NCBI GenBank assembly: GCA_020697255.1
Contig: JAJFBE010000007.1
Span: 93,410 to 125,409, forward strand
DNA: 32,000 nt
Source of the DNA: Burkholderiales bacterium
GTDB taxonomy: Bacteria; Pseudomonadota; Gammaproteobacteria; Burkholderiales; UBA11063
Reading direction: 5' to 3'
The first letter of the stretch is position 1, and every line of letters begins with the position of its first letter. Position numbers and translations under genes: made by a program. The notes below the pieces were generated by a model. It searched no databases, was not told the origin of the DNA, and worked only from the letters and a program-made list of their open reading frames with translations. Positions 1-32,000 of the stretch are shown piece after piece.

Positions 1-719
1 CGTTTCATAAATTTTAATTCATTTAATCTATTCATTAAATTTTCCGGATTTTGCAGATACTCTTTTTCGGCCATAGGACAAGCCCAGACCAAAATATATA
101 AAGAGCCATGAGGAAGTAGAACTAACGCCCCACTATCATCAAAACGCTCAAAAGCAACGTTATTGTGTTTTAATTCGGTTTTAACTGCTGCAATAATTGC
201 CACCTGGCCATAATCATGTTCCTTATACCGGACCTGGTTTAATTTTATTTTACCACCTTCAGCTAAAATTACCAAATCAGCCGTTAAACATTCACCATCA
301 TTGTAAATAACCGTTGCATAGTTTTTACCAGGAGTTACTTCTTTAACACAAGCCTTAGTCAACTTAATTTCTGGAAAATTTGATATACATTGTTGCAACC
401 TATTACATAAGTTTGTGTATTTAATCGTATAACCAAGTTCAGGAAGATTGACATCTGAGGCATTAATCTGGCTAATCCCCAAACCACTATGCGATATATG
501 TACCTGCTTTATTGCTGTTGCAAAAGCCTCATCCCAGGCGTTTATGTCCTCAAGTAATTTACAACTTGCATAAGATAGTGCTAAAACCCTGCCATCTTGT
601 ATATTATCCGCATTTGCATCTAATATTGTAATATCTTTGTGGCCATAGCCTGCCAATTTTATGGCAACTACCATCCCAACCGGCCCTCCGCCAACGATTA
701 CAATAGGTTTATGAGTCAT
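1..719 (-). CDS. FAD-dependent monooxygenase, UbiH/UbiF/VisC (ubiquinone-biosynthesis hydroxylase) family; N-terminal part only, gene runs off the left edge
   Basis: Absent from the ORF track because it is truncated by the window edge. Manual reverse translation from ATG (719-717) gives MTHKPIVIVGGGPVGMVVAIKLAGYGHKDITILDANADNIQDGRVLALSYASCKLLEDINAWDEAFATAIKQVHISHSGLGISQINASDVNLPELGYTIK... It has a GGGPVG dinucleotide-binding motif at the N-terminus and a DGRxLALS block typical of UbiH-type flavoprotein hydroxylases. The start overlaps the stop of the upstream ORF (ATGA at 716-719). Confidence 0.8.
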   Translation of the reverse strand, partial: MTHKPIVIVGGGPVGMVVAIKLAGYGHKDITILDANADNIQDGRVLALSYASCKLLEDINAWDEAFATAIKQVHISHSGLGISQINASDVNLPELGYTIKYTNLCNRLQQCISNFPEIKLTKACVKEVTPGKNYATVIYNDGECLTADLVILAEGGKIKLNQVRYKEHDYGQVAIIAAVKTELKHNNVAFERFDDSGALVLLPHGSLYILVWACPMAEKEYLQNPENLMNRLNELKFMK

Positions 720-1486
720 TCATCAGTCTCGGTATAATATGGGCTATATAGGATACCAGTTTGTTTTTCTGGGGAATAATGGTAAAAAAGACAATTGGCT
801 GCTTCTTTAAAATCAATATTACTTAAGTAATTGGGATTAATTACTGCAACATTGATTGCCGCTGGACCAGGATTAATGAATGCAGGGTGAATTAATGCTG
901 GATCAGTAGAAATAATCGAGGCAGGATGAATTGATCCCGGATCAGTGACTGTAGGAATGGTTGCTATAGGATTAATTGAAGCCGGATTAACTGCTACTGG
1001 ATTAGTTAATGTAGGATTAATTATCGTAGTTTTACACCAAACATTTTTAATTTTAACGCCCGGTAAAACAAGCATCCATTTTTTAAATCCACCCTCTTCT
1101 TGAATCTCAGAAGCACTCCATTGGGGGCCTAAATTAATTTTACCCGACATATTATCAATATAATAATACGAAAAATTTGTCTCTGGGGATATTTTTATTT
1201 TAGAGTAAAATTCAGTTGGTTCTCCGGCTGTAGTTTCAAGTATAAATTTGTCAGGGCTATTATCACCAGCAGCCTTCCTTTTTTTGGCATTATCAGCAAC
1301 CGGCCTGGTCCTCCAGGCAAAAACACATTTTGCGCCATCTTCCTTATTTTCAAAACATCGCGTCATTAGACCGCCATATACAGGTTCAGCATCAACCAGT
1401 TTGATTGGCAAAAACCCAATAAGTACCCAAAAGCTTAAGTAAAACTTTAATAATAATCTATATTTTCCGGATAGAACCATCATCAC
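716..1486 (-). CDS. Secreted hypothetical protein with a tandem pentapeptide (x-x-[IVT]-[NDH]-P) repeat region
   Basis: 256-aa ORF. The N-terminus has a hydrophobic signal-like segment ending VDA/EP. aa 153-218 form a proline-periodic repeat. The stop overlaps the start of the downstream flavoprotein gene (ATGA). No family recognised. Three adjacent Met codons (1486/1483/1480) leave the exact start ambiguous. Confidence 0.6.
   Translation of the reverse strand: MMMVLSGKYRLLLKFYLSFWVLIGFLPIKLVDAEPVYGGLMTRCFENKEDGAKCVFAWRTRPVADNAKKRKAAGDNSPDKFILETTAGEPTEFYSKIKISPETNFSYYYIDNMSGKINLGPQWSASEIQEEGGFKKWMLVLPGVKIKNVWCKTTIINPTLTNPVAVNPASINPIATIPTVTDPGSIHPASIISTDPALIHPAFINPGPAAINVAVINPNYLSNIDFKEAANCLFYHYSPEKQTGILYSPYYTETDE
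833..1030 (-). repeat. Coding tandem repeat (about 13 units of ~15 nt) encoding TIINP TLTNP VAVNP ASINP IATIP TVTDP GSIHP ... ALIHP AFINP ... VAVINP
   Basis: Prolines fall at aa 158,163,168,173,178,183,188 (exact period 5), then at 196,201,206,218. On the plus strand the DNA shows a recurring ggattaat / ggatgaat / ggattagt motif. Confidence 0.75.
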
Positions 1487-1562
1487 TACATCCTTAAATT
1501 TTATTAAGGCCTAAATTGTAGCATAAGTTGTAATACTTCTAATTTGTGTTATTTAAAACACT

Positions 1563-2267
1563 CTAATAAGATTTAAAATTATCGTAAGCTTCCTTACTAT
1601 ACCATTTGTAATTTGGATTATTAAACCCGGCTAAAAAAACATCACTTAAAATCCCGCATTTAGCACCATTTGGTGATAAATTAGTGCCGTTCTTCATTAT
1701 AGTCCAGATAATATTACCTTCACTGTTACTATTTTTAGAGACTTCGTAATTATTACCTTTTTCATCTAACCATACATATTTGCTTCTAGTATTTGCAATT
1801 GACATATCAATAGGTGTACCTAAATCTCTTTCAGGAGGCTGCATATTATCTGTAAAGCTTGTCGGGTATGAAGTGTATACTCTATCACTGTCTTTAGTAT
1901 AAGACCATGACAAAAACGTATAAGGATGCGGCCCTTCCTCTTTATCATTATAAAAAAAACAAACCCTTATAAGTTTATTATCTTGTACAACTCCTCTACC
2001 TGAGCATACTGTAGCAAGGTTATCTGCAATAGTGATATTTTTTATACCATCTGCTACTTTTGATGTAAAGTCACAACCAGTAGTATCAGACCATCTATCG
2101 TCTAAAACTTGTCGGCTACTCACCCAATATGCCCAGTATGCATATTTTTTACAGGTATAACTTTCTTCTTTATCTAAATTTTTTAAATAACAAACTGCTT
2201 CTGTAGCAAAGATATCTGTACTATAGATGCAAAGTATTAATATAAAAAAATGTTTTAGTTTATTCAT
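1563..2267 (-). CDS. Secreted six-cysteine protein, lineage-specific family (paralog A)
   Basis: 234 aa. Signal peptide MNKLKHFFILILCIYSTDIFA/TEAV. It shares ordered blocks with 2322-3018 and 21766-22638: CY..YTC, TVCSG, IRVCFFY, YTFLSWSYTK, GAKCGIL and an aromatic-rich C-terminal tail. Confidence 0.75.
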   Translation of the reverse strand: MNKLKHFFILILCIYSTDIFATEAVCYLKNLDKEESYTCKKYAYWAYWVSSRQVLDDRWSDTTGCDFTSKVADGIKNITIADNLATVCSGRGVVQDNKLIRVCFFYNDKEEGPHPYTFLSWSYTKDSDRVYTSYPTSFTDNMQPPERDLGTPIDMSIANTRSKYVWLDEKGNNYEVSKNSNSEGNIIWTIMKNGTNLSPNGAKCGILSDVFLAGFNNPNYKWYSKEAYDNFKSY

Positions 2268-2321
2268 TATACAACCATCTTTATCAATCTCTTATAAAAT
2301 TTATGCAACACTTATATTACC

Positions 2322-3018
2322 CTAAAAAAGGGGTGGTAACTTTTTAAAATCATCCCAGGTATAATTGCTGACATCTATAACTCCAGGGGTTATAACTAGC
2401 CGGCACTTAGCATGCTCAGCCAAAGTATAATCATTTCTTTTTAATACCCACTCGCCTCCATTGAGAGGAAGTGTATATGCAACATACCTGCCTGAACCAT
2501 TTGTCCATTCATAATGACTGGTATTATCGCCAGGTAATAACTTTCCTATAGTTTTTGAACTTACAGGAATAGCAGTGCTTACCCCACTAGCAGTATAAAT
2601 TTTTCTGTCAGTATCATTCTTATTGTAGCTCCAGGCCAAAAGTTTGTATTTTTGGCTGGACATTTCGTAATAAACACAAACCTGGTTTACTTGATAATCG
2701 ATTGTTGCACTAGAACATAAATTTGAGAGCGTAAGCTCATTAAATTCATTAGGGCTAGAGAATCCAGGTCCATGGGAGCCTGAGCGAAATACCAGAGTAT
2801 TTTCATCACAATCGCTCCTTGACCTCCATCCACTACCATTTGATAATGAAATATCTACCCACCTGGCCTCCCATAACGATGCGAAAATATTGCCGTAATC
2901 TTTTTCAAGACAAACACAAATACTGCCTTCCCGGATAGCAGGAAGCTGCTGTAGCAGCATAGCTATTTACAGCACTGATGCAAAAAACCAGCCATAACAT
3001 ATACTTTAATTTATGCAT
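2322..3018 (-). pseudogene. Secreted six-cysteine protein family, paralog B, disrupted by a frameshift (or needs recoding or a sequence correction)
   Basis: The track ORF (2322-2960) lacks a signal peptide. Manual translation of another frame from ATG 3018 gives MHKLKYMLWLVFCISAVNSYAATAASCYPGRQYLCLS*, with the stop at 2905-2907. This matches the N-termini of paralogs A and C (signal peptide, then SCY...Y-x-C). The body continues in the track frame (..CLEKDYGNIFASLWEARW..). The total span of 697 nt is 1 mod 3, consistent with a 1-nt insertion or 2-nt deletion somewhere in ~2905-2941 (a TGTGTTTGT / GAAAAAG context). Confidence 0.7.
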
Positions 3019-3245
3019 GACACACCTTCTTGAAAAATACATCGAGCACATAAAGGCTAAACGAACCATAATCACTAGATTTTATCATAGTTATAAAAAG
3101 TTTTCAAGGCCAGTGTTGATAAAAATATTTATTGAACGGCTGGGTTGCATGTACTGTTCTTCTTCCTCAATAAATAAACTCTCCTGCTTAAGGCACAAAT
3201 CCGTTAAAATTAGGGGTTAATATTTTATGATTACGGACCAGGCAA

Positions 3246-4487
3246 ATGAATCAAAATAGAGCACTGTTTAGCATATTTTTAACCATATTTATCGCTTTAC
3301 TGGGAGTAGGAGTACTTATCCCCATATATCCGTTATTGGTAGTTTCCCATTCACCATTTAGAGTAATTCCAGACTCCTGGTCATCTGGTTCTGGGCTACT
3401 AATGCTTGGTTGGTTAAGTGCCTCATTCCCTATGGCACAATTTATCTCTTCACCAATCTGGGGACAGTTATCCGATAAGTTCGGCCGCAAAAGAACTATG
3501 CTTTTATCAGTATTTGGTACTTCAATATCTTATTTATTATTTGCCATAGCAATTATATACAAAAATATTCCATTACTTTTTTTCTCGCGGATAATGGATG
3601 GTTGTGCTGGTGGAAATATAGCTATTGCCCAGGCAGCAATTGCAGACATTAGTACTCCGCAAAACAGAGCTAAAAACTTTGGGCTAATCGGAATGGCTTT
3701 TGGTCTGGGTTTTATTATAGGACCAGTAATTGGTGGAGTTTTTTCTAATCACAATTTGGTCAGCTGGTTTAATGCAGCAACACCATTTTATTTTATTGCC
3801 GGATTATGTTTTTTCAACATGTTTTTTATAATTAAATTTTTACCTGAAACATTAAAAATAAGAAGCGAAAAACGTATAAATATTACAAAACCACTTCATA
3901 ATATCGCTATGGCATTTTCAAAACCAGGCCTTCGCAATATAATGCCTGCAATTTTTCTGTTTAACGGTGGTTTTACCTTTTTTAGTACATTCTGTGCTGT
4001 AATAATGGCCTCCAAATATCATTTCACACAAACAGCTATTGGCAATTATTTTGCTTATGTTGGGGTAATGATTGTCTTATCCCAGGGCATTTTAGTCAGG
4101 AGGATTGCAAAAGTTGCCAAAGATTACCAGGTATTACGGTTTAGCTTATTTGGGACGGGTATTTGTTTAATGGCATATTTCTTTATTCCTACCGGCTCCT
4201 ACTATTTATTATACGTCATACCACCTTTTTTAGCCGGGTGTAATGCCCTAACCATGTCATTTAACGGAGCGCTAATAACCCGGGTTACGCCTGAGAATAT
4301 GCGCGGAGAAGCAATGGGAATTAATTCTAGCGTTATGGCTATGTCCTGGGCAATTCCGGCAATAATATCAGGATATATCGCAAGTATTGGAGAAACATTA
4401 CCTATACTTGTTGGCAGTATTGTTTGTATAAGTGGCGGCGTGTGCTTCTGGTTAATGTTTAATCCAAAACAATTCCCTAACGTTTAA
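3246..4487 (+). CDS. MFS transporter, DHA1/TetA-like drug:H+ antiporter family
   Basis: 413 aa and highly hydrophobic, with about 12 TM segments. MFS motif A, GQLSDKFGRKR, lies after the second TM segment. The gene ends 13 nt before prlC. Confidence 0.85.
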   Translation: MNQNRALFSIFLTIFIALLGVGVLIPIYPLLVVSHSPFRVIPDSWSSGSGLLMLGWLSASFPMAQFISSPIWGQLSDKFGRKRTMLLSVFGTSISYLLFAIAIIYKNIPLLFFSRIMDGCAGGNIAIAQAAIADISTPQNRAKNFGLIGMAFGLGFIIGPVIGGVFSNHNLVSWFNAATPFYFIAGLCFFNMFFIIKFLPETLKIRSEKRINITKPLHNIAMAFSKPGLRNIMPAIFLFNGGFTFFSTFCAVIMASKYHFTQTAIGNYFAYVGVMIVLSQGILVRRIAKVAKDYQVLRFSLFGTGICLMAYFFIPTGSYYLLYVIPPFLAGCNALTMSFNGALITRVTPENMRGEAMGINSSVMAMSWAIPAIISGYIASIGETLPILVGSIVCISGGVCFWLMFNPKQFPNV

Positions 4488-4500
4488 TGAGAGGATATTA

Positions 4501-6513
4501 GTGAATCCATTACTTCATAAATATGAATTTATTCCTTTTGGTAAATTTGATGTTAAGCAACTGGAAGAAGCTTTAAACAAGTTTCTCTCCCAGATTAAAG
4601 TGAATATAACGCAATTAGAAGAACTAAATAATGCTACCTGGGATCAAGTTAATCAGCTCTTGCACTCAAAACTTTATCAATTAAACCAATTATGGGGCCT
4701 TACCGGGCACCTATTGGCTGTGAATGATACTCAGGAATTGCGCGATTTACAAGCTAAATTTCAGCCAATTATCACTGAATTCTATGTAAACTTAGGGCAA
4801 AATGAAAAAATATATAAGCATTATAAACATATAAAAAAACAAGGATATGAAATGCTTGATGAGACTACTCGAAAAGTAATTGATAATGAGTTTAGAGAGT
4901 TCTTTTTAAGCGGAATTGATCTAAGCAAGACAAAAAAGGCAGCATTTAAACAAATCCAAAATCAATTAAGCCTGCTTGCTACAAAATTTGAACAAAACAT
5001 ATTAGATGCCACTGACAAATATTCTAAGCTCGTGACAATGGAACAATTACCAGGGCTTCCCAGTGATGTACTACAAATGCTAGCTTTCAATGCAACTAAG
5101 GATGGACATGATGGATTATATAAAATAAGCCTGCACTTACCATGCTACATCCCTATCATGCAGTATTGTGAAAACAGGGATTTACGTGAAGAACTTTATC
5201 GCGCATATGTAACCAGGGCCAGCGAGTTTGGCCCCCCCGAACTAGATAATACACAGCTAATTAGTAAAATATTACAGCTACGTCAGGAAAAAGCCAAGGT
5301 TCTAGGTTTTGGTGATTATACCGAGCTTTCCTTATATACCAAAATGGCTGAAAGCTCTAAACAGATACTAGACTTTTTATATCAACTGGCAGAAAAATCC
5401 AAAGCACATGCAACTAAAGATGTACATGAATTAAAAAATATAGCGAAAAAATTTGGTGTAACCAGCCTAAAAGCCTGGGATATAGCGTATTTTAGCGAAA
5501 AACTACAACAAGAAAAATATAGCTACTCTAATGATGAATTGAAGCAATATTTCCAGTTACCGGTTGTTATCGATGGATTATTTAAATTAATTAAACAGCT
5601 ATATAATGTGGATTTTGTGCCTAATAATGATATTCCAACCTGGCATAAGGATATGCAAACATTCAATGTAATAAAAGATGGTAAGAATATTGGTAATTTA
5701 TATATGGATCTCAGCGCTAGAAATGGTAAACAATCGGGGGCGTGGATGAACTCGGCCCGGGATCGCTTTACGTATGGCAGTAAAACCTTTACGCCACAAG
5801 CATATATCATTTGTAACTTTACACCGCCAATTAATAATATGCCATCCTTACTGACCTTTGATGAGGTGCAGACTCTATTTCACGAAATGGGACATGCACT
5901 CCATCATTTATTAACCCGAATTAACCATTTTGCCATTTCCGGTATTAATGGGGTTGAATGGGATGCCGTTGAACTCCCTTCACAATTTATGGAATATTTT
6001 ACCTGGAATTATCATATACTGCAAACTATAACCCGGCATATAAAAACTGATGAGGTATTGCCACTTGAGCTATATAACAAACTGCTTAAAAGCCGTCATT
6101 ACCAGTCTGGTCTACAAATGTTACGCCAGCTTGAATTTGCTATATTTGACCTGTCGCTTCACCAGGCGTTGAGTGCCGGGATTGACTATAATGCTCTACT
6201 TAATCAAATCAGGAAAGATATTGCTGTGATTATACCGCCAAAATATAATAGATTCCCTAACACCTTCTCGCATATATTTGCCGGCGGGTATGCTTCTGGT
6301 TACTATAGTTACAAATGGGCTGAAGTGTTGGCAACCGATATTTTTGCCGTGTTTGATGGGGCCGGTATACAAGAATATGCTCGCCTGGGACAAAAATTTT
6401 ATGAAAATATCTTATCTGTTGGTGGGTTAAAACCAATGCTGGATAACTTTAAATCTTTTATGGGTCGGATTCCACAGGTTGATGCGCTCTTAAAGTACTC
6501 AGGAATTGAGTAA
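4501..6513 (+). CDS. prlC: Oligopeptidase A (M3 family zinc metallopeptidase)
   Basis: 670 aa. Zinc motif FHEMGHALHH (HExxH) and end-to-end M3/OpdA-like sequence (e.g. YASGYYSYKWAEVL). GTG start preceded by GAGG at 4491-4494. Confidence 0.9.
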   Translation: MNPLLHKYEFIPFGKFDVKQLEEALNKFLSQIKVNITQLEELNNATWDQVNQLLHSKLYQLNQLWGLTGHLLAVNDTQELRDLQAKFQPIITEFYVNLGQNEKIYKHYKHIKKQGYEMLDETTRKVIDNEFREFFLSGIDLSKTKKAAFKQIQNQLSLLATKFEQNILDATDKYSKLVTMEQLPGLPSDVLQMLAFNATKDGHDGLYKISLHLPCYIPIMQYCENRDLREELYRAYVTRASEFGPPELDNTQLISKILQLRQEKAKVLGFGDYTELSLYTKMAESSKQILDFLYQLAEKSKAHATKDVHELKNIAKKFGVTSLKAWDIAYFSEKLQQEKYSYSNDELKQYFQLPVVIDGLFKLIKQLYNVDFVPNNDIPTWHKDMQTFNVIKDGKNIGNLYMDLSARNGKQSGAWMNSARDRFTYGSKTFTPQAYIICNFTPPINNMPSLLTFDEVQTLFHEMGHALHHLLTRINHFAISGINGVEWDAVELPSQFMEYFTWNYHILQTITRHIKTDEVLPLELYNKLLKSRHYQSGLQMLRQLEFAIFDLSLHQALSAGIDYNALLNQIRKDIAVIIPPKYNRFPNTFSHIFAGGYASGYYSYKWAEVLATDIFAVFDGAGIQEYARLGQKFYENILSVGGLKPMLDNFKSFMGRIPQVDALLKYSGIE

Positions 6514-6580
6514 AATTATATTTGCCAGTTTTGGTCATACATGATAAAATAAGAACTGACATAATGTACTTCCAAACAAG

Positions 6581-6619
6581 CCTGTAGTAGATTATAAATA
6601 CTTAATGATCTACTATAGG
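6581..6619 (+). terminator. Candidate stem-loop downstream of prlC
   Basis: cctgtagtagat (6581-6592) pairs with atctactatagg (6608-6619): a 12-bp stem with one G-U pair and a 15-nt loop. The following T-tract is only modest. Confidence 0.35.
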
Positions 6620-6662
6620 CTATTTGATACTATTTTCATCAGATACGGGACCCTTGCTAGTT

Positions 6663-8594
6663 ATGAAAACTCTACCCAAAATTAAATTTACCAGTTATTT
6701 ACATTTATCAATCTTTACAATAGGAATTTATAGCTTTAGCGTGACAGGTTTAGCCCTTAGCAACCTATCAACACCAGTTTATACTTCTGCATCGGCTGCC
6801 ATAAAACTTGATAAAACAAATTTTGGCGGGGGTTTTGTCCTGGAAGACTGGTTCTTTGCCCGGGATACTGTTGGTCATAATGTGTCATCAACATGTGAAG
6901 AAGCAAAAAATGGGGGCGTGGGTAGTAGCCAGGTATTTATTGGGAATGCCCTGGTAAAACAAGTAGCGGACTTCACCTGGACCTCTGAAACCGATTTAAT
7001 TAAAAAATTGTCTGGTCATGGTTATTCTCCAGAAGATATTGAAAAGATTTTCCAATACCATCGTGATACATATTTGGGTAAAACCTTAGAAAATAATGAA
7101 GTAGTATTCACCAAATTGCGTGAGGCTAAAGCCACCGGCATAAAAATAATACGTCTACCAATAACCTGGGCAATACAATATGACAAATCATATACATTTA
7201 CTAAGCCAGATGGACAGGTAGTTACCCTACCTGCGGAGTACGACATTAAAGGAAACACTATAGCTAATGTTCCTAAAAGTAATGGCAATGTCCAGCTAAT
7301 TCAGGATCCTTTTTATTCGGATAAAAAATGGGCAAGTATCCCAATTAGCCAGATCGAAGCAGTTTTAAAAGGAGCAAACCAACTTGGAATGCAAGTTATC
7401 CTGGATGTACATGCATTTCCGGGTGGCTCCAGTGATGGCACATACAATGGAGTTTGGCCTGATGCCCCAAGGTTTTGGCTGCCTAAAAAAGAAGTTTATC
7501 AAGCTAACTTCAGGGCTATTTTTGATAGGCTGGTTGCCTGGGCAAGTGACTTAAAAGAAACCGACCCTGCCGCATTCGCGGGGTTAGCCGGTCTAACACC
7601 AATGAATGAGCCAGCCCATCTTATGGGGTTTTTGGAAATATCCAAAAATGAACCGTTACTTTCAAAAAAACCTGTATGTAGCGCTACTGACAGCACCGGC
7701 AAAATTATATCCTGGGGAGTACAGCCAAAAGATGTGCTAGATACATTGGCTCTTGCAGTAGAAGATTTTAGGGCATCAGTATTATCGAAAACGCAGGTAA
7801 AATTAGTTATGAATGTAATTGAAACCATGTATAACCCCAATGACTATAATCCAAAAGATCAAAAAACGTACCCATTTAGCCTTATAGGAAACTGGTGGTT
7901 GGGCATAACCAGCCCTGAAGAGCGGAAAGTGTGGGCTGCTGTAGATATTCATCACTATGTGGCCTGGGATGGCGGTTGTAATAATGTCCTAACAGCAAAG
8001 CATCCACTATACAACCAAACCGGTGACCTGCAATGGAATGATCCGGGCGTATGGAAGAGTCCGATTTTTGAAAAAGATAGCTCAGGTAAAACAATCCTGC
8101 AATATGCCATAAAAAATCCCGATGGAACTTATACAATTATAGATAATGATAATTTTAATAAAACGTATAAAAAAACTGATGGTACGCTTTTTGTAGACAA
8201 TCGAAATGGCTTTGCCCAGATTAAAGCTTGTAGTACATGGTTTTTGAATGTACGTAGAGAGCTTGGAATTTTAGATAATAACGAGCTGGTATTTGCCAGC
8301 GAGTTTAGTGCCGGAACCAATTCTGATTCTTGGAAATCTGGCTCTAGCGGACGGGCACTTAATAACAATAAGCCTATAACTATTACAAATTTTGATACCT
8401 ACCGTAATACCTTCCTCGAGGCACAGGTTAAGAATGCTGCGGAAGCAAGCGTAGAAGCTATTTTCTGGACATGGAAGATCGAAAATAATAACTTTTCAGA
8501 CTGGAGCCTGTCTACTATATGTAATAGTGCTAAAAAACCAAGTGTGTGCGGCGGCAATAGCAATGCTAATGCCAATAGCTATCCTGCCTATTAA
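6663..8594 (+). CDS. Secreted glycoside hydrolase family 5 (beta-glucanase / exo-1,3-beta-glucanase-like)
   Basis: GH5 landmarks occur in order: IIRLPITWAI, VILDVHAFPGGSSDG, LTPMNEPAH (acid/base Glu), VDIHHYVAW, VFASEFSAG (nucleophile Glu). The track start is TTG at 6624. ATG at 6663 gives MKTLPKIKFTSYLHLSIFTIGIYSFSVTGLALS, a signal peptide, so it is preferred. Confidence 0.8.
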   Translation: MKTLPKIKFTSYLHLSIFTIGIYSFSVTGLALSNLSTPVYTSASAAIKLDKTNFGGGFVLEDWFFARDTVGHNVSSTCEEAKNGGVGSSQVFIGNALVKQVADFTWTSETDLIKKLSGHGYSPEDIEKIFQYHRDTYLGKTLENNEVVFTKLREAKATGIKIIRLPITWAIQYDKSYTFTKPDGQVVTLPAEYDIKGNTIANVPKSNGNVQLIQDPFYSDKKWASIPISQIEAVLKGANQLGMQVILDVHAFPGGSSDGTYNGVWPDAPRFWLPKKEVYQANFRAIFDRLVAWASDLKETDPAAFAGLAGLTPMNEPAHLMGFLEISKNEPLLSKKPVCSATDSTGKIISWGVQPKDVLDTLALAVEDFRASVLSKTQVKLVMNVIETMYNPNDYNPKDQKTYPFSLIGNWWLGITSPEERKVWAAVDIHHYVAWDGGCNNVLTAKHPLYNQTGDLQWNDPGVWKSPIFEKDSSGKTILQYAIKNPDGTYTIIDNDNFNKTYKKTDGTLFVDNRNGFAQIKACSTWFLNVRRELGILDNNELVFASEFSAGTNSDSWKSGSSGRALNNNKPITITNFDTYRNTFLEAQVKNAAEASVEAIFWTWKIENNNFSDWSLSTICNSAKKPSVCGGNSNANANSYPAY

Positions 8595-8621
8595 TTAATA
8601 ACTTCATTGTACTTATAAAGT

Positions 8622-8660
8622 TAGTTAACATCGCTTGTGAAAAACCAGAGATGTTAACTA
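8622..8660. terminator. Perfect 11-bp inverted repeat between convergent genes (candidate bidirectional terminator)
   Basis: tagttaacatc (8622-8632) and gatgttaacta (8650-8660) with a 17-nt loop. It sits in the 116-bp gap between the GH5 stop and the stop of the 8711-9427 gene. Confidence 0.45.
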
Positions 8661-8710
8661 CTACATTTTGCGGAATGTCCTAAAAAGCATTGATTTAATT
8701 TCAAGGTGTA

Positions 8711-9427
8711 TTAATTACTATCTGAATCCGAACCTGTATCTGTATCTGTATCCGAACCTGTATCCTGATCTAGATCTTTAATATAGAAAGGAAGTGCTTT
8801 ATTTATCAAAAAATTATGTTCATTGTCTGCATCGTTAGGCTCATAGTATCCTACTTTGTAATTAGTTATTTTTAGCTTACACTGAAACCAGATCCCACTA
8901 CTACCGGAGATTTTTTCAGCACGGGGATTGCCATCACCATCGAAAGACATTGTAAAAAAACCCGTAGCTCTCCAGTATTTAGGGGAAAGTTTACTTTGTT
9001 CCAGCTTTGAATCTGCTGGGTATATATATCCTGACGTAATAGTACTTGTTATAGGATCTGCATTACCAAAATACCCCCCCTTATAGTTAAATATATTAGG
9101 ATAATAAAAGTTGCTTTTTAAATTCGAACCCGAACATTTTTCTAAAGGGGTATTAGCTGCCCAACATGACAAATATATGTACCTAACTATATGTTTCCCT
9201 TCTTTTCTACCTATAATTTCCTCCTGGTTTTGTTCCACTTCCCATAAATTGGTAATGCTTGGGTCATTTATAACCCTTTTTTCGCCATTTGCATATTTTA
9301 TTGTAATTTGCTGTGGAATAGGCTTGCAAAGTAAATGTTCATAAGTTTTTATTTCAGCTATACATACACATGGTATAAACGTAATAAATAAACCAGATAA
9401 AAAACTTTTTAAAGATAATTTTTTCAT
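8711..9427 (-). CDS. Secreted hypothetical protein with an acidic D/T/S/G-repeat C-terminal tail
   Basis: Start re-set to ATG 9427 (MKKLSLKSFLSGLFITFIPCVCIA/EIK, a signal peptide); the track start at 9535 adds 36 non-signal residues. The C-terminus is DLDQDTGSDTDTDTGSDSDSN, encoded by a gaacctgtatc-type DNA repeat at 8714-8770. The blocks FQCKLKI...KALPFY may be distantly related to the six-cysteine family. Confidence 0.6.
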   Translation of the reverse strand: MKKLSLKSFLSGLFITFIPCVCIAEIKTYEHLLCKPIPQQITIKYANGEKRVINDPSITNLWEVEQNQEEIIGRKEGKHIVRYIYLSCWAANTPLEKCSGSNLKSNFYYPNIFNYKGGYFGNADPITSTITSGYIYPADSKLEQSKLSPKYWRATGFFTMSFDGDGNPRAEKISGSSGIWFQCKLKITNYKVGYYEPNDADNEHNFLINKALPFYIKDLDQDTGSDTDTDTGSDSDSN

Positions 9428-9601
9428 TTCACATCCTAATAAGAAAACACCAATATCAATTAGATAAATATTTATAATTATACCATTTTCCAGGGATTTC
9501 TGCTGGCCTTTCATTTTTACAGCATAGAGGAACACTTTATGTCATCCTCGGACTTTTTCTAGGGATCCATAATGCTTATAATAAATTTGGATTATTAAAA
9601 A

Positions 9602-12403
9602 TTAAGCTATATTCTTAATTCTGTTATCATCGGTTTTTAAAATAACAGTCAGATATGGCGGAATGATAGCAGGATCAATTTCTTCGCCAGTTAGCATTAC
9701 CAAATTGGTAAATCCCTTTTTGTTTAATTTTTTTGCTATTTCTATCCCATCCCCGATATATTTAGGTTTTAGGCCCCAATTTTCGGAATAAAAATGGTCA
9801 AGCACAATTTTGGTATTTAACGGATACTGCTCTACATCCTCAAGAAAAACATTCGGATTACTGTACATATCAACTTTTAGATGCGGGAAAAAGCGCTCAA
9901 CATACCCATGTACAAAACCCAAATCATCATCGACACATACCATGTCTACTTTTTTACTGCCTTGCTTTATTTGTTTATCCACATTTATGGCAACAGCAAA
10001 AACTAGTTCTTTCGGCAGGATTTTAACTCCTAGATTCGCAGCTCTTTCACGTATTTCAATATTATCATAGTGGCTTGTGACCAAAGTAGAGCGTTTAATA
10101 TTAATTTGCTCTACTACCTGTAACCCATTTATACCATGGTTTAATAATTCATAATCAGTTAACATACAAACTTTATCTCTCTCTTTGACAGATAAAGAAT
10201 TTATAAAATTAATAACATCTACGCCTTTAGTAAAATGTTTTATTGTAAGGCTATCTGATAATTTAGCCAAAATAGGTTCAAATTTCGAGTCCCAGGTACC
10301 ATGAATCGAATCATCGTCATCTAAAACTATTATGGTATCGCCTTTGATGATTTTAACCTCTTCTGCGATCCAACCTGGTGATGGAATTTTAGGTAGCCTT
10401 AACATAATCGAACTACACTCTCCCTCAGTAGAATGTATTTTAAACTCCCCGTAATTACGTTTTAATGTTTCACGAACCTGCGTTAGACCAATTCCGTGAC
10501 CATCCTTCTTACCTGAAGTAACACTAAAATTTCCCTCTATTTTATTAATTAATTCCTGGGACATGCCACAGCCGTTATCTTCAATAAAAACATTTATCCA
10601 GTCAGGTATAATATTAAGCTCAACCTTAATTTTACCATCTGGTTTGTCACCTAGTGCCTGAACCGAATTATTAATAACATTAGAAATCATTCGTTTAAAC
10701 TGCCCCGGTTCTACCTGAGTAAAAGAAAAATAGGCATTTAGCGAGAAATCAGTCTCGATAATAATATTTTTATGTTCAAACCGCTTTTCACTCACGACTT
10801 CGCTTAAAGCCGTTGATACTAGCATCGATTCTGCCAGCTCGTTATTATTTACTTCTTTTTTATAGCTGCCAAGCATATGGCTGGCAATAGCGCTAATACG
10901 CATTGATGCCTGACGTAGGGTGATACGTTTTTGCTCCGGCATAATACCTGCCGTATCCTCTACTATCCCGCGCAGGCTGGCTAGCGGCGATTGAATATCA
11001 TGTACCATCTGCCCAACTATTTTTCTAAACTTTTCCTGCTCCTCTGCAGCAGCTGCAGCCTTTTGTTTTTCATTTTCTAATTTTTGTAATTCATTTTCTA
11101 GTCTAAGGCGTTCTGTTTCTTTTTCTGCCGCCTCTTTTTCTAAAAGCATTTGCTTCATTTTATTTTCTGCTTCTAGCTTTCGGTTCTCATGTTTTAAGCG
11201 TTCAGCTTCTTTCAAAGCAATAAGCTTTTCCTTTTCAGCTAAAGTAGCTTTACTTGCCTCATTTTCAAACTTTAACTGCTCTGCTTCTTTTTGTGCAGTT
11301 ATATCAATTGATATACCAACGAGTCCTATTATTTCTTTATTGCTATTATAAAGAGGGACTTTATTTGACAGAAATACTCCTTGCTTACCATTAGGTAAAT
11401 TCCCAGGTTCTTCCAGTGAAACAGGATTCCCACTCATAACCTCCCAATTAGCCTGATCTAGCTCAGTAACTAATTGATCAGCGCCCTTATTCCAGGGTAA
11501 ATCTTTATTTCTCAACCCAACAATGTCTTTTCTTGATCCAAGCCCGGCTGACTTTGCCTGGTTATTATTGCAACCCAAATAAACACCATTTGTATCTAAC
11601 CAGTAAACATGGCCAGGCATAATAGCAATTATATTTTCCAACATTTCCAAATATTCTTTGTCTTTGGTTAAATCATTAATACTGTTAACGCTGTCAAATA
11701 TCCGGGGCTTAAACTGATCCGCATGTCTAAACCTAATTGTAGCAGGATGTAATAACTCCGGATACTTTGGCAATACGAATTTTTTATGTGTTGCACTCAT
11801 AGCCTCATTTCTAGGCCCTGGATAAACTTCAAATTGACAATTCAAGGATGTCCATAAACATAATGCTGCGCATTCCTCGGTTAAATAAGCCATAGAAAGC
11901 TGCTTAGCACGGCTTATGTTAAAATTACTATCAGGGCTAGATCTTTTTCTCGATTTGTCAACAAAATTTTCTACAACTTTATCAAATTTAGCTTTATAAG
12001 CCGGATCGGTTTTTATGGCCTCTCTAATCATATTATTGTGCTGTTTGAAGTTGTCATGCTTAAGCCATTGGTCCCAATGTAATATTTTATAAGGGATAGT
12101 TAAGCTATCATAATATTGTTTATTTCTCTGCAACCAATTCCTACCTTCCAGTATTGCTAAGTTATAATAATCATCTGGAGATTTATCACTATTTAAGGCC
12201 ATAGTATAACGTTGTAAGCTATCATCAACTAAAATAATACATGATTTAAAAGATTTATTAATTAGGTCAATTGTCAGCTTAAAAAGCTCTCCTTCGTGCA
12301 TTTCTTGCCCCACACTAATAGTTAAAAGACAGGCAGAGTCAGCAAATTGTGCTTTTTGCTCTAAACTAATATTTTTAAATGCAATTTTTATTTTATTTTC
12401 CAT
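9602..12403 (-). CDS. Cytoplasmic hybrid sensor histidine kinase: cyclodipeptide-synthase-like N-domain + PAS + coiled coil + HisKA/HATPase_c + two receiver domains
   Basis: 933 aa with no TM segment. PAS at aa ~245-370. E/K-rich coiled coil at ~372-460. H-box VH468DIQSPL, N-box NVINNS, G1 EDNGCGM, G2 GHGIGL. REC1 has DD695/696, D750 and LVTS; REC2 has VCVDDD, D869 and MLTG. For the N-terminal 235 aa see the findings. GGAG lies 11 nt upstream of the ATG. Confidence 0.85.
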   Translation of the reverse strand: MENKIKIAFKNISLEQKAQFADSACLLTISVGQEMHEGELFKLTIDLINKSFKSCIILVDDSLQRYTMALNSDKSPDDYYNLAILEGRNWLQRNKQYYDSLTIPYKILHWDQWLKHDNFKQHNNMIREAIKTDPAYKAKFDKVVENFVDKSRKRSSPDSNFNISRAKQLSMAYLTEECAALCLWTSLNCQFEVYPGPRNEAMSATHKKFVLPKYPELLHPATIRFRHADQFKPRIFDSVNSINDLTKDKEYLEMLENIIAIMPGHVYWLDTNGVYLGCNNNQAKSAGLGSRKDIVGLRNKDLPWNKGADQLVTELDQANWEVMSGNPVSLEEPGNLPNGKQGVFLSNKVPLYNSNKEIIGLVGISIDITAQKEAEQLKFENEASKATLAEKEKLIALKEAERLKHENRKLEAENKMKQMLLEKEAAEKETERLRLENELQKLENEKQKAAAAAEEQEKFRKIVGQMVHDIQSPLASLRGIVEDTAGIMPEQKRITLRQASMRISAIASHMLGSYKKEVNNNELAESMLVSTALSEVVSEKRFEHKNIIIETDFSLNAYFSFTQVEPGQFKRMISNVINNSVQALGDKPDGKIKVELNIIPDWINVFIEDNGCGMSQELINKIEGNFSVTSGKKDGHGIGLTQVRETLKRNYGEFKIHSTEGECSSIMLRLPKIPSPGWIAEEVKIIKGDTIIVLDDDDSIHGTWDSKFEPILAKLSDSLTIKHFTKGVDVINFINSLSVKERDKVCMLTDYELLNHGINGLQVVEQINIKRSTLVTSHYDNIEIRERAANLGVKILPKELVFAVAINVDKQIKQGSKKVDMVCVDDDLGFVHGYVERFFPHLKVDMYSNPNVFLEDVEQYPLNTKIVLDHFYSENWGLKPKYIGDGIEIAKKLNKKGFTNLVMLTGEEIDPAIIPPYLTVILKTDDNRIKNIA

Positions 12404-13143
12404 AATATTATGCTCCGCTATGCTAAATTAATACTCTTTTACAAACTAGTACTTGGTAAAGTATTTATATTTTATAATCAGGATAATAATGAATTAATAT
12501 GTTATCGTGTCTTACTAACCTATGTATTACAAGTAATATGTTTATTACATCAAACCCTATAAATATTAGTAATGAAATGCTTTGCACATTTTACCATTTT
12601 ATAAGTTTCACTATTTGTGGAATAAACAATATAGCATTTATAAAAACACCAATTCCTATTATAAATTCTATAATATTTACGAAGGAACGCATACATAGTC
12701 CCGATATGGTAATTATTTACAATTGTTTTTAAAGACAAGCATATAGGTGGATAAGAATAATTTTCTATTATAGCATGTTGATAAATTTGTGTAACTATTT
12801 TATTTAGTATAAGCAATTGTATAAATATGACTCCAAATTTAGCAATTTCATTTTTTAAGTAGATATAGTTTAATAACTGCCTACACATATAGATGTTTAT
12901 AAGGTTTGTGAAAAACCTGGTAATTATATCCTCATAAACATAATGAACATTGTATAATTGTAGTCTAATTCTGAGTAATATAGTTAACTTTTTTGTGGCT
13001 TATATAAAATTATATATTATCATATTATTTTATTGAAGTTATAAAGTTTAACGTATTTTATATAACCTGCTCGTTTAATTATCTTCTTATTATAACTTCA
13101 GTATAAAATTATTTTAATTTTTTGTTATAAGAGAGAATTTTAA

Positions 13144-14508
13144 ATGACGCTAGCGCAAAATAGTTCATTAGATAATGTTAAACCCCTTACAGGGTATGAA
13201 GTTTATAAAACATTACTCCTAGTAAACCCTGAATTAGCTAAATGTATAAAAAATTACATTACTAATGATGAAATAATTGCTTTTAAAGCAAGCTACCCTT
13301 TTGGCAGTAAAATCATTAAGAATCGTGAAGTATTCTTACCACTTGATAACGGTGAAAGCATATCGTTTAATGATCAAAGGTTACCCTCATTATTACGTGA
13401 ACATCTGAGCTATAATCCAGGAGTTAATAATCCAGTCGGAATAATTTTAAGTAAAGACTCTGAATTTTATATGCAGCATAACGACCGTGTTGAATCTTAT
13501 CAAATAGTATCCCCGGGACATTTAATTGGTTTTGCACATATCATGGACAGTGTTGCATCACCCAAAAATCCCAAAGTTCAGAAAAAAATATATATTTCTG
13601 ATTTAGATTTGGATGCAGGCGCTAGGTTACTTTTTATGCTGGCTAATATATCTAATAGCCAGCAACATAACAATTTACTGGAAGCATATGGAATAAATAT
13701 TGCTAAACCTACTGATTATATGCAGCAATGCAATATTTTTAGAGCAATTAGTAATAGTGCACCGTCATGGGCACAAGATATTATATTTTTTTCAAATAAA
13801 TTTTCAAATGAATTAATCATAGACCCAACAAAGAGAGAACTATATGCACAATTTAGCCATACCCATCGTTCGGCTTATACTGTATGGCATTATGCAATTC
13901 GTACCTGGGATAGTGAGATCAACAGGATAATGAGTGCAACAGGAGCAAATGATTATTCGTCTTATGCTGTAAATATTGCCAAACATTTATTTTTAATTGC
14001 TATCGGCGGCGCTCCTGGTTTTGCCCCGGTAATTGACGACAGAATGTGCCCAAAATCACTAATAGAAGAAGCATATACAACCAAAGGATATGGCTTGACA
14101 AGACAATGGCCTACTCTTATGCAGCCAGAGATATTTAATTTGGAAAACAATCAGCCGGTTTATTACTCACCAAATTTATCTACGTTATTTAACTTTAACC
14201 CGGAAACATTTAAAGGTAAAACAGTTATCGATCTTCTGGATAAGGTATTAACTGTTGTCAACTTATGCCAAAATTATGTATTAAAGAACTTAAAAAGCAA
14301 AGAATCATATTTATATGACATTATGAAAAGCGTGAAATTTTCTTTTTATCACAGTAATCCCGATCCTGAAAACTTTAGCCGGGAGATTAAGAATAGTCTA
14401 CTGCTACCTGAAGAAGACGCACGATTTCATAAACATGGCTGGGTTTTCCCTAACCTAAGCCATTTTGTACGTGGATGTATCAAAATTGAGCCAATAAGTA
14501 ATGCATAA
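13144..14508 (+). CDS. Hypothetical protein (454 aa), no recognisable family
   Basis: Long uninterrupted ORF with normal amino-acid composition. A GAGAG purine tract lies ~9 nt upstream of the ATG. No signal peptide or TM segment. It is divergent from the hybrid kinase gene. Confidence 0.6.
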   Translation: MTLAQNSSLDNVKPLTGYEVYKTLLLVNPELAKCIKNYITNDEIIAFKASYPFGSKIIKNREVFLPLDNGESISFNDQRLPSLLREHLSYNPGVNNPVGIILSKDSEFYMQHNDRVESYQIVSPGHLIGFAHIMDSVASPKNPKVQKKIYISDLDLDAGARLLFMLANISNSQQHNNLLEAYGINIAKPTDYMQQCNIFRAISNSAPSWAQDIIFFSNKFSNELIIDPTKRELYAQFSHTHRSAYTVWHYAIRTWDSEINRIMSATGANDYSSYAVNIAKHLFLIAIGGAPGFAPVIDDRMCPKSLIEEAYTTKGYGLTRQWPTLMQPEIFNLENNQPVYYSPNLSTLFNFNPETFKGKTVIDLLDKVLTVVNLCQNYVLKNLKSKESYLYDIMKSVKFSFYHSNPDPENFSREIKNSLLLPEEDARFHKHGWVFPNLSHFVRGCIKIEPISNA

Positions 14509-14509
14509 T

Positions 14510-14529
14510 ATAACAACCTTCGGTGTTAT
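14510..14529. terminator. Small hairpin filling the 20-nt gap between convergent stops (454-aa gene / parB)
   Basis: ataacaacc-ttc-ggtgttat: 8 bp with one bulge and a tight loop. The stem is AT-rich, so this is weak. Confidence 0.25.
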
Positions 14530-15410
14530 TAGCCGACAAGTTCAAGTAGCCGATCCAGCTCATCCAGCGTAGCATAGCTAAGAACTATCTTACCGCTACC
14601 TGTACGTCCATGTTTGATGCTAACCATCATTCCCAGTTTGTCAGCTATCTTGGTTTCAAGTTTACCAATATCCGGGTCAGCAGCTAACTTGCTCTTAGTC
14701 TTTTTATGCGGCGTATTTTGATGTAATATCTTGGCTACCCGTCGTTCTACCTCAGCAGTAGTGAAATCATTGTCTATTGCCAAATTAGCCAAGGCAAGCT
14801 GTACCGTTTCCCCCAAAGGCAATAATGCCCTGGCATGCCCCATGTCCAACTGTCCACGGATAACCATGTCTTGTACTTCAGGGTGTAAGTTTAGCAGGCG
14901 TAATGTATTTGAAATGTGGCTACGGGAGCGTCCGGTAACTTTGGATAATTCAATATGTGTTAATTTAAATTCATCAATCAGGCGTTTATAACCGAGGGAC
15001 TCTTCTATAGCATTTAAATCTTTACGCTGGATATTTTCTATAAGTGATACGGCAAGAGCTTCCTGGTCGCTAAATTCACGGATAATTGCCGGAATTTGCT
15101 TAAACCCAGCCAAATTACTGGCACGAAACCGCCGTTCACCGGCTATAATTTCATATTGGCCGCTCTTTATCTCGCGAACCACAATTGGTTGAATAACCCC
15201 GTTACTTTTTATTGAATCCGATAGTTCCTGTAGTTCCGTCTCATCAAAAGCCTTACGTGGCTGGAATTTTCCCGGCTTAATTTTATCTAATTTAATTTCC
15301 AAAACCTGAACCGACTTATCATTCTTATCTATTTTGGAAGATGTTCCTACAGACGTGGATGCAGAAAGCAGTGCATCCAGCCCCTTACCCAAACCTTTTA
15401 ATTTTGCCAT
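14529..15410 (-). CDS. parB: Chromosome partitioning protein ParB (Spo0J)
   Basis: N-terminus MAKLKGLGKGLDALL, the ParB box IIAGERRFRA, and an HTH region. It follows parA with a 1-nt gap. Confidence 0.95.
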   Translation of the reverse strand: MAKLKGLGKGLDALLSASTSVGTSSKIDKNDKSVQVLEIKLDKIKPGKFQPRKAFDETELQELSDSIKSNGVIQPIVVREIKSGQYEIIAGERRFRASNLAGFKQIPAIIREFSDQEALAVSLIENIQRKDLNAIEESLGYKRLIDEFKLTHIELSKVTGRSRSHISNTLRLLNLHPEVQDMVIRGQLDMGHARALLPLGETVQLALANLAIDNDFTTAEVERRVAKILHQNTPHKKTKSKLAADPDIGKLETKIADKLGMMVSIKHGRTGSGKIVLSYATLDELDRLLELVG

Positions 15411-15411
15411 T

Positions 15412-16254
15412 TTATAACCTTTTTAATAATTCTTTTGCTAACCCCATATATGCAACAGAGCCGCTTGCCTGCGGGTCAAAAACCACTCCCGGCAAACCAA
15501 AACTTGGAGCTTCAGCTAAGCGTACATTTCGGGGAATAAATGTCTTAAACATCTTTTTACTAAAATGAGTAAATAACTGCTCTGAAACTTGCAACGATAA
15601 ATTGTTCCGCCCATCAAACATGGTACGGACAATTCCCAATAGTTTTATATCCGGATTCAGGCCATTTTTTAAACGGTCAATAGTATTTAATAAATCAGTC
15701 AACCCTTCTAATGCATAATATTCACATTGAATCGGAACTAAAATATAATTTGTTGCAATTAAACCATTTAAAGTTAGTAAACTCAGCGATGGTGGACAAT
15801 CCAGAAGAATGATATCATAAGAATCTTTAAGTTTTACCAAGCTATTTTTAAGCCTTGACTCACGTTTATCCAAATCAACTAATTCAATTTCTGCACCGGA
15901 TAAGTTTCTATTAGCAGGGATAATATCAAAACCGGATTTATCCATATGCAAGATTGCACTTCCTACATCTACATCATTAACCAAAACCTCATATATTGAA
16001 GTTGCCAATTGATTTTTATCTATACCACAGCCTGTTGTTGTATTACCCTGCGGGTCCAGATCAATTACTAACACTTTTTTCCCTTTACGGGCTATGGCAG
16101 ATGCCAGATTTAATACAGTGGTCGTCTTGCCTACACCGCCTTTTTGGTTTACTACTGCAATTATATTTTTAGCTGCTTTATTATCCATCAAATTTCTGCT
16201 TAATTCCGCAGAAACTCCGCTTTGCTTCGTTTTCATATCTTCATTTCTAAACAT
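15412..16254 (-). CDS. parA: Chromosome partitioning ATPase ParA (Soj)
   Basis: Deviant Walker A NQKGGVGKTT, then DLDPQGN and ILLDCPPSL. Alternative in-frame ATGs at 16236 and 16188 would give the more usual short N-terminus (MDNKAAKNIIAVVNQKGG). Confidence 0.92.
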   Translation of the reverse strand: MFRNEDMKTKQSGVSAELSRNLMDNKAAKNIIAVVNQKGGVGKTTTVLNLASAIARKGKKVLVIDLDPQGNTTTGCGIDKNQLATSIYEVLVNDVDVGSAILHMDKSGFDIIPANRNLSGAEIELVDLDKRESRLKNSLVKLKDSYDIILLDCPPSLSLLTLNGLIATNYILVPIQCEYYALEGLTDLLNTIDRLKNGLNPDIKLLGIVRTMFDGRNNLSLQVSEQLFTHFSKKMFKTFIPRNVRLAEAPSFGLPGVVFDPQASGSVAYMGLAKELLKRL

Positions 16255-16271
16255 TCATCGTCTTTAAATTC

Positions 16272-16883
16272 TTATTTTAATTTTTTATACTTTAAAAGTA
16301 TACGTTCATCATCTACACCCGGAATTTTAACTTTAATTTGTTCACAATTTATAACTTTTTCATCTACTTTACTTTTCATCGCTAAAAAATATCCGCCATC
16401 GGCTAGTAAGTGATACGTTAGATCAATAAAAAGCCTTGTGTTAGCAAATGCCCGGGATATAATAACATCAAATTTTTGTTTTGGGATATATTCTTCTACC
16501 CGGCTACATACAACATCTATATTTGTTAAATTAAGTTCAATTGCAACCTGTTTTAAAAATGTACATTTTTTCTGGCTGCTATCTAATAAGGTAAACCGGA
16601 TTGTTGGGTACCAAATGCCTAAAACCACTCCCGGGACACCCATGCCGCTACCAACATCAATAATATTTGCCGCCTCTGTAACATAAGGCGCAACAGTCAA
16701 ACCATCAAGCAAATGGTGCGTTATGATATGCTTTGTTTGCACAATTGCAGTTAAGCTATAAACCTTATTCCATTTTTGAAGTAAGCCGGTATATGCAATT
16801 AGTTGATCTACTTTTTCCTCATCTGGAGTTAAGCCAAGCTCGTTAATACCATTAATTAATAGTTTCGTTTGCTCATGTGTCAT
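16272..16883 (-). CDS. rsmG: 16S rRNA (guanine527-N7)-methyltransferase RsmG (GidB)
   Basis: 203 aa. SAM-binding motif IDVGSGMGVPGVVLG. Canonical position upstream of parAB. Confidence 0.9.
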   Translation of the reverse strand: MTHEQTKLLINGINELGLTPDEEKVDQLIAYTGLLQKWNKVYSLTAIVQTKHIITHHLLDGLTVAPYVTEAANIIDVGSGMGVPGVVLGIWYPTIRFTLLDSSQKKCTFLKQVAIELNLTNIDVVCSRVEEYIPKQKFDVIISRAFANTRLFIDLTYHLLADGGYFLAMKSKVDEKVINCEQIKVKIPGVDDERILLKYKKLK

Positions 16884-16963
16884 GAGTTACTCTATCTCCT
16901 GGCCCCCAGCCTGCGCGAGGATGACAGATCTTGGGGATGGCATGCCTGATAGTGAAATATGAT

Positions 16964-17602
16964 TTATTTCTCCCATTTGCTAAACTCATCACCTTTAATC
17001 ATATAGCCCTCATTTACATAGTCCAGCAGCTCATGGTCACCCCTGGAATTACCATAACCATAGCTATAGTCAAAATTCAATCCTTTTTCAGTCAAATACT
17101 GCTCTAGGCGTATGACTTTCTGCTCACCATAACAATTACGCGTAGCTAACTTACCGGTTGCAGTCCCATTTACAAATTCTAGCTCGGTGGCAATCACGTC
17201 TCCTATCTTATGTATATCAATCCAATGACGTAAATATATTGCCAGATTAGCACTAATTATAACTACCTTATGCCTATGTTCTATATGATACTCAAGCTTG
17301 GCAAAAACCTCAGGCTTAATATATTTACTTATATGGGTATAGGCAAAGCTCTTTGCTTTTTTATCCAAATTAGTAAAACTATATCCTTTTAAAAGTATAA
17401 TTAAAATCCGCTCTTTAGCCTTTTCATTATCTATTATTCGCAGTATATATAAAATAATATTCGGTGCAATTCGAGGCATATTAAGTAAAATTCTAGACCA
17501 CCCAACGCAATGAACCAAGAACGGCAATAATGTATCTTCAGTAGTTATTGTCCCATCAAAATCAAAATAAGCCGCTATATTTAGGCGATTAGAATCATTC
17601 AT
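16964..17602 (-). CDS. HAD-IB family hydrolase (SerB-like phosphatase superfamily)
   Basis: HAD motif I, YFDFDGTIT, close to the N-terminus, and a C-terminal GNSRGDHELL (motif IV-like). The track start is GTG 17611, which overlaps the prfA stop. ATG 17602, with GAGAG upstream, is preferred and lies 5 nt after the prfA stop. Confidence 0.8.
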   Translation of the reverse strand: MNDSNRLNIAAYFDFDGTITTEDTLLPFLVHCVGWSRILLNMPRIAPNIILYILRIIDNEKAKERILIILLKGYSFTNLDKKAKSFAYTHISKYIKPEVFAKLEYHIEHRHKVVIISANLAIYLRHWIDIHKIGDVIATELEFVNGTATGKLATRNCYGEQKVIRLEQYLTEKGLNFDYSYGYGNSRGDHELLDYVNEGYMIKGDEFSKWEK

Positions 17603-17607
17603 AATAA

Positions 17608-18690
17608 TCACTCTCTACTATCAAGGCTGGCTAATAATTCGGCCTGGTGCTCAGCAATTAAGGCATCGGTTAATTCAAACAGATCACCATCCATAATCAT
17701 ATCCAGTTTATACAAGGTTAAATTAATCCTATGATCGGTCATTCTTCCTTGCGGAAAATTATAGGTCCGGATACGCTCCGATCTATCGCCACTACCAACC
17801 AAACTTTTCCTGGTTGCAGCTATCTTGGATTGTTGTTCACGTAACTGGGCATCCTTAATCCTGGTAGCCAGTAAGCTTAAAGCCCTGGCTTTATTTTTAT
17901 GCTGTGAACGTTCATCCTGACATTCAACCACCAATCCGGTTGGTAAATGGGTGATCCTGATTGCCGAATCTGTTTTATTAATATGCTGCCCGCCGGCACC
18001 GGAAGCACGATACGTATCAATTCTTAAATCTGCCGGGTTAATTTGTGCATCTTGCACCTCATCAGCTTCCGGCATAATTGCCACGGTACACGCCGAAGTA
18101 TGAACACGACCTTGTGTTTCGGTAACCGGAACCCTTTGTACCCGGTGCGCACCTGATTCAAATTTTAACTTGGAATAAGCCCCATAACCAATGATTTTAG
18201 CAATGATTTCTTTATAGCCACCCAAATCAGAAGGTGATTCAGAAATAATTTCTACCTGCCAGGAATTGCGTTCTGCAAATCTTGAATACATACGAAATAA
18301 ATTTGCTGAAAACAGGGCTGATTCATCGCCCCCAGTACCAGCCCTGATCTCTAAATAAATATTTTTTTCATCATTAGGGTCTTTAGGTAATAAAAGCTTT
18401 TGTAATTCAGCTTCTAATTGCAGGATATTTTCTTTGGCAGTAGCCAGTTCTTCAGCTGCAAAATCTTTCATCTGCGGGTCATTAAGCAATTCATTTGCAA
18501 CAGCTAAATCATTAACTGCATCAACATACTGGTGATATGTTGTAACCACCGGCTGTAATTCAGCATACTCCCTGTTTAATTTTGTATACTGCTCCATATT
18601 GTCTGTAACCTCTGGCTGCGATAACAGCCCAGATAGCTCTCCAATACGTTTGGAGAGTATCTCCAACTTATCTATTACACTTTGCTTCAT
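17608..18690 (-). CDS. prfA: Peptide chain release factor 1
   Basis: 360 aa. GGQ motif ([11 protein letters not shown]) and the RF1-type PVT tripeptide ([10 protein letters not shown]). Confidence 0.95.
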
Positions 18691-18692
18691 AT

Positions 18693-18723
18693 TCTTCGTC
18701 TTTGAATCCTGTACTTTGTCATT
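18693..18723. repeat. 31-bp exact direct repeat, copy 1 (immediately upstream of the prfA start)
   Basis: tcttcgtctttgaatcctgtactttgtcatt is identical to 18818-18848. Confidence 0.9.
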
Positions 18724-18817
18724 CCTGATAAATTGCTCCTCATGTAGTACATCTACATTACGTCACAATTTATTACGTCATTTCGCGTCCAGAATCCAAA
18801 TACTTTGAATATATAAC

Positions 18818-18848
18818 TCTTCGTCTTTGAATCCTGTACTTTGTCATT
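18818..18848. repeat. 31-bp exact direct repeat, copy 2 (immediately downstream of the hemA stop)
   Basis: Identical to 18693-18723. The 94 bp between the copies contain ATTACGTCA twice (18757-18765 and 18772-18780). Confidence 0.9.
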
Positions 18849-18853
18849 TCTTA

Positions 18854-20098
18854 TTATAATTCTAAATCATATAAAAATTTAGCCAAATCCGACAAATCGC
18901 TTTGCAATTTGCCATTAGTTGCACATAAATTTACCGTTGGAGCATGCAAAAATTTATTAGTTAGTTTTATAGATAAACTGTCTAAAACATCTTCCACTGC
19001 TTCACCATTTTGCAATTGCCGTTTGGCTCCGGCTAATACTTCCTGACGGATATTTTCACCATTATCTCTTAATGCCTTAATTATTGGGGTAACCTCTTTT
19101 TTATTTAGCCAGTTTCTATAATGAGCAAGTTTTGCATTTATGATTGACTCGGCGTGCGCGGCTGCTATTTTACGCTTATTTACACCAACATCAACAATTT
19201 TTGCGATATCATCAATAGTTAACATAGTTATAGATGAGTTTTTCCTAAGTCCTATGTCACTGACTAATGGCATTGATAAATCAATAATTAATAACTTTTT
19301 TTCCTCGCTAATACTTTTTTGCAAAATATCATTATTTAAGAGTATTTCATCACTATTATAGCTTGCAATTATCACCGAGTATTCATTTACTAAATTAGGC
19401 AAATCCCTTATGTTACTTACATCAGCGCCTATTTTATCTGCAATAGGTTGAGCGTGTCCAGGCGTTCGGTTAATAATAGTTTTTTTATCACAGCGCACAT
19501 TGGCAAAATATGGTGCTATTTGTTTCATCATGTTGCCAGCACCAATAAATAAAATCTTTTGCCTGGCAATATCTTCTACATTAACTGCAACCAAGTTGCA
19601 GGCAGCAGATCCAATCGAAATTGCTATATTATTAATCTCAGTAACATTCCTTACGTCTTTTTCAACCTCCATAGCCATTTGAAAAATGGCCATTAGCGTT
19701 GAACCAATACAGTCATGCTCCTTAGCTAAAGATACTGCATCCTTTGTTTGGGCAACAATTTCAGTCTCACCCAAAACCATAGATTCAAGCCCGGATGCAA
19801 CGCGAAATAAATGATTAACGCACTCTTCATCAGAATGTATATAGCTATGCTTTCTAACAGTTCTGGGACAAACATTCTGGATATCACAAATCAGGTTAAT
19901 TACACAATTGATATCCTGGGTTGTACAATACACTTCAGTACGATTACATGTAGATAAAATAAAAGCTTCTTTAATAATACCTGAACTTTTTAAACGTTCT
20001 AACGCAGGAGGAATCTCATCACGTGAAAACGCAAGTTTCTCGCGGATCTCAAAGTCTGCGGTTTCATAGTTTAAGCCAAATATAAAAGTTTGATACAT
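18854..20098 (-). CDS. hemA: Glutamyl-tRNA reductase
   Basis: 414 aa. Catalytic-Cys motif STCNRTEVY and NADPH-binding motif FIGAGNMMK. Canonical hemA-prfA linkage. Confidence 0.92.
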   Translation of the reverse strand: MYQTFIFGLNYETADFEIREKLAFSRDEIPPALERLKSSGIIKEAFILSTCNRTEVYCTTQDINCVINLICDIQNVCPRTVRKHSYIHSDEECVNHLFRVASGLESMVLGETEIVAQTKDAVSLAKEHDCIGSTLMAIFQMAMEVEKDVRNVTEINNIAISIGSAACNLVAVNVEDIARQKILFIGAGNMMKQIAPYFANVRCDKKTIINRTPGHAQPIADKIGADVSNIRDLPNLVNEYSVIIASYNSDEILLNNDILQKSISEEKKLLIIDLSMPLVSDIGLRKNSSITMLTIDDIAKIVDVGVNKRKIAAAHAESIINAKLAHYRNWLNKKEVTPIIKALRDNGENIRQEVLAGAKRQLQNGEAVEDVLDSLSIKLTNKFLHAPTVNLCATNGKLQSDLSDLAKFLYDLEL

Positions 20099-20186
20099 TC
20101 AATTACTCTCATCTATTTTTAGATCAATGCCTTCCTCGCCTGTATGCGCCGCATACTATAGCACATGATGGCATGACTTTGTTAAA

Positions 20187-21545
20187 TCAGCTACCAGTTT
20201 GTTGCCGGCGCTTAATATTAGCATTAATTTCTGCTAAAAGCTTTTCATCAATATTCCCGGCTAAATAATATAGCTGCAATCTATAATTTAAATATTGATA
20301 ACGAGCCTGGTTATAATTTTGAATAGCTGTTGCATAATTCTTTTCTGAATTTACCAGATCAATACTATTACGCACCCCAACTTGATAGCCCAACCGGTCA
20401 GAGTCCAGTTTAAGTTTAGCCGATTTTAAAGCCTGGGTTTGGGCTTTTACTATACTTACCCCATTTTGTACCTGCCAGAAAGCATTTTTTATATTTTGAT
20501 CGGTTTGCCTCTGTATTGAAAGCAACTGCTGCTGTGATTGAGCATAGGTTGCTCTTGCGGCACGTACCTGCGAATTTATCGCACCACCTGAATAAATCGG
20601 GACATTTAGCTGTAACCCCAATGATCCGGTAGTATAACTGGATAATGGAGTACCAGGTACGCTTTCTGATTGACCCACTGTAGAGTTTTGCCCATCGATT
20701 CCCCCAGCACCCTGATACAAGTAATTACCCGCAACATTTAGACTGGGCAGATGACCAGCTATGGCAATTCGTATGTCCATGTTTGCCATTTCCACCTGTT
20801 TCATAGCAATTTTTATATTGATATTATTAGTTTTTGCCTTATCTGACCAACTATCAGGGCTATTAGGGGTTGGTGTAACTAACATTAAATCATCAATAAG
20901 CGGCTGGATTAATTCCGGATCTAAGCCAACTAAATTCCTATAGATATTCTTTTTATTAATCAGGTCATTTTCTGCCTGAATTTGCTGGGCATTAGCCGAA
21001 TCAAAACCGGCTTTTGCATCATTTACATCGGCAATTGTAACTGTTCCTGCCGTAAAAGATTTCTCTGCCTGGTTTAACTGCTTTTGCAGCGCATTTTTGG
21101 TAATCTTAATTGAGTTTAGGACATCAATGGCATATAACACATCAAAATAGCTCGTAGCAACATCTACAATTAGCTTTTGTTTAGCATTAGCCAGCTGTAA
21201 ATCCGATACCTGTGTTGCATATTTACCTTTTGTGTATTGGGAATATTTGCTCCAATCAAAGACAACCTGTGACAAGGTGGCATTAATAGTTGGTTGGTGG
21301 TAATATGTGCTTGAACCGGACGCCCCTAAATAGTTTTCACTATACCCCCCGGTGGCGCTAATTTGTGGCAATAACTGAGACCTAGCCTGTACGGCACTTT
21401 CCTGACCTGCTATATTTTTGGCTATTTGTCCCAAATAATCAGCATTAAAACCAAGCGCACTGGTATAAGAAGTACTAAGATCAGCTGCATAGGATATAAA
21501 CGGCAATATCGGTGCTAGCAGTATAAAAAAAATTCTATATTTCAT
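20187..21545 (-). CDS. tolC: TolC-family outer membrane efflux channel
   Basis: Outer-membrane-efflux-protein type sequence with two internal repeat halves. Start re-set to ATG 21545 (MKYRIFFILLAPILPFISYA/ADL, a signal peptide); the track start is TTG 21557. Confidence 0.85.
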   Translation of the reverse strand: MKYRIFFILLAPILPFISYAADLSTSYTSALGFNADYLGQIAKNIAGQESAVQARSQLLPQISATGGYSENYLGASGSSTYYHQPTINATLSQVVFDWSKYSQYTKGKYATQVSDLQLANAKQKLIVDVATSYFDVLYAIDVLNSIKITKNALQKQLNQAEKSFTAGTVTIADVNDAKAGFDSANAQQIQAENDLINKKNIYRNLVGLDPELIQPLIDDLMLVTPTPNSPDSWSDKAKTNNINIKIAMKQVEMANMDIRIAIAGHLPSLNVAGNYLYQGAGGIDGQNSTVGQSESVPGTPLSSYTTGSLGLQLNVPIYSGGAINSQVRAARATYAQSQQQLLSIQRQTDQNIKNAFWQVQNGVSIVKAQTQALKSAKLKLDSDRLGYQVGVRNSIDLVNSEKNYATAIQNYNQARYQYLNYRLQLYYLAGNIDEKLLAEINANIKRRQQTGS

Positions 21546-21706
21546 GTAAGACAACAAAAGGCAACTAGATAATCCCTATATTATACCAGATTTAGGGGTC
21601 TTACCCATATCAATTGACCGAAAATTCAAAATTTATACTTTAAAAATGTTACCGTTGCAGCAGTTACATTTCATGATTGAATGGGCCGGTTTACAGAAAT
21701 TCCGTG

Positions 21707-21735
21707 TTTACCCTTGTATAAAATCATGTTATACT
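21707..21735 (+). promoter_or_regulatory. Candidate sigma70 promoter for the 21766-22638 gene
   Basis: TTTACC (21707-21712), a 17-nt spacer, then TATACT (21730-21735), 30 nt upstream of the ATG. Motif match only, in AT-rich DNA. Confidence 0.3.
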
Positions 21736-21765
21736 ATGAGTAGATTTTTATGAAGAGAATTTATT

Positions 21766-22638
21766 ATGAAAAATCGAATGATGTATTTGCTAACTTTTTG
21801 CAGTGTCTTAATCAATGTTGAGGCGGCATCAAGTGCTTCATGTTACTTAAATCCGCAAAAAACATATACTTGCTGCCAAGCAAAGGGATCTTTCTATCTT
21901 AATCCAGCTGACCAAGCTAATAACTCAGCAAAAGGCAGGTCAAATTTCCCGCCATTTTCTATATGGTTATCCCAAGGTACCTGCCCTTCTGAAAATAAGC
22001 ATGATAACCAAGGATCAAAATATTACTATGAAACAAGTAATACTTGCAACCAAAGTGATTATGTTAAAAATGATACGACTTTGTATTCTAACCTTTTTTA
22101 TGGGGATGAAAAAAAGAACACACTTAAAACCCTTAATTATGCTTGTGGTAGTAGTAGCCAAGTTGACCACCCTGTTGTTGATGGTTTGATAGAACGGGTT
22201 TGTGTTTGGAGTGAATATACGTCTGATACACCGAAAAAGAAAACTTATAAATTTCTAACTTTAGTTTATAATAATCTGTTTAAAGACACAATATATCCCA
22301 AAAATAATCTTCCAATTTCAGCTTACAAAGCTCTTGGTAATTATCATGATATAGACGAAACAAACCCAAATAAACTTTTGGCTAACCAGGAAGGAAATGC
22401 CGAGTTTAATGGCACATATATTACAAAATGGACATTTGGACGAGATACTATAACCCTTACACCTTATGGTACACCAGAGAAGTTACAGTGGGTCGTAAAG
22501 TTTGAAGATACTGTAACGCATGAAACATCAGGAGATACTACAAATGCTAAATGCATGCTATTTGATGATATAATTGCACATGGTAACATACAGTATCCCA
22601 ACAGAGATGAATGGTTCAAGGCCTTACCATCTTATTGA
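21766..22638 (+). CDS. Secreted six-cysteine protein, lineage-specific family (paralog C)
   Basis: 290 aa. Signal peptide MKNRMMYLLTFCSVLINVEA/ASSA. Family blocks SCY..TYTC, YACGSS, ERVCVWSEY, YKFLTLVYNN, NAKCMLF and ...WFKALPSY. It is a lone plus-strand gene in a minus-strand region. Confidence 0.75.
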   Translation: MKNRMMYLLTFCSVLINVEAASSASCYLNPQKTYTCCQAKGSFYLNPADQANNSAKGRSNFPPFSIWLSQGTCPSENKHDNQGSKYYYETSNTCNQSDYVKNDTTLYSNLFYGDEKKNTLKTLNYACGSSSQVDHPVVDGLIERVCVWSEYTSDTPKKKTYKFLTLVYNNLFKDTIYPKNNLPISAYKALGNYHDIDETNPNKLLANQEGNAEFNGTYITKWTFGRDTITLTPYGTPEKLQWVVKFEDTVTHETSGDTTNAKCMLFDDIIAHGNIQYPNRDEWFKALPSY

Positions 22639-22650
22639 TTTTTCTAAATG

Positions 22651-22691
22651 ATAACCAGGTTAGTTATAAAACTCCTGGTTTTTACATATTT
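22651..22691 (-). repeat. Relic copy of the 3' end of the sugar-transferase gene (39/41 identical to 22836-22876, including a 30-bp exact run)
   Basis: 22662-22691 equals 22847-22876 exactly. The relic reads ..AKYVKTRSFITNLVII* on the minus strand, compared with ..VKYVKTRSFITDLIIIVTTIGRIFIRK* in the intact gene. Confidence 0.85.
22653..22683 (+). terminator. Candidate rho-independent terminator of the 21766-22638 gene
   Basis: aaccagg (22653-22659) pairs with cctggtt (22674-22680), with a 14-nt loop, running into a T5 tract (22679-22683). It is embedded in the relic repeat described below. Confidence 0.4.
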
Positions 22692-22795
22692 AGCAACAAG
22701 CACAGCCTTGGATAAGTTTTTATTTAAAAAAATAGCGACGCCAGGAGTTAACTTTGGTAGGAAAATATCTAGAAATCTAGTGTTAGCACTTTAGC

Positions 22796-23428
22796 TCATT
22801 TACGGATAAATATTCTGCCAATTGTCGTAACAATAATAATCAGGTCAGTTATAAAACTCCTGGTTTTTACATATTTGACTGCATATCCCAGTTTTTGTGG
22901 CAGGATTTGATTCAGGTACATCTGCTCTGGGTTATTTACTTTAGCAAGTAGCAAATTTTCATCTATCATCTTTATTGATGCCCAGTCAGTAATTCCTGGC
23001 CTAACAGATAAAACTATATCTTTTATTTCCTGTGGATAGATTTTTACATATTCCGGAACCTCTGGCCTTGGACCAACTAAAGACATATCCCCTTTTAGCA
23101 CATTTATAAGTTGCGCTAATTCATCAAGCTTAGTCTTTCGCAAAAACTTTCCTAGAATTGTTACGCGGGCATCATCCCCAACTGTAATATGTAGCCCCAT
23201 ATTTTCGGCATTTACTACCATAGTCCTAAACTTGTAAATTGAGAACTCATGACCATAGTGCCCAACCCTTATTTGCCGAAAAAATACTGGCCCCGGTGTA
23301 GTATATTTAACTAAAACAGCAATTATGATAAATAATGGTGATAATATAATCAGCCCCATCAATGAACACACAATGTCAAATATCCTTTTTATAATGTTGC
23401 CAAATGCTTTAAACAAATTATTAAACAT
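22796..23428 (-). CDS. Small monotopic phosphoglycosyl transferase (bacterial sugar transferase family, PglC / WbaP C-terminal-domain type)
   Basis: 210 aa. N-terminal re-entrant hydrophobic helix, then YKFRTM and KLDELAQLINVLKGDMSLVGPRPEVPEY. The start overlaps the upstream ORF's stop by 8 nt. Confidence 0.9.
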   Translation of the reverse strand: MFNNLFKAFGNIIKRIFDIVCSLMGLIILSPLFIIIAVLVKYTTPGPVFFRQIRVGHYGHEFSIYKFRTMVVNAENMGLHITVGDDARVTILGKFLRKTKLDELAQLINVLKGDMSLVGPRPEVPEYVKIYPQEIKDIVLSVRPGITDWASIKMIDENLLLAKVNNPEQMYLNQILPQKLGYAVKYVKTRSFITDLIIIVTTIGRIFIRK

Positions 23429-23828
23429 TTTTACAATGTTCTTGATAAAAGTATTTAAATTTAGATGCTAAAAATTTTGATTTTAAAAGACCAGCAGCTA
23501 TTTTATTATATAAAATGTCAGAGATTGCTTCATGAGCTATAAATTCTCCACTTTTTACCTTTCTAATTAGATTTTTTGACTCTTCAAGTCTAGCATGTCG
23601 GTAAAAAATAAAGCTGCGATTTTTTATAAAGGGATGTTCACCTGGTTCAATAATACATGCTTCATCAAATATTATGCCATTTCTGATTGTTGAAACATTT
23701 ACTAACAAGACCTCTGATTGTCTGGTTTGGGCTGGATCGGTTAAGATAATAAATAAATGTTTGGTGTCTTTTAAATTATTAGGTGATGAAGGTATAAGCA
23801 ATGTAGCTTTTTTGAATGGAATAAACAT
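23421..23828 (-). CDS. Hypothetical 135-aa protein, putative toxin partner of the Panacea-domain protein (possibly a MazF/PemK-like fold)
   Basis: It begins 2 nt after the stop of the DUF4065 gene. The pattern ATLLIPS..KHLFIILTDP..VLLVNVSTIR..ACIIEPGEHPFIKNRSFIFYRHARL loosely resembles the beta-strand pattern of PemK/MazF toxins. The assignment rests on context and a weak pattern only. Confidence 0.4.
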   Translation of the reverse strand: MFIPFKKATLLIPSSPNNLKDTKHLFIILTDPAQTRQSEVLLVNVSTIRNGIIFDEACIIEPGEHPFIKNRSFIFYRHARLEESKNLIRKVKSGEFIAHEAISDILYNKIAAGLLKSKFLASKFKYFYQEHCKNV

Positions 23829-23830
23829 AT

Positions 23831-24391
23831 TTAATGCTTGAAAACTGAATCTAAATATTCTTCTTCTTTTAGTCTTTCTTTAATTGCAGATATCTGTTCT
23901 TTATTTTTGCCTATAGCTAGCAATAACTCTTCAACTGTGATTGGATAAGCTGAACCATTGGGGTCTTTCCACTCAGCACAATAATTATGAGTATAATCTC
24001 TAATTTGCCACTGATCCATTTCACCGTACTTTTCCCAAACATGCTCTAATACTTCAATATCTGATGTACTTAATTCGTTTAATTTTTCAAGTGGAAATTT
24101 TGCCTTGCTTTTTTTAAGTCCGAGTAAATGATTTGCTCTATCCGTAATCCAGCTATTCCAACCATTAATGCTTGATTTTTGTTCACCATCCATCAATTCT
24201 TTAGTTCTGGATAACACTGGTCCGTGAGGTAATGAATAAAATTTATCACCTGAGATAGAACATTCAAAACGGGCAAAAGATTCCCTCTCTGATAAGTATA
24301 GTAATTTCATAAGTTTTAATAGATACATGCTTCCCCCTTCTTTTTGTAGAAAGAAAGCTGCCATTTGGGTTGCTTTAAGCTCATTGAACAT
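23831..24391 (-). CDS. Panacea-domain (DUF4065, SocA/GepA-like) protein, putative antitoxin
   Basis: LLKLMKLLYLSERESFARFECSISGDKFYSLPHGPVLS matches the DUF4065 core pattern (KLxKLLY..E....G.....F.....GPV). Start re-set to ATG 24391, with GGAG (24402-24405) 10 nt upstream; the track start is TTG 24409. Confidence 0.7.
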   Translation of the reverse strand: MFNELKATQMAAFFLQKEGGSMYLLKLMKLLYLSERESFARFECSISGDKFYSLPHGPVLSRTKELMDGEQKSSINGWNSWITDRANHLLGLKKSKAKFPLEKLNELSTSDIEVLEHVWEKYGEMDQWQIRDYTHNYCAEWKDPNGSAYPITVEELLLAIGKNKEQISAIKERLKEEEYLDSVFKH

Positions 24392-24465
24392 TTTACTATT
24401 ACTCCGCAAATACTTGCAATGCTAAATTTTAGATCTTTGTAAAAATATGTTACGCATACGTCATA

Positions 24466-24474
24466 ATTATATCA
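24466..24474 (-). promoter_or_regulatory. Candidate extended -10 promoter element (TGaTATAAT) for the antitoxin-toxin-transferase unit
   Basis: The minus strand reads TGATATAAT (plus-strand attatatca, 24466-24474), about 75 nt upstream of ATG 24391. There is no convincing -35. Motif match only. Confidence 0.3.
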
Positions 24475-24643
24475 TTTTACTACAGATTTATCATTTTTTT
24501 CATAACCAACTGAGGTCCGAGCCTTCACTTGGTAGTAATAATGATTCTTGTATAGTAATCCGGTAAAATGATGGAATTGATCCAACAAAGCCACCTGTTG
24601 CCATTTCAAACTGGGTAGAATTAGGTATGCCATCTAACTAAAT

Positions 24644-25804
24644 TTAGCTAAGTATCTGATGAATAGTAGCAATGACATAATCCTGATTGTCATCGCTCAT
24701 TTTGGTATATAGCGGTAAACTCACAGCAGTTGAATAGTATTTGGTCGCATGTGGGAAATCTGTTTCTTTTAAATTGTATTCACTCTTCCAGTAAGGCTGA
24801 ATATGTAATGGGATAAAATGTACGCTGGTACCTATTCCCTTTTCGCTCATTTTGGCAATAAATTCATCCCTGCTTACTTTTGCCTCTGGGAGTATATTAA
24901 TTACAAATAAATGCCAGGAATGGATATCAGTCTGCGGATCGGCTACAACCGGGGGTAATTGTACCGGTAAATCTTTTAATGCTTTTTGATATTTTTCTGC
25001 CATTTGTGCACGTCTTTGGTGAAATCTGTGCGCTTTAGCCAGCTGGCATAAACCCAAAGTGCTGGCAATATCAGTTAGATTATACTTAAACCCGGGAGCT
25101 ACTACTTCATAATACCACGCCGGCTTGGTTGAAGTATACCGATCAAAAGCATCCCGGCTAATTCCATGCAAACGCATAACTCTACACCGCTTAGCTATTT
25201 CCGGGTTTTTAGTAACTACCATTCCGCCCTCACCGGTTGTAATAGTTTTTGTAGCGTAAAAACTGTAAACTATAGCATCTGAATCATGCTGCCCAATCAT
25301 TACATTATTAAATGTACTTGGTAATGTATGTGCCGCATCTTCTATAACGCGCAAATTATGCTGTTTGGCAATAGAGAGCAGCTTTGGCATATCACAGGCA
25401 AGACCGGCAAAATGTACCGGAATAACCGCTTTAGTTTTAGGCGTGATTTTGGCTTCAACTTGATCGATATCAATATTTAGGGTTTGAGGATCACAATCTA
25501 CAAATACGGGGTTTGCTCCCAAATAGCGGATAACCTCAGCAGTGGCAGTAAATGTCAAAGTTGGTATAATTACCTCATCACCACTTACTATACCACATGC
25601 CTCAAGTGCTAAATGTAGACCGGCTGTGGCTGAATTAACCGAAATAGCTTCCAATCCCCCACCTAAAAACTCCACAAATTTATGCTCAAATTCACGGGTT
25701 TTAGGACCTGTTGTGACCCATAATGAACGAAGTGTGTCACTTACAGCACTAACTTCTTCTTCGCCAATATCGGGTAGTGCAAATGGTATAAATCTCTGTG
25801 TCAT
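24644..25804 (-). CDS. DegT/DnrJ/EryC1/StrS-family PLP-dependent nucleotide-sugar aminotransferase (PglE/WecE/ArnB-like)
   Basis: [14 protein letters not shown] (PLP-Lys motif), the N-terminus [17 protein letters not shown], and DAAHTLPS. Start re-set to ATG 25804; the track start at 25867 would overlap the ftsK 3' end by 38 nt. Confidence 0.9.
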
Positions 25805-25829
25805 TATTGTCTTTATAAATTTAAGCTTT

Positions 25830-28328
25830 TTATTCGGTTTTAAGCAGTTCGTAGCTGCCGCGCTCATTACGCCTTGCCATACCGATTTGCTCCAGATGGC
25901 TCATAATCCGGGCAGCACGATTATAACCTATACCAAACCTGGTCTGCAGCGCACTAATTGAACAGCGCTTAGTATCATATATAAATTTAACCGCTTCATC
26001 AAAAATCGGGTCTTTTTCTGTATCTTCGCCTTCCTCACTCATTCCCGGAATCTCAACCGCTGCTTCTCCGGAGAGTATCTCCTCAATATAACTTGGTTCA
26101 CCGGTTGATTTTAGAAACTCAACTACTTTATTTAACTCATCATCATTAACAAATGCACCGTGGACCCGCTGCAAAATACCAGAGCCTGGTTGTAGGAACA
26201 ACATATCGCCCTGACCAAGCAAGGCCTCAGCACCCATCTGGTCTAAAATTGTCCTTGAATCAATTTTGCTTGATACCTGAAATGATATACGAGCCGGAAT
26301 ATTGGCTTTGATTAAACCGGTTATTACGTCTACCGATGGTCTTTGGGTAGCAACTATCAGATGAATACCTACCGCTCTTGCCTTTTGGGCAATCCGCGCA
26401 ATATATTGTTCGATTTTCTTACCGGCAACCATCATCAAATCGGCCAATTCATCAATAATCACCACAATATATGGCCATTTTTCTAAAGGCTCAGGGTCAT
26501 CCGGTGTCATTGATACAGGATTTGGAATCGGCTCACCTCGTGCTTGGGCTTCACTAATTTTATGGTTATAAGAAGCAAGATTCTTACAGCCTAATTTTGC
26601 CATAGTCCGGTAACGATTTTCCATCTCACCTACTGTCCATTTAAGGGCATTGGCTGCCTGGGTCATATCGGTTACAACCGGTGCTAATAAATGTGGAATG
26701 TCCTGATAAAATGATAGCTCAACCATTTTAGGATCAATCATTATAAATTTTACTTCTTCAGCAGTTGCCTGGAATAAAATTGATAGAATCATGGTATTTA
26801 CCGCAACTGATTTTCCGGAGCCGGTAGTTCCGGCAACTAATAAATGCGGCATTTTAGCTAAGTCAGTCACCACTACATTACCAGCAATGTCCTTACCTAA
26901 GGCCAGGGTCAGCTTGCTTGGACTATGCATATAAGTTGGCGAATCAAAAATCTCTTTTAAGTATATTATCTGCCGTTTAAAATTTGGTACCTCTACACCC
27001 ATTGAGTTTTTGCCGGGTATAGTTTCAACAATCCGTACATTGGTAAGCGCCAACCCTCTAGCTATTTCTTTACCTAAACCAACAACCTTGTCGCCACGAA
27101 CACCACGAGAAGGCAATAATTCATAACGGGTAATTACCGGGCCGGTTTCAGCATTGGTAATAGCTGCTTCAACCCCAAATTCGGCTAATTTGTTTTCAAT
27201 AGAGCGCGAAACAAAATCAATACTCTGCGCCGAAATGGTCTCAACCTGCTGCTTAGGATTATTAAGTAAATCCGTGCTTGGCAACTCACCACCATCTGTT
27301 TGAGTACGCTTAAATACCCGTGTTGGCGCTGCCACAACTTTGGGTTTAGGGCTCTTAATTACTGGTAAAACCTCAGCATCTGAATTAGCATCACTTGGAA
27401 ATTCAAAATCTGAAGCGGTGTTGCCACGATCAAAAAAATTAGGTTTGGATGAAGATGCCTCCCCTGCTTTAGCAAACGGGTTATCAACGCTTATTTCTTC
27501 TTCAAAATCATGAACTATCGCTTCTGCTTTTGATAAATTTTGATTTTTTATCAAGGTTTCTTTATTTTCATCCAAGCCATCTAACAACGAACCAAAATCA
27601 GGCTCAATCTCTACCGGTTGATGTACCATCGCAGGTTTTAGTTTGGGCTCTATAGTATCCATAGTATGAGCCCTCTCAATAATAGGCCCACGACTAATCA
27701 TATTACCCATCTGGTTATATAAAAATTCTAATAACCAGCCAACTTTTTCAACTATTATTAACACATATACACTGAAACTGCAGGCAAAGCTTATATAGAT
27801 CAGTGCAAGCATAAGTGTGGCAGTGGTACCTTGACCTAACCGTTCTGCCAGTAAAGGGTAAAAGAATTTCCCCAGCATACCGCCAAAACCATCATGTAAA
27901 TATGTCGATGGATGATAATATAAAGTTACATACTCGAAAATTGAAGAGCTGATCATGAGCACAATAAAACTCACCCCCTGTACAATAGAAAACCAGCTGC
28001 CAACATCTATTGATTCACGAATGATTTTTCTATAGCCTAAGTAAAATATCCCTAATACTACCCACCATGCCGAAAAACCAAACATTGATAATAGAATATC
28101 CGAAAAATATGCCCCAAATATGCCCAATTTATTATGTATAACAGGGTTTCCCGAAGATTTAAACCAGCAATTATCATCCGGTGAGTATGTAACCAACATT
28201 AGGGCAAAAAGAAAAGTTAGGGCGAAAAGGAGTACTGCTACTGCATAATTCATAAGCATTGCGGTTTTTACCGGCAAAATTGTATCGCGATTTTTCTTTG
28301 CAAATTTTGGTGTTGTGTTAACGAACAT
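25830..28328 (-). CDS. ftsK: DNA translocase FtsK
   Basis: 832 aa. N-terminal TM segments, an acidic/Pro-rich linker, Walker [10 protein letters not shown], Walker [11 protein letters not shown], and a C-terminal gamma winged helix ([27 protein letters not shown]). Confidence 0.95.
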
Positions 28329-28331
28329 GTA

Positions 28332-28892
28332 TTAATATCCCAATTTTGTTAAAATTTCCATATAGAGTTTATTATTCTTAGTTTTATTTATTTTACTTAA
28401 CTCATTAAAAACAAACTTTCGTTCTTCATTAGTTGATAACTTATTTACCAGCTTATCTAATTTTACTGATGTTTTTGTATTATCCTCATTCATTAAATTT
28501 ATCGCATCTACCGCAAGTAACAATACCGGCAGCTTATTATCTGTGGATACATCCTGACTAATAGACTTAAGCGCACTATTATAAGCTTTTTGGTACTCTT
28601 GCTGAAAATAACTATTTGTTGCCATATTAAAATAATTACGACTTTTTACTATAGTTGCATTTTGCCGATATCGCCTGATCCCACGTGGCATGTTGTAAAT
28701 ACTGACAAAAAAAGTAGCAGTATAATGCAAAATTACGTAAATAACCAGGATAACCAGTAATAGGGTAGAAAAAGATAAATCCAGCCTATATTTACTTACA
28801 AGCAAAATTACATGCCCATTACCGTAACCACTCATTATTGCGATAAATATTGCCAGAATAAATAAAAGAACTATTTTAATAACTAGTTTCAT
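28332..28892 (-). CDS. hemY: HemY N-terminal-domain membrane protein (short HemY-like)
   Basis: 186 aa. Two N-terminal TM helices, then a basic RRYRQ segment and a TPR-like stretch, matching the HemY_N arrangement. It occupies the hemY position after hemX. It is about half the size of typical HemY and ends 3 nt before the ftsK start. Confidence 0.6.
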   Translation of the reverse strand: MKLVIKIVLLFILAIFIAIMSGYGNGHVILLVSKYRLDLSFSTLLLVILVIYVILHYTATFFVSIYNMPRGIRRYRQNATIVKSRNYFNMATNSYFQQEYQKAYNSALKSISQDVSTDNKLPVLLLAVDAINLMNEDNTKTSVKLDKLVNKLSTNEERKFVFNELSKINKTKNNKLYMEILTKLGY

Positions 28893-28905
28893 AATTGTTT
28901 AGTCT

Positions 28906-29844
28906 TTACTTCTCTAAATTATTTAATTTATTTAGTGCTTTTAAGGTTTGTTCTATGCCAACTTCACTGTATGAGACATTTATTTGTTGTAGCTTGGTAA
29001 TTTCATCCAACACACCACTCATATCGGCACTATTAACAAAATATGCCACTAGGCTCTGCCTGGCTGAATTTAGGCTGTACTGCCAGTTATTTTCATCGCT
29101 CTGTAATAAGGCCATTCTGGCATTTAAAATATCCAATTTTAAATTTTGATGAATTATTACCCTATTTTGCGGTAATAAATTTAGAGCATTGCTACCATCA
29201 ATACTTGATATTTGGACTAAACCTAATATCCGCGTCTTAATATCATCTAAAAATCTAATCCATTTGGAATCAGGAGCACCGTCAGGGATAGGCTGTGCAT
29301 CTTTATCGTTATTTATTATTAGCGCCAATTTATCAGCATTTATGATAATATTATTTAATTTAGTTGCAATTACCACCTTGTCCAAAATCGGCATTTGTTT
29401 TAACCGATCTACATCAGTCGTAATTGCTACTTTTAATTCGGTATATATCGGAGAATTATTTGCATCTATTACGCTCTGGGCATAATTTAATAACTTAATT
29501 GCTGAATTTATATCATGATATGCAATTAAACTTTGGGTAGCTAAACCAATTAGGGTATTAATCTGGTAATTATTTGCACTAAATTTAGATGTATTAAAGC
29601 TATCAACTTTACCTTTTAATAAATCTATTTGGCGATTGATCTCGGTAATATTTTGTTGCAATTGTGTATTATTTGTTTGAGTGGCATTATCTAGTGAAGC
29701 TAGTTGGTATACTGTATGAGCATGCGCTTTTGTACCTTGATAATACATGTACCCGGATACACCGAGTGCACCAATAGCTAATAATAATGCTAATGTAGCT
29801 CGTTTTGCTCCTTTAGCTTTCACCGTGCTTACCGTATCTGTCAT
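28906..29844 (-). CDS. hemX: HemX-family membrane protein (often annotated as uroporphyrinogen-III C-methyltransferase)
   Basis: 312 aa. One N-terminal TM segment (ATLALLLAIGALGVSGYMYY) followed by a Q/N-rich helical region. Position between hemD and hemY. Overlaps hemD by 32 nt. Confidence 0.7.
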   Translation of the reverse strand: MTDTVSTVKAKGAKRATLALLLAIGALGVSGYMYYQGTKAHAHTVYQLASLDNATQTNNTQLQQNITEINRQIDLLKGKVDSFNTSKFSANNYQINTLIGLATQSLIAYHDINSAIKLLNYAQSVIDANNSPIYTELKVAITTDVDRLKQMPILDKVVIATKLNNIIINADKLALIINNDKDAQPIPDGAPDSKWIRFLDDIKTRILGLVQISSIDGSNALNLLPQNRVIIHQNLKLDILNARMALLQSDENNWQYSLNSARQSLVAYFVNSADMSGVLDEITKLQQINVSYSEVGIEQTLKALNKLNNLEK

Positions 29845-30580
29845 GCAACTTCCCCATCAACTCAATTAAAGATTCCATCGAAGCATGGTCACTTATGAAA
29901 ACCTGACCTTCTGCGCCAAACTCTCGTATTACCTGTTCAATTTTAATGTGCAATGTAATAAAATCAGTCTTTAAGAGCATATCATAAAACCCGCGCTTTT
30001 GCCATTGGTTAAACAAATATCGCGCATGTGCACTACTAGTGAGTATTATACCTTGCATGGAGTTACTCATGAATAGTTTTTTAATGCCCTGATTATCTAA
30101 ATCCTGCCATTTTTGCTCATAAATAATCATTTCTTTATATGAATCATTGCCCAATTTAGCATCCAAATAATTTTGCAGCGTATTATTAGTATTAGAGCCT
30201 TGGATTATGGCTATTTTTTTCCCACATAAATTGGTATTTTCCAAAACCTGGTTAATCATTGCCTCTGCCCCGGAACTACTCTTTGGATAGTAAATTTGAT
30301 TTTGAGTATATTGCCCAAGTTTTTTATAGCTACTAATACCAGGAACAATAAAAGTTACCTCTTTAGCAGCTATTTTAAATACTTCATATGCGTAGTTGAT
30401 AGCCGCTGGGCTGGTGATAATAACAAAATCAAAGTTATTGATTTGTTGTTTTACATTTTCTATTACGGCGAAGTTGGGGCTTAAGCGGACACAACAAATG
30501 TCTACTGCATTTATGTCTAATTTGCCCAATTCTTTTTTTAGATAACTGTTAGTTTTTTGGCTAGATATTATTAAAAACAT
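29813..30580 (-). CDS. hemD: Uroporphyrinogen-III synthase
   Basis: 255 aa. Two-lobe pattern with VIITSPAAINYA and IILTSSAHARYL. Located 6 nt downstream of hemC. Confidence 0.75.
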   Translation of the reverse strand: MFLIISSQKTNSYLKKELGKLDINAVDICCVRLSPNFAVIENVKQQINNFDFVIITSPAAINYAYEVFKIAAKEVTFIVPGISSYKKLGQYTQNQIYYPKSSSGAEAMINQVLENTNLCGKKIAIIQGSNTNNTLQNYLDAKLGNDSYKEMIIYEQKWQDLDNQGIKKLFMSNSMQGIILTSSAHARYLFNQWQKRGFYDMLLKTDFITLHIKIEQVIREFGAEGQVFISDHASMESLIELMGKLHDRYGKHGES

Positions 30581-30586
30581 AATTTT

Positions 30587-31558
30587 TTATTTAATTTTTT
30601 GATCGCCACGGAATTTTTCGAATTCCTCGCGATGACTTGTGGGATATTTTGCCATGATTTCTCTAGCGCCATTTTTATACAATTCTTCCAAACAATTATT
30701 AACCATTTCCTCATGTTTGGATTTATCTAGCTGTACCCGGCTGTAAGAGCAACGATTATCTACTACATCCCATAAACAGGCTGTCAAACATATTTGGTTG
30801 TCAGTACTTTTAGCATATACGGCTATTGGTACACTACAGCTTGCACCCAACCTACTACCAACCATACGTTCAATATCTACTTCAAACCTAGTCTCTTTGT
30901 CTTCCAGAGGCTTCAAATAATCAATCAAATCAGTCCCGGAACTTAAAACTTCAATTGCTAAAGCGCCCTGGCCGATAGATGGCAAAAATTTATTAGTATC
31001 CAATTTTTGGGTAATTCTATCAGATAACCCAAGGCGTTTTAAACCGGCAACAGCTAAAATAATTGCATCATATTCTTCTTTGTCCAATTTACCCAGCCTG
31101 GTTTGGACATTCCCACGAAGTAACTTAATTTGCAGTTGTGGATAATGTTGTTTTAATAGGGCAACGCGCCTGGCCGACGAAGTACCAATTACTGCACCTC
31201 CTGGCATAGCTTCAAGACTTGAATATTTATTTGATACGAAAGCATCTGCTGCATCTTCCCTTTTTAGGATGGCCGCTAACTTAAATGTAGGATCTAATGC
31301 CGCTGGTAAATCTTTTAGCGAATGAACTGCAATATCTGCCGTATCGGCAAGTAAGCCACTTTCTAACTCTTTAATAAATAATCCTTTGCCACCAACCTTA
31401 TCCAGTGTTTTATCCAGTATTTTGTCGCCACTGGTAGTCACCCCGATGATTTCAGTTTGTAAACCTGGATGATGTCTTAGCAATTCTTCTTTTACAAAAT
31501 TTGCCTGCCAAAGAGCAAGCTCACTCTTACGGGTAATTATTCTTATCTTTTTATACAT
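30587..31558 (-). CDS. hemC: Porphobilinogen deaminase (hydroxymethylbilane synthase)
   Basis: IRIITRKSELALWQA, GGKGLFIKELE, VHSLKDLP, and the cofactor-Cys region GASCSVPIAVYA. It carries a ~25-aa C-terminal extension. Confidence 0.95.
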   Translation of the reverse strand: MYKKIRIITRKSELALWQANFVKEELLRHHPGLQTEIIGVTTSGDKILDKTLDKVGGKGLFIKELESGLLADTADIAVHSLKDLPAALDPTFKLAAILKREDAADAFVSNKYSSLEAMPGGAVIGTSSARRVALLKQHYPQLQIKLLRGNVQTRLGKLDKEEYDAIILAVAGLKRLGLSDRITQKLDTNKFLPSIGQGALAIEVLSSGTDLIDYLKPLEDKETRFEVDIERMVGSRLGASCSVPIAVYAKSTDNQICLTACLWDVVDNRCSYSRVQLDKSKHEEMVNNCLEELYKNGAREIMAKYPTSHREEFEKFRGDQKIK

Positions 31559-32000
31559 AATTAACCTTAACTATTTGCGGTCTTAAATTTACTGCTGTAC
31601 GACATATATAACCATATCCCGGTTTTAAACTCCTTATTTTACTACCATCTAAGATATACTCATCATTTAAATTTGTAGTCACCCGTCTATCCCCGTTATC
31701 ACTAATGCTATGTAGACTGTACTTAGCCTCTTTCCCAATAGTTTCTTGCAATAATCTTATATCATGCGCATCATTAATCTTATGGATAATAAATGTATTA
31801 CAATTAGCAATTAGCTCTACAGCAATTCGCCTCACCTGCTGACTTTCTTCCGAAATAGCATGAATTGATTGCGTACCGATTACTGCGTGCATACCATTAT
31901 CCCGCTGCATAGCCAGGATATTTGACATGTTGGGGCTTGCATATGCAGCAAATTCATCAAAAATACAAAACGCTTTGACTGATTGCCCGCTTCTACCCAG
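31551..32000 (-). CDS. TraD/TraG/VirD4-type (type IV coupling-protein-like) P-loop NTPase, C-terminal part; the gene continues beyond the right edge
   Basis: The frame is open to nt 32000. Manual translation upstream of the track ORF gives ..LGRSGQSVKAFCIFDEFAAYASPNMSNILAMQRDNGMHAVIGTQS.. It has a Walker-B-like hhhhDEF, an R..G...V..TQS block and NCNTFIIHKINDAHDIRLLQETIG, typical of the TraG/TraD C-terminal region. The stop overlaps the hemC start by 8 nt. Confidence 0.55.
   Translation of the reverse strand: MGRSGQSVKAFCIFDEFAAYASPNMSNILAMQRDNGMHAVIGTQSIHAISEESQQVRRIAVELIANCNTFIIHKINDAHDIRLLQETIGKEAKYSLHSISDNGDRRVTTNLNDEYILDGSKIRSLKPGYGYICRTAVNLRPQIVKVNYV

What the first reader, a model, noticed from the sequence alone, without database searches (positions are those of the whole stretch)
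9602..12403. Cyclodipeptide-synthase-like domain fused to a cytoplasmic PAS / histidine-kinase / double-receiver protein
The 933-aa ORF has no TM segment. Its C-terminal ~700 aa are a conventional hybrid kinase. The parts are a PAS domain (HVYWLDTNGVYLGCN...IIGLVGISIDIT), an E/K-rich coiled coil with internal repeats (KEAERLKHEN / KETERLRLEN), H-box VH468DIQSPL, N-box NVINNS, G1 EDNGCGM, G2 GHGIGL, and two receiver-like domains with D750 and D869 at the acceptor positions. The first ~235 aa (nt ~11699-12403) match no usual sensor module. Instead they reproduce, in order and spacing, the landmark residues I recall for tRNA-dependent cyclodipeptide synthases (AlbC numbering, from memory). LLTIS30VGQ corresponds to LIGIS37AGN, which holds the acyl-enzyme Ser. 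CIILVDDS corresponds to VVYVDTH. Y173-LTE-E177 corresponds to Y178-xxx-E182. V-Y194-P195 corresponds to Y202-H203. A Tyr-Pro pair is the hallmark of the XYP CDPS subfamily, which includes enzymes from Rickettsiella and Fluoribacter/Legionella. The Ser-to-Tyr spacing is 143 aa here and 141 aa in AlbC. CDPSs are normally stand-alone ~230-aa enzymes in small biosynthetic clusters. A covalent fusion to a phosphorelay would couple diketopiperazine synthesis, or aminoacyl-tRNA binding, directly to signalling, making this a candidate signal-synthase/sensor fusion. I know of no described example.
Basis: partly seen in the sequence, partly recalled or inferred. Interest (0 to 1): 0.85.

Follow-up and report, generated by a model that had tools for sequence, protein, structure and literature searches.

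The report
Cyclodipeptide synthase fused to sensor kinase
One 933-residue bacterial protein joins an enzyme that makes cyclic dipeptides from charged tRNAs to a sensor kinase whose ligand-binding domain resembles a known quorum-sensing receptor, so it may be both the maker and the receptor of a cyclic-dipeptide signal.

Summary
ORF 9602-12403 (-) encodes a soluble 933-aa protein. Residues 1-235 are a real XYP-type cyclodipeptide synthase (CDPS). They match the Fluoribacter dumoffii cyclo(Gly-Gly) synthase 5OCD at E 1e-55. The model has pLDDT 94 and TM 0.9. S30, Y173, E177, Y194 and P195 sit at the catalytic positions. After the CDPS come a PAS domain, a coiled coil, a kinase core (H468) and two receiver-fold domains (D750, D869).

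The fusion is not a one-off. At least 20 clusters at 50% identity carry a contiguous CDPS-PAS match. Ten were domain-scanned: nine contain PAS and kinase domains in several domain orders, and one gave no Pfam hit. All 20 keep the catalytic residues.

Among stand-alone relatives, 45 of 46 assessable loci have a kinase of this family next to the CDPS gene, including the characterised cGG synthase. A PQ-loop 3-TM module is a frequent third partner. In this window it is a pseudogene just upstream.

Among solved structures, the PAS family's best match is VqmA, the Vibrio receptor for the pyrazinol autoinducer DPO (E 5e-11). VqmA's ligand-binding Lys is invariant in the family (K348 here).

Best reading: a signal synthase and its receptor in one chain. 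The product, ligand binding and output are untested. I found no paper describing this.

The parts
9602..12403 (-). Whole ORF, 933 aa: CDPS - PAS - coiled coil - DHp/CA kinase core - REC1 - REC2. Soluble.
   Evidence: The identical protein is on 4 contigs. Orthologous fusions at 57-81% identity exist.
11699..12403 (-). XYP-type cyclodipeptide synthase domain, aa 1-235. Catalytic S30, Y173, E177, Y194. XYP signature Q33 / Y194 / P195. Pocket motifs P1 LTLDWALE and P2 VNFKGRN.
   Evidence: dN/dS is 0.07 against orthologue P0122.
11642..11698 (-). Junction, aa 236-254. The basic C-terminal tail of stand-alone CDPSs (KPxxF) is retained, followed by a short linker into the PAS N-cap helix.
   Evidence: direct reading. 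K232, P233, Q234 and F236 are nearly invariant in stand-alone homologues.
11279..11641 (-). VqmA-like ligand-binding PAS domain (PAS_4), aa 255-375. Hallmark motif PGHVYW..GCN. Invariant K348 at the position of VqmA K101.
   Evidence: dN/dS is 0.06.
11039..11278 (-). E/K-rich coiled-coil linker, aa 376-455, with three KE[AT]E[QR]L..EN repeats.
   Evidence: 29-nt DNA repeats at 11094-11122, 11184-11212 and 11262-11290.
10814..11038 (-). DHp (phospho-acceptor) region, aa 456-530. H-box MVHDIQSPL with H468 (codon 11000-11002).
   Evidence: NCBIfam kinase models align from aa ~461. Pfam HisKA is only E 0.07.
10388..10702 (-). Catalytic ATP-binding domain (HATPase_c), aa 568-672, with N, G1 and G2 boxes.
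9989..10342 (-). Receiver-fold domain 1, aa 688-805. D695, D696, D750, T776/S777 and K798 are conserved.
9605..9946 (-). Receiver-fold domain 2, aa 820-933. D825, D826, D869, T905 and K923. No output domain follows it.
12465..12692 (-). Pseudogene of a PQ-loop (SemiSWEET-like, 3-TM) protein, directly upstream on the same strand. It has an in-frame TAA after ...IPQIVKLIKW, and the third TM is lost by deletion/frameshift.
   Evidence: The conceptual translation scores 22.2 bits on PF04193, cut-off 22. An intact 99-aa copy lies upstream of orthologue P0122.

Best explanation
The gene encodes a single-chain version of a conserved three-part signalling cassette: a CDPS, a PAS histidine kinase and a PQ-loop membrane module.

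Proposed mechanism:
1. The N-terminal CDPS takes two aminoacyl-tRNAs and releases a small cyclodipeptide (a 2,5-diketopiperazine). This is inferred from intact catalytic residues. The product is unknown; the nearest characterised enzyme makes cyclo(Gly-Gly).
2. The adjoining PAS domain is the closest relative, among solved structures, of the pyrazinol-binding PAS of the quorum-sensing receptor VqmA. It binds that product in a pocket containing the invariant K348 (inferred).
3. Ligand binding switches the kinase. The phosphoryl group goes from H468 to D750 of REC1 and possibly on to D869 of REC2 or an unlinked partner (inferred from motifs and fold).

In relatives, the PQ-loop module is either fused to the kinase or encoded beside the CDPS. 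It is the likely route for the cyclodipeptide across the membrane, which would make the cassette a cell-to-cell signalling system. In this window that gene is decayed. Here the molecule must diffuse passively or act inside the producing cell.

Shown: domain identities, catalytic and acceptor residues, conservation of the fusion, and conserved gene linkage. Inferred: enzyme activity, ligand identity, direction of signalling and output.
For: CDPS identity and intact active site.

Recurrent fusion:
- Orthologues P0122, P0124 and P0125, plus a second group (P0131, P0123) whose CDPS domain is only 31-35% identical to them, and a Thiotrichales fusion (L017).
- At least 20 clusters at 50% identity with one contiguous CDPS+PAS match in 1.84 billion representatives.
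- Domain orders found include CDPS-PAS-HK-REC, PAS-CDPS-PAS-HK and PASx3-CDPS-PAS-HK-REC.
- All keep S/Y/E/Y and mostly P.

Gene linkage: of 46 assessable GTDB loci with a stand-alone homologue, 38 have a kinase of this family immediately downstream on the same strand (median gap 13.5 bp), 1 is fused, 6 have it adjacent in another orientation and 1 has none. The pattern also holds. It holds next to the cGG synthase Fdum-CDPS/5OCD and its L. jordanis homologue, and next to CDPS 32.

PAS domain: the PAS profile hits VqmA (6UGL, 6KJU, 6IDE) at E 5e-11, against 8e-6 for the next PAS. VqmA K101, which is essential for ligand binding, aligns with an invariant Lys. D85 aligns with an invariant Glu.

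Selection: CDPS and PAS are the slowest-evolving parts of the fusion, with dN 0.07-0.10 against 0.42-0.50 for the kinase and receiver parts.

PQ-loop module: fused to the kinase in 22 loci and a separate neighbouring ORF in 11, out of 49.

Parallel fusions of other small-molecule enzymes to the same kinase family: NRPS C-A-PCP-R (P0147) and GNAT (P0139).
Against: - No product is known for this clade. The only tested member, CDPS 32, has the same P1 motif and was inactive in E. coli.
- Curated CDPS HMMs miss or under-score the domain.
- PAS-ligand binding is inferred from about 25% identity to VqmA. VqmA's two stacking Phe residues are replaced by Leu and Ser.
- A synthase covalently tied to its own receptor would tend to self-stimulate, which fits poorly with classical quorum sensing.
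- The PQ-loop gene in this window is a pseudogene.
- No HPt domain, output domain or DNA-binding regulator lies nearby.
- The correlation between CDPS and PAS divergence (r 0.60, 38 pairs) can be explained by co-inheritance alone.
Confidence: 0.55

Rival explanations
1. Sensor-controlled biosynthesis. The PAS/kinase part senses some unrelated cue (redox, a host metabolite). The CDPS is an output whose activity or expression it controls. The cyclodipeptide is then an effector or defence chemical, not the kinase's ligand.
For: Known CDPS fusions are to biosynthetic partners. The cassette sits beside the renieramycin genes on the Ca. Endohaliclona plasmid. Many carriers are intracellular or host-associated lineages.
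Against: In sensor kinases, input modules lie N-terminal to the DHp, and that is where the CDPS sits, sometimes between PAS domains. No tailoring enzymes accompany the CDPS in the window. The PAS is specifically VqmA-like and keeps the ligand-binding Lys. A kinase core is not needed to regulate a fused enzyme allosterically.
Confidence: 0.17
2. Aminoacyl-tRNA sensor. The CDPS domain serves mainly as a binding module that reports the availability of particular charged tRNAs to the kinase. It would do so either directly by conformational coupling or through the cyclodipeptide acting as a strictly intracellular messenger.
For: The protein is cytoplasmic. The PQ-loop gene in the window is decayed. 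The CDPS is covalently coupled to the receptor. The basic C-terminal tail of stand-alone CDPSs is retained; a tRNA-binding role for it was not tested.
Against: All catalytic residues are kept in every fusion examined, which pure binding would not require. Two thirds of the related loci carry a membrane PQ-loop module, which suggests traffic across the membrane. Pocket motifs vary widely between fusions, as expected for signal diversification.
Confidence: 0.15
3. Regulatory neighbourhood only. The kinase, through a response regulator, controls transcription of the CDPS operon. The two proteins share no ligand, and the fusions are neutral accidents between adjacent genes.
For: Adjacent genes with gaps of 0-50 bp fuse easily. 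Single-domain response regulators follow the kinase in 10 loci.
Against: There are at least three independent fusions, including CDPS inserted between PAS domains. Purifying selection is strong on CDPS plus PAS within the fusion. At least 20 diverged clusters retain the fusion.
Confidence: 0.1
4. Assembly or frameshift artefact joining two separate genes.
For: The source is a metagenome-assembled genome.
Against: The identical 933-aa protein is on 4 contigs. Orthologous fusions exist in independent assemblies. The reading frame is continuous, with a conserved linker.
Confidence: 0.01

Closest known systems
Fdum-CDPS (CDPS 33, WP_010654411, PDB 5OCD), the cyclo(Gly-Gly) synthase of Fluoribacter dumoffii
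   Same: XYP subfamily and the same fold (TM 0.88-0.95, 39% identity). Identical catalytic S/Y/E/Y/P. P1 pocket is LPLDWVME against LTLDWALE here. Its gene also lies next to a PAS_4 hybrid kinase.
   Different: It is a stand-alone 257-aa enzyme, and its kinase is a separate, convergent gene. The P2 pocket differs (NDFRSRN against VNFKGRN), so the product here cannot be assumed to be cGG.
CDPS 32 (EKD46099, ACD_69C00020G0002 = P0012)
   Same: 52% identical, with an identical P1 motif LTLDWALE. It is followed after 36 bp by a PAS_4-PAS_4 kinase.
   Different: It is stand-alone. It has Phe at the Y178-equivalent position. It was reported inactive in E. coli.
Described CDPS fusion proteins (CDPS-P450, CDPS-methyltransferase, CDPS-ABC transporter; Gondry et al. 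2018)
   Same: An N-terminal CDPS of about 240 aa continues into a second functional module. The isolated CDPS part of CDPS 71 was active.
   Different: Those are NYH enzymes fused to tailoring or export domains. Here an XYP enzyme is fused to a signal-transduction chain.
VqmA, the cytoplasmic PAS-HTH receptor of the autoinducer DPO (3,5-dimethylpyrazin-2-ol) in Vibrio cholerae (6UGL, 6IDE)
   Same: It is the best PDB match of the PAS family (E 5e-11). The ligand-binding Lys is conserved. The receptor is cytoplasmic. The ligand is a six-membered N-heterocycle derived from amino acids, and a dipeptide-like linear analogue also binds.
   Different: VqmA's output is a DNA-binding HTH, not a kinase. 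Its stacking residues F67 and F99 are Leu and Ser here. By my own knowledge, DPO synthesis needs threonine dehydrogenase, and the synthase is not linked to the receptor.
Autoinducer synthase / sensor kinase pairs such as LqsA-LqsS (Legionella) and CqsA-CqsS (Vibrio) (own knowledge)
   Same: A small-molecule synthase gene sits next to a cognate sensor kinase gene, feeding a phosphorelay.
   Different: Those use PLP-dependent alpha-hydroxyketone synthases and six-TM membrane receptors, and the two proteins are never one chain. Here the synthase is tRNA-dependent, the sensor is a cytoplasmic PAS, and both are fused.
PleD-type tandem receiver (REC-REC')
   Same: Top Foldseek match of the C-terminal 253 aa across both domains.
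   Different: PleD continues into a GGDEF output domain, and its second domain lacks the acceptor function (own knowledge). Here both domains keep Asp/Thr/Lys, and nothing follows them.

Membership tests
tRNA-dependent cyclodipeptide synthase (CDPS) | Significant sequence similarity to established CDPSs | tested here: met
   phmmer against PDB: 5OCD 1.2e-55, 5MLQ 1.7e-28. Profile: 4e-83. But Pfam PF16715 gives no hit, and TIGR04539 scores 27 bits against a cut-off of 45.
tRNA-dependent cyclodipeptide synthase (CDPS) | Rossmann-type fold resembling the class-Ic aminoacyl-tRNA synthetase catalytic domain | tested here: met
   AF2 pLDDT 94.1. Foldseek: all CDPS structures rank first (TM up to 0.95), then TyrRS.
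tRNA-dependent cyclodipeptide synthase (CDPS) | Catalytic residues S37, Y178, E182, Y202 (AlbC numbering) | tested here: met
   S30, Y173, E177 and Y194 align with Nbra-CDPS S34, Y172, E176 and Y194. S, E and Y194 are invariant in 40 homologues; Y173 is Y in 27 and F in 13.
CDPS, XYP subfamily | X40 / Y202 / P203 signature instead of N40 / Y202 / H203 | tested here: met
   Q33, Y194, P195. The nearest structures are all XYP enzymes.
tRNA-dependent cyclodipeptide synthase (CDPS) | Forms a cyclodipeptide from two aminoacyl-tRNAs | not testable with these tools
   Needs expression and LC-MS. The nearest active relative makes cGG. The nearest tested relative was inactive.
Hybrid sensor histidine kinase | GHKL ATP-binding domain with N, G1 and G2 boxes | tested here: met
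   HATPase_c 57.7 bits at aa 568-672. Motifs are at 575, 608 and 635.
Hybrid sensor histidine kinase | DHp domain with a phospho-acceptor His in an H-box | tested here: inconclusive
   H468 lies in MVHDIQSPL, and NCBIfam kinase models align from aa ~461. Pfam HisKA is only E 0.07 here and 7e-4 in orthologue P0124.
Hybrid sensor histidine kinase | Receiver domain(s) with the acidic pocket, acceptor Asp, Thr/Ser and Lys | tested here: met
   Fold: pLDDT 93, matching PleD and single REC domains. D695, D696, D750, T776, S777 and K798, and D825, D826, D869 and K923, are invariant or nearly so in 22 homologues. The Pfam model itself does not hit.
VqmA-type ligand-binding PAS domain | PAS fold closest to VqmA, with the ligand-contacting Lys (K101) | tested here: met
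   PAS_4 34 bits. Profile against PDB: VqmA 5e-11, next PAS 8e-6. K348 aligns with K101 and is Lys in 25 of 25.
VqmA-type ligand-binding PAS domain | Aromatic pair F67/F99 stacking on the ligand ring | tested here: not met
   L315 and S346 occupy those columns. This is compatible with a non-aromatic diketopiperazine ligand, but it is a real difference.
Autoinducer synthase + cognate sensor kinase (quorum-sensing pair) | Synthase and sensor genes are linked and inherited together | tested here: met
   45 of 46 loci are adjacent or fused. Distance matrices correlate, r 0.60, Mantel p 5e-4.
Autoinducer synthase + cognate sensor kinase (quorum-sensing pair) | The sensor binds the synthase's product, and the signal accumulates outside cells | not testable with these tools
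   Requires biochemistry and genetics.
PQ-loop / SemiSWEET-like 3-TM protein (upstream gene) | Intact three-helix bundle with the PQ motif | tested here: not met
   The PQ motif is present and PF04193 scores 22.2 bits on the conceptual translation. But there is an in-frame TAA and the third TM is lost, so the gene is a pseudogene in this window.

The most novel reading that the evidence does not exclude
In this soluble, transporter-less fusion the cyclodipeptide is not a cell-to-cell signal. It is an intracellular second messenger. The CDPS converts the supply of particular aminoacyl-tRNAs into a diketopiperazine, which the VqmA-like PAS domain on the same chain reads. A phosphorelay would then be wired directly to the charging state of tRNAs. 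The wider cassette (PQ-loop + CDPS + PAS kinase) would be the first dedicated synthase/receptor/conduit system for diketopiperazine signalling.
Probability: 0.15. Interest if true: 0.9.

Novelty: new variant of a known kind. Interest (0 to 1): 0.8.

Why it matters
Cyclic dipeptides have been proposed as bacterial signals for decades, but no dedicated synthase-receptor pair has been established. The reports I found rely on LuxR-type proteins or indirect effects.

This locus offers a genetically defined candidate:
- a tRNA-dependent synthase;
- a receptor kinase whose PAS domain is the nearest solved relative of a known autoinducer receptor;
- in relatives, a small membrane module that could carry the molecule.

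The fusion works as a Rosetta-stone link between the parts. The cassette occurs in culturable Legionella and Fluoribacter species, including next to an enzyme whose product (cGG) and structure are already known. The hypothesis is therefore directly testable.

The result also shows that curated CDPS models miss this clade. In the databases I checked, fusion proteins are labelled only 'ATP-binding protein', 'hypothetical protein' or a histidine kinase. Genome-mining surveys of CDPSs will therefore have overlooked them.

Tried and rejected
- Pfam CDPS model on aa 1-240 and on the full protein: no hit even at E 10. I treat this as low model sensitivity, because PDB sequence, profile and fold searches are unambiguous.
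- Single-sequence phmmer of the C-terminal 253 aa against PDB: nothing meaningful. A profile gave only weak REC hits. The fold prediction settled it.
- Biosynthetic-cluster reading: no cyclodipeptide oxidase, P450, methyltransferase or other tailoring gene lies in the 32-kb window. The surroundings are chromosomal housekeeping genes (parAB, gidB, prfA, hemA, ftsK, hemCDXY).
- Conserved flanking genes among the fusion orthologues: none apart from the PQ-loop gene.
- Upstream RNA elements and tRNA genes: none. Promoter and terminator scans were no better than shuffled sequence.
- The divergent 454-aa neighbour (13144-14508): no Pfam or PDB match.
- Mirror-tree test for CDPS and PAS co-evolution: positive, but it does not separate ligand coupling from simple co-inheritance.
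- AlphaFold-database fold search, to see how UniProt names such fusions: the library was unavailable.
- Tianero et al. 2019, on the Endohaliclona plasmid: could not be retrieved.
- My own recollection that 5OCD is the Rickettsiella enzyme was wrong. The PDB title gives Fluoribacter dumoffii; 5MLP is Rickettsiella.
- Artefact hypothesis: rejected.


Full report
**1. The observation**

The window has an uninterrupted 933-codon ORF on the minus strand, 9602-12403. A GGAG lies 9 nt upstream of its ATG. No hydrophobic segment passes a Kyte-Doolittle transmembrane threshold. Pfam recognises PAS_4 (aa 266-372) and HATPase_c (aa 568-672), but it finds no CDPS and no receiver domain. NCBIfam's CDPS model TIGR04539 matches aa 21-180 at E 2e-6, with 27 bits against a cut-off of 45.

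**2. The N-terminal domain is a cyclodipeptide synthase**

A plain phmmer search of aa 1-240 against all PDB sequences returns only cyclodipeptide synthases. They are led by 5OCD (E 1.2e-55, aa 5-227) and the Nocardia brasiliensis enzyme (1.7e-28). A profile built from 40 homologues raises these to 4e-83 and 6e-45.

An AlphaFold2 model has mean pLDDT 94.1. Foldseek places it on 5OCD with TM 0.88-0.95 and rmsd 1.4 A. All other CDPS structures follow, including AlbC, YvmC and Rv2275, and only then tyrosyl-tRNA synthetases. The PDB title identifies 5OCD as the Fluoribacter dumoffii enzyme. Its sequence is CDPS 33 of Jacques/Gondry, which makes only cyclo(Gly-Gly).

A 2026 structural paper states that Nbra-CDPS S34, Y172 and Y194 correspond to AlbC S37, Y178 and Y202. 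It also defines the XYP subfamily as X40/P203 instead of N40/H203. In the HMMER alignment, the query's S30, Y173, E177, Y194 and P195 fall on exactly those columns.

I transferred the published pocket positions and validated them by reproducing the listed motifs of CDPS 33 and CDPS 32. The query then reads P1 = LTLDWALE and P2 = VNFKGRN. P1 is identical to that of CDPS 32 and close to that of the cGG synthase. P2 is unique. The product cannot be predicted.

**3. The rest of the protein**

After a short linker that keeps the basic C-terminal tail of stand-alone CDPSs come:
- the PAS domain;
- an E/K-rich coiled coil whose three repeats are also visible as 29-nt DNA repeats;
- the H-box with H468, and the ATP-binding domain.

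The last 253 residues have no Pfam hit, and only the second half gives weak profile hits to receivers. A model built on 22 homologues has pLDDT 93.3. It matches the tandem receivers of PleD and 3LUF across both halves, and dozens of single receivers.

Both halves keep the acidic pair, the acceptor Asp (D750, D869), Thr/Ser and Lys. There is no HPt or output domain.

**4. The fusion is real and recurrent**

The identical protein is on four contigs. Public records name it only a hypothetical protein of a Burkholderiales MAG (NCBI) or a signal transduction histidine kinase (JGI). The closest named relatives are Aquella.

Full-length orthologues of 863-988 aa share 65-81% identity in the CDPS domain. 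A second group (P0131, P0123) has a CDPS only 31-35% identical, closer to stand-alone enzymes. A Thiotrichales MAG carries a third fusion.

An exhaustive HMMER search of 1.84 billion cluster representatives with aa 1-400 found at least 20 clusters at 50% identity in which one alignment spans both CDPS and PAS. Their Pfam architectures include:
- CDPS-PAS-HisKA-HATPase-REC;
- PAS-CDPS-PAS-kinase;
- three PAS domains, then CDPS-PAS-kinase-REC.

The CDPS has therefore been inserted into sensor kinases several times. Every one of these proteins keeps Ser/Tyr/Glu/Tyr and nearly all keep Pro, while the pocket motifs differ widely. The two that carry NCBI accessions are labelled only 'ATP-binding protein'. 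One is from a Rickettsiaceae MAG.

Between the query and its orthologue P0122, the CDPS and PAS domains are the most constrained parts:

| Region | dN | dN/dS |
|---|---|---|
| CDPS | 0.10 | 0.07 |
| PAS | 0.07 | 0.06 |
| Kinase (CA) and receiver parts | 0.42-0.50 | 0.19-0.30 |

**5. The fusion mirrors a conserved gene cassette**

Nearly all of the 203 homologues of the CDPS domain are stand-alone proteins of about 240 aa. I noticed that many share contigs with kinase hits from the full-length search. Three contexts confirmed a PAS_4 kinase gene starting 3-37 bp after the CDPS stop.

A scan of one genome per GTDB species returned 48 loci, mostly Legionellales, Coxiellaceae and unclassified Gammaproteobacteria. 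Of the 46 that can be assessed:

| Arrangement | Loci |
|---|---|
| Kinase of this family immediately downstream, same strand (median gap 13.5 bp) | 38 |
| Fused | 1 |
| Kinase adjacent in another orientation | 6 |
| None | 1 |

The characterised cGG synthase of F. dumoffii and its L. jordanis homologue lie tail-to-tail with a PAS_4-PAS_4-HisKA-HATPase-REC-Hpt kinase. CDPS 32 is followed after 36 bp by such a kinase. A single-domain response regulator follows the kinase in 10 loci.

**6. A third partner: a PQ-loop membrane module**

Eighteen of the 28 partner kinases inspected begin with a conserved 3-TM segment of about 90 aa. It carries the motif ALFINALLFIPQ and passes Pfam's PQ-loop threshold. 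The others are cytoplasmic.

In 11 loci a separate PQ-loop ORF of about 95 aa lies next to the CDPS gene. Altogether 33 of 49 loci have the module.

Upstream of orthologue P0122 there is an intact 99-aa PQ-loop gene. In the window, the 228 bp just upstream of the fusion gene (12465-12692, same strand) encode a 72%-identical relic. It has an in-frame TAA and a lost third helix.

**7. What the PAS domain resembles**

A profile of 25 PAS domains, taken from the fusions and from the first PAS of partner kinases, hits 6UGL, 6KJU and 6IDE at E 5e-11. The next PAS in the PDB scores 8e-6. 6UGL and 6IDE are Vibrio cholerae VqmA bound to its autoinducer DPO, 3,5-dimethylpyrazin-2-ol.

In VqmA the ligand is held by F67, F99 and K101. 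K101 hydrogen-bonds the ring carbonyl, and K101R abolishes binding. A linear dipeptide-like compound binds the same site.

The equivalences in the family are:

| VqmA residue | Query residue | Family column |
|---|---|---|
| K101 | K348 | Lys in 25 of 25 |
| D85 | E332 | invariant Glu |
| F67 | L315 | Leu/Ile/Val |
| F99 | S346 | Ser in 24 of 25 |

A pocket that keeps the carbonyl-binding Lys but drops the aromatic stacking pair is what one might expect for a non-aromatic diketopiperazine ring. That last step is my inference.

**8. Interpretation**

The shown facts are:
- a catalytically intact CDPS;
- a VqmA-like PAS;
- a complete kinase core and two receiver-fold domains;
- repeated independent fusion;
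- near-obligatory gene linkage;
- a frequently associated membrane module.

The simplest mechanism joining them is that the CDPS makes the ligand that the PAS domain senses. The PQ-loop module would provide passage across the membrane in the multi-gene versions. I put this at 0.55.

The main alternatives are that the kinase senses something else and the cyclodipeptide is an output (0.17), that the CDPS reports aminoacyl-tRNA supply intracellularly (0.15), and that the link is only regulatory adjacency (0.10).

Points against the favoured model:
- CDPS 32 was inactive in E. coli.
- A covalently linked synthase and receptor has a self-stimulation problem.
- The PQ-loop gene is decayed here.
- The output is unknown.

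**9. Prior knowledge**

Aravind and colleagues found only stand-alone CDPSs. [quoted passage not shown] Skinnider and colleagues noted that PAS domains recur within 2.5 kb of CDPS genes and suggested quorum sensing, without mentioning kinases or fusions.

Searches combining cyclodipeptide synthase with histidine kinase, PAS domain, two-component, autoinducer/receptor, and SemiSWEET with histidine kinase found nothing further. A 2026 quorum-sensing review cites only LuxR-type receptors for diketopiperazines.

The components are known kinds. The architecture and the three-part cassette appear undescribed in the full-text library I could search.

Noticed in passing
window 12465-12692 (-): Pseudogene of a PQ-loop / SemiSWEET-like 3-TM protein directly upstream of the fusion gene. 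It has an in-frame TAA and a frameshifted third helix. It is 72% identical over 46 aa to the intact 99-aa gene upstream of orthologue P0122 (L053 6344-6643).
   Followed up: yes
L001 1458-3251, L002 4821-7523, L003 4280-6823 and 19 other loci: Sensor kinases whose N-terminus is a PQ-loop 3-TM domain (motif ALFINALLFIPQAIKIF) fused to PAS-PAS-kinase. A dimeric kinase would assemble a full SemiSWEET-like bundle. I found no paper on PQ-loop-kinase fusions.
   Followed up: partly
P0147 (Aquella sp., 1614 aa, partial) and P0139 (837 aa): The same PAS_4 kinase family also occurs fused to an NRPS module (C-A-PCP-thioester reductase) and to a GNAT acetyltransferase domain. This suggests a wider habit of joining small-molecule-forming enzymes to this kinase.
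   Followed up: partly
P0361, P0366, P0367, P0376, P0398: CDPS domains embedded between PAS domains, for example PAS-CDPS-PAS-HisKA-HATPase-REC and three PAS domains before the CDPS.
   Followed up: partly
L061 = MK748464.1 (plasmid p-ren of Candidatus Endohaliclona renieramycinifaciens), locus 5938-8578: The CDPS ('hypothetical protein' QCC21406) and a 'putative sensor histidine kinase' (QCC21405) sit on the 33-kb plasmid that carries the renieramycin genes RenA/RenB of a sponge endosymbiont. I could not read the original paper.
   Followed up: partly
L023, L029, L031, L045, L048 (MAG MFD00731.bin.1.206): Five copies of the CDPS-kinase cassette in one genome. They lie in multi-kb segments that are 80-93% identical at the DNA level. 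One or two CDPS copies look split.
   Followed up: partly
L002 (RepA_C, ParA, ParE/PhdYeFM nearby) and the 142-kb contig (MobA/MobL, TraD): Some cassettes lie in plasmid-like or mobile contexts.
   Followed up: no
alignment A1, column of query Y173: The Tyr equivalent to AlbC Y178 is Phe in 13 of 40 stand-alone homologues, including CDPS 32, which was reported inactive.
   Followed up: no
P0234 (759 aa) and L017 1791-3507: P0234 has a very divergent CDPS-like domain with Asn in place of the catalytic Ser, fused to two PAS domains. The Thiotrichales fusion L017 has Tyr-Thr instead of Tyr-Pro.
   Followed up: no
window 11039-11278 (-): The three KE[AT]E[QR]L..EN repeats resemble the 'DIT.QKEAE.L..EN' segment that ends each PAS unit in multi-PAS relatives (P0123, P0124). 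They may be leftovers of deleted PAS units.
   Followed up: no
window 8711-9535 (-) and 13144-14508 (+): The two immediate neighbours have no Pfam match, and the 454-aa one has no PDB match either. One is a 274-aa protein with a hydrophobic N-terminus and an acidic DTGSD-repeat tail. The other is a 454-aa protein. Neither is conserved beside the orthologous fusions.
   Followed up: partly
window 12900-13140: A very AT-rich intergenic stretch (the 12001-13000 bin is 27% G+C) between the PQ-loop relic and the divergent 454-aa gene.
   Followed up: no
window 31551-31928 (-) and 23831-24409 (-): A 125-aa fragment matching the TraD/TraG C-terminal domain lies next to hemC. A SocA/Panacea antitoxin-domain gene lies inside a sugar-transferase/aminotransferase cluster.
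   Followed up: no

Follow-up and report, generated by a model that had tools for sequence, protein, structure and literature searches.

A soluble protein that joins a cyclodipeptide synthase domain to a PAS–histidine kinase–double receiver module

To our knowledge, cyclodipeptide synthases (CDPSs) are known almost solely as secondary-metabolite enzymes, and the role of cyclodipeptides in the producer cell is mostly unknown. CDPSs use aminoacyl-tRNAs in a ping-pong mechanism that involves a Ser37/Tyr178/Glu182/Tyr202 set of residues (PMC11580168). The Nbra- and Rgry-CDPSs of the XYP subfamily and AlbC, YvmC and Rv2275 of the NYH subfamily share a class-Ic aaRS-like Rossmann fold and, unlike the protein described here, are standalone. 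The structure closest to its N-terminal domain is that of Fdum-CDPS from Fluoribacter dumoffii (5OCD), which has the same fold, 39% identity, the XYP landmarks and the catalytic Ser/Tyr/Glu/Tyr residues, but is a standalone enzyme of ~266 aa without signalling domains. In the one review found to list CDPS fusions, the partners named are only methyltransferase, P450, ABC-transporter and unknown C-terminal domains (PMC5816076). A literature search returned no CDPS–histidine kinase fusion, in line with the preliminary description of this locus, and no pairing of a CDPS with PAS or PQ-loop proteins.

The gene under study lies within a window of 32,000 nucleotides, the whole stretch of DNA that was analysed; the host is a soil bacterium. 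Its ORF is intact and begins with an ATG that is preceded by a Shine-Dalgarno site. The absence of a transmembrane segment, claimed earlier together with the length of 933 aa, agrees with the hydropathy of the protein, since the highest Kyte–Doolittle value over 19-aa windows is 1.38. All sequence landmarks previously named for the CDPS and kinase parts are found at the claimed positions, and the proposed covalent fusion of a CDPS-like domain to a PAS–histidine kinase–REC–REC module is supported by Pfam, by matches to solved histidine kinases and by Foldseek. It is close to certain that the product is a soluble, cytoplasmic, single-polypeptide CDPS/two-component signalling protein with the anatomy collected in Table 1.

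Table 1. Features of the fused gene and its predicted product, with positions in the window
Feature	Residues (aa)	Position	Strand	Basis
Whole ORF, CDPS–PAS–coiled coil–DHp–HATPase–REC–REC	933 in total	9602..12403	-	ORF
CDPS domain, XYP subfamily	1-240	11684..12403	-	HMMs, homologue profile, AF2 model, Foldseek
Predicted acyl-enzyme catalytic Ser (= AlbC S37), invariant motif CLLTISVGQ	S30	12314..12316	-	
Tyr equivalent to AlbC Y178	Y173	11885..11887	-	conservation
Glu equivalent to AlbC E182	E177	11873..11875	-	conservation
XYP signature (= AlbC Y202/H203 position)	Y194-P195	11819..11824	-	conservation, profile alignment
PAS_4 domain	266-372	11288..11608	-	Pfam
E/K-rich coiled coil, repeats KEAERLKHEN/KETERLRLEN	373-460	11024..11287	-	
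His in DHp H-box VHDIQSPL, invariant among fused homologues	H468	11000..11002	-	
HATPase_c with N, G1 and G2 boxes	568-672	10388..10702	-	Pfam E=1.9e-15
REC1; DD at 695-697, T776, putative phospho-acceptor D750 (codon 10154-10156)	~688-810	9974..10342	-	
REC2; DDD at 825-827, D869 (codon 9797-9799), T905	~818-933	9605..9952	-	

The N-terminal ~240 residues are a true CDPS of the XYP subfamily. This identity rests on three lines of evidence, namely a homologue profile, the superposition of an AlphaFold (AF2) model and invariant catalytic landmarks. The profile, built from 27 standalone homologues and run against the PDB, matches CDPS chains only and well beyond chance, with 5OCD at E=7e-85 and Nbra-CDPS at 1e-46. 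The AF2 model of the domain (pLDDT 93.7) has the class-Ic aaRS-like Rossmann fold of CDPSs and superposes on Fdum-CDPS 5OCD with a TM score of 0.90 and an rmsd of 1.5 Å over 222 columns. The best Foldseek matches are all CDPSs, and include Nbra-, Rgry-, Sapp- and Cglo-CDPS, YvmC, Rv2275 and AlbC (3OQV, TM 0.54). The CDPS match claimed earlier for aa 1-240 thus holds for the homologue profile and for the predicted structure, but not for Pfam PF16715, which gives no match in a single-sequence scan. Likewise, TIGR04539 scores 27.4 bits in a single-sequence NCBIfam scan, below its cut-off of 45. These sub-threshold single-sequence results were considered as a case against a CDPS and rejected, the homologue profile and the structure settling the identity. 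Membership of the XYP subfamily, also proposed earlier, is borne out by the Tyr-Pro pair at the 202-203 position, by Q33 in place of an Asn at position 40, and by the closest structures (Fdum, Nbra, Rgry); AlbC-type NYH enzymes carry Asn40 and His203 where the fused protein has Gln and Pro.

The catalytic landmarks read S30 in LLTISVGQ, Y173-LTE-E177 and V-Y194-P195. In the AF2 model, S30 closes the strand formed by residues 24-30, and it aligns with the Ser of 5OCD. The equivalence to Ser37/Tyr178/Glu182/Tyr202 of AlbC, previously proposed, is supported by conservation, by the HMMER alignment to 5OCD and by the spacings (143 from Ser to Tyr and 4 from Tyr to Glu, as claimed), AlbC numbering being assigned on this basis rather than by residue-by-residue superposition of AlbC. 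The S-x-x-Q, YxxxE and YP motifs are invariant across the 27 standalone homologues and the fused relatives; S30 is invariant in both groups, and Y173, E177 and Y194 are present in all seven fused sequences. Even the divergent fused homologues P0125 and G004 (29-36% identity) keep the catalytic residues, a retention that speaks for selection on catalytic function. We regard the CDPS domain as most probably an active enzyme.

The signalling part follows the plan given in the preliminary description, with the PAS domain, the coiled coil, H468 and the N, G1 and G2 boxes all present as described, and with Pfam calling PAS_4 and a canonical HATPase_c. The two E/K-rich repeats start at residues 398 (KEAERLKHEN) and 428 (KETERLRLEN), and the N-box NVINNS, the G1 box EDNGCGM and the G2 box GHGIGL at residues 575, 608 and 635, respectively. 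The kinase region matches solved DHp+CA structures of histidine kinases. Although a single-sequence Pfam scan of the 933-aa protein does not call HisKA, the DHp assignment is retained from the conserved H-box and the match to solved DHp domains. The H-box of the protein has the form HD..SP, the canonical form being HE.RTP.

For the C-terminal part, the AF2 model contains two REC-like folds whose β1 and β3 strands carry the conserved Asp residues at their C-terminal ends. Foldseek retrieves REC-REC tandems (3MF4/3LUF, PleD) as best matches, plus single REC domains. In a phmmer search of PDB sequences, the last 253 aa of the protein give no REC match; the assignment is based on the AF2 model and Foldseek, together with the Pfam Response_reg call for the REC2 region of the close homologue P0122. 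The acceptor motifs are LTD750YEL and LD869HFY, and both Asp residues are conserved in the fused homologues. The two receiver-like domains postulated around D750 and D869 are thus corroborated by fold, structural matches and conservation. In REC2, an insertion of 8 residues separates the phospho-Asp from the DG motif, and given this insertion the domain may be a pseudo-receiver.

The same fused architecture occurs in at least five other genomes or metagenomes (homologues P0122-P0124, P0126 (Aquella sp. MAG), P0125 and G004). The closest fused homologue belongs to a MAG with the label Aquella sp. (Neisseriaceae). Occurrence in the genus is sporadic, with the fusion in 2 of its 38 genomes. The only sequencing runs found to contain the locus are two of soil-metagenome DNA, none being of RNA, and in an independent soil metagenome of 2021 one contig crosses the CDPS–PAS junction with zero differences.

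The standalone CDPS genes of the same clade usually adjoin a PAS-histidine kinase gene and a response-regulator gene. At these split loci (metagenomic L005-L009, and L010), the CDPS gene is followed by the PAS-HK and then by the RR gene, or PAS-HK genes lie on its flanks. The split loci resemble the fusion in having a CDPS of the same clade and a homologous PAS-HK, the homology to the fused kinase extending over the PAS region, and differ from it in that the components are separate genes, the kinase has two PAS domains and, at its N-terminus, a PQ-loop membrane segment, and the response regulator has its own C-terminal output domain. The host genome has a second CDPS gene, with a PQ-loop gene on one side and a PAS-LuxR regulator gene on the other. 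Some of the standalone relatives belong to Legionellaceae (Tatlockia). Phylogenetically, the CDPS domains of the fused proteins make up one clade among the standalone CDPSs, nested within their diversity, so the fusion derives from the split pairing; given the usual neighbourhood of the standalone genes, it joined formerly adjacent genes. The repetition of the CDPS/PAS-sensor pairing across genomes, a Rosetta-stone pattern, implies functional linkage and suggests that synthesis and sensing are functionally linked.

Taking these observations together, the explanation that we favour, with somewhat more confidence than doubt, is a soluble CDPS–kinase protein whose synthase domain is most likely active and is coupled to the sensor as a synthase to its receptor. 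The CDPS would make a 2,5-diketopiperazine from two aminoacyl-tRNAs by way of an acyl-enzyme on Ser30 and then a dipeptidyl-enzyme, with Tyr173, Glu177 and Tyr194 assisting catalysis. Perception of the cyclodipeptide, or of some condition related to it, by the PAS domain, possibly in cis or as feedback on the same molecule, would determine the phosphorylation state of kinase and receivers: the PAS-sensed kinase would autophosphorylate at His468, and D750 of REC1 would serve as the main phospho-acceptor. A scan of the host genome with PF01627 finds no Hpt domain at cut-off, Hpt domains being easily missed; because no Hpt is detectable for onward relay, the phosphorylated receivers would either control the CDPS to which they are attached or serve as a sink for phosphate. 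Synthase–receptor coupling as the particular mechanism, by analogy with quorum-sensing modules, is plausible but falls slightly short of an even expectation. Weighing against the favoured explanation are the sub-threshold CDPS HMM scores, despite an unambiguous structure, the insertion in REC2, the non-canonical H-box and the sporadic distribution of the fusion. More tentatively still, and rather unlikely in its full form, the protein may be a self-contained unit in which the diketopiperazine made by the CDPS is bound by the PAS domain, either in the same chain or in the dimer partner, so that making the signal and sensing it are wired together in cis; it would then be one member of a widespread, undescribed cyclodipeptide two-component family of soil and aquatic bacteria, in whose split form a PQ-loop membrane protein may transport the cyclodipeptide from one side of the membrane to the other.

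A different possibility is that the CDPS domain, catalytic or not, senses aminoacyl-tRNA and gates the kinase, so that amino-acid or translation status would be read out when a charged acceptor arm binds or the acyl-enzyme forms, by analogy with the HisRS-like domain of GCN2. CDPSs do bind the acceptor arms of aminoacyl-tRNAs (PMC13062777, PMC7566563), the CDPS domain directly adjoins the PAS domain, and the cytoplasmic kinase must receive an intracellular signal. However, the retention of the catalytic residues in divergent fused homologues is unexpected for a pure binding sensor, and in the split form the CDPS is not joined to the membrane-anchored PQ-loop PAS-HK, an arrangement that a diffusible product fits better. 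We consider this alternative improbable, though deserving of some weight.

Tandem receivers whose closest solved structures are REC-REC domains of the PleD type are also consistent with a phospho-controlled enzyme, in which the PAS/kinase part would sense an unrelated cue and phosphorylation of the receivers would switch the CDPS as the output. The protein has no DNA-binding or other output domain, and the lack of a detected Hpt for further relay is in keeping with such control, but carries the caveat on Hpt detection given above. At the split loci, where the CDPS is separate and the regulator has an output domain of its own, control through receiver contact cannot have been the ancestral logic. 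By analogy with PleD this arrangement is conceivable, yet it too is rather improbable.

The sporadic occurrence of the fusion within the genus, and the frequent fusion of CDPSs to unrelated tailoring or transport domains (PMC5816076), would be compatible with no mechanistic coupling at all, the fusion merely tying CDPS expression to a regulator of other targets; the pairing of this clade's CDPS genes with PAS sensors, repeated from one genome to another, speaks against it and makes it distinctly unlikely. Finally, a frameshift artefact or an assembly or sequencing chimera, for which nothing but the rarity of the architecture speaks, is rejected as having negligible probability in view of the intact ORF, the independent homologues that repeat the architecture and the zero-difference junction contig from the independent metagenome.

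A direct and recurrent link between CDPSs and sensor kinases would bring cyclodipeptides, or tRNA-dependent peptide-bond formation, into signal transduction. The link takes two forms, since the parts are covalently fused in this protein and encoded in a conserved neighbourhood in many relatives, and the fused protein makes it testable with a single construct. If the PAS domain binds the product under the preferred synthase–receptor reading, the protein would represent a new class of autoinducer synthase–receptor, built on a ribosome-independent enzyme that uses aminoacyl-tRNAs.

Among known systems, GCN2 offers a parallel in its HisRS-like class II aaRS pseudoenzyme domain, which responds to uncharged tRNA and thereby drives its Ser/Thr kinase. 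In both proteins an aaRS-like, tRNA-binding domain is fused to a kinase and tRNA status could gate the kinase, but GCN2 combines a class II pseudoenzyme with a Ser/Thr kinase, whereas the fused protein combines a class-Ic-like, probably active CDPS with a histidine kinase. PleD (REC-REC-GGDEF) and other tandem-REC regulators share the paired receivers and the possibility of a phosphorylation-controlled enzymatic output; PleD differs in making c-di-GMP through its GGDEF domain and in having neither a kinase nor a CDPS. The multidomain CDPSs, namely the CDPS–P450 'CDPS 71', the CDPS–methyltransferase and CDPS–ABC transporter proteins, and the Legionellaceae cAA CDPS with an unknown C-terminal domain (PMC5816076), likewise place an N-terminal CDPS, which stays functional, within a larger protein; their partners are tailoring or export domains, in contrast to the PAS–histidine kinase–REC–REC module found here. 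A likeness in circuit logic is seen with the Legionella Lqs system, in which a signal-synthase gene (LqsA), sensor kinases (LqsS/LqsT) and a response regulator (LqsR) are arranged in a similar way (PMC8023197). Unlike a CDPS, LqsA makes an α-hydroxyketone and does not depend on tRNA, and the parts of Lqs are separate proteins, with membrane-bound sensors.

The N-terminal domain of the fused protein is a genuine cyclodipeptide synthase (CDPS). Residues 1-235 match 203 standalone proteins of ~240 aa (45-59% identity, 93-100% query coverage), one of which, from Ca. Endohaliclona, carries the UniRef name 'Cyclodipeptide synthase'. The profile-HMM search proposed in the preliminary description succeeded in part: in a single-sequence scan TIGR04539 assigned the domain and its standalone homologues to the CDPS family only below cut-off, whereas a profile built from 27 of these homologues (A1) retrieved from the PDB only CDPS chains, led by Fluoribacter dumoffii CDPS (Fdum-CDPS, 5OCD; E=7e-85) and Nocardia brasiliensis CDPS (1e-46) and followed by those of Rickettsiella, Streptomyces sapporonensis, Glomeribacter and Parcubacteria. 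The AlphaFold2 model of the same residues (pLDDT 93.7, pTM 0.89) matches Fdum-CDPS in Foldseek with TM 0.90 (222 columns, rmsd 1.5 Å); the remaining CDPS structures rank below it, with AlbC, YvmC and Rv2275 last among them.

S30 within CLLTISVGQ, Y173 and E177 (YxxxE) and Y194-P195 are invariant in the 27 standalone homologues, and Q33 occupies the AlbC N40 position. On sequence comparison, S30, Y173, E177 and Y194 correspond to the conserved catalytic set S37, Y178, E182 and Y202 of AlbC numbering (PMC11580168), with a Ser-to-Tyr spacing of 143 residues vs 141 in AlbC; the active site is intact. The YP pair places the domain in the XYP subfamily, whose members are its closest enzymes, Fdum-CDPS being the nearest. 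All these landmarks, together with H468, D750, D869, the N-box (575), G1 (608), G2 (635) and the E/K repeats (398/428), lie where the preliminary description had put them.

The remainder is, as proposed there, a hybrid histidine kinase (HK) with an intact PAS-HK-REC relay. Besides the Pfam domains listed in the table, residues 380-690 match solved DHp+CA kinase structures (e.g., ZraS, KinB and HK853); a long E/K-rich coiled coil separates PAS from DHp, and the conserved H-box VHDIQSPL holds H468. The AlphaFold2 model of the C-terminal 253 aa, built with four fused homologues (pLDDT 86), consists of two α/β receiver-like domains, for which Foldseek returned REC-REC tandems (3MF4/3LUF, PleD) and single REC domains. 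Conserved Asp residues lie at the β1 and β3 ends (DD 695-697 with D750; DDD 825-827 with D869). REC2 of the homologue P0122 is recognized as Pfam Response_reg; because an insertion separates the phospho-Asp from the DG motif in REC2 of the fused protein, P0123 and P0124, this domain may be a pseudo-receiver. The lack of a transmembrane helix noted in the preliminary description was borne out by hydropathy over all 933 aa, which gave no hydrophobic segment of sufficient length (max KD 1.38).

Features of the fused gene, its surroundings and the second CDPS gene of the same genome
Feature	Position	Strand	Remarks
Fused ORF, 933 aa	9602-12403	-	single ORF, ATG start; ~C8:103011-105812
PAS_4 of fused protein	aa 266-372		Pfam scan
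HATPase_c of fused protein	aa 568-672		Pfam scan, E=1.9e-15
274-aa ORF	8711-9535	-	directly downstream, same strand; starts 67 bp past fused-gene stop
112-aa ORF	12550-12888	-	upstream of fused gene, in AT-rich region
MFS transporter	3246-4487	+	near fused gene
Release factor PrfA	17608-18690	-	near fused gene
Second CDPS, standalone, 225 aa	C7:500735-501397 (L002:1489-2166; L002 = C7:499235-502897)		36% identical to fused domain

The window (36% GC; C8:93410-125409 of a 2.33-Mb assembly in 10 contigs) surrounds the fused gene with housekeeping genes (MFS, M3 peptidase, ParB/ParA, RsmG, PrfA, HemA, TolC-like OEP, DegT aminotransferase, FtsK, HemX). A Shine-Dalgarno-like AGCGGAG stands ~8 nt ahead of the ATG. 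The 274-aa ORF, possibly co-transcribed, has a hydrophobic N-terminal stretch, an acidic, Ser/Asp/Thr-rich C-terminus (DTDTDTGSDSDSN) and no Pfam match; the 112-aa ORF, also without a Pfam match, looks spurious. The upstream region 12001-14000 has 28.7% GC. MFS and PrfA genes also occur near the standalone CDPS gene P0004, which hints at conserved synteny.

The CDPS-kinase fusion is real and recurrent. Several genomes and metagenomes encode fused relatives that share this architecture: P0122 (892 aa, 81% identity), P0123, P0124 (with an extra PAS), P0125 (36% in the CDPS; PF16715 and HisKA, without RECs), P0126 (= P0010, the closest) and an open frame in a second genome of the genus, in which the fusion is sporadic (two of 38 genomes). 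Y173, E177, Y194 and H468 are invariant in all of them, and S30 is retained wherever that position is covered. In an independent 2021 soil metagenome the locus is present as window-identical contigs, one crossing the CDPS-PAS junction with zero differences; in a 2025 soil metagenome, which may be where the window came from, it lies inside one 142-kb contig. An artefact is excluded by the fused homologues elsewhere and the junction intact in the independent metagenome. The MAG that encodes P0126 bears the label Aquella sp. (Neisseriaceae); the standalone relatives, by contrast, include proteins from Legionellaceae (Tatlockia).

Standalone CDPS genes of the same clade repeatedly adjoin PAS-HK genes, typically followed by a response regulator (RR) gene. 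The arrangements are CDPS, PQ-loop-PAS-PAS-HATPase HK and REC protein (P0006); CDPS, HK and RR (P0029); CDPS, PQ-loop protein, HK and RR, then GerE and CsrA (P0013); CDPS and PAS-HisKA-HATPase HK (P0039); and a CDPS flanked by two PAS-HK genes (P0004, from the standalone group nearest to the fused clade). The P0013 cluster, on metagenome contigs, also neighbours a large LRR protein and a PIN/Phd toxin-antitoxin pair. The second CDPS of the window's genome, with a 113-aa PQ-loop membrane protein on one side and a 387-aa PAS-LuxR(GerE) regulator on the other, is a further such pairing, the sensor here being a transcription factor. The fused HK shares homology with the split-form HKs, and its PAS is strongly conserved, but the PQ-loop membrane segment at their N-terminus and their first PAS are missing from it. 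In metagenomic loci (L005-L009, L010 and others), the HK next to a standalone CDPS often begins with such a PQ-loop segment, or else a separate PQ-loop gene stands between the two; this hints that the cyclodipeptide might be moved by a PQ-loop protein. Split-form RRs combine REC with an uncharacterised ~200-aa C-terminal domain; five paralogues are present in the window's genome, though no Hpt protein (PF01627) reached the Pfam cut-off genome-wide.

In the ML tree, the fused CDPS domains (window, P0010, P0122-P0124) form one clade with full support; it lies within the standalone CDPSs and has the P0001-P0005 group as its sister. CDPSs in the split arrangement are scattered throughout. It follows that the pairing of CDPS with PAS sensors is the ancestral, widespread condition and covalent fusion a derived one.

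Because the catalytic set is kept even in divergent fused homologues, the CDPS domain is probably active, and we infer coupling between this activity and the kinase. A synthase-receptor logic, as in quorum-sensing modules, is favoured with moderate confidence. The CDPS domain would make a cyclodipeptide that the PAS domain would sense, via the possibly membrane-linked PQ-loop HK in the split form and in cis, in the cytoplasm, in the fused form; sensing would set H468 autophosphorylation and REC1 phosphorylation. As a rival, the CDPS domain could serve as an aminoacyl-tRNA sensor, comparable to the HisRS-like domain carried by GCN2. Alternatively, the RECs could control the CDPS as a PleD-like output. 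The remaining rival supposes no mechanistic coupling; the split pairing and derived fusion argue, by Rosetta-stone reasoning, that CDPS and PAS sensor are functionally linked.

By every membership test applied, the domains belong to known families, the XYP CDPSs and the hybrid HKs; their combination, and the conserved CDPS-PAS-sensor neighbourhood behind it, appear undescribed. The literature searches yielded neither a fusion of a CDPS with a histidine kinase, in line with the preliminary description, nor a pairing of the two. The partners in known CDPS fusions (P450, methyltransferase, ABC transporter, a Legionellaceae C-terminal domain) are tailoring, export or unknown (PMC5816076), in contrast to the PAS-HK-REC-REC partner described here. 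On the most far-reaching reading, the fused protein could be a signalling system based on cyclodipeptides, a single polypeptide serving as both synthase and receptor. The favoured synthase-receptor model resembles the synthase/sensor-kinase/RR organization of Legionella Lqs (PMC8023197).

Follow-up and report, generated by a model that had tools for sequence, protein, structure and literature searches.

The locus studied here raises the question of whether a single gene can place a cyclodipeptide synthase (CDPS) and a histidine kinase on one polypeptide and, if so, what such a protein would do. A sequence-only reading of the window (the whole 32,000-nucleotide stretch of Burkholderiales DNA that was analysed) had proposed this fusion, in the form of a 933-aa open reading frame (ORF) lacking a transmembrane segment. 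We found a single intact ORF at 9602-12403 on the minus strand that translates without a stop into 933 residues, and no transmembrane segment is evident in the protein, whose best 19-residue Kyte-Doolittle mean is 1.38. The residues that had been singled out all lie at the positions named: S30 (in LLTISVGQ), Y173 and E177 (in AYLTEEC), Y194-P195 (in FEVYPG), H468 (in VHDIQSPL), D750, and D869. A GGAG ribosome-binding site precedes the ATG by 9 nt, within the intergenic region. The gene and its upstream region are organised as follows.

9602..9952, minus strand: receiver domain 2, roughly aa 818-933 plus the stop codon (alignment, weak profile matches, AF2 and Foldseek)
9980..10342, minus strand: receiver domain 1, roughly aa 688-808 (alignment A2; AF2 and Foldseek)
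10379..10783, minus strand: catalytic ATP-binding domain, roughly aa 541-675 (Pfam HATPase_c at 568-672, E 1.9e-15)
10784..11023, minus strand: putative DHp region, roughly aa 461-540, with H-box VH468DIQSPL (alignments to NCBIfam kinase models start near 461)
11024..11299, minus strand: E/K-rich coiled coil, aa 369-460 (translation; the model helix runs on from residue 369)
11300..11647, minus strand: VqmA-like PAS domain, aa 253-368 (Pfam PAS_4, Foldseek, profile against the PDB)
11648..11716, minus strand: linker, aa 230-252, predicted disordered (AF2 pLDDT < 50 over 230-252)
11717..12403, minus strand: XYP-type CDPS domain, aa 1-229 (phmmer, and AF2 model against 5OCD)
12404..13143, no strand: intergenic region 5' of the fusion gene, AT-rich, about 27-30% GC
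12465..12692, minus strand: broken PQ-loop (SemiSWEET-like) gene with one in-frame TAA at 12591-12593

Contigs of two soil-metagenome runs, each from a different study, contain 9500-13200 with no difference and no gap, the CDPS-PAS junction included (the window itself may derive from one or both of these runs). Among the public runs listed as containing the sequence, none was an RNA dataset. An assembly or sequencing artefact that fused two separate genes, one for a CDPS and one for a PAS-kinase, might be suspected, given that the window comes from a metagenome and that a CDPS gene more commonly stands alone with a PAS-kinase gene behind it, but we consider it highly improbable: the two runs agree without an indel across the junction, and four close and more than 10 distant homologues from other samples have the same order and a conserved junction, RFRHAxQxKP. 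Fused homologues (P0002, P0004, P0005, P0011, L003/L011, L007, L009 and nine long 50%-cluster representatives) have this architecture in common while their CDPS domains are 28-80% identical. Eight of the nine long representatives carry CDPS, PAS, HisKA, and HATPase domains, seven of these with a receiver; the ninth, P0164, has the PAS domain only. When 155 CDPS domains are placed on a tree, at least 8 gains or losses are required to explain the distribution of the fused state, 7 of them forced by well-supported branches. The CDPS-PAS-kinase fusion is real and recurs in metagenomes, in many uncultured bacteria. The earlier suggestion that it had no described example agrees with our literature searches, which found no CDPS-histidine-kinase fusion; the architecture is not unique to the window.

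The assignment of the N-terminal region to the XYP subfamily of CDPSs is borne out by comparison with solved enzymes. Residues 5-227 match the CDPS of Fluoribacter dumoffii (5OCD) at an E value of 9e-56 in a phmmer search of the PDB, which also returned 5MLQ (2e-28), 6Y4B (3e-10), and 5MLP (1.5e-8). An AF2 model of aa 1-385, with pLDDT mostly 85-97 over the CDPS part, has the class-Ic aaRS-like Rossmann fold of CDPSs; this predicted structure matches 5OCD with a TM score of 0.93-0.95 and an rmsd of 1.3-1.7 Å, and Nbra-CDPS (TM 0.9), AlbC, and Rv2275 are matched as well. By HMMER and a 155-sequence alignment, Ser37, Tyr178, Glu182, and Tyr202 of AlbC align with S30, Y173, E177, and Y194, and the Ser-to-Tyr spacing is 143 aa, as had been stated. 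The XYP signature is present as Q33 (non-Asn at position 40) and Y194-P195 (equivalent to Tyr202-Pro203). The four catalytic residues are kept in 20/20 fused homologues, and P195 in 16/20; their retention at such divergence fits selection on catalysis. The model places putative tRNA-binding strands at residues 5-10 and 219-227, where K6-I-A-F9 is an exact match to the β2 motif KphiXF and I223-R-F-R-H227 a near match to the β7 motif L(R/K)FKK, which mark basic strands that bind the tRNA acceptor stem (PMC7566563).

Profile-HMM searches with curated models, which had been proposed as a check, gave weak results: Pfam CDPS (PF16715) has no match in the 933-aa protein, and NCBIfam TIGR04539 scores 27.2 bits (E 2.4e-6), below its cut-off of 45. 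The thresholds of the curated models are unreached throughout the clade of the fusion's CDPS domain, and because the whole clade shares these scores, we attribute them to model coverage and not to non-membership. That the curated models miss the clade also accounts for the labels 'ATP-binding protein' or 'ArcB' borne by the fused proteins. Because the structural and pairwise evidence is overwhelming, the CDPS match stands as significant. Judged by alignment and predicted structure, aa 1-229 is a complete XYP-subfamily CDPS domain, and catalysis is predicted for it.

The pocket motifs of this domain are LTLDWALE (P1) and VNFKGRN (P2). The matched Fluoribacter enzyme, Fdum-CDPS (CDPS 33), is a cyclo(Gly-Gly) (cGG) synthase that shares with the fusion about 40% identity, the catalytic residues, the XYP signature, and the tRNA-binding strands, but it is a stand-alone 257-aa enzyme from a different clade of the tree, with the pocket motifs LPLDWVME and NDFRSRN. 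Since the motifs differ, cGG cannot be assumed as the product. In a published table of motifs, P2 VNFKGRN was not found and only P1 matches an entry, that of the inactive CDPS 32 (EKD46099, uncultured bacterium ACD_69C00020), a clearly related sequence with an identical P1 but with SGFKIHN as P2. CDPS 32, the one assayed enzyme that shares this P1, yielded no cyclodipeptide when expressed in E. coli (PMC5816076, supplement). As far as sequence goes, the pockets resemble those of Fdum-CDPS but differ from them, and the identity of the diketopiperazine is not predictable.

If the CDPS domain makes a small heterocycle, the adjoining PAS domain is a candidate to bind it. Pfam PAS_4 matches residues 266-372, and the domain carries the conserved motifs PGHVYW, GCN, and FLSxK348xPL, in which S346 and K348 are invariant (alignment A3). 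Whether judged by fold or by sequence profile, its nearest solved relative is the PAS domain of VqmA from Vibrio cholerae, a cytoplasmic receptor composed of a PAS domain and a LuxR-type helix-turn-helix (HTH) that recognises the autoinducer 3,5-dimethylpyrazin-2-ol (DPO). VqmA chains are the first non-CDPS matches in Foldseek (E about 1e-8, 22-23% identity), and VqmA is the top PDB match of the PAS profile (E 4.6e-11). VqmA K101, which hydrogen-bonds DPO (bioRxiv 10.1101/2019.12.19.881847), aligns with the invariant K348, so that the ligand-contacting lysine is conserved. In contrast, VqmA F99 aligns with the invariant S346, and F67 falls opposite an aliphatic residue, in a stretch where an indel makes the alignment ambiguous. 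Because the DPO-stacking Phe pair is not conserved, the PAS ligand is probably not DPO; a related but different ligand would fit. DPO is a small six-membered N-heterocycle made from amino acids and read by a cytoplasmic PAS receptor, as proposed here, and the PAS-LuxR-HTH architecture of VqmA recurs at a paralogous locus directly after a stand-alone CDPS. The two proteins nevertheless share only about 22% identity, the output of the fusion is a kinase, and threonine dehydrogenase, which makes the signal for VqmA, is neither related nor linked. We predict small-ligand binding by the PAS domain from these alignments and models. A predicted complex of the CDPS and PAS domains scored 0.04, which counts neither for nor against docking.

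For the kinase half, the PAS domain, coiled coil, H-, N-, G1, and G2 boxes, and receivers are as the sequence-only reading described them, except that the receivers escape Pfam and rest on predicted structure. The coiled coil holds the repeats KEAERLKHEN and KETERLRLEN, and the ATP-binding boxes read NVINNS (N), EDNGCGM (G1), and GHGIGL (G2). Pfam HisKA has no match in the 933-aa protein but matches more distant fused relatives. No Pfam receiver domain was found in the protein, and a profile of residues 676-933 gave only weak receiver matches in the PDB (E about 0.1). An AF2 model of this region (pLDDT 92) consists of two (βα)5 domains that match tandem receivers (PleD, 3MF4) and single receivers at TM 0.6-0.69 (Foldseek). 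In receiver 1, D695/D696, D750, T776/S777, and K798 are invariant in 25 relatives (alignment A2); in receiver 2, D869 and K923 are invariant and D825/D826 nearly so. A search for Hpt domains (PF01627) found none in the genome, for which marker genes indicate 100% completeness over 10 contigs, and no response regulator gene lies near the fusion gene; an output partner was not identified by these searches. With no Hpt found in the genome, the receivers probably end the relay instead of belonging to a classical His-Asp-His-Asp chain.

Stand-alone relatives of the CDPS domain show the same partnership in unfused form. Among 11 that were examined, the next gene is a PAS-kinase in four (L005, L008, L010, L019); one has a convergent PAS-kinase (L006), two a PAS-LuxR gene (L002, L020), one a truncated PAS gene (L021), and one a PQ-loop gene (L014), while of the remaining two, one has no such gene and one was inconclusive. 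The PAS domains beside stand-alone CDPSs are 37-60% identical to that of the fusion. The Fdum-CDPS gene likewise lies 111 bp from a convergent PAS-PAS-kinase-REC-Hpt gene of the same PAS type. In CDPS clusters, PAS domains rank high in frequency among domains without a biosynthetic role, and a part in quorum sensing has been suggested for them (PMC5767969). In the genome of the window, moreover, the same PAS-kinase-REC-REC module ends two nonribosomal peptide synthetases (NRPSs), one of 4,390 aa (formyltransferase, three A-T-C modules, and reductase, then the kinase module) and one of 2,401 aa (C-A-T-R, then the kinase module).

These arrangements bear on the possibility that the kinase controls the synthase, with receiver or PAS domains docking on the CDPS domain and switching diketopiperazine synthesis in response to some other cue. 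A precedent for contact of this kind is the Xanthomonas Rpf system, in which RpfC holds the DSF synthase RpfF by its receiver domain. As in the fusion, a signal synthase is there physically tied to the hybrid kinase that senses the signal; the likeness is an analogy only, since RpfF and RpfC are held together non-covalently, RpfC lies in the membrane, a fatty acid serves as the signal, and the sequences are unrelated. A covalent link would ensure 1:1 stoichiometry, receivers with no visible downstream partner in a genome without Hpt would be free for an intramolecular role, and attachment of the module to NRPSs would suit a general regulator of synthases. We nonetheless think such control unlikely: the enzyme sits at the N terminus, on the input side, with about 460 residues and a coiled coil between it and the receivers; some stand-alone CDPSs have as partners PAS-LuxR transcription factors, which lack a receiver; and the predicted disorder of the linker and a low pTM (0.59) give no hint of a fixed domain arrangement.

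The region upstream of the fusion gene offers a candidate transporter. The PQ-loop remnant there is 40% identical over 60 aa (E 2e-14) to an intact PQ-loop protein encoded upstream of the paralogous CDPS, and its TAA is found in both soil-metagenome assemblies; the gene is thus broken here. PQ-loop genes also lie upstream of four other synthase or PAS cassettes, and relatives of the fusion have an intact PQ-loop gene upstream. A 112-aa ORF at 12550-12888, which is AT-rich, of odd composition, and overlaps the remnant in another frame, was dropped as probably spurious. For the 420-aa proteins that occupy the 'synthase slot' of two other cassettes, Pfam, NCBIfam, the PDB, and the Atlas gave no match, and profile comparison showed no similarity to CDPSs. 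Of the genes flanking the fusion, P0125 (8711-9535, 274 aa, secreted-looking) gave no family match or informative Atlas match, and P0127 (13144-14508, 454 aa) has no family match and is unrelated to the 418-aa CDPS-like ORF of L004. Other neighbours encode an MFS transporter, an M3 peptidase, a GH5-like protein, and parAB, rsmG, prfA, and hemA; with no oxidase, P450, or methyltransferase near the fusion gene, the reading as a biosynthetic cluster was dropped.

A cytoplasmic chain that holds both synthase and receptor would be exposed first to its own product, which fits poorly with the sensing of cell density. It is conceivable instead that the CDPS domain senses charged tRNA and that the kinase reports the translational or nutritional state rather than cell density. 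A surplus of particular aminoacyl-tRNAs could yield a local diketopiperazine read immediately by the PAS domain, or else the domain could be a catalytically silent module that binds aminoacyl-tRNA or diketopiperazine. Sensing of the product in cis, the retained tRNA-binding strands, the inactivity in E. coli of CDPS 32 with its identical P1, and decay of the candidate transporter would all agree with a role of this kind. Yet a mere binding module would not need the catalytic residues that all 20 fused forms keep, relatives retain an intact upstream PQ-loop gene, and the NRPSs fused to the kinase module use no tRNA. We give little credence to charged-tRNA sensing in either variant.

The account that we favour, and hold to be somewhat probable, is that the fusion gene encodes a soluble, cytoplasmic synthase-receptor kinase that acts as a signalling unit. 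The CDPS domain would bind two aminoacyl-tRNAs through its basic β2 and β7 strands, pass through aminoacyl-Ser30 and then dipeptidyl-Ser30 intermediates with the help of Tyr173, Glu177, and Tyr194, and release a small 2,5-diketopiperazine. This heterocycle or a derivative may be taken up by the PAS domain, in a pocket equivalent to that of VqmA for DPO, with Lys348 as the presumed hydrogen-bond donor. Occupancy would be relayed through the coiled coil to autophosphorylation of His468, and the phosphoryl group would move to Asp750 and/or Asp869, where the receivers probably close the relay, either through contacts with proteins or by serving as a phosphate sink. The PQ-loop protein, whose gene is the usual upstream partner, may carry the molecule across the membrane, and transport of this kind would make the whole an autoinducer-like circuit.

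[quoted passage not shown] Like the fusion, they begin with a CDPS of about 240 aa that is followed by another domain. Their partners serve tailoring or export, however, whereas the partner here is a complete signal-transduction module. VqmA-like, synthase-linked PAS domains, which are putative sensors, occur in Legionellales, Aquella-like Neisseriaceae, and Rickettsiales-labelled and other uncultured Pseudomonadota. We suggest, tentatively, that they make up a widespread class of peptide-heterocycle signalling units that has gone unrecognised, in which the synthase would be a CDPS or, in the genome of the window, an NRPS, and a SemiSWEET-like PQ-loop protein is often the likely transporter.

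Whether diketopiperazines are true bacterial signals is a long-standing and unsettled question that rests mainly on effects on LuxR biosensors. For many Gram-negative XYP-type CDPSs, the cGG-making Fluoribacter enzyme included, which have no tailoring genes nearby, we know of no established purpose. Repeated fusion and splitting of CDPSs with one PAS type gives a testable set, with enzyme, product, PAS domain, and kinase brought together on one polypeptide. If the proposal is true, the diketopiperazines that many XYP CDPSs make and leave unmodified would be genuine signals, read by dedicated receptors in the cytoplasm, and the fused form would detect what it makes itself or report the supply of aminoacyl-tRNA. 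The kinase module that ends two NRPSs hints that the wiring of biosynthetic enzymes to phosphorelays may be general.

The gene is a single ORF of 933 codons at window positions 9602 to 12403 (minus strand), with an ATG start and GGAG 9 nt 5' of it. On translation, the landmark residues picked out by the sequence-only reading (S30, Y173, E177, Y194-P195, H468, D750, and D869) were all found at their claimed positions, and the translation also contains the coiled-coil repeats and the three kinase boxes N, G1, and G2. The absence of a transmembrane segment was likewise borne out: the highest 19-residue Kyte-Doolittle mean is only 1.38, and thus the protein should be soluble. The region from 9500 to 13200 showed no differences and no gaps relative to contigs of two soil-metagenome runs from two studies. 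Since one or both runs may be the source of the window, this check of the reading frame is weak but real. An origin of the fusion as an artefact is very unlikely.

A phmmer search of aa 1 to 250 against all PDB chains returned only cyclodipeptide synthases (CDPSs):

5OCD, Fluoribacter dumoffii CDPS (Fdum-CDPS), E 9e-56, aligned region 5-227
5MLQ, Nocardia brasiliensis, E 2e-28
6Y4B, Candidatus Glomeribacter gigasporarum
5MLP, Rickettsiella grylli

An AlphaFold2 model of aa 1 to 385, made from 14 fused homologues (mean pLDDT 85), superposes on 5OCD with a TM score of 0.93 to 0.95 and an rmsd of 1.3 to 1.7 Å, as expected from the CDPS fold proposed earlier. HMMER aligns S30, Y173, E177, and Y194-P195 with their catalytic counterparts (Ser, Tyr, Glu, and Tyr-Pro) in the solved enzyme, in agreement with the catalytic assignment made from the sequence, and places Q33 at the variable "X" position of the XYP subfamily. 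XYP enzymes hold the tRNA acceptor stem via two basic strands with the consensus KphiXF and L(R/K)FKK (PMC7566563); the corresponding strands of the window protein are K6-I-A-F9 and I223-R-F-R-H227. The Pfam CDPS profile, suggested earlier as a check, failed: PF16715 has no match in the protein, and TIGR04539 scores 27 bits, below its cut-off of 45. This failure of the curated CDPS HMMs explains why relatives carry the database names "ATP-binding protein" or "ArcB".

After residues 230 to 252, which are disordered in the model, the protein continues with a Pfam PAS_4 domain (266 to 372), about 90 residues of E/K-rich helix, the H-box, and HATPase_c (E 1.9e-15). Pfam detected no receiver domain in it. 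A model of aa 676 to 933 (25 homologues, pLDDT 92) contains two (beta-alpha)5 domains, and the PDB entries closest to it are tandem-receiver proteins (PleD, 3MF4/3LUF) and single receivers; the acidic pair, acceptor Asp, Thr/Ser, and Lys are kept in both, which is consistent with the two receivers read from the sequence, with the fold taken from the model. The window's genome (G000; 2.33 Mb, 100% complete by marker genes) encodes many two-receiver hybrid kinases and has no match to the Pfam Hpt model. Dozens of PAS domains of the window protein's type are present in it, with 38 matches to aa 250 to 933.

In Foldseek, the model of aa 1 to 385 matched CDPS structures first and then Vibrio cholerae VqmA (6KJU, 6IDE, and 6UGL; E about 1e-8, 22 to 23% identity), whose chains ranked above LOV, BvgS, and other PAS domains. 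Independently of Foldseek, the best PDB sequence for a profile of 14 such PAS domains was also VqmA (E 4.6e-11). VqmA is a cytoplasmic receptor, composed of a PAS domain and a LuxR-type helix-turn-helix (HTH), for the autoinducer 3,5-dimethylpyrazin-2-ol; F67 and F99 stack on the ligand ring, K101 hydrogen-bonds the carbonyl, and the K101R substitution kills binding (bioRxiv 10.1101/2019.12.19.881847). K101 aligns with K348, which is invariant among the fused proteins, whereas F99 aligns with an invariant S346 and F67 with an aliphatic residue. The PAS pocket may therefore be related to that of VqmA and tuned to a non-aromatic heterocycle, e.g., a diketopiperazine. These data show that a complete XYP-CDPS domain, catalytically equipped as judged from its residues, forms one polypeptide with a hybrid kinase whose PAS domain is VqmA-like.

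The same domain order is found in close relatives from other samples (P0002, 892 aa; P0005, 863 aa; and P0004, 988 aa), whose CDPS domains are 64 to 80% identical, and farther out in P0011 (1,007 aa, 31% CDPS identity) and a genus-mate (L003/L011; 862 aa, 28%). An exhaustive CDPS-domain search yielded 1,120 cluster representatives at E up to 0.001, and about one-tenth of the best 150 of these are long proteins. When 10 long representatives were scanned with Pfam, 8 had PAS, HisKA, and HATPase domains, 7 of them with a receiver; the other two had PAS only (P0164) or no Pfam match (P0220). An additional PAS domain lies N-terminal to the CDPS in P0185, P0238, and L009. The named examples belong to metagenome-assembled genomes whose labels read Rickettsiaceae, Pseudomonadota, Neisseriaceae, and Aquella. 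In a maximum-likelihood phylogeny of 155 CDPS domains, fusion must have been gained or lost at least 8 times, and branches supported at SH-aLRT 95 or above force 7 of these changes; the tree is a quick search with no mixture model, and branch support is to be taken with some caution. The window protein belongs to a four-member fused clade (99), and the second CDPS of its genome, a stand-alone protein of 225 aa that is 36% identical, is sister (97) to the fused P0011. Two other CDPS-like proteins were noted. P0121 (460 aa, JGI metagenome) has two matched CDPS stretches and appears to be a tandem CDPS-CDPS protein. A 418-aa ORF immediately 5' of a PAS-kinase in the same genus (G009, L004:763-2019) is weakly CDPS-like in its C-terminal half (TIGR04539 E 7e-5; BLAST 3e-7 to aa 62 to 207 of the window protein) and could represent a CDPS that has decayed or diverged strongly.

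Stand-alone CDPS genes of this clade keep similar company. Among 11 whose flanks were inspected, four have a PAS-kinase a few bases 3', one has a convergent PAS-kinase, two are followed by a PAS protein with a LuxR-type HTH, and a truncated PAS gene or a PQ-loop gene comes next in one case each; of the remaining two, one has no recognisable partner in its flanks and one gave no clear reading. A gap of 111 bp separates the Fdum-CDPS gene from a convergent PAS-PAS-HisKA-HATPase-REC-Hpt gene (L031:6001-9356, F. dumoffii contig) whose PAS domains are 40 to 48% identical to that of the window protein, and Legionella dresdenensis (L006) has the same arrangement of CDPS and convergent kinase. Overall, the neighbours' PAS domains are 37 to 60% identical to the window PAS over 120 residues, with PGHVYW, GCN, and FLSxKxPL in common. 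That CDPS clusters often contain PAS domains, perhaps for quorum sensing, has been remarked before (PMC5767969); in the literature searched, we found no covalent CDPS-kinase fusion, this specific PAS type, or the PQ-loop link. Fusion or tight adjacency of a CDPS and a VqmA-like PAS partner is recurrent and evolutionarily labile.

Immediately 5' of the window gene is a PQ-loop/SemiSWEET-like gene (12465-12692, minus strand) broken by one in-frame TAA (12591-12593) that is present in both metagenome assemblies. Orthologues of it, intact, stand ahead of the fused genes in P0002 and P0011, and an intact PQ-loop gene likewise comes before the stand-alone CDPS of G000. The window's genome has four intact PQ-loop genes, each opening a cassette with a PAS protein of this family as its last member:

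L002 (G000:C7:499235-502897): PQ-loop (965-1306), CDPS (1489-2166), PAS-PAS-LuxR (PAS-PAS-GerE, 2195-3358)
L028 (G000:C10:201000-206500): PQ-loop, 884-aa A-T-TE NRPS-like enzyme, PAS-PAS protein
L027 (G000:C5:72500-77200): PQ-loop, 420-aa protein of unknown family, PAS-kinase-REC-REC
L029 (G000:C5:166000-171500): PQ-loop, 421-aa paralogue of the 420-aa protein (28% identical), PAS-LuxR-like protein, PAS-kinase

At L002, the protein 29 bp 3' of the CDPS has the architecture of VqmA, with a LuxR-type HTH after the PAS domains. The 420-aa family, which has no match in Pfam, NCBIfam, PDB, or Atlas, occupies the position held by the synthase in the other cassettes. The PAS-kinase-REC-REC module also forms the C terminus of two NRPSs of this genome, 60% and 44% identical to that of the window protein, both with a terminal reductase:

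G000:C1, L022:2376-15548, plus strand: 4,390 aa; formyltransferase, three A-T-C modules, reductase, PAS, kinase
G000:C7, L026:898-8103, minus strand: 2,401 aa; C-A-T-R, PAS, kinase, about 530 further residues

A similar protein occurs in Aquella (P0027), and no description of NRPS-histidine-kinase fusions was found in the literature searched. The lower identity of the NRPS-linked PAS domains to the window PAS (28 to 31%) and the Arg at the K348 position suggest that they would bind another ligand.

No tailoring enzyme is apparent near the window gene, which lies among housekeeping genes such as parAB and rsmG. The immediate flanks of the gene are as follows:

8711-9535, minus strand: 274 aa, hydrophobic segment at the N terminus and tail rich in Asp, Thr, and Ser; same strand as the window gene and 66 bp 3' of it
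13144-14508, plus strand: divergent 454-aa protein

Neither flanking protein could be assigned to a family. A 264-aa gene 3' of the fused gene of P0002 resembles the 274-aa gene in size, length alone being compared. A 112-aa ORF (12550-12888, minus strand) is probably not a gene, given its odd composition; it sits in a 740-bp intergenic region (12404-13143, 27 to 30% GC) with the PQ-loop remnant in another frame. A 656-aa ORF (6624-8594, plus strand) has a sub-threshold glycoside-hydrolase-5 (cellulase) match as its sole match. The window gene is near parB-parA-rsmG (14529-16883), and the fused gene of P0011 adjoins rpmH-rnpA-yidD-yidC (L016:11162-13650); both are typical origin-proximal neighbourhoods.

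Pocket positions were defined after Jacques/Gondry and taken from the 155-sequence alignment. This reading returns the published motifs of Fdum-CDPS (P0137), a cyclo(Gly-Gly) synthase, exactly (LPLDWVME/NDFRSRN); the window protein and the two proteins most closely related to it have LTLDWALE/VNFKGRN. The P1 motif is identical to that of CDPS 32 of an uncultured bacterium, an enzyme inactive in E. coli (PMC5816076, supplement); the product is therefore not predictable, and activity is not to be assumed.

We consider it somewhat probable that the CDPS domain makes a small diketopiperazine, that the PAS domain binds this product, and that the kinase reports binding. Control in the other direction, with the kinase acting on the synthase as RpfC does on RpfF, seems unlikely. 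It is also conceivable, though in our judgement quite unlikely, that the CDPS domain senses aminoacyl-tRNA or serves as a silent module for binding; sensing in cis within a single chain and the decay of the PQ-loop gene pose real difficulties for cell density as the only thing sensed, and they keep alive the notion that tRNA supply is what is reported.

The component families are all known and the CDPS-PAS neighbourhood has been remarked on before, so this is not a new category. The window protein provides a specific candidate receptor for CDPS products and a testable one-protein system, and it belongs to a wider and apparently undescribed pattern of synthase-kinase fusions.
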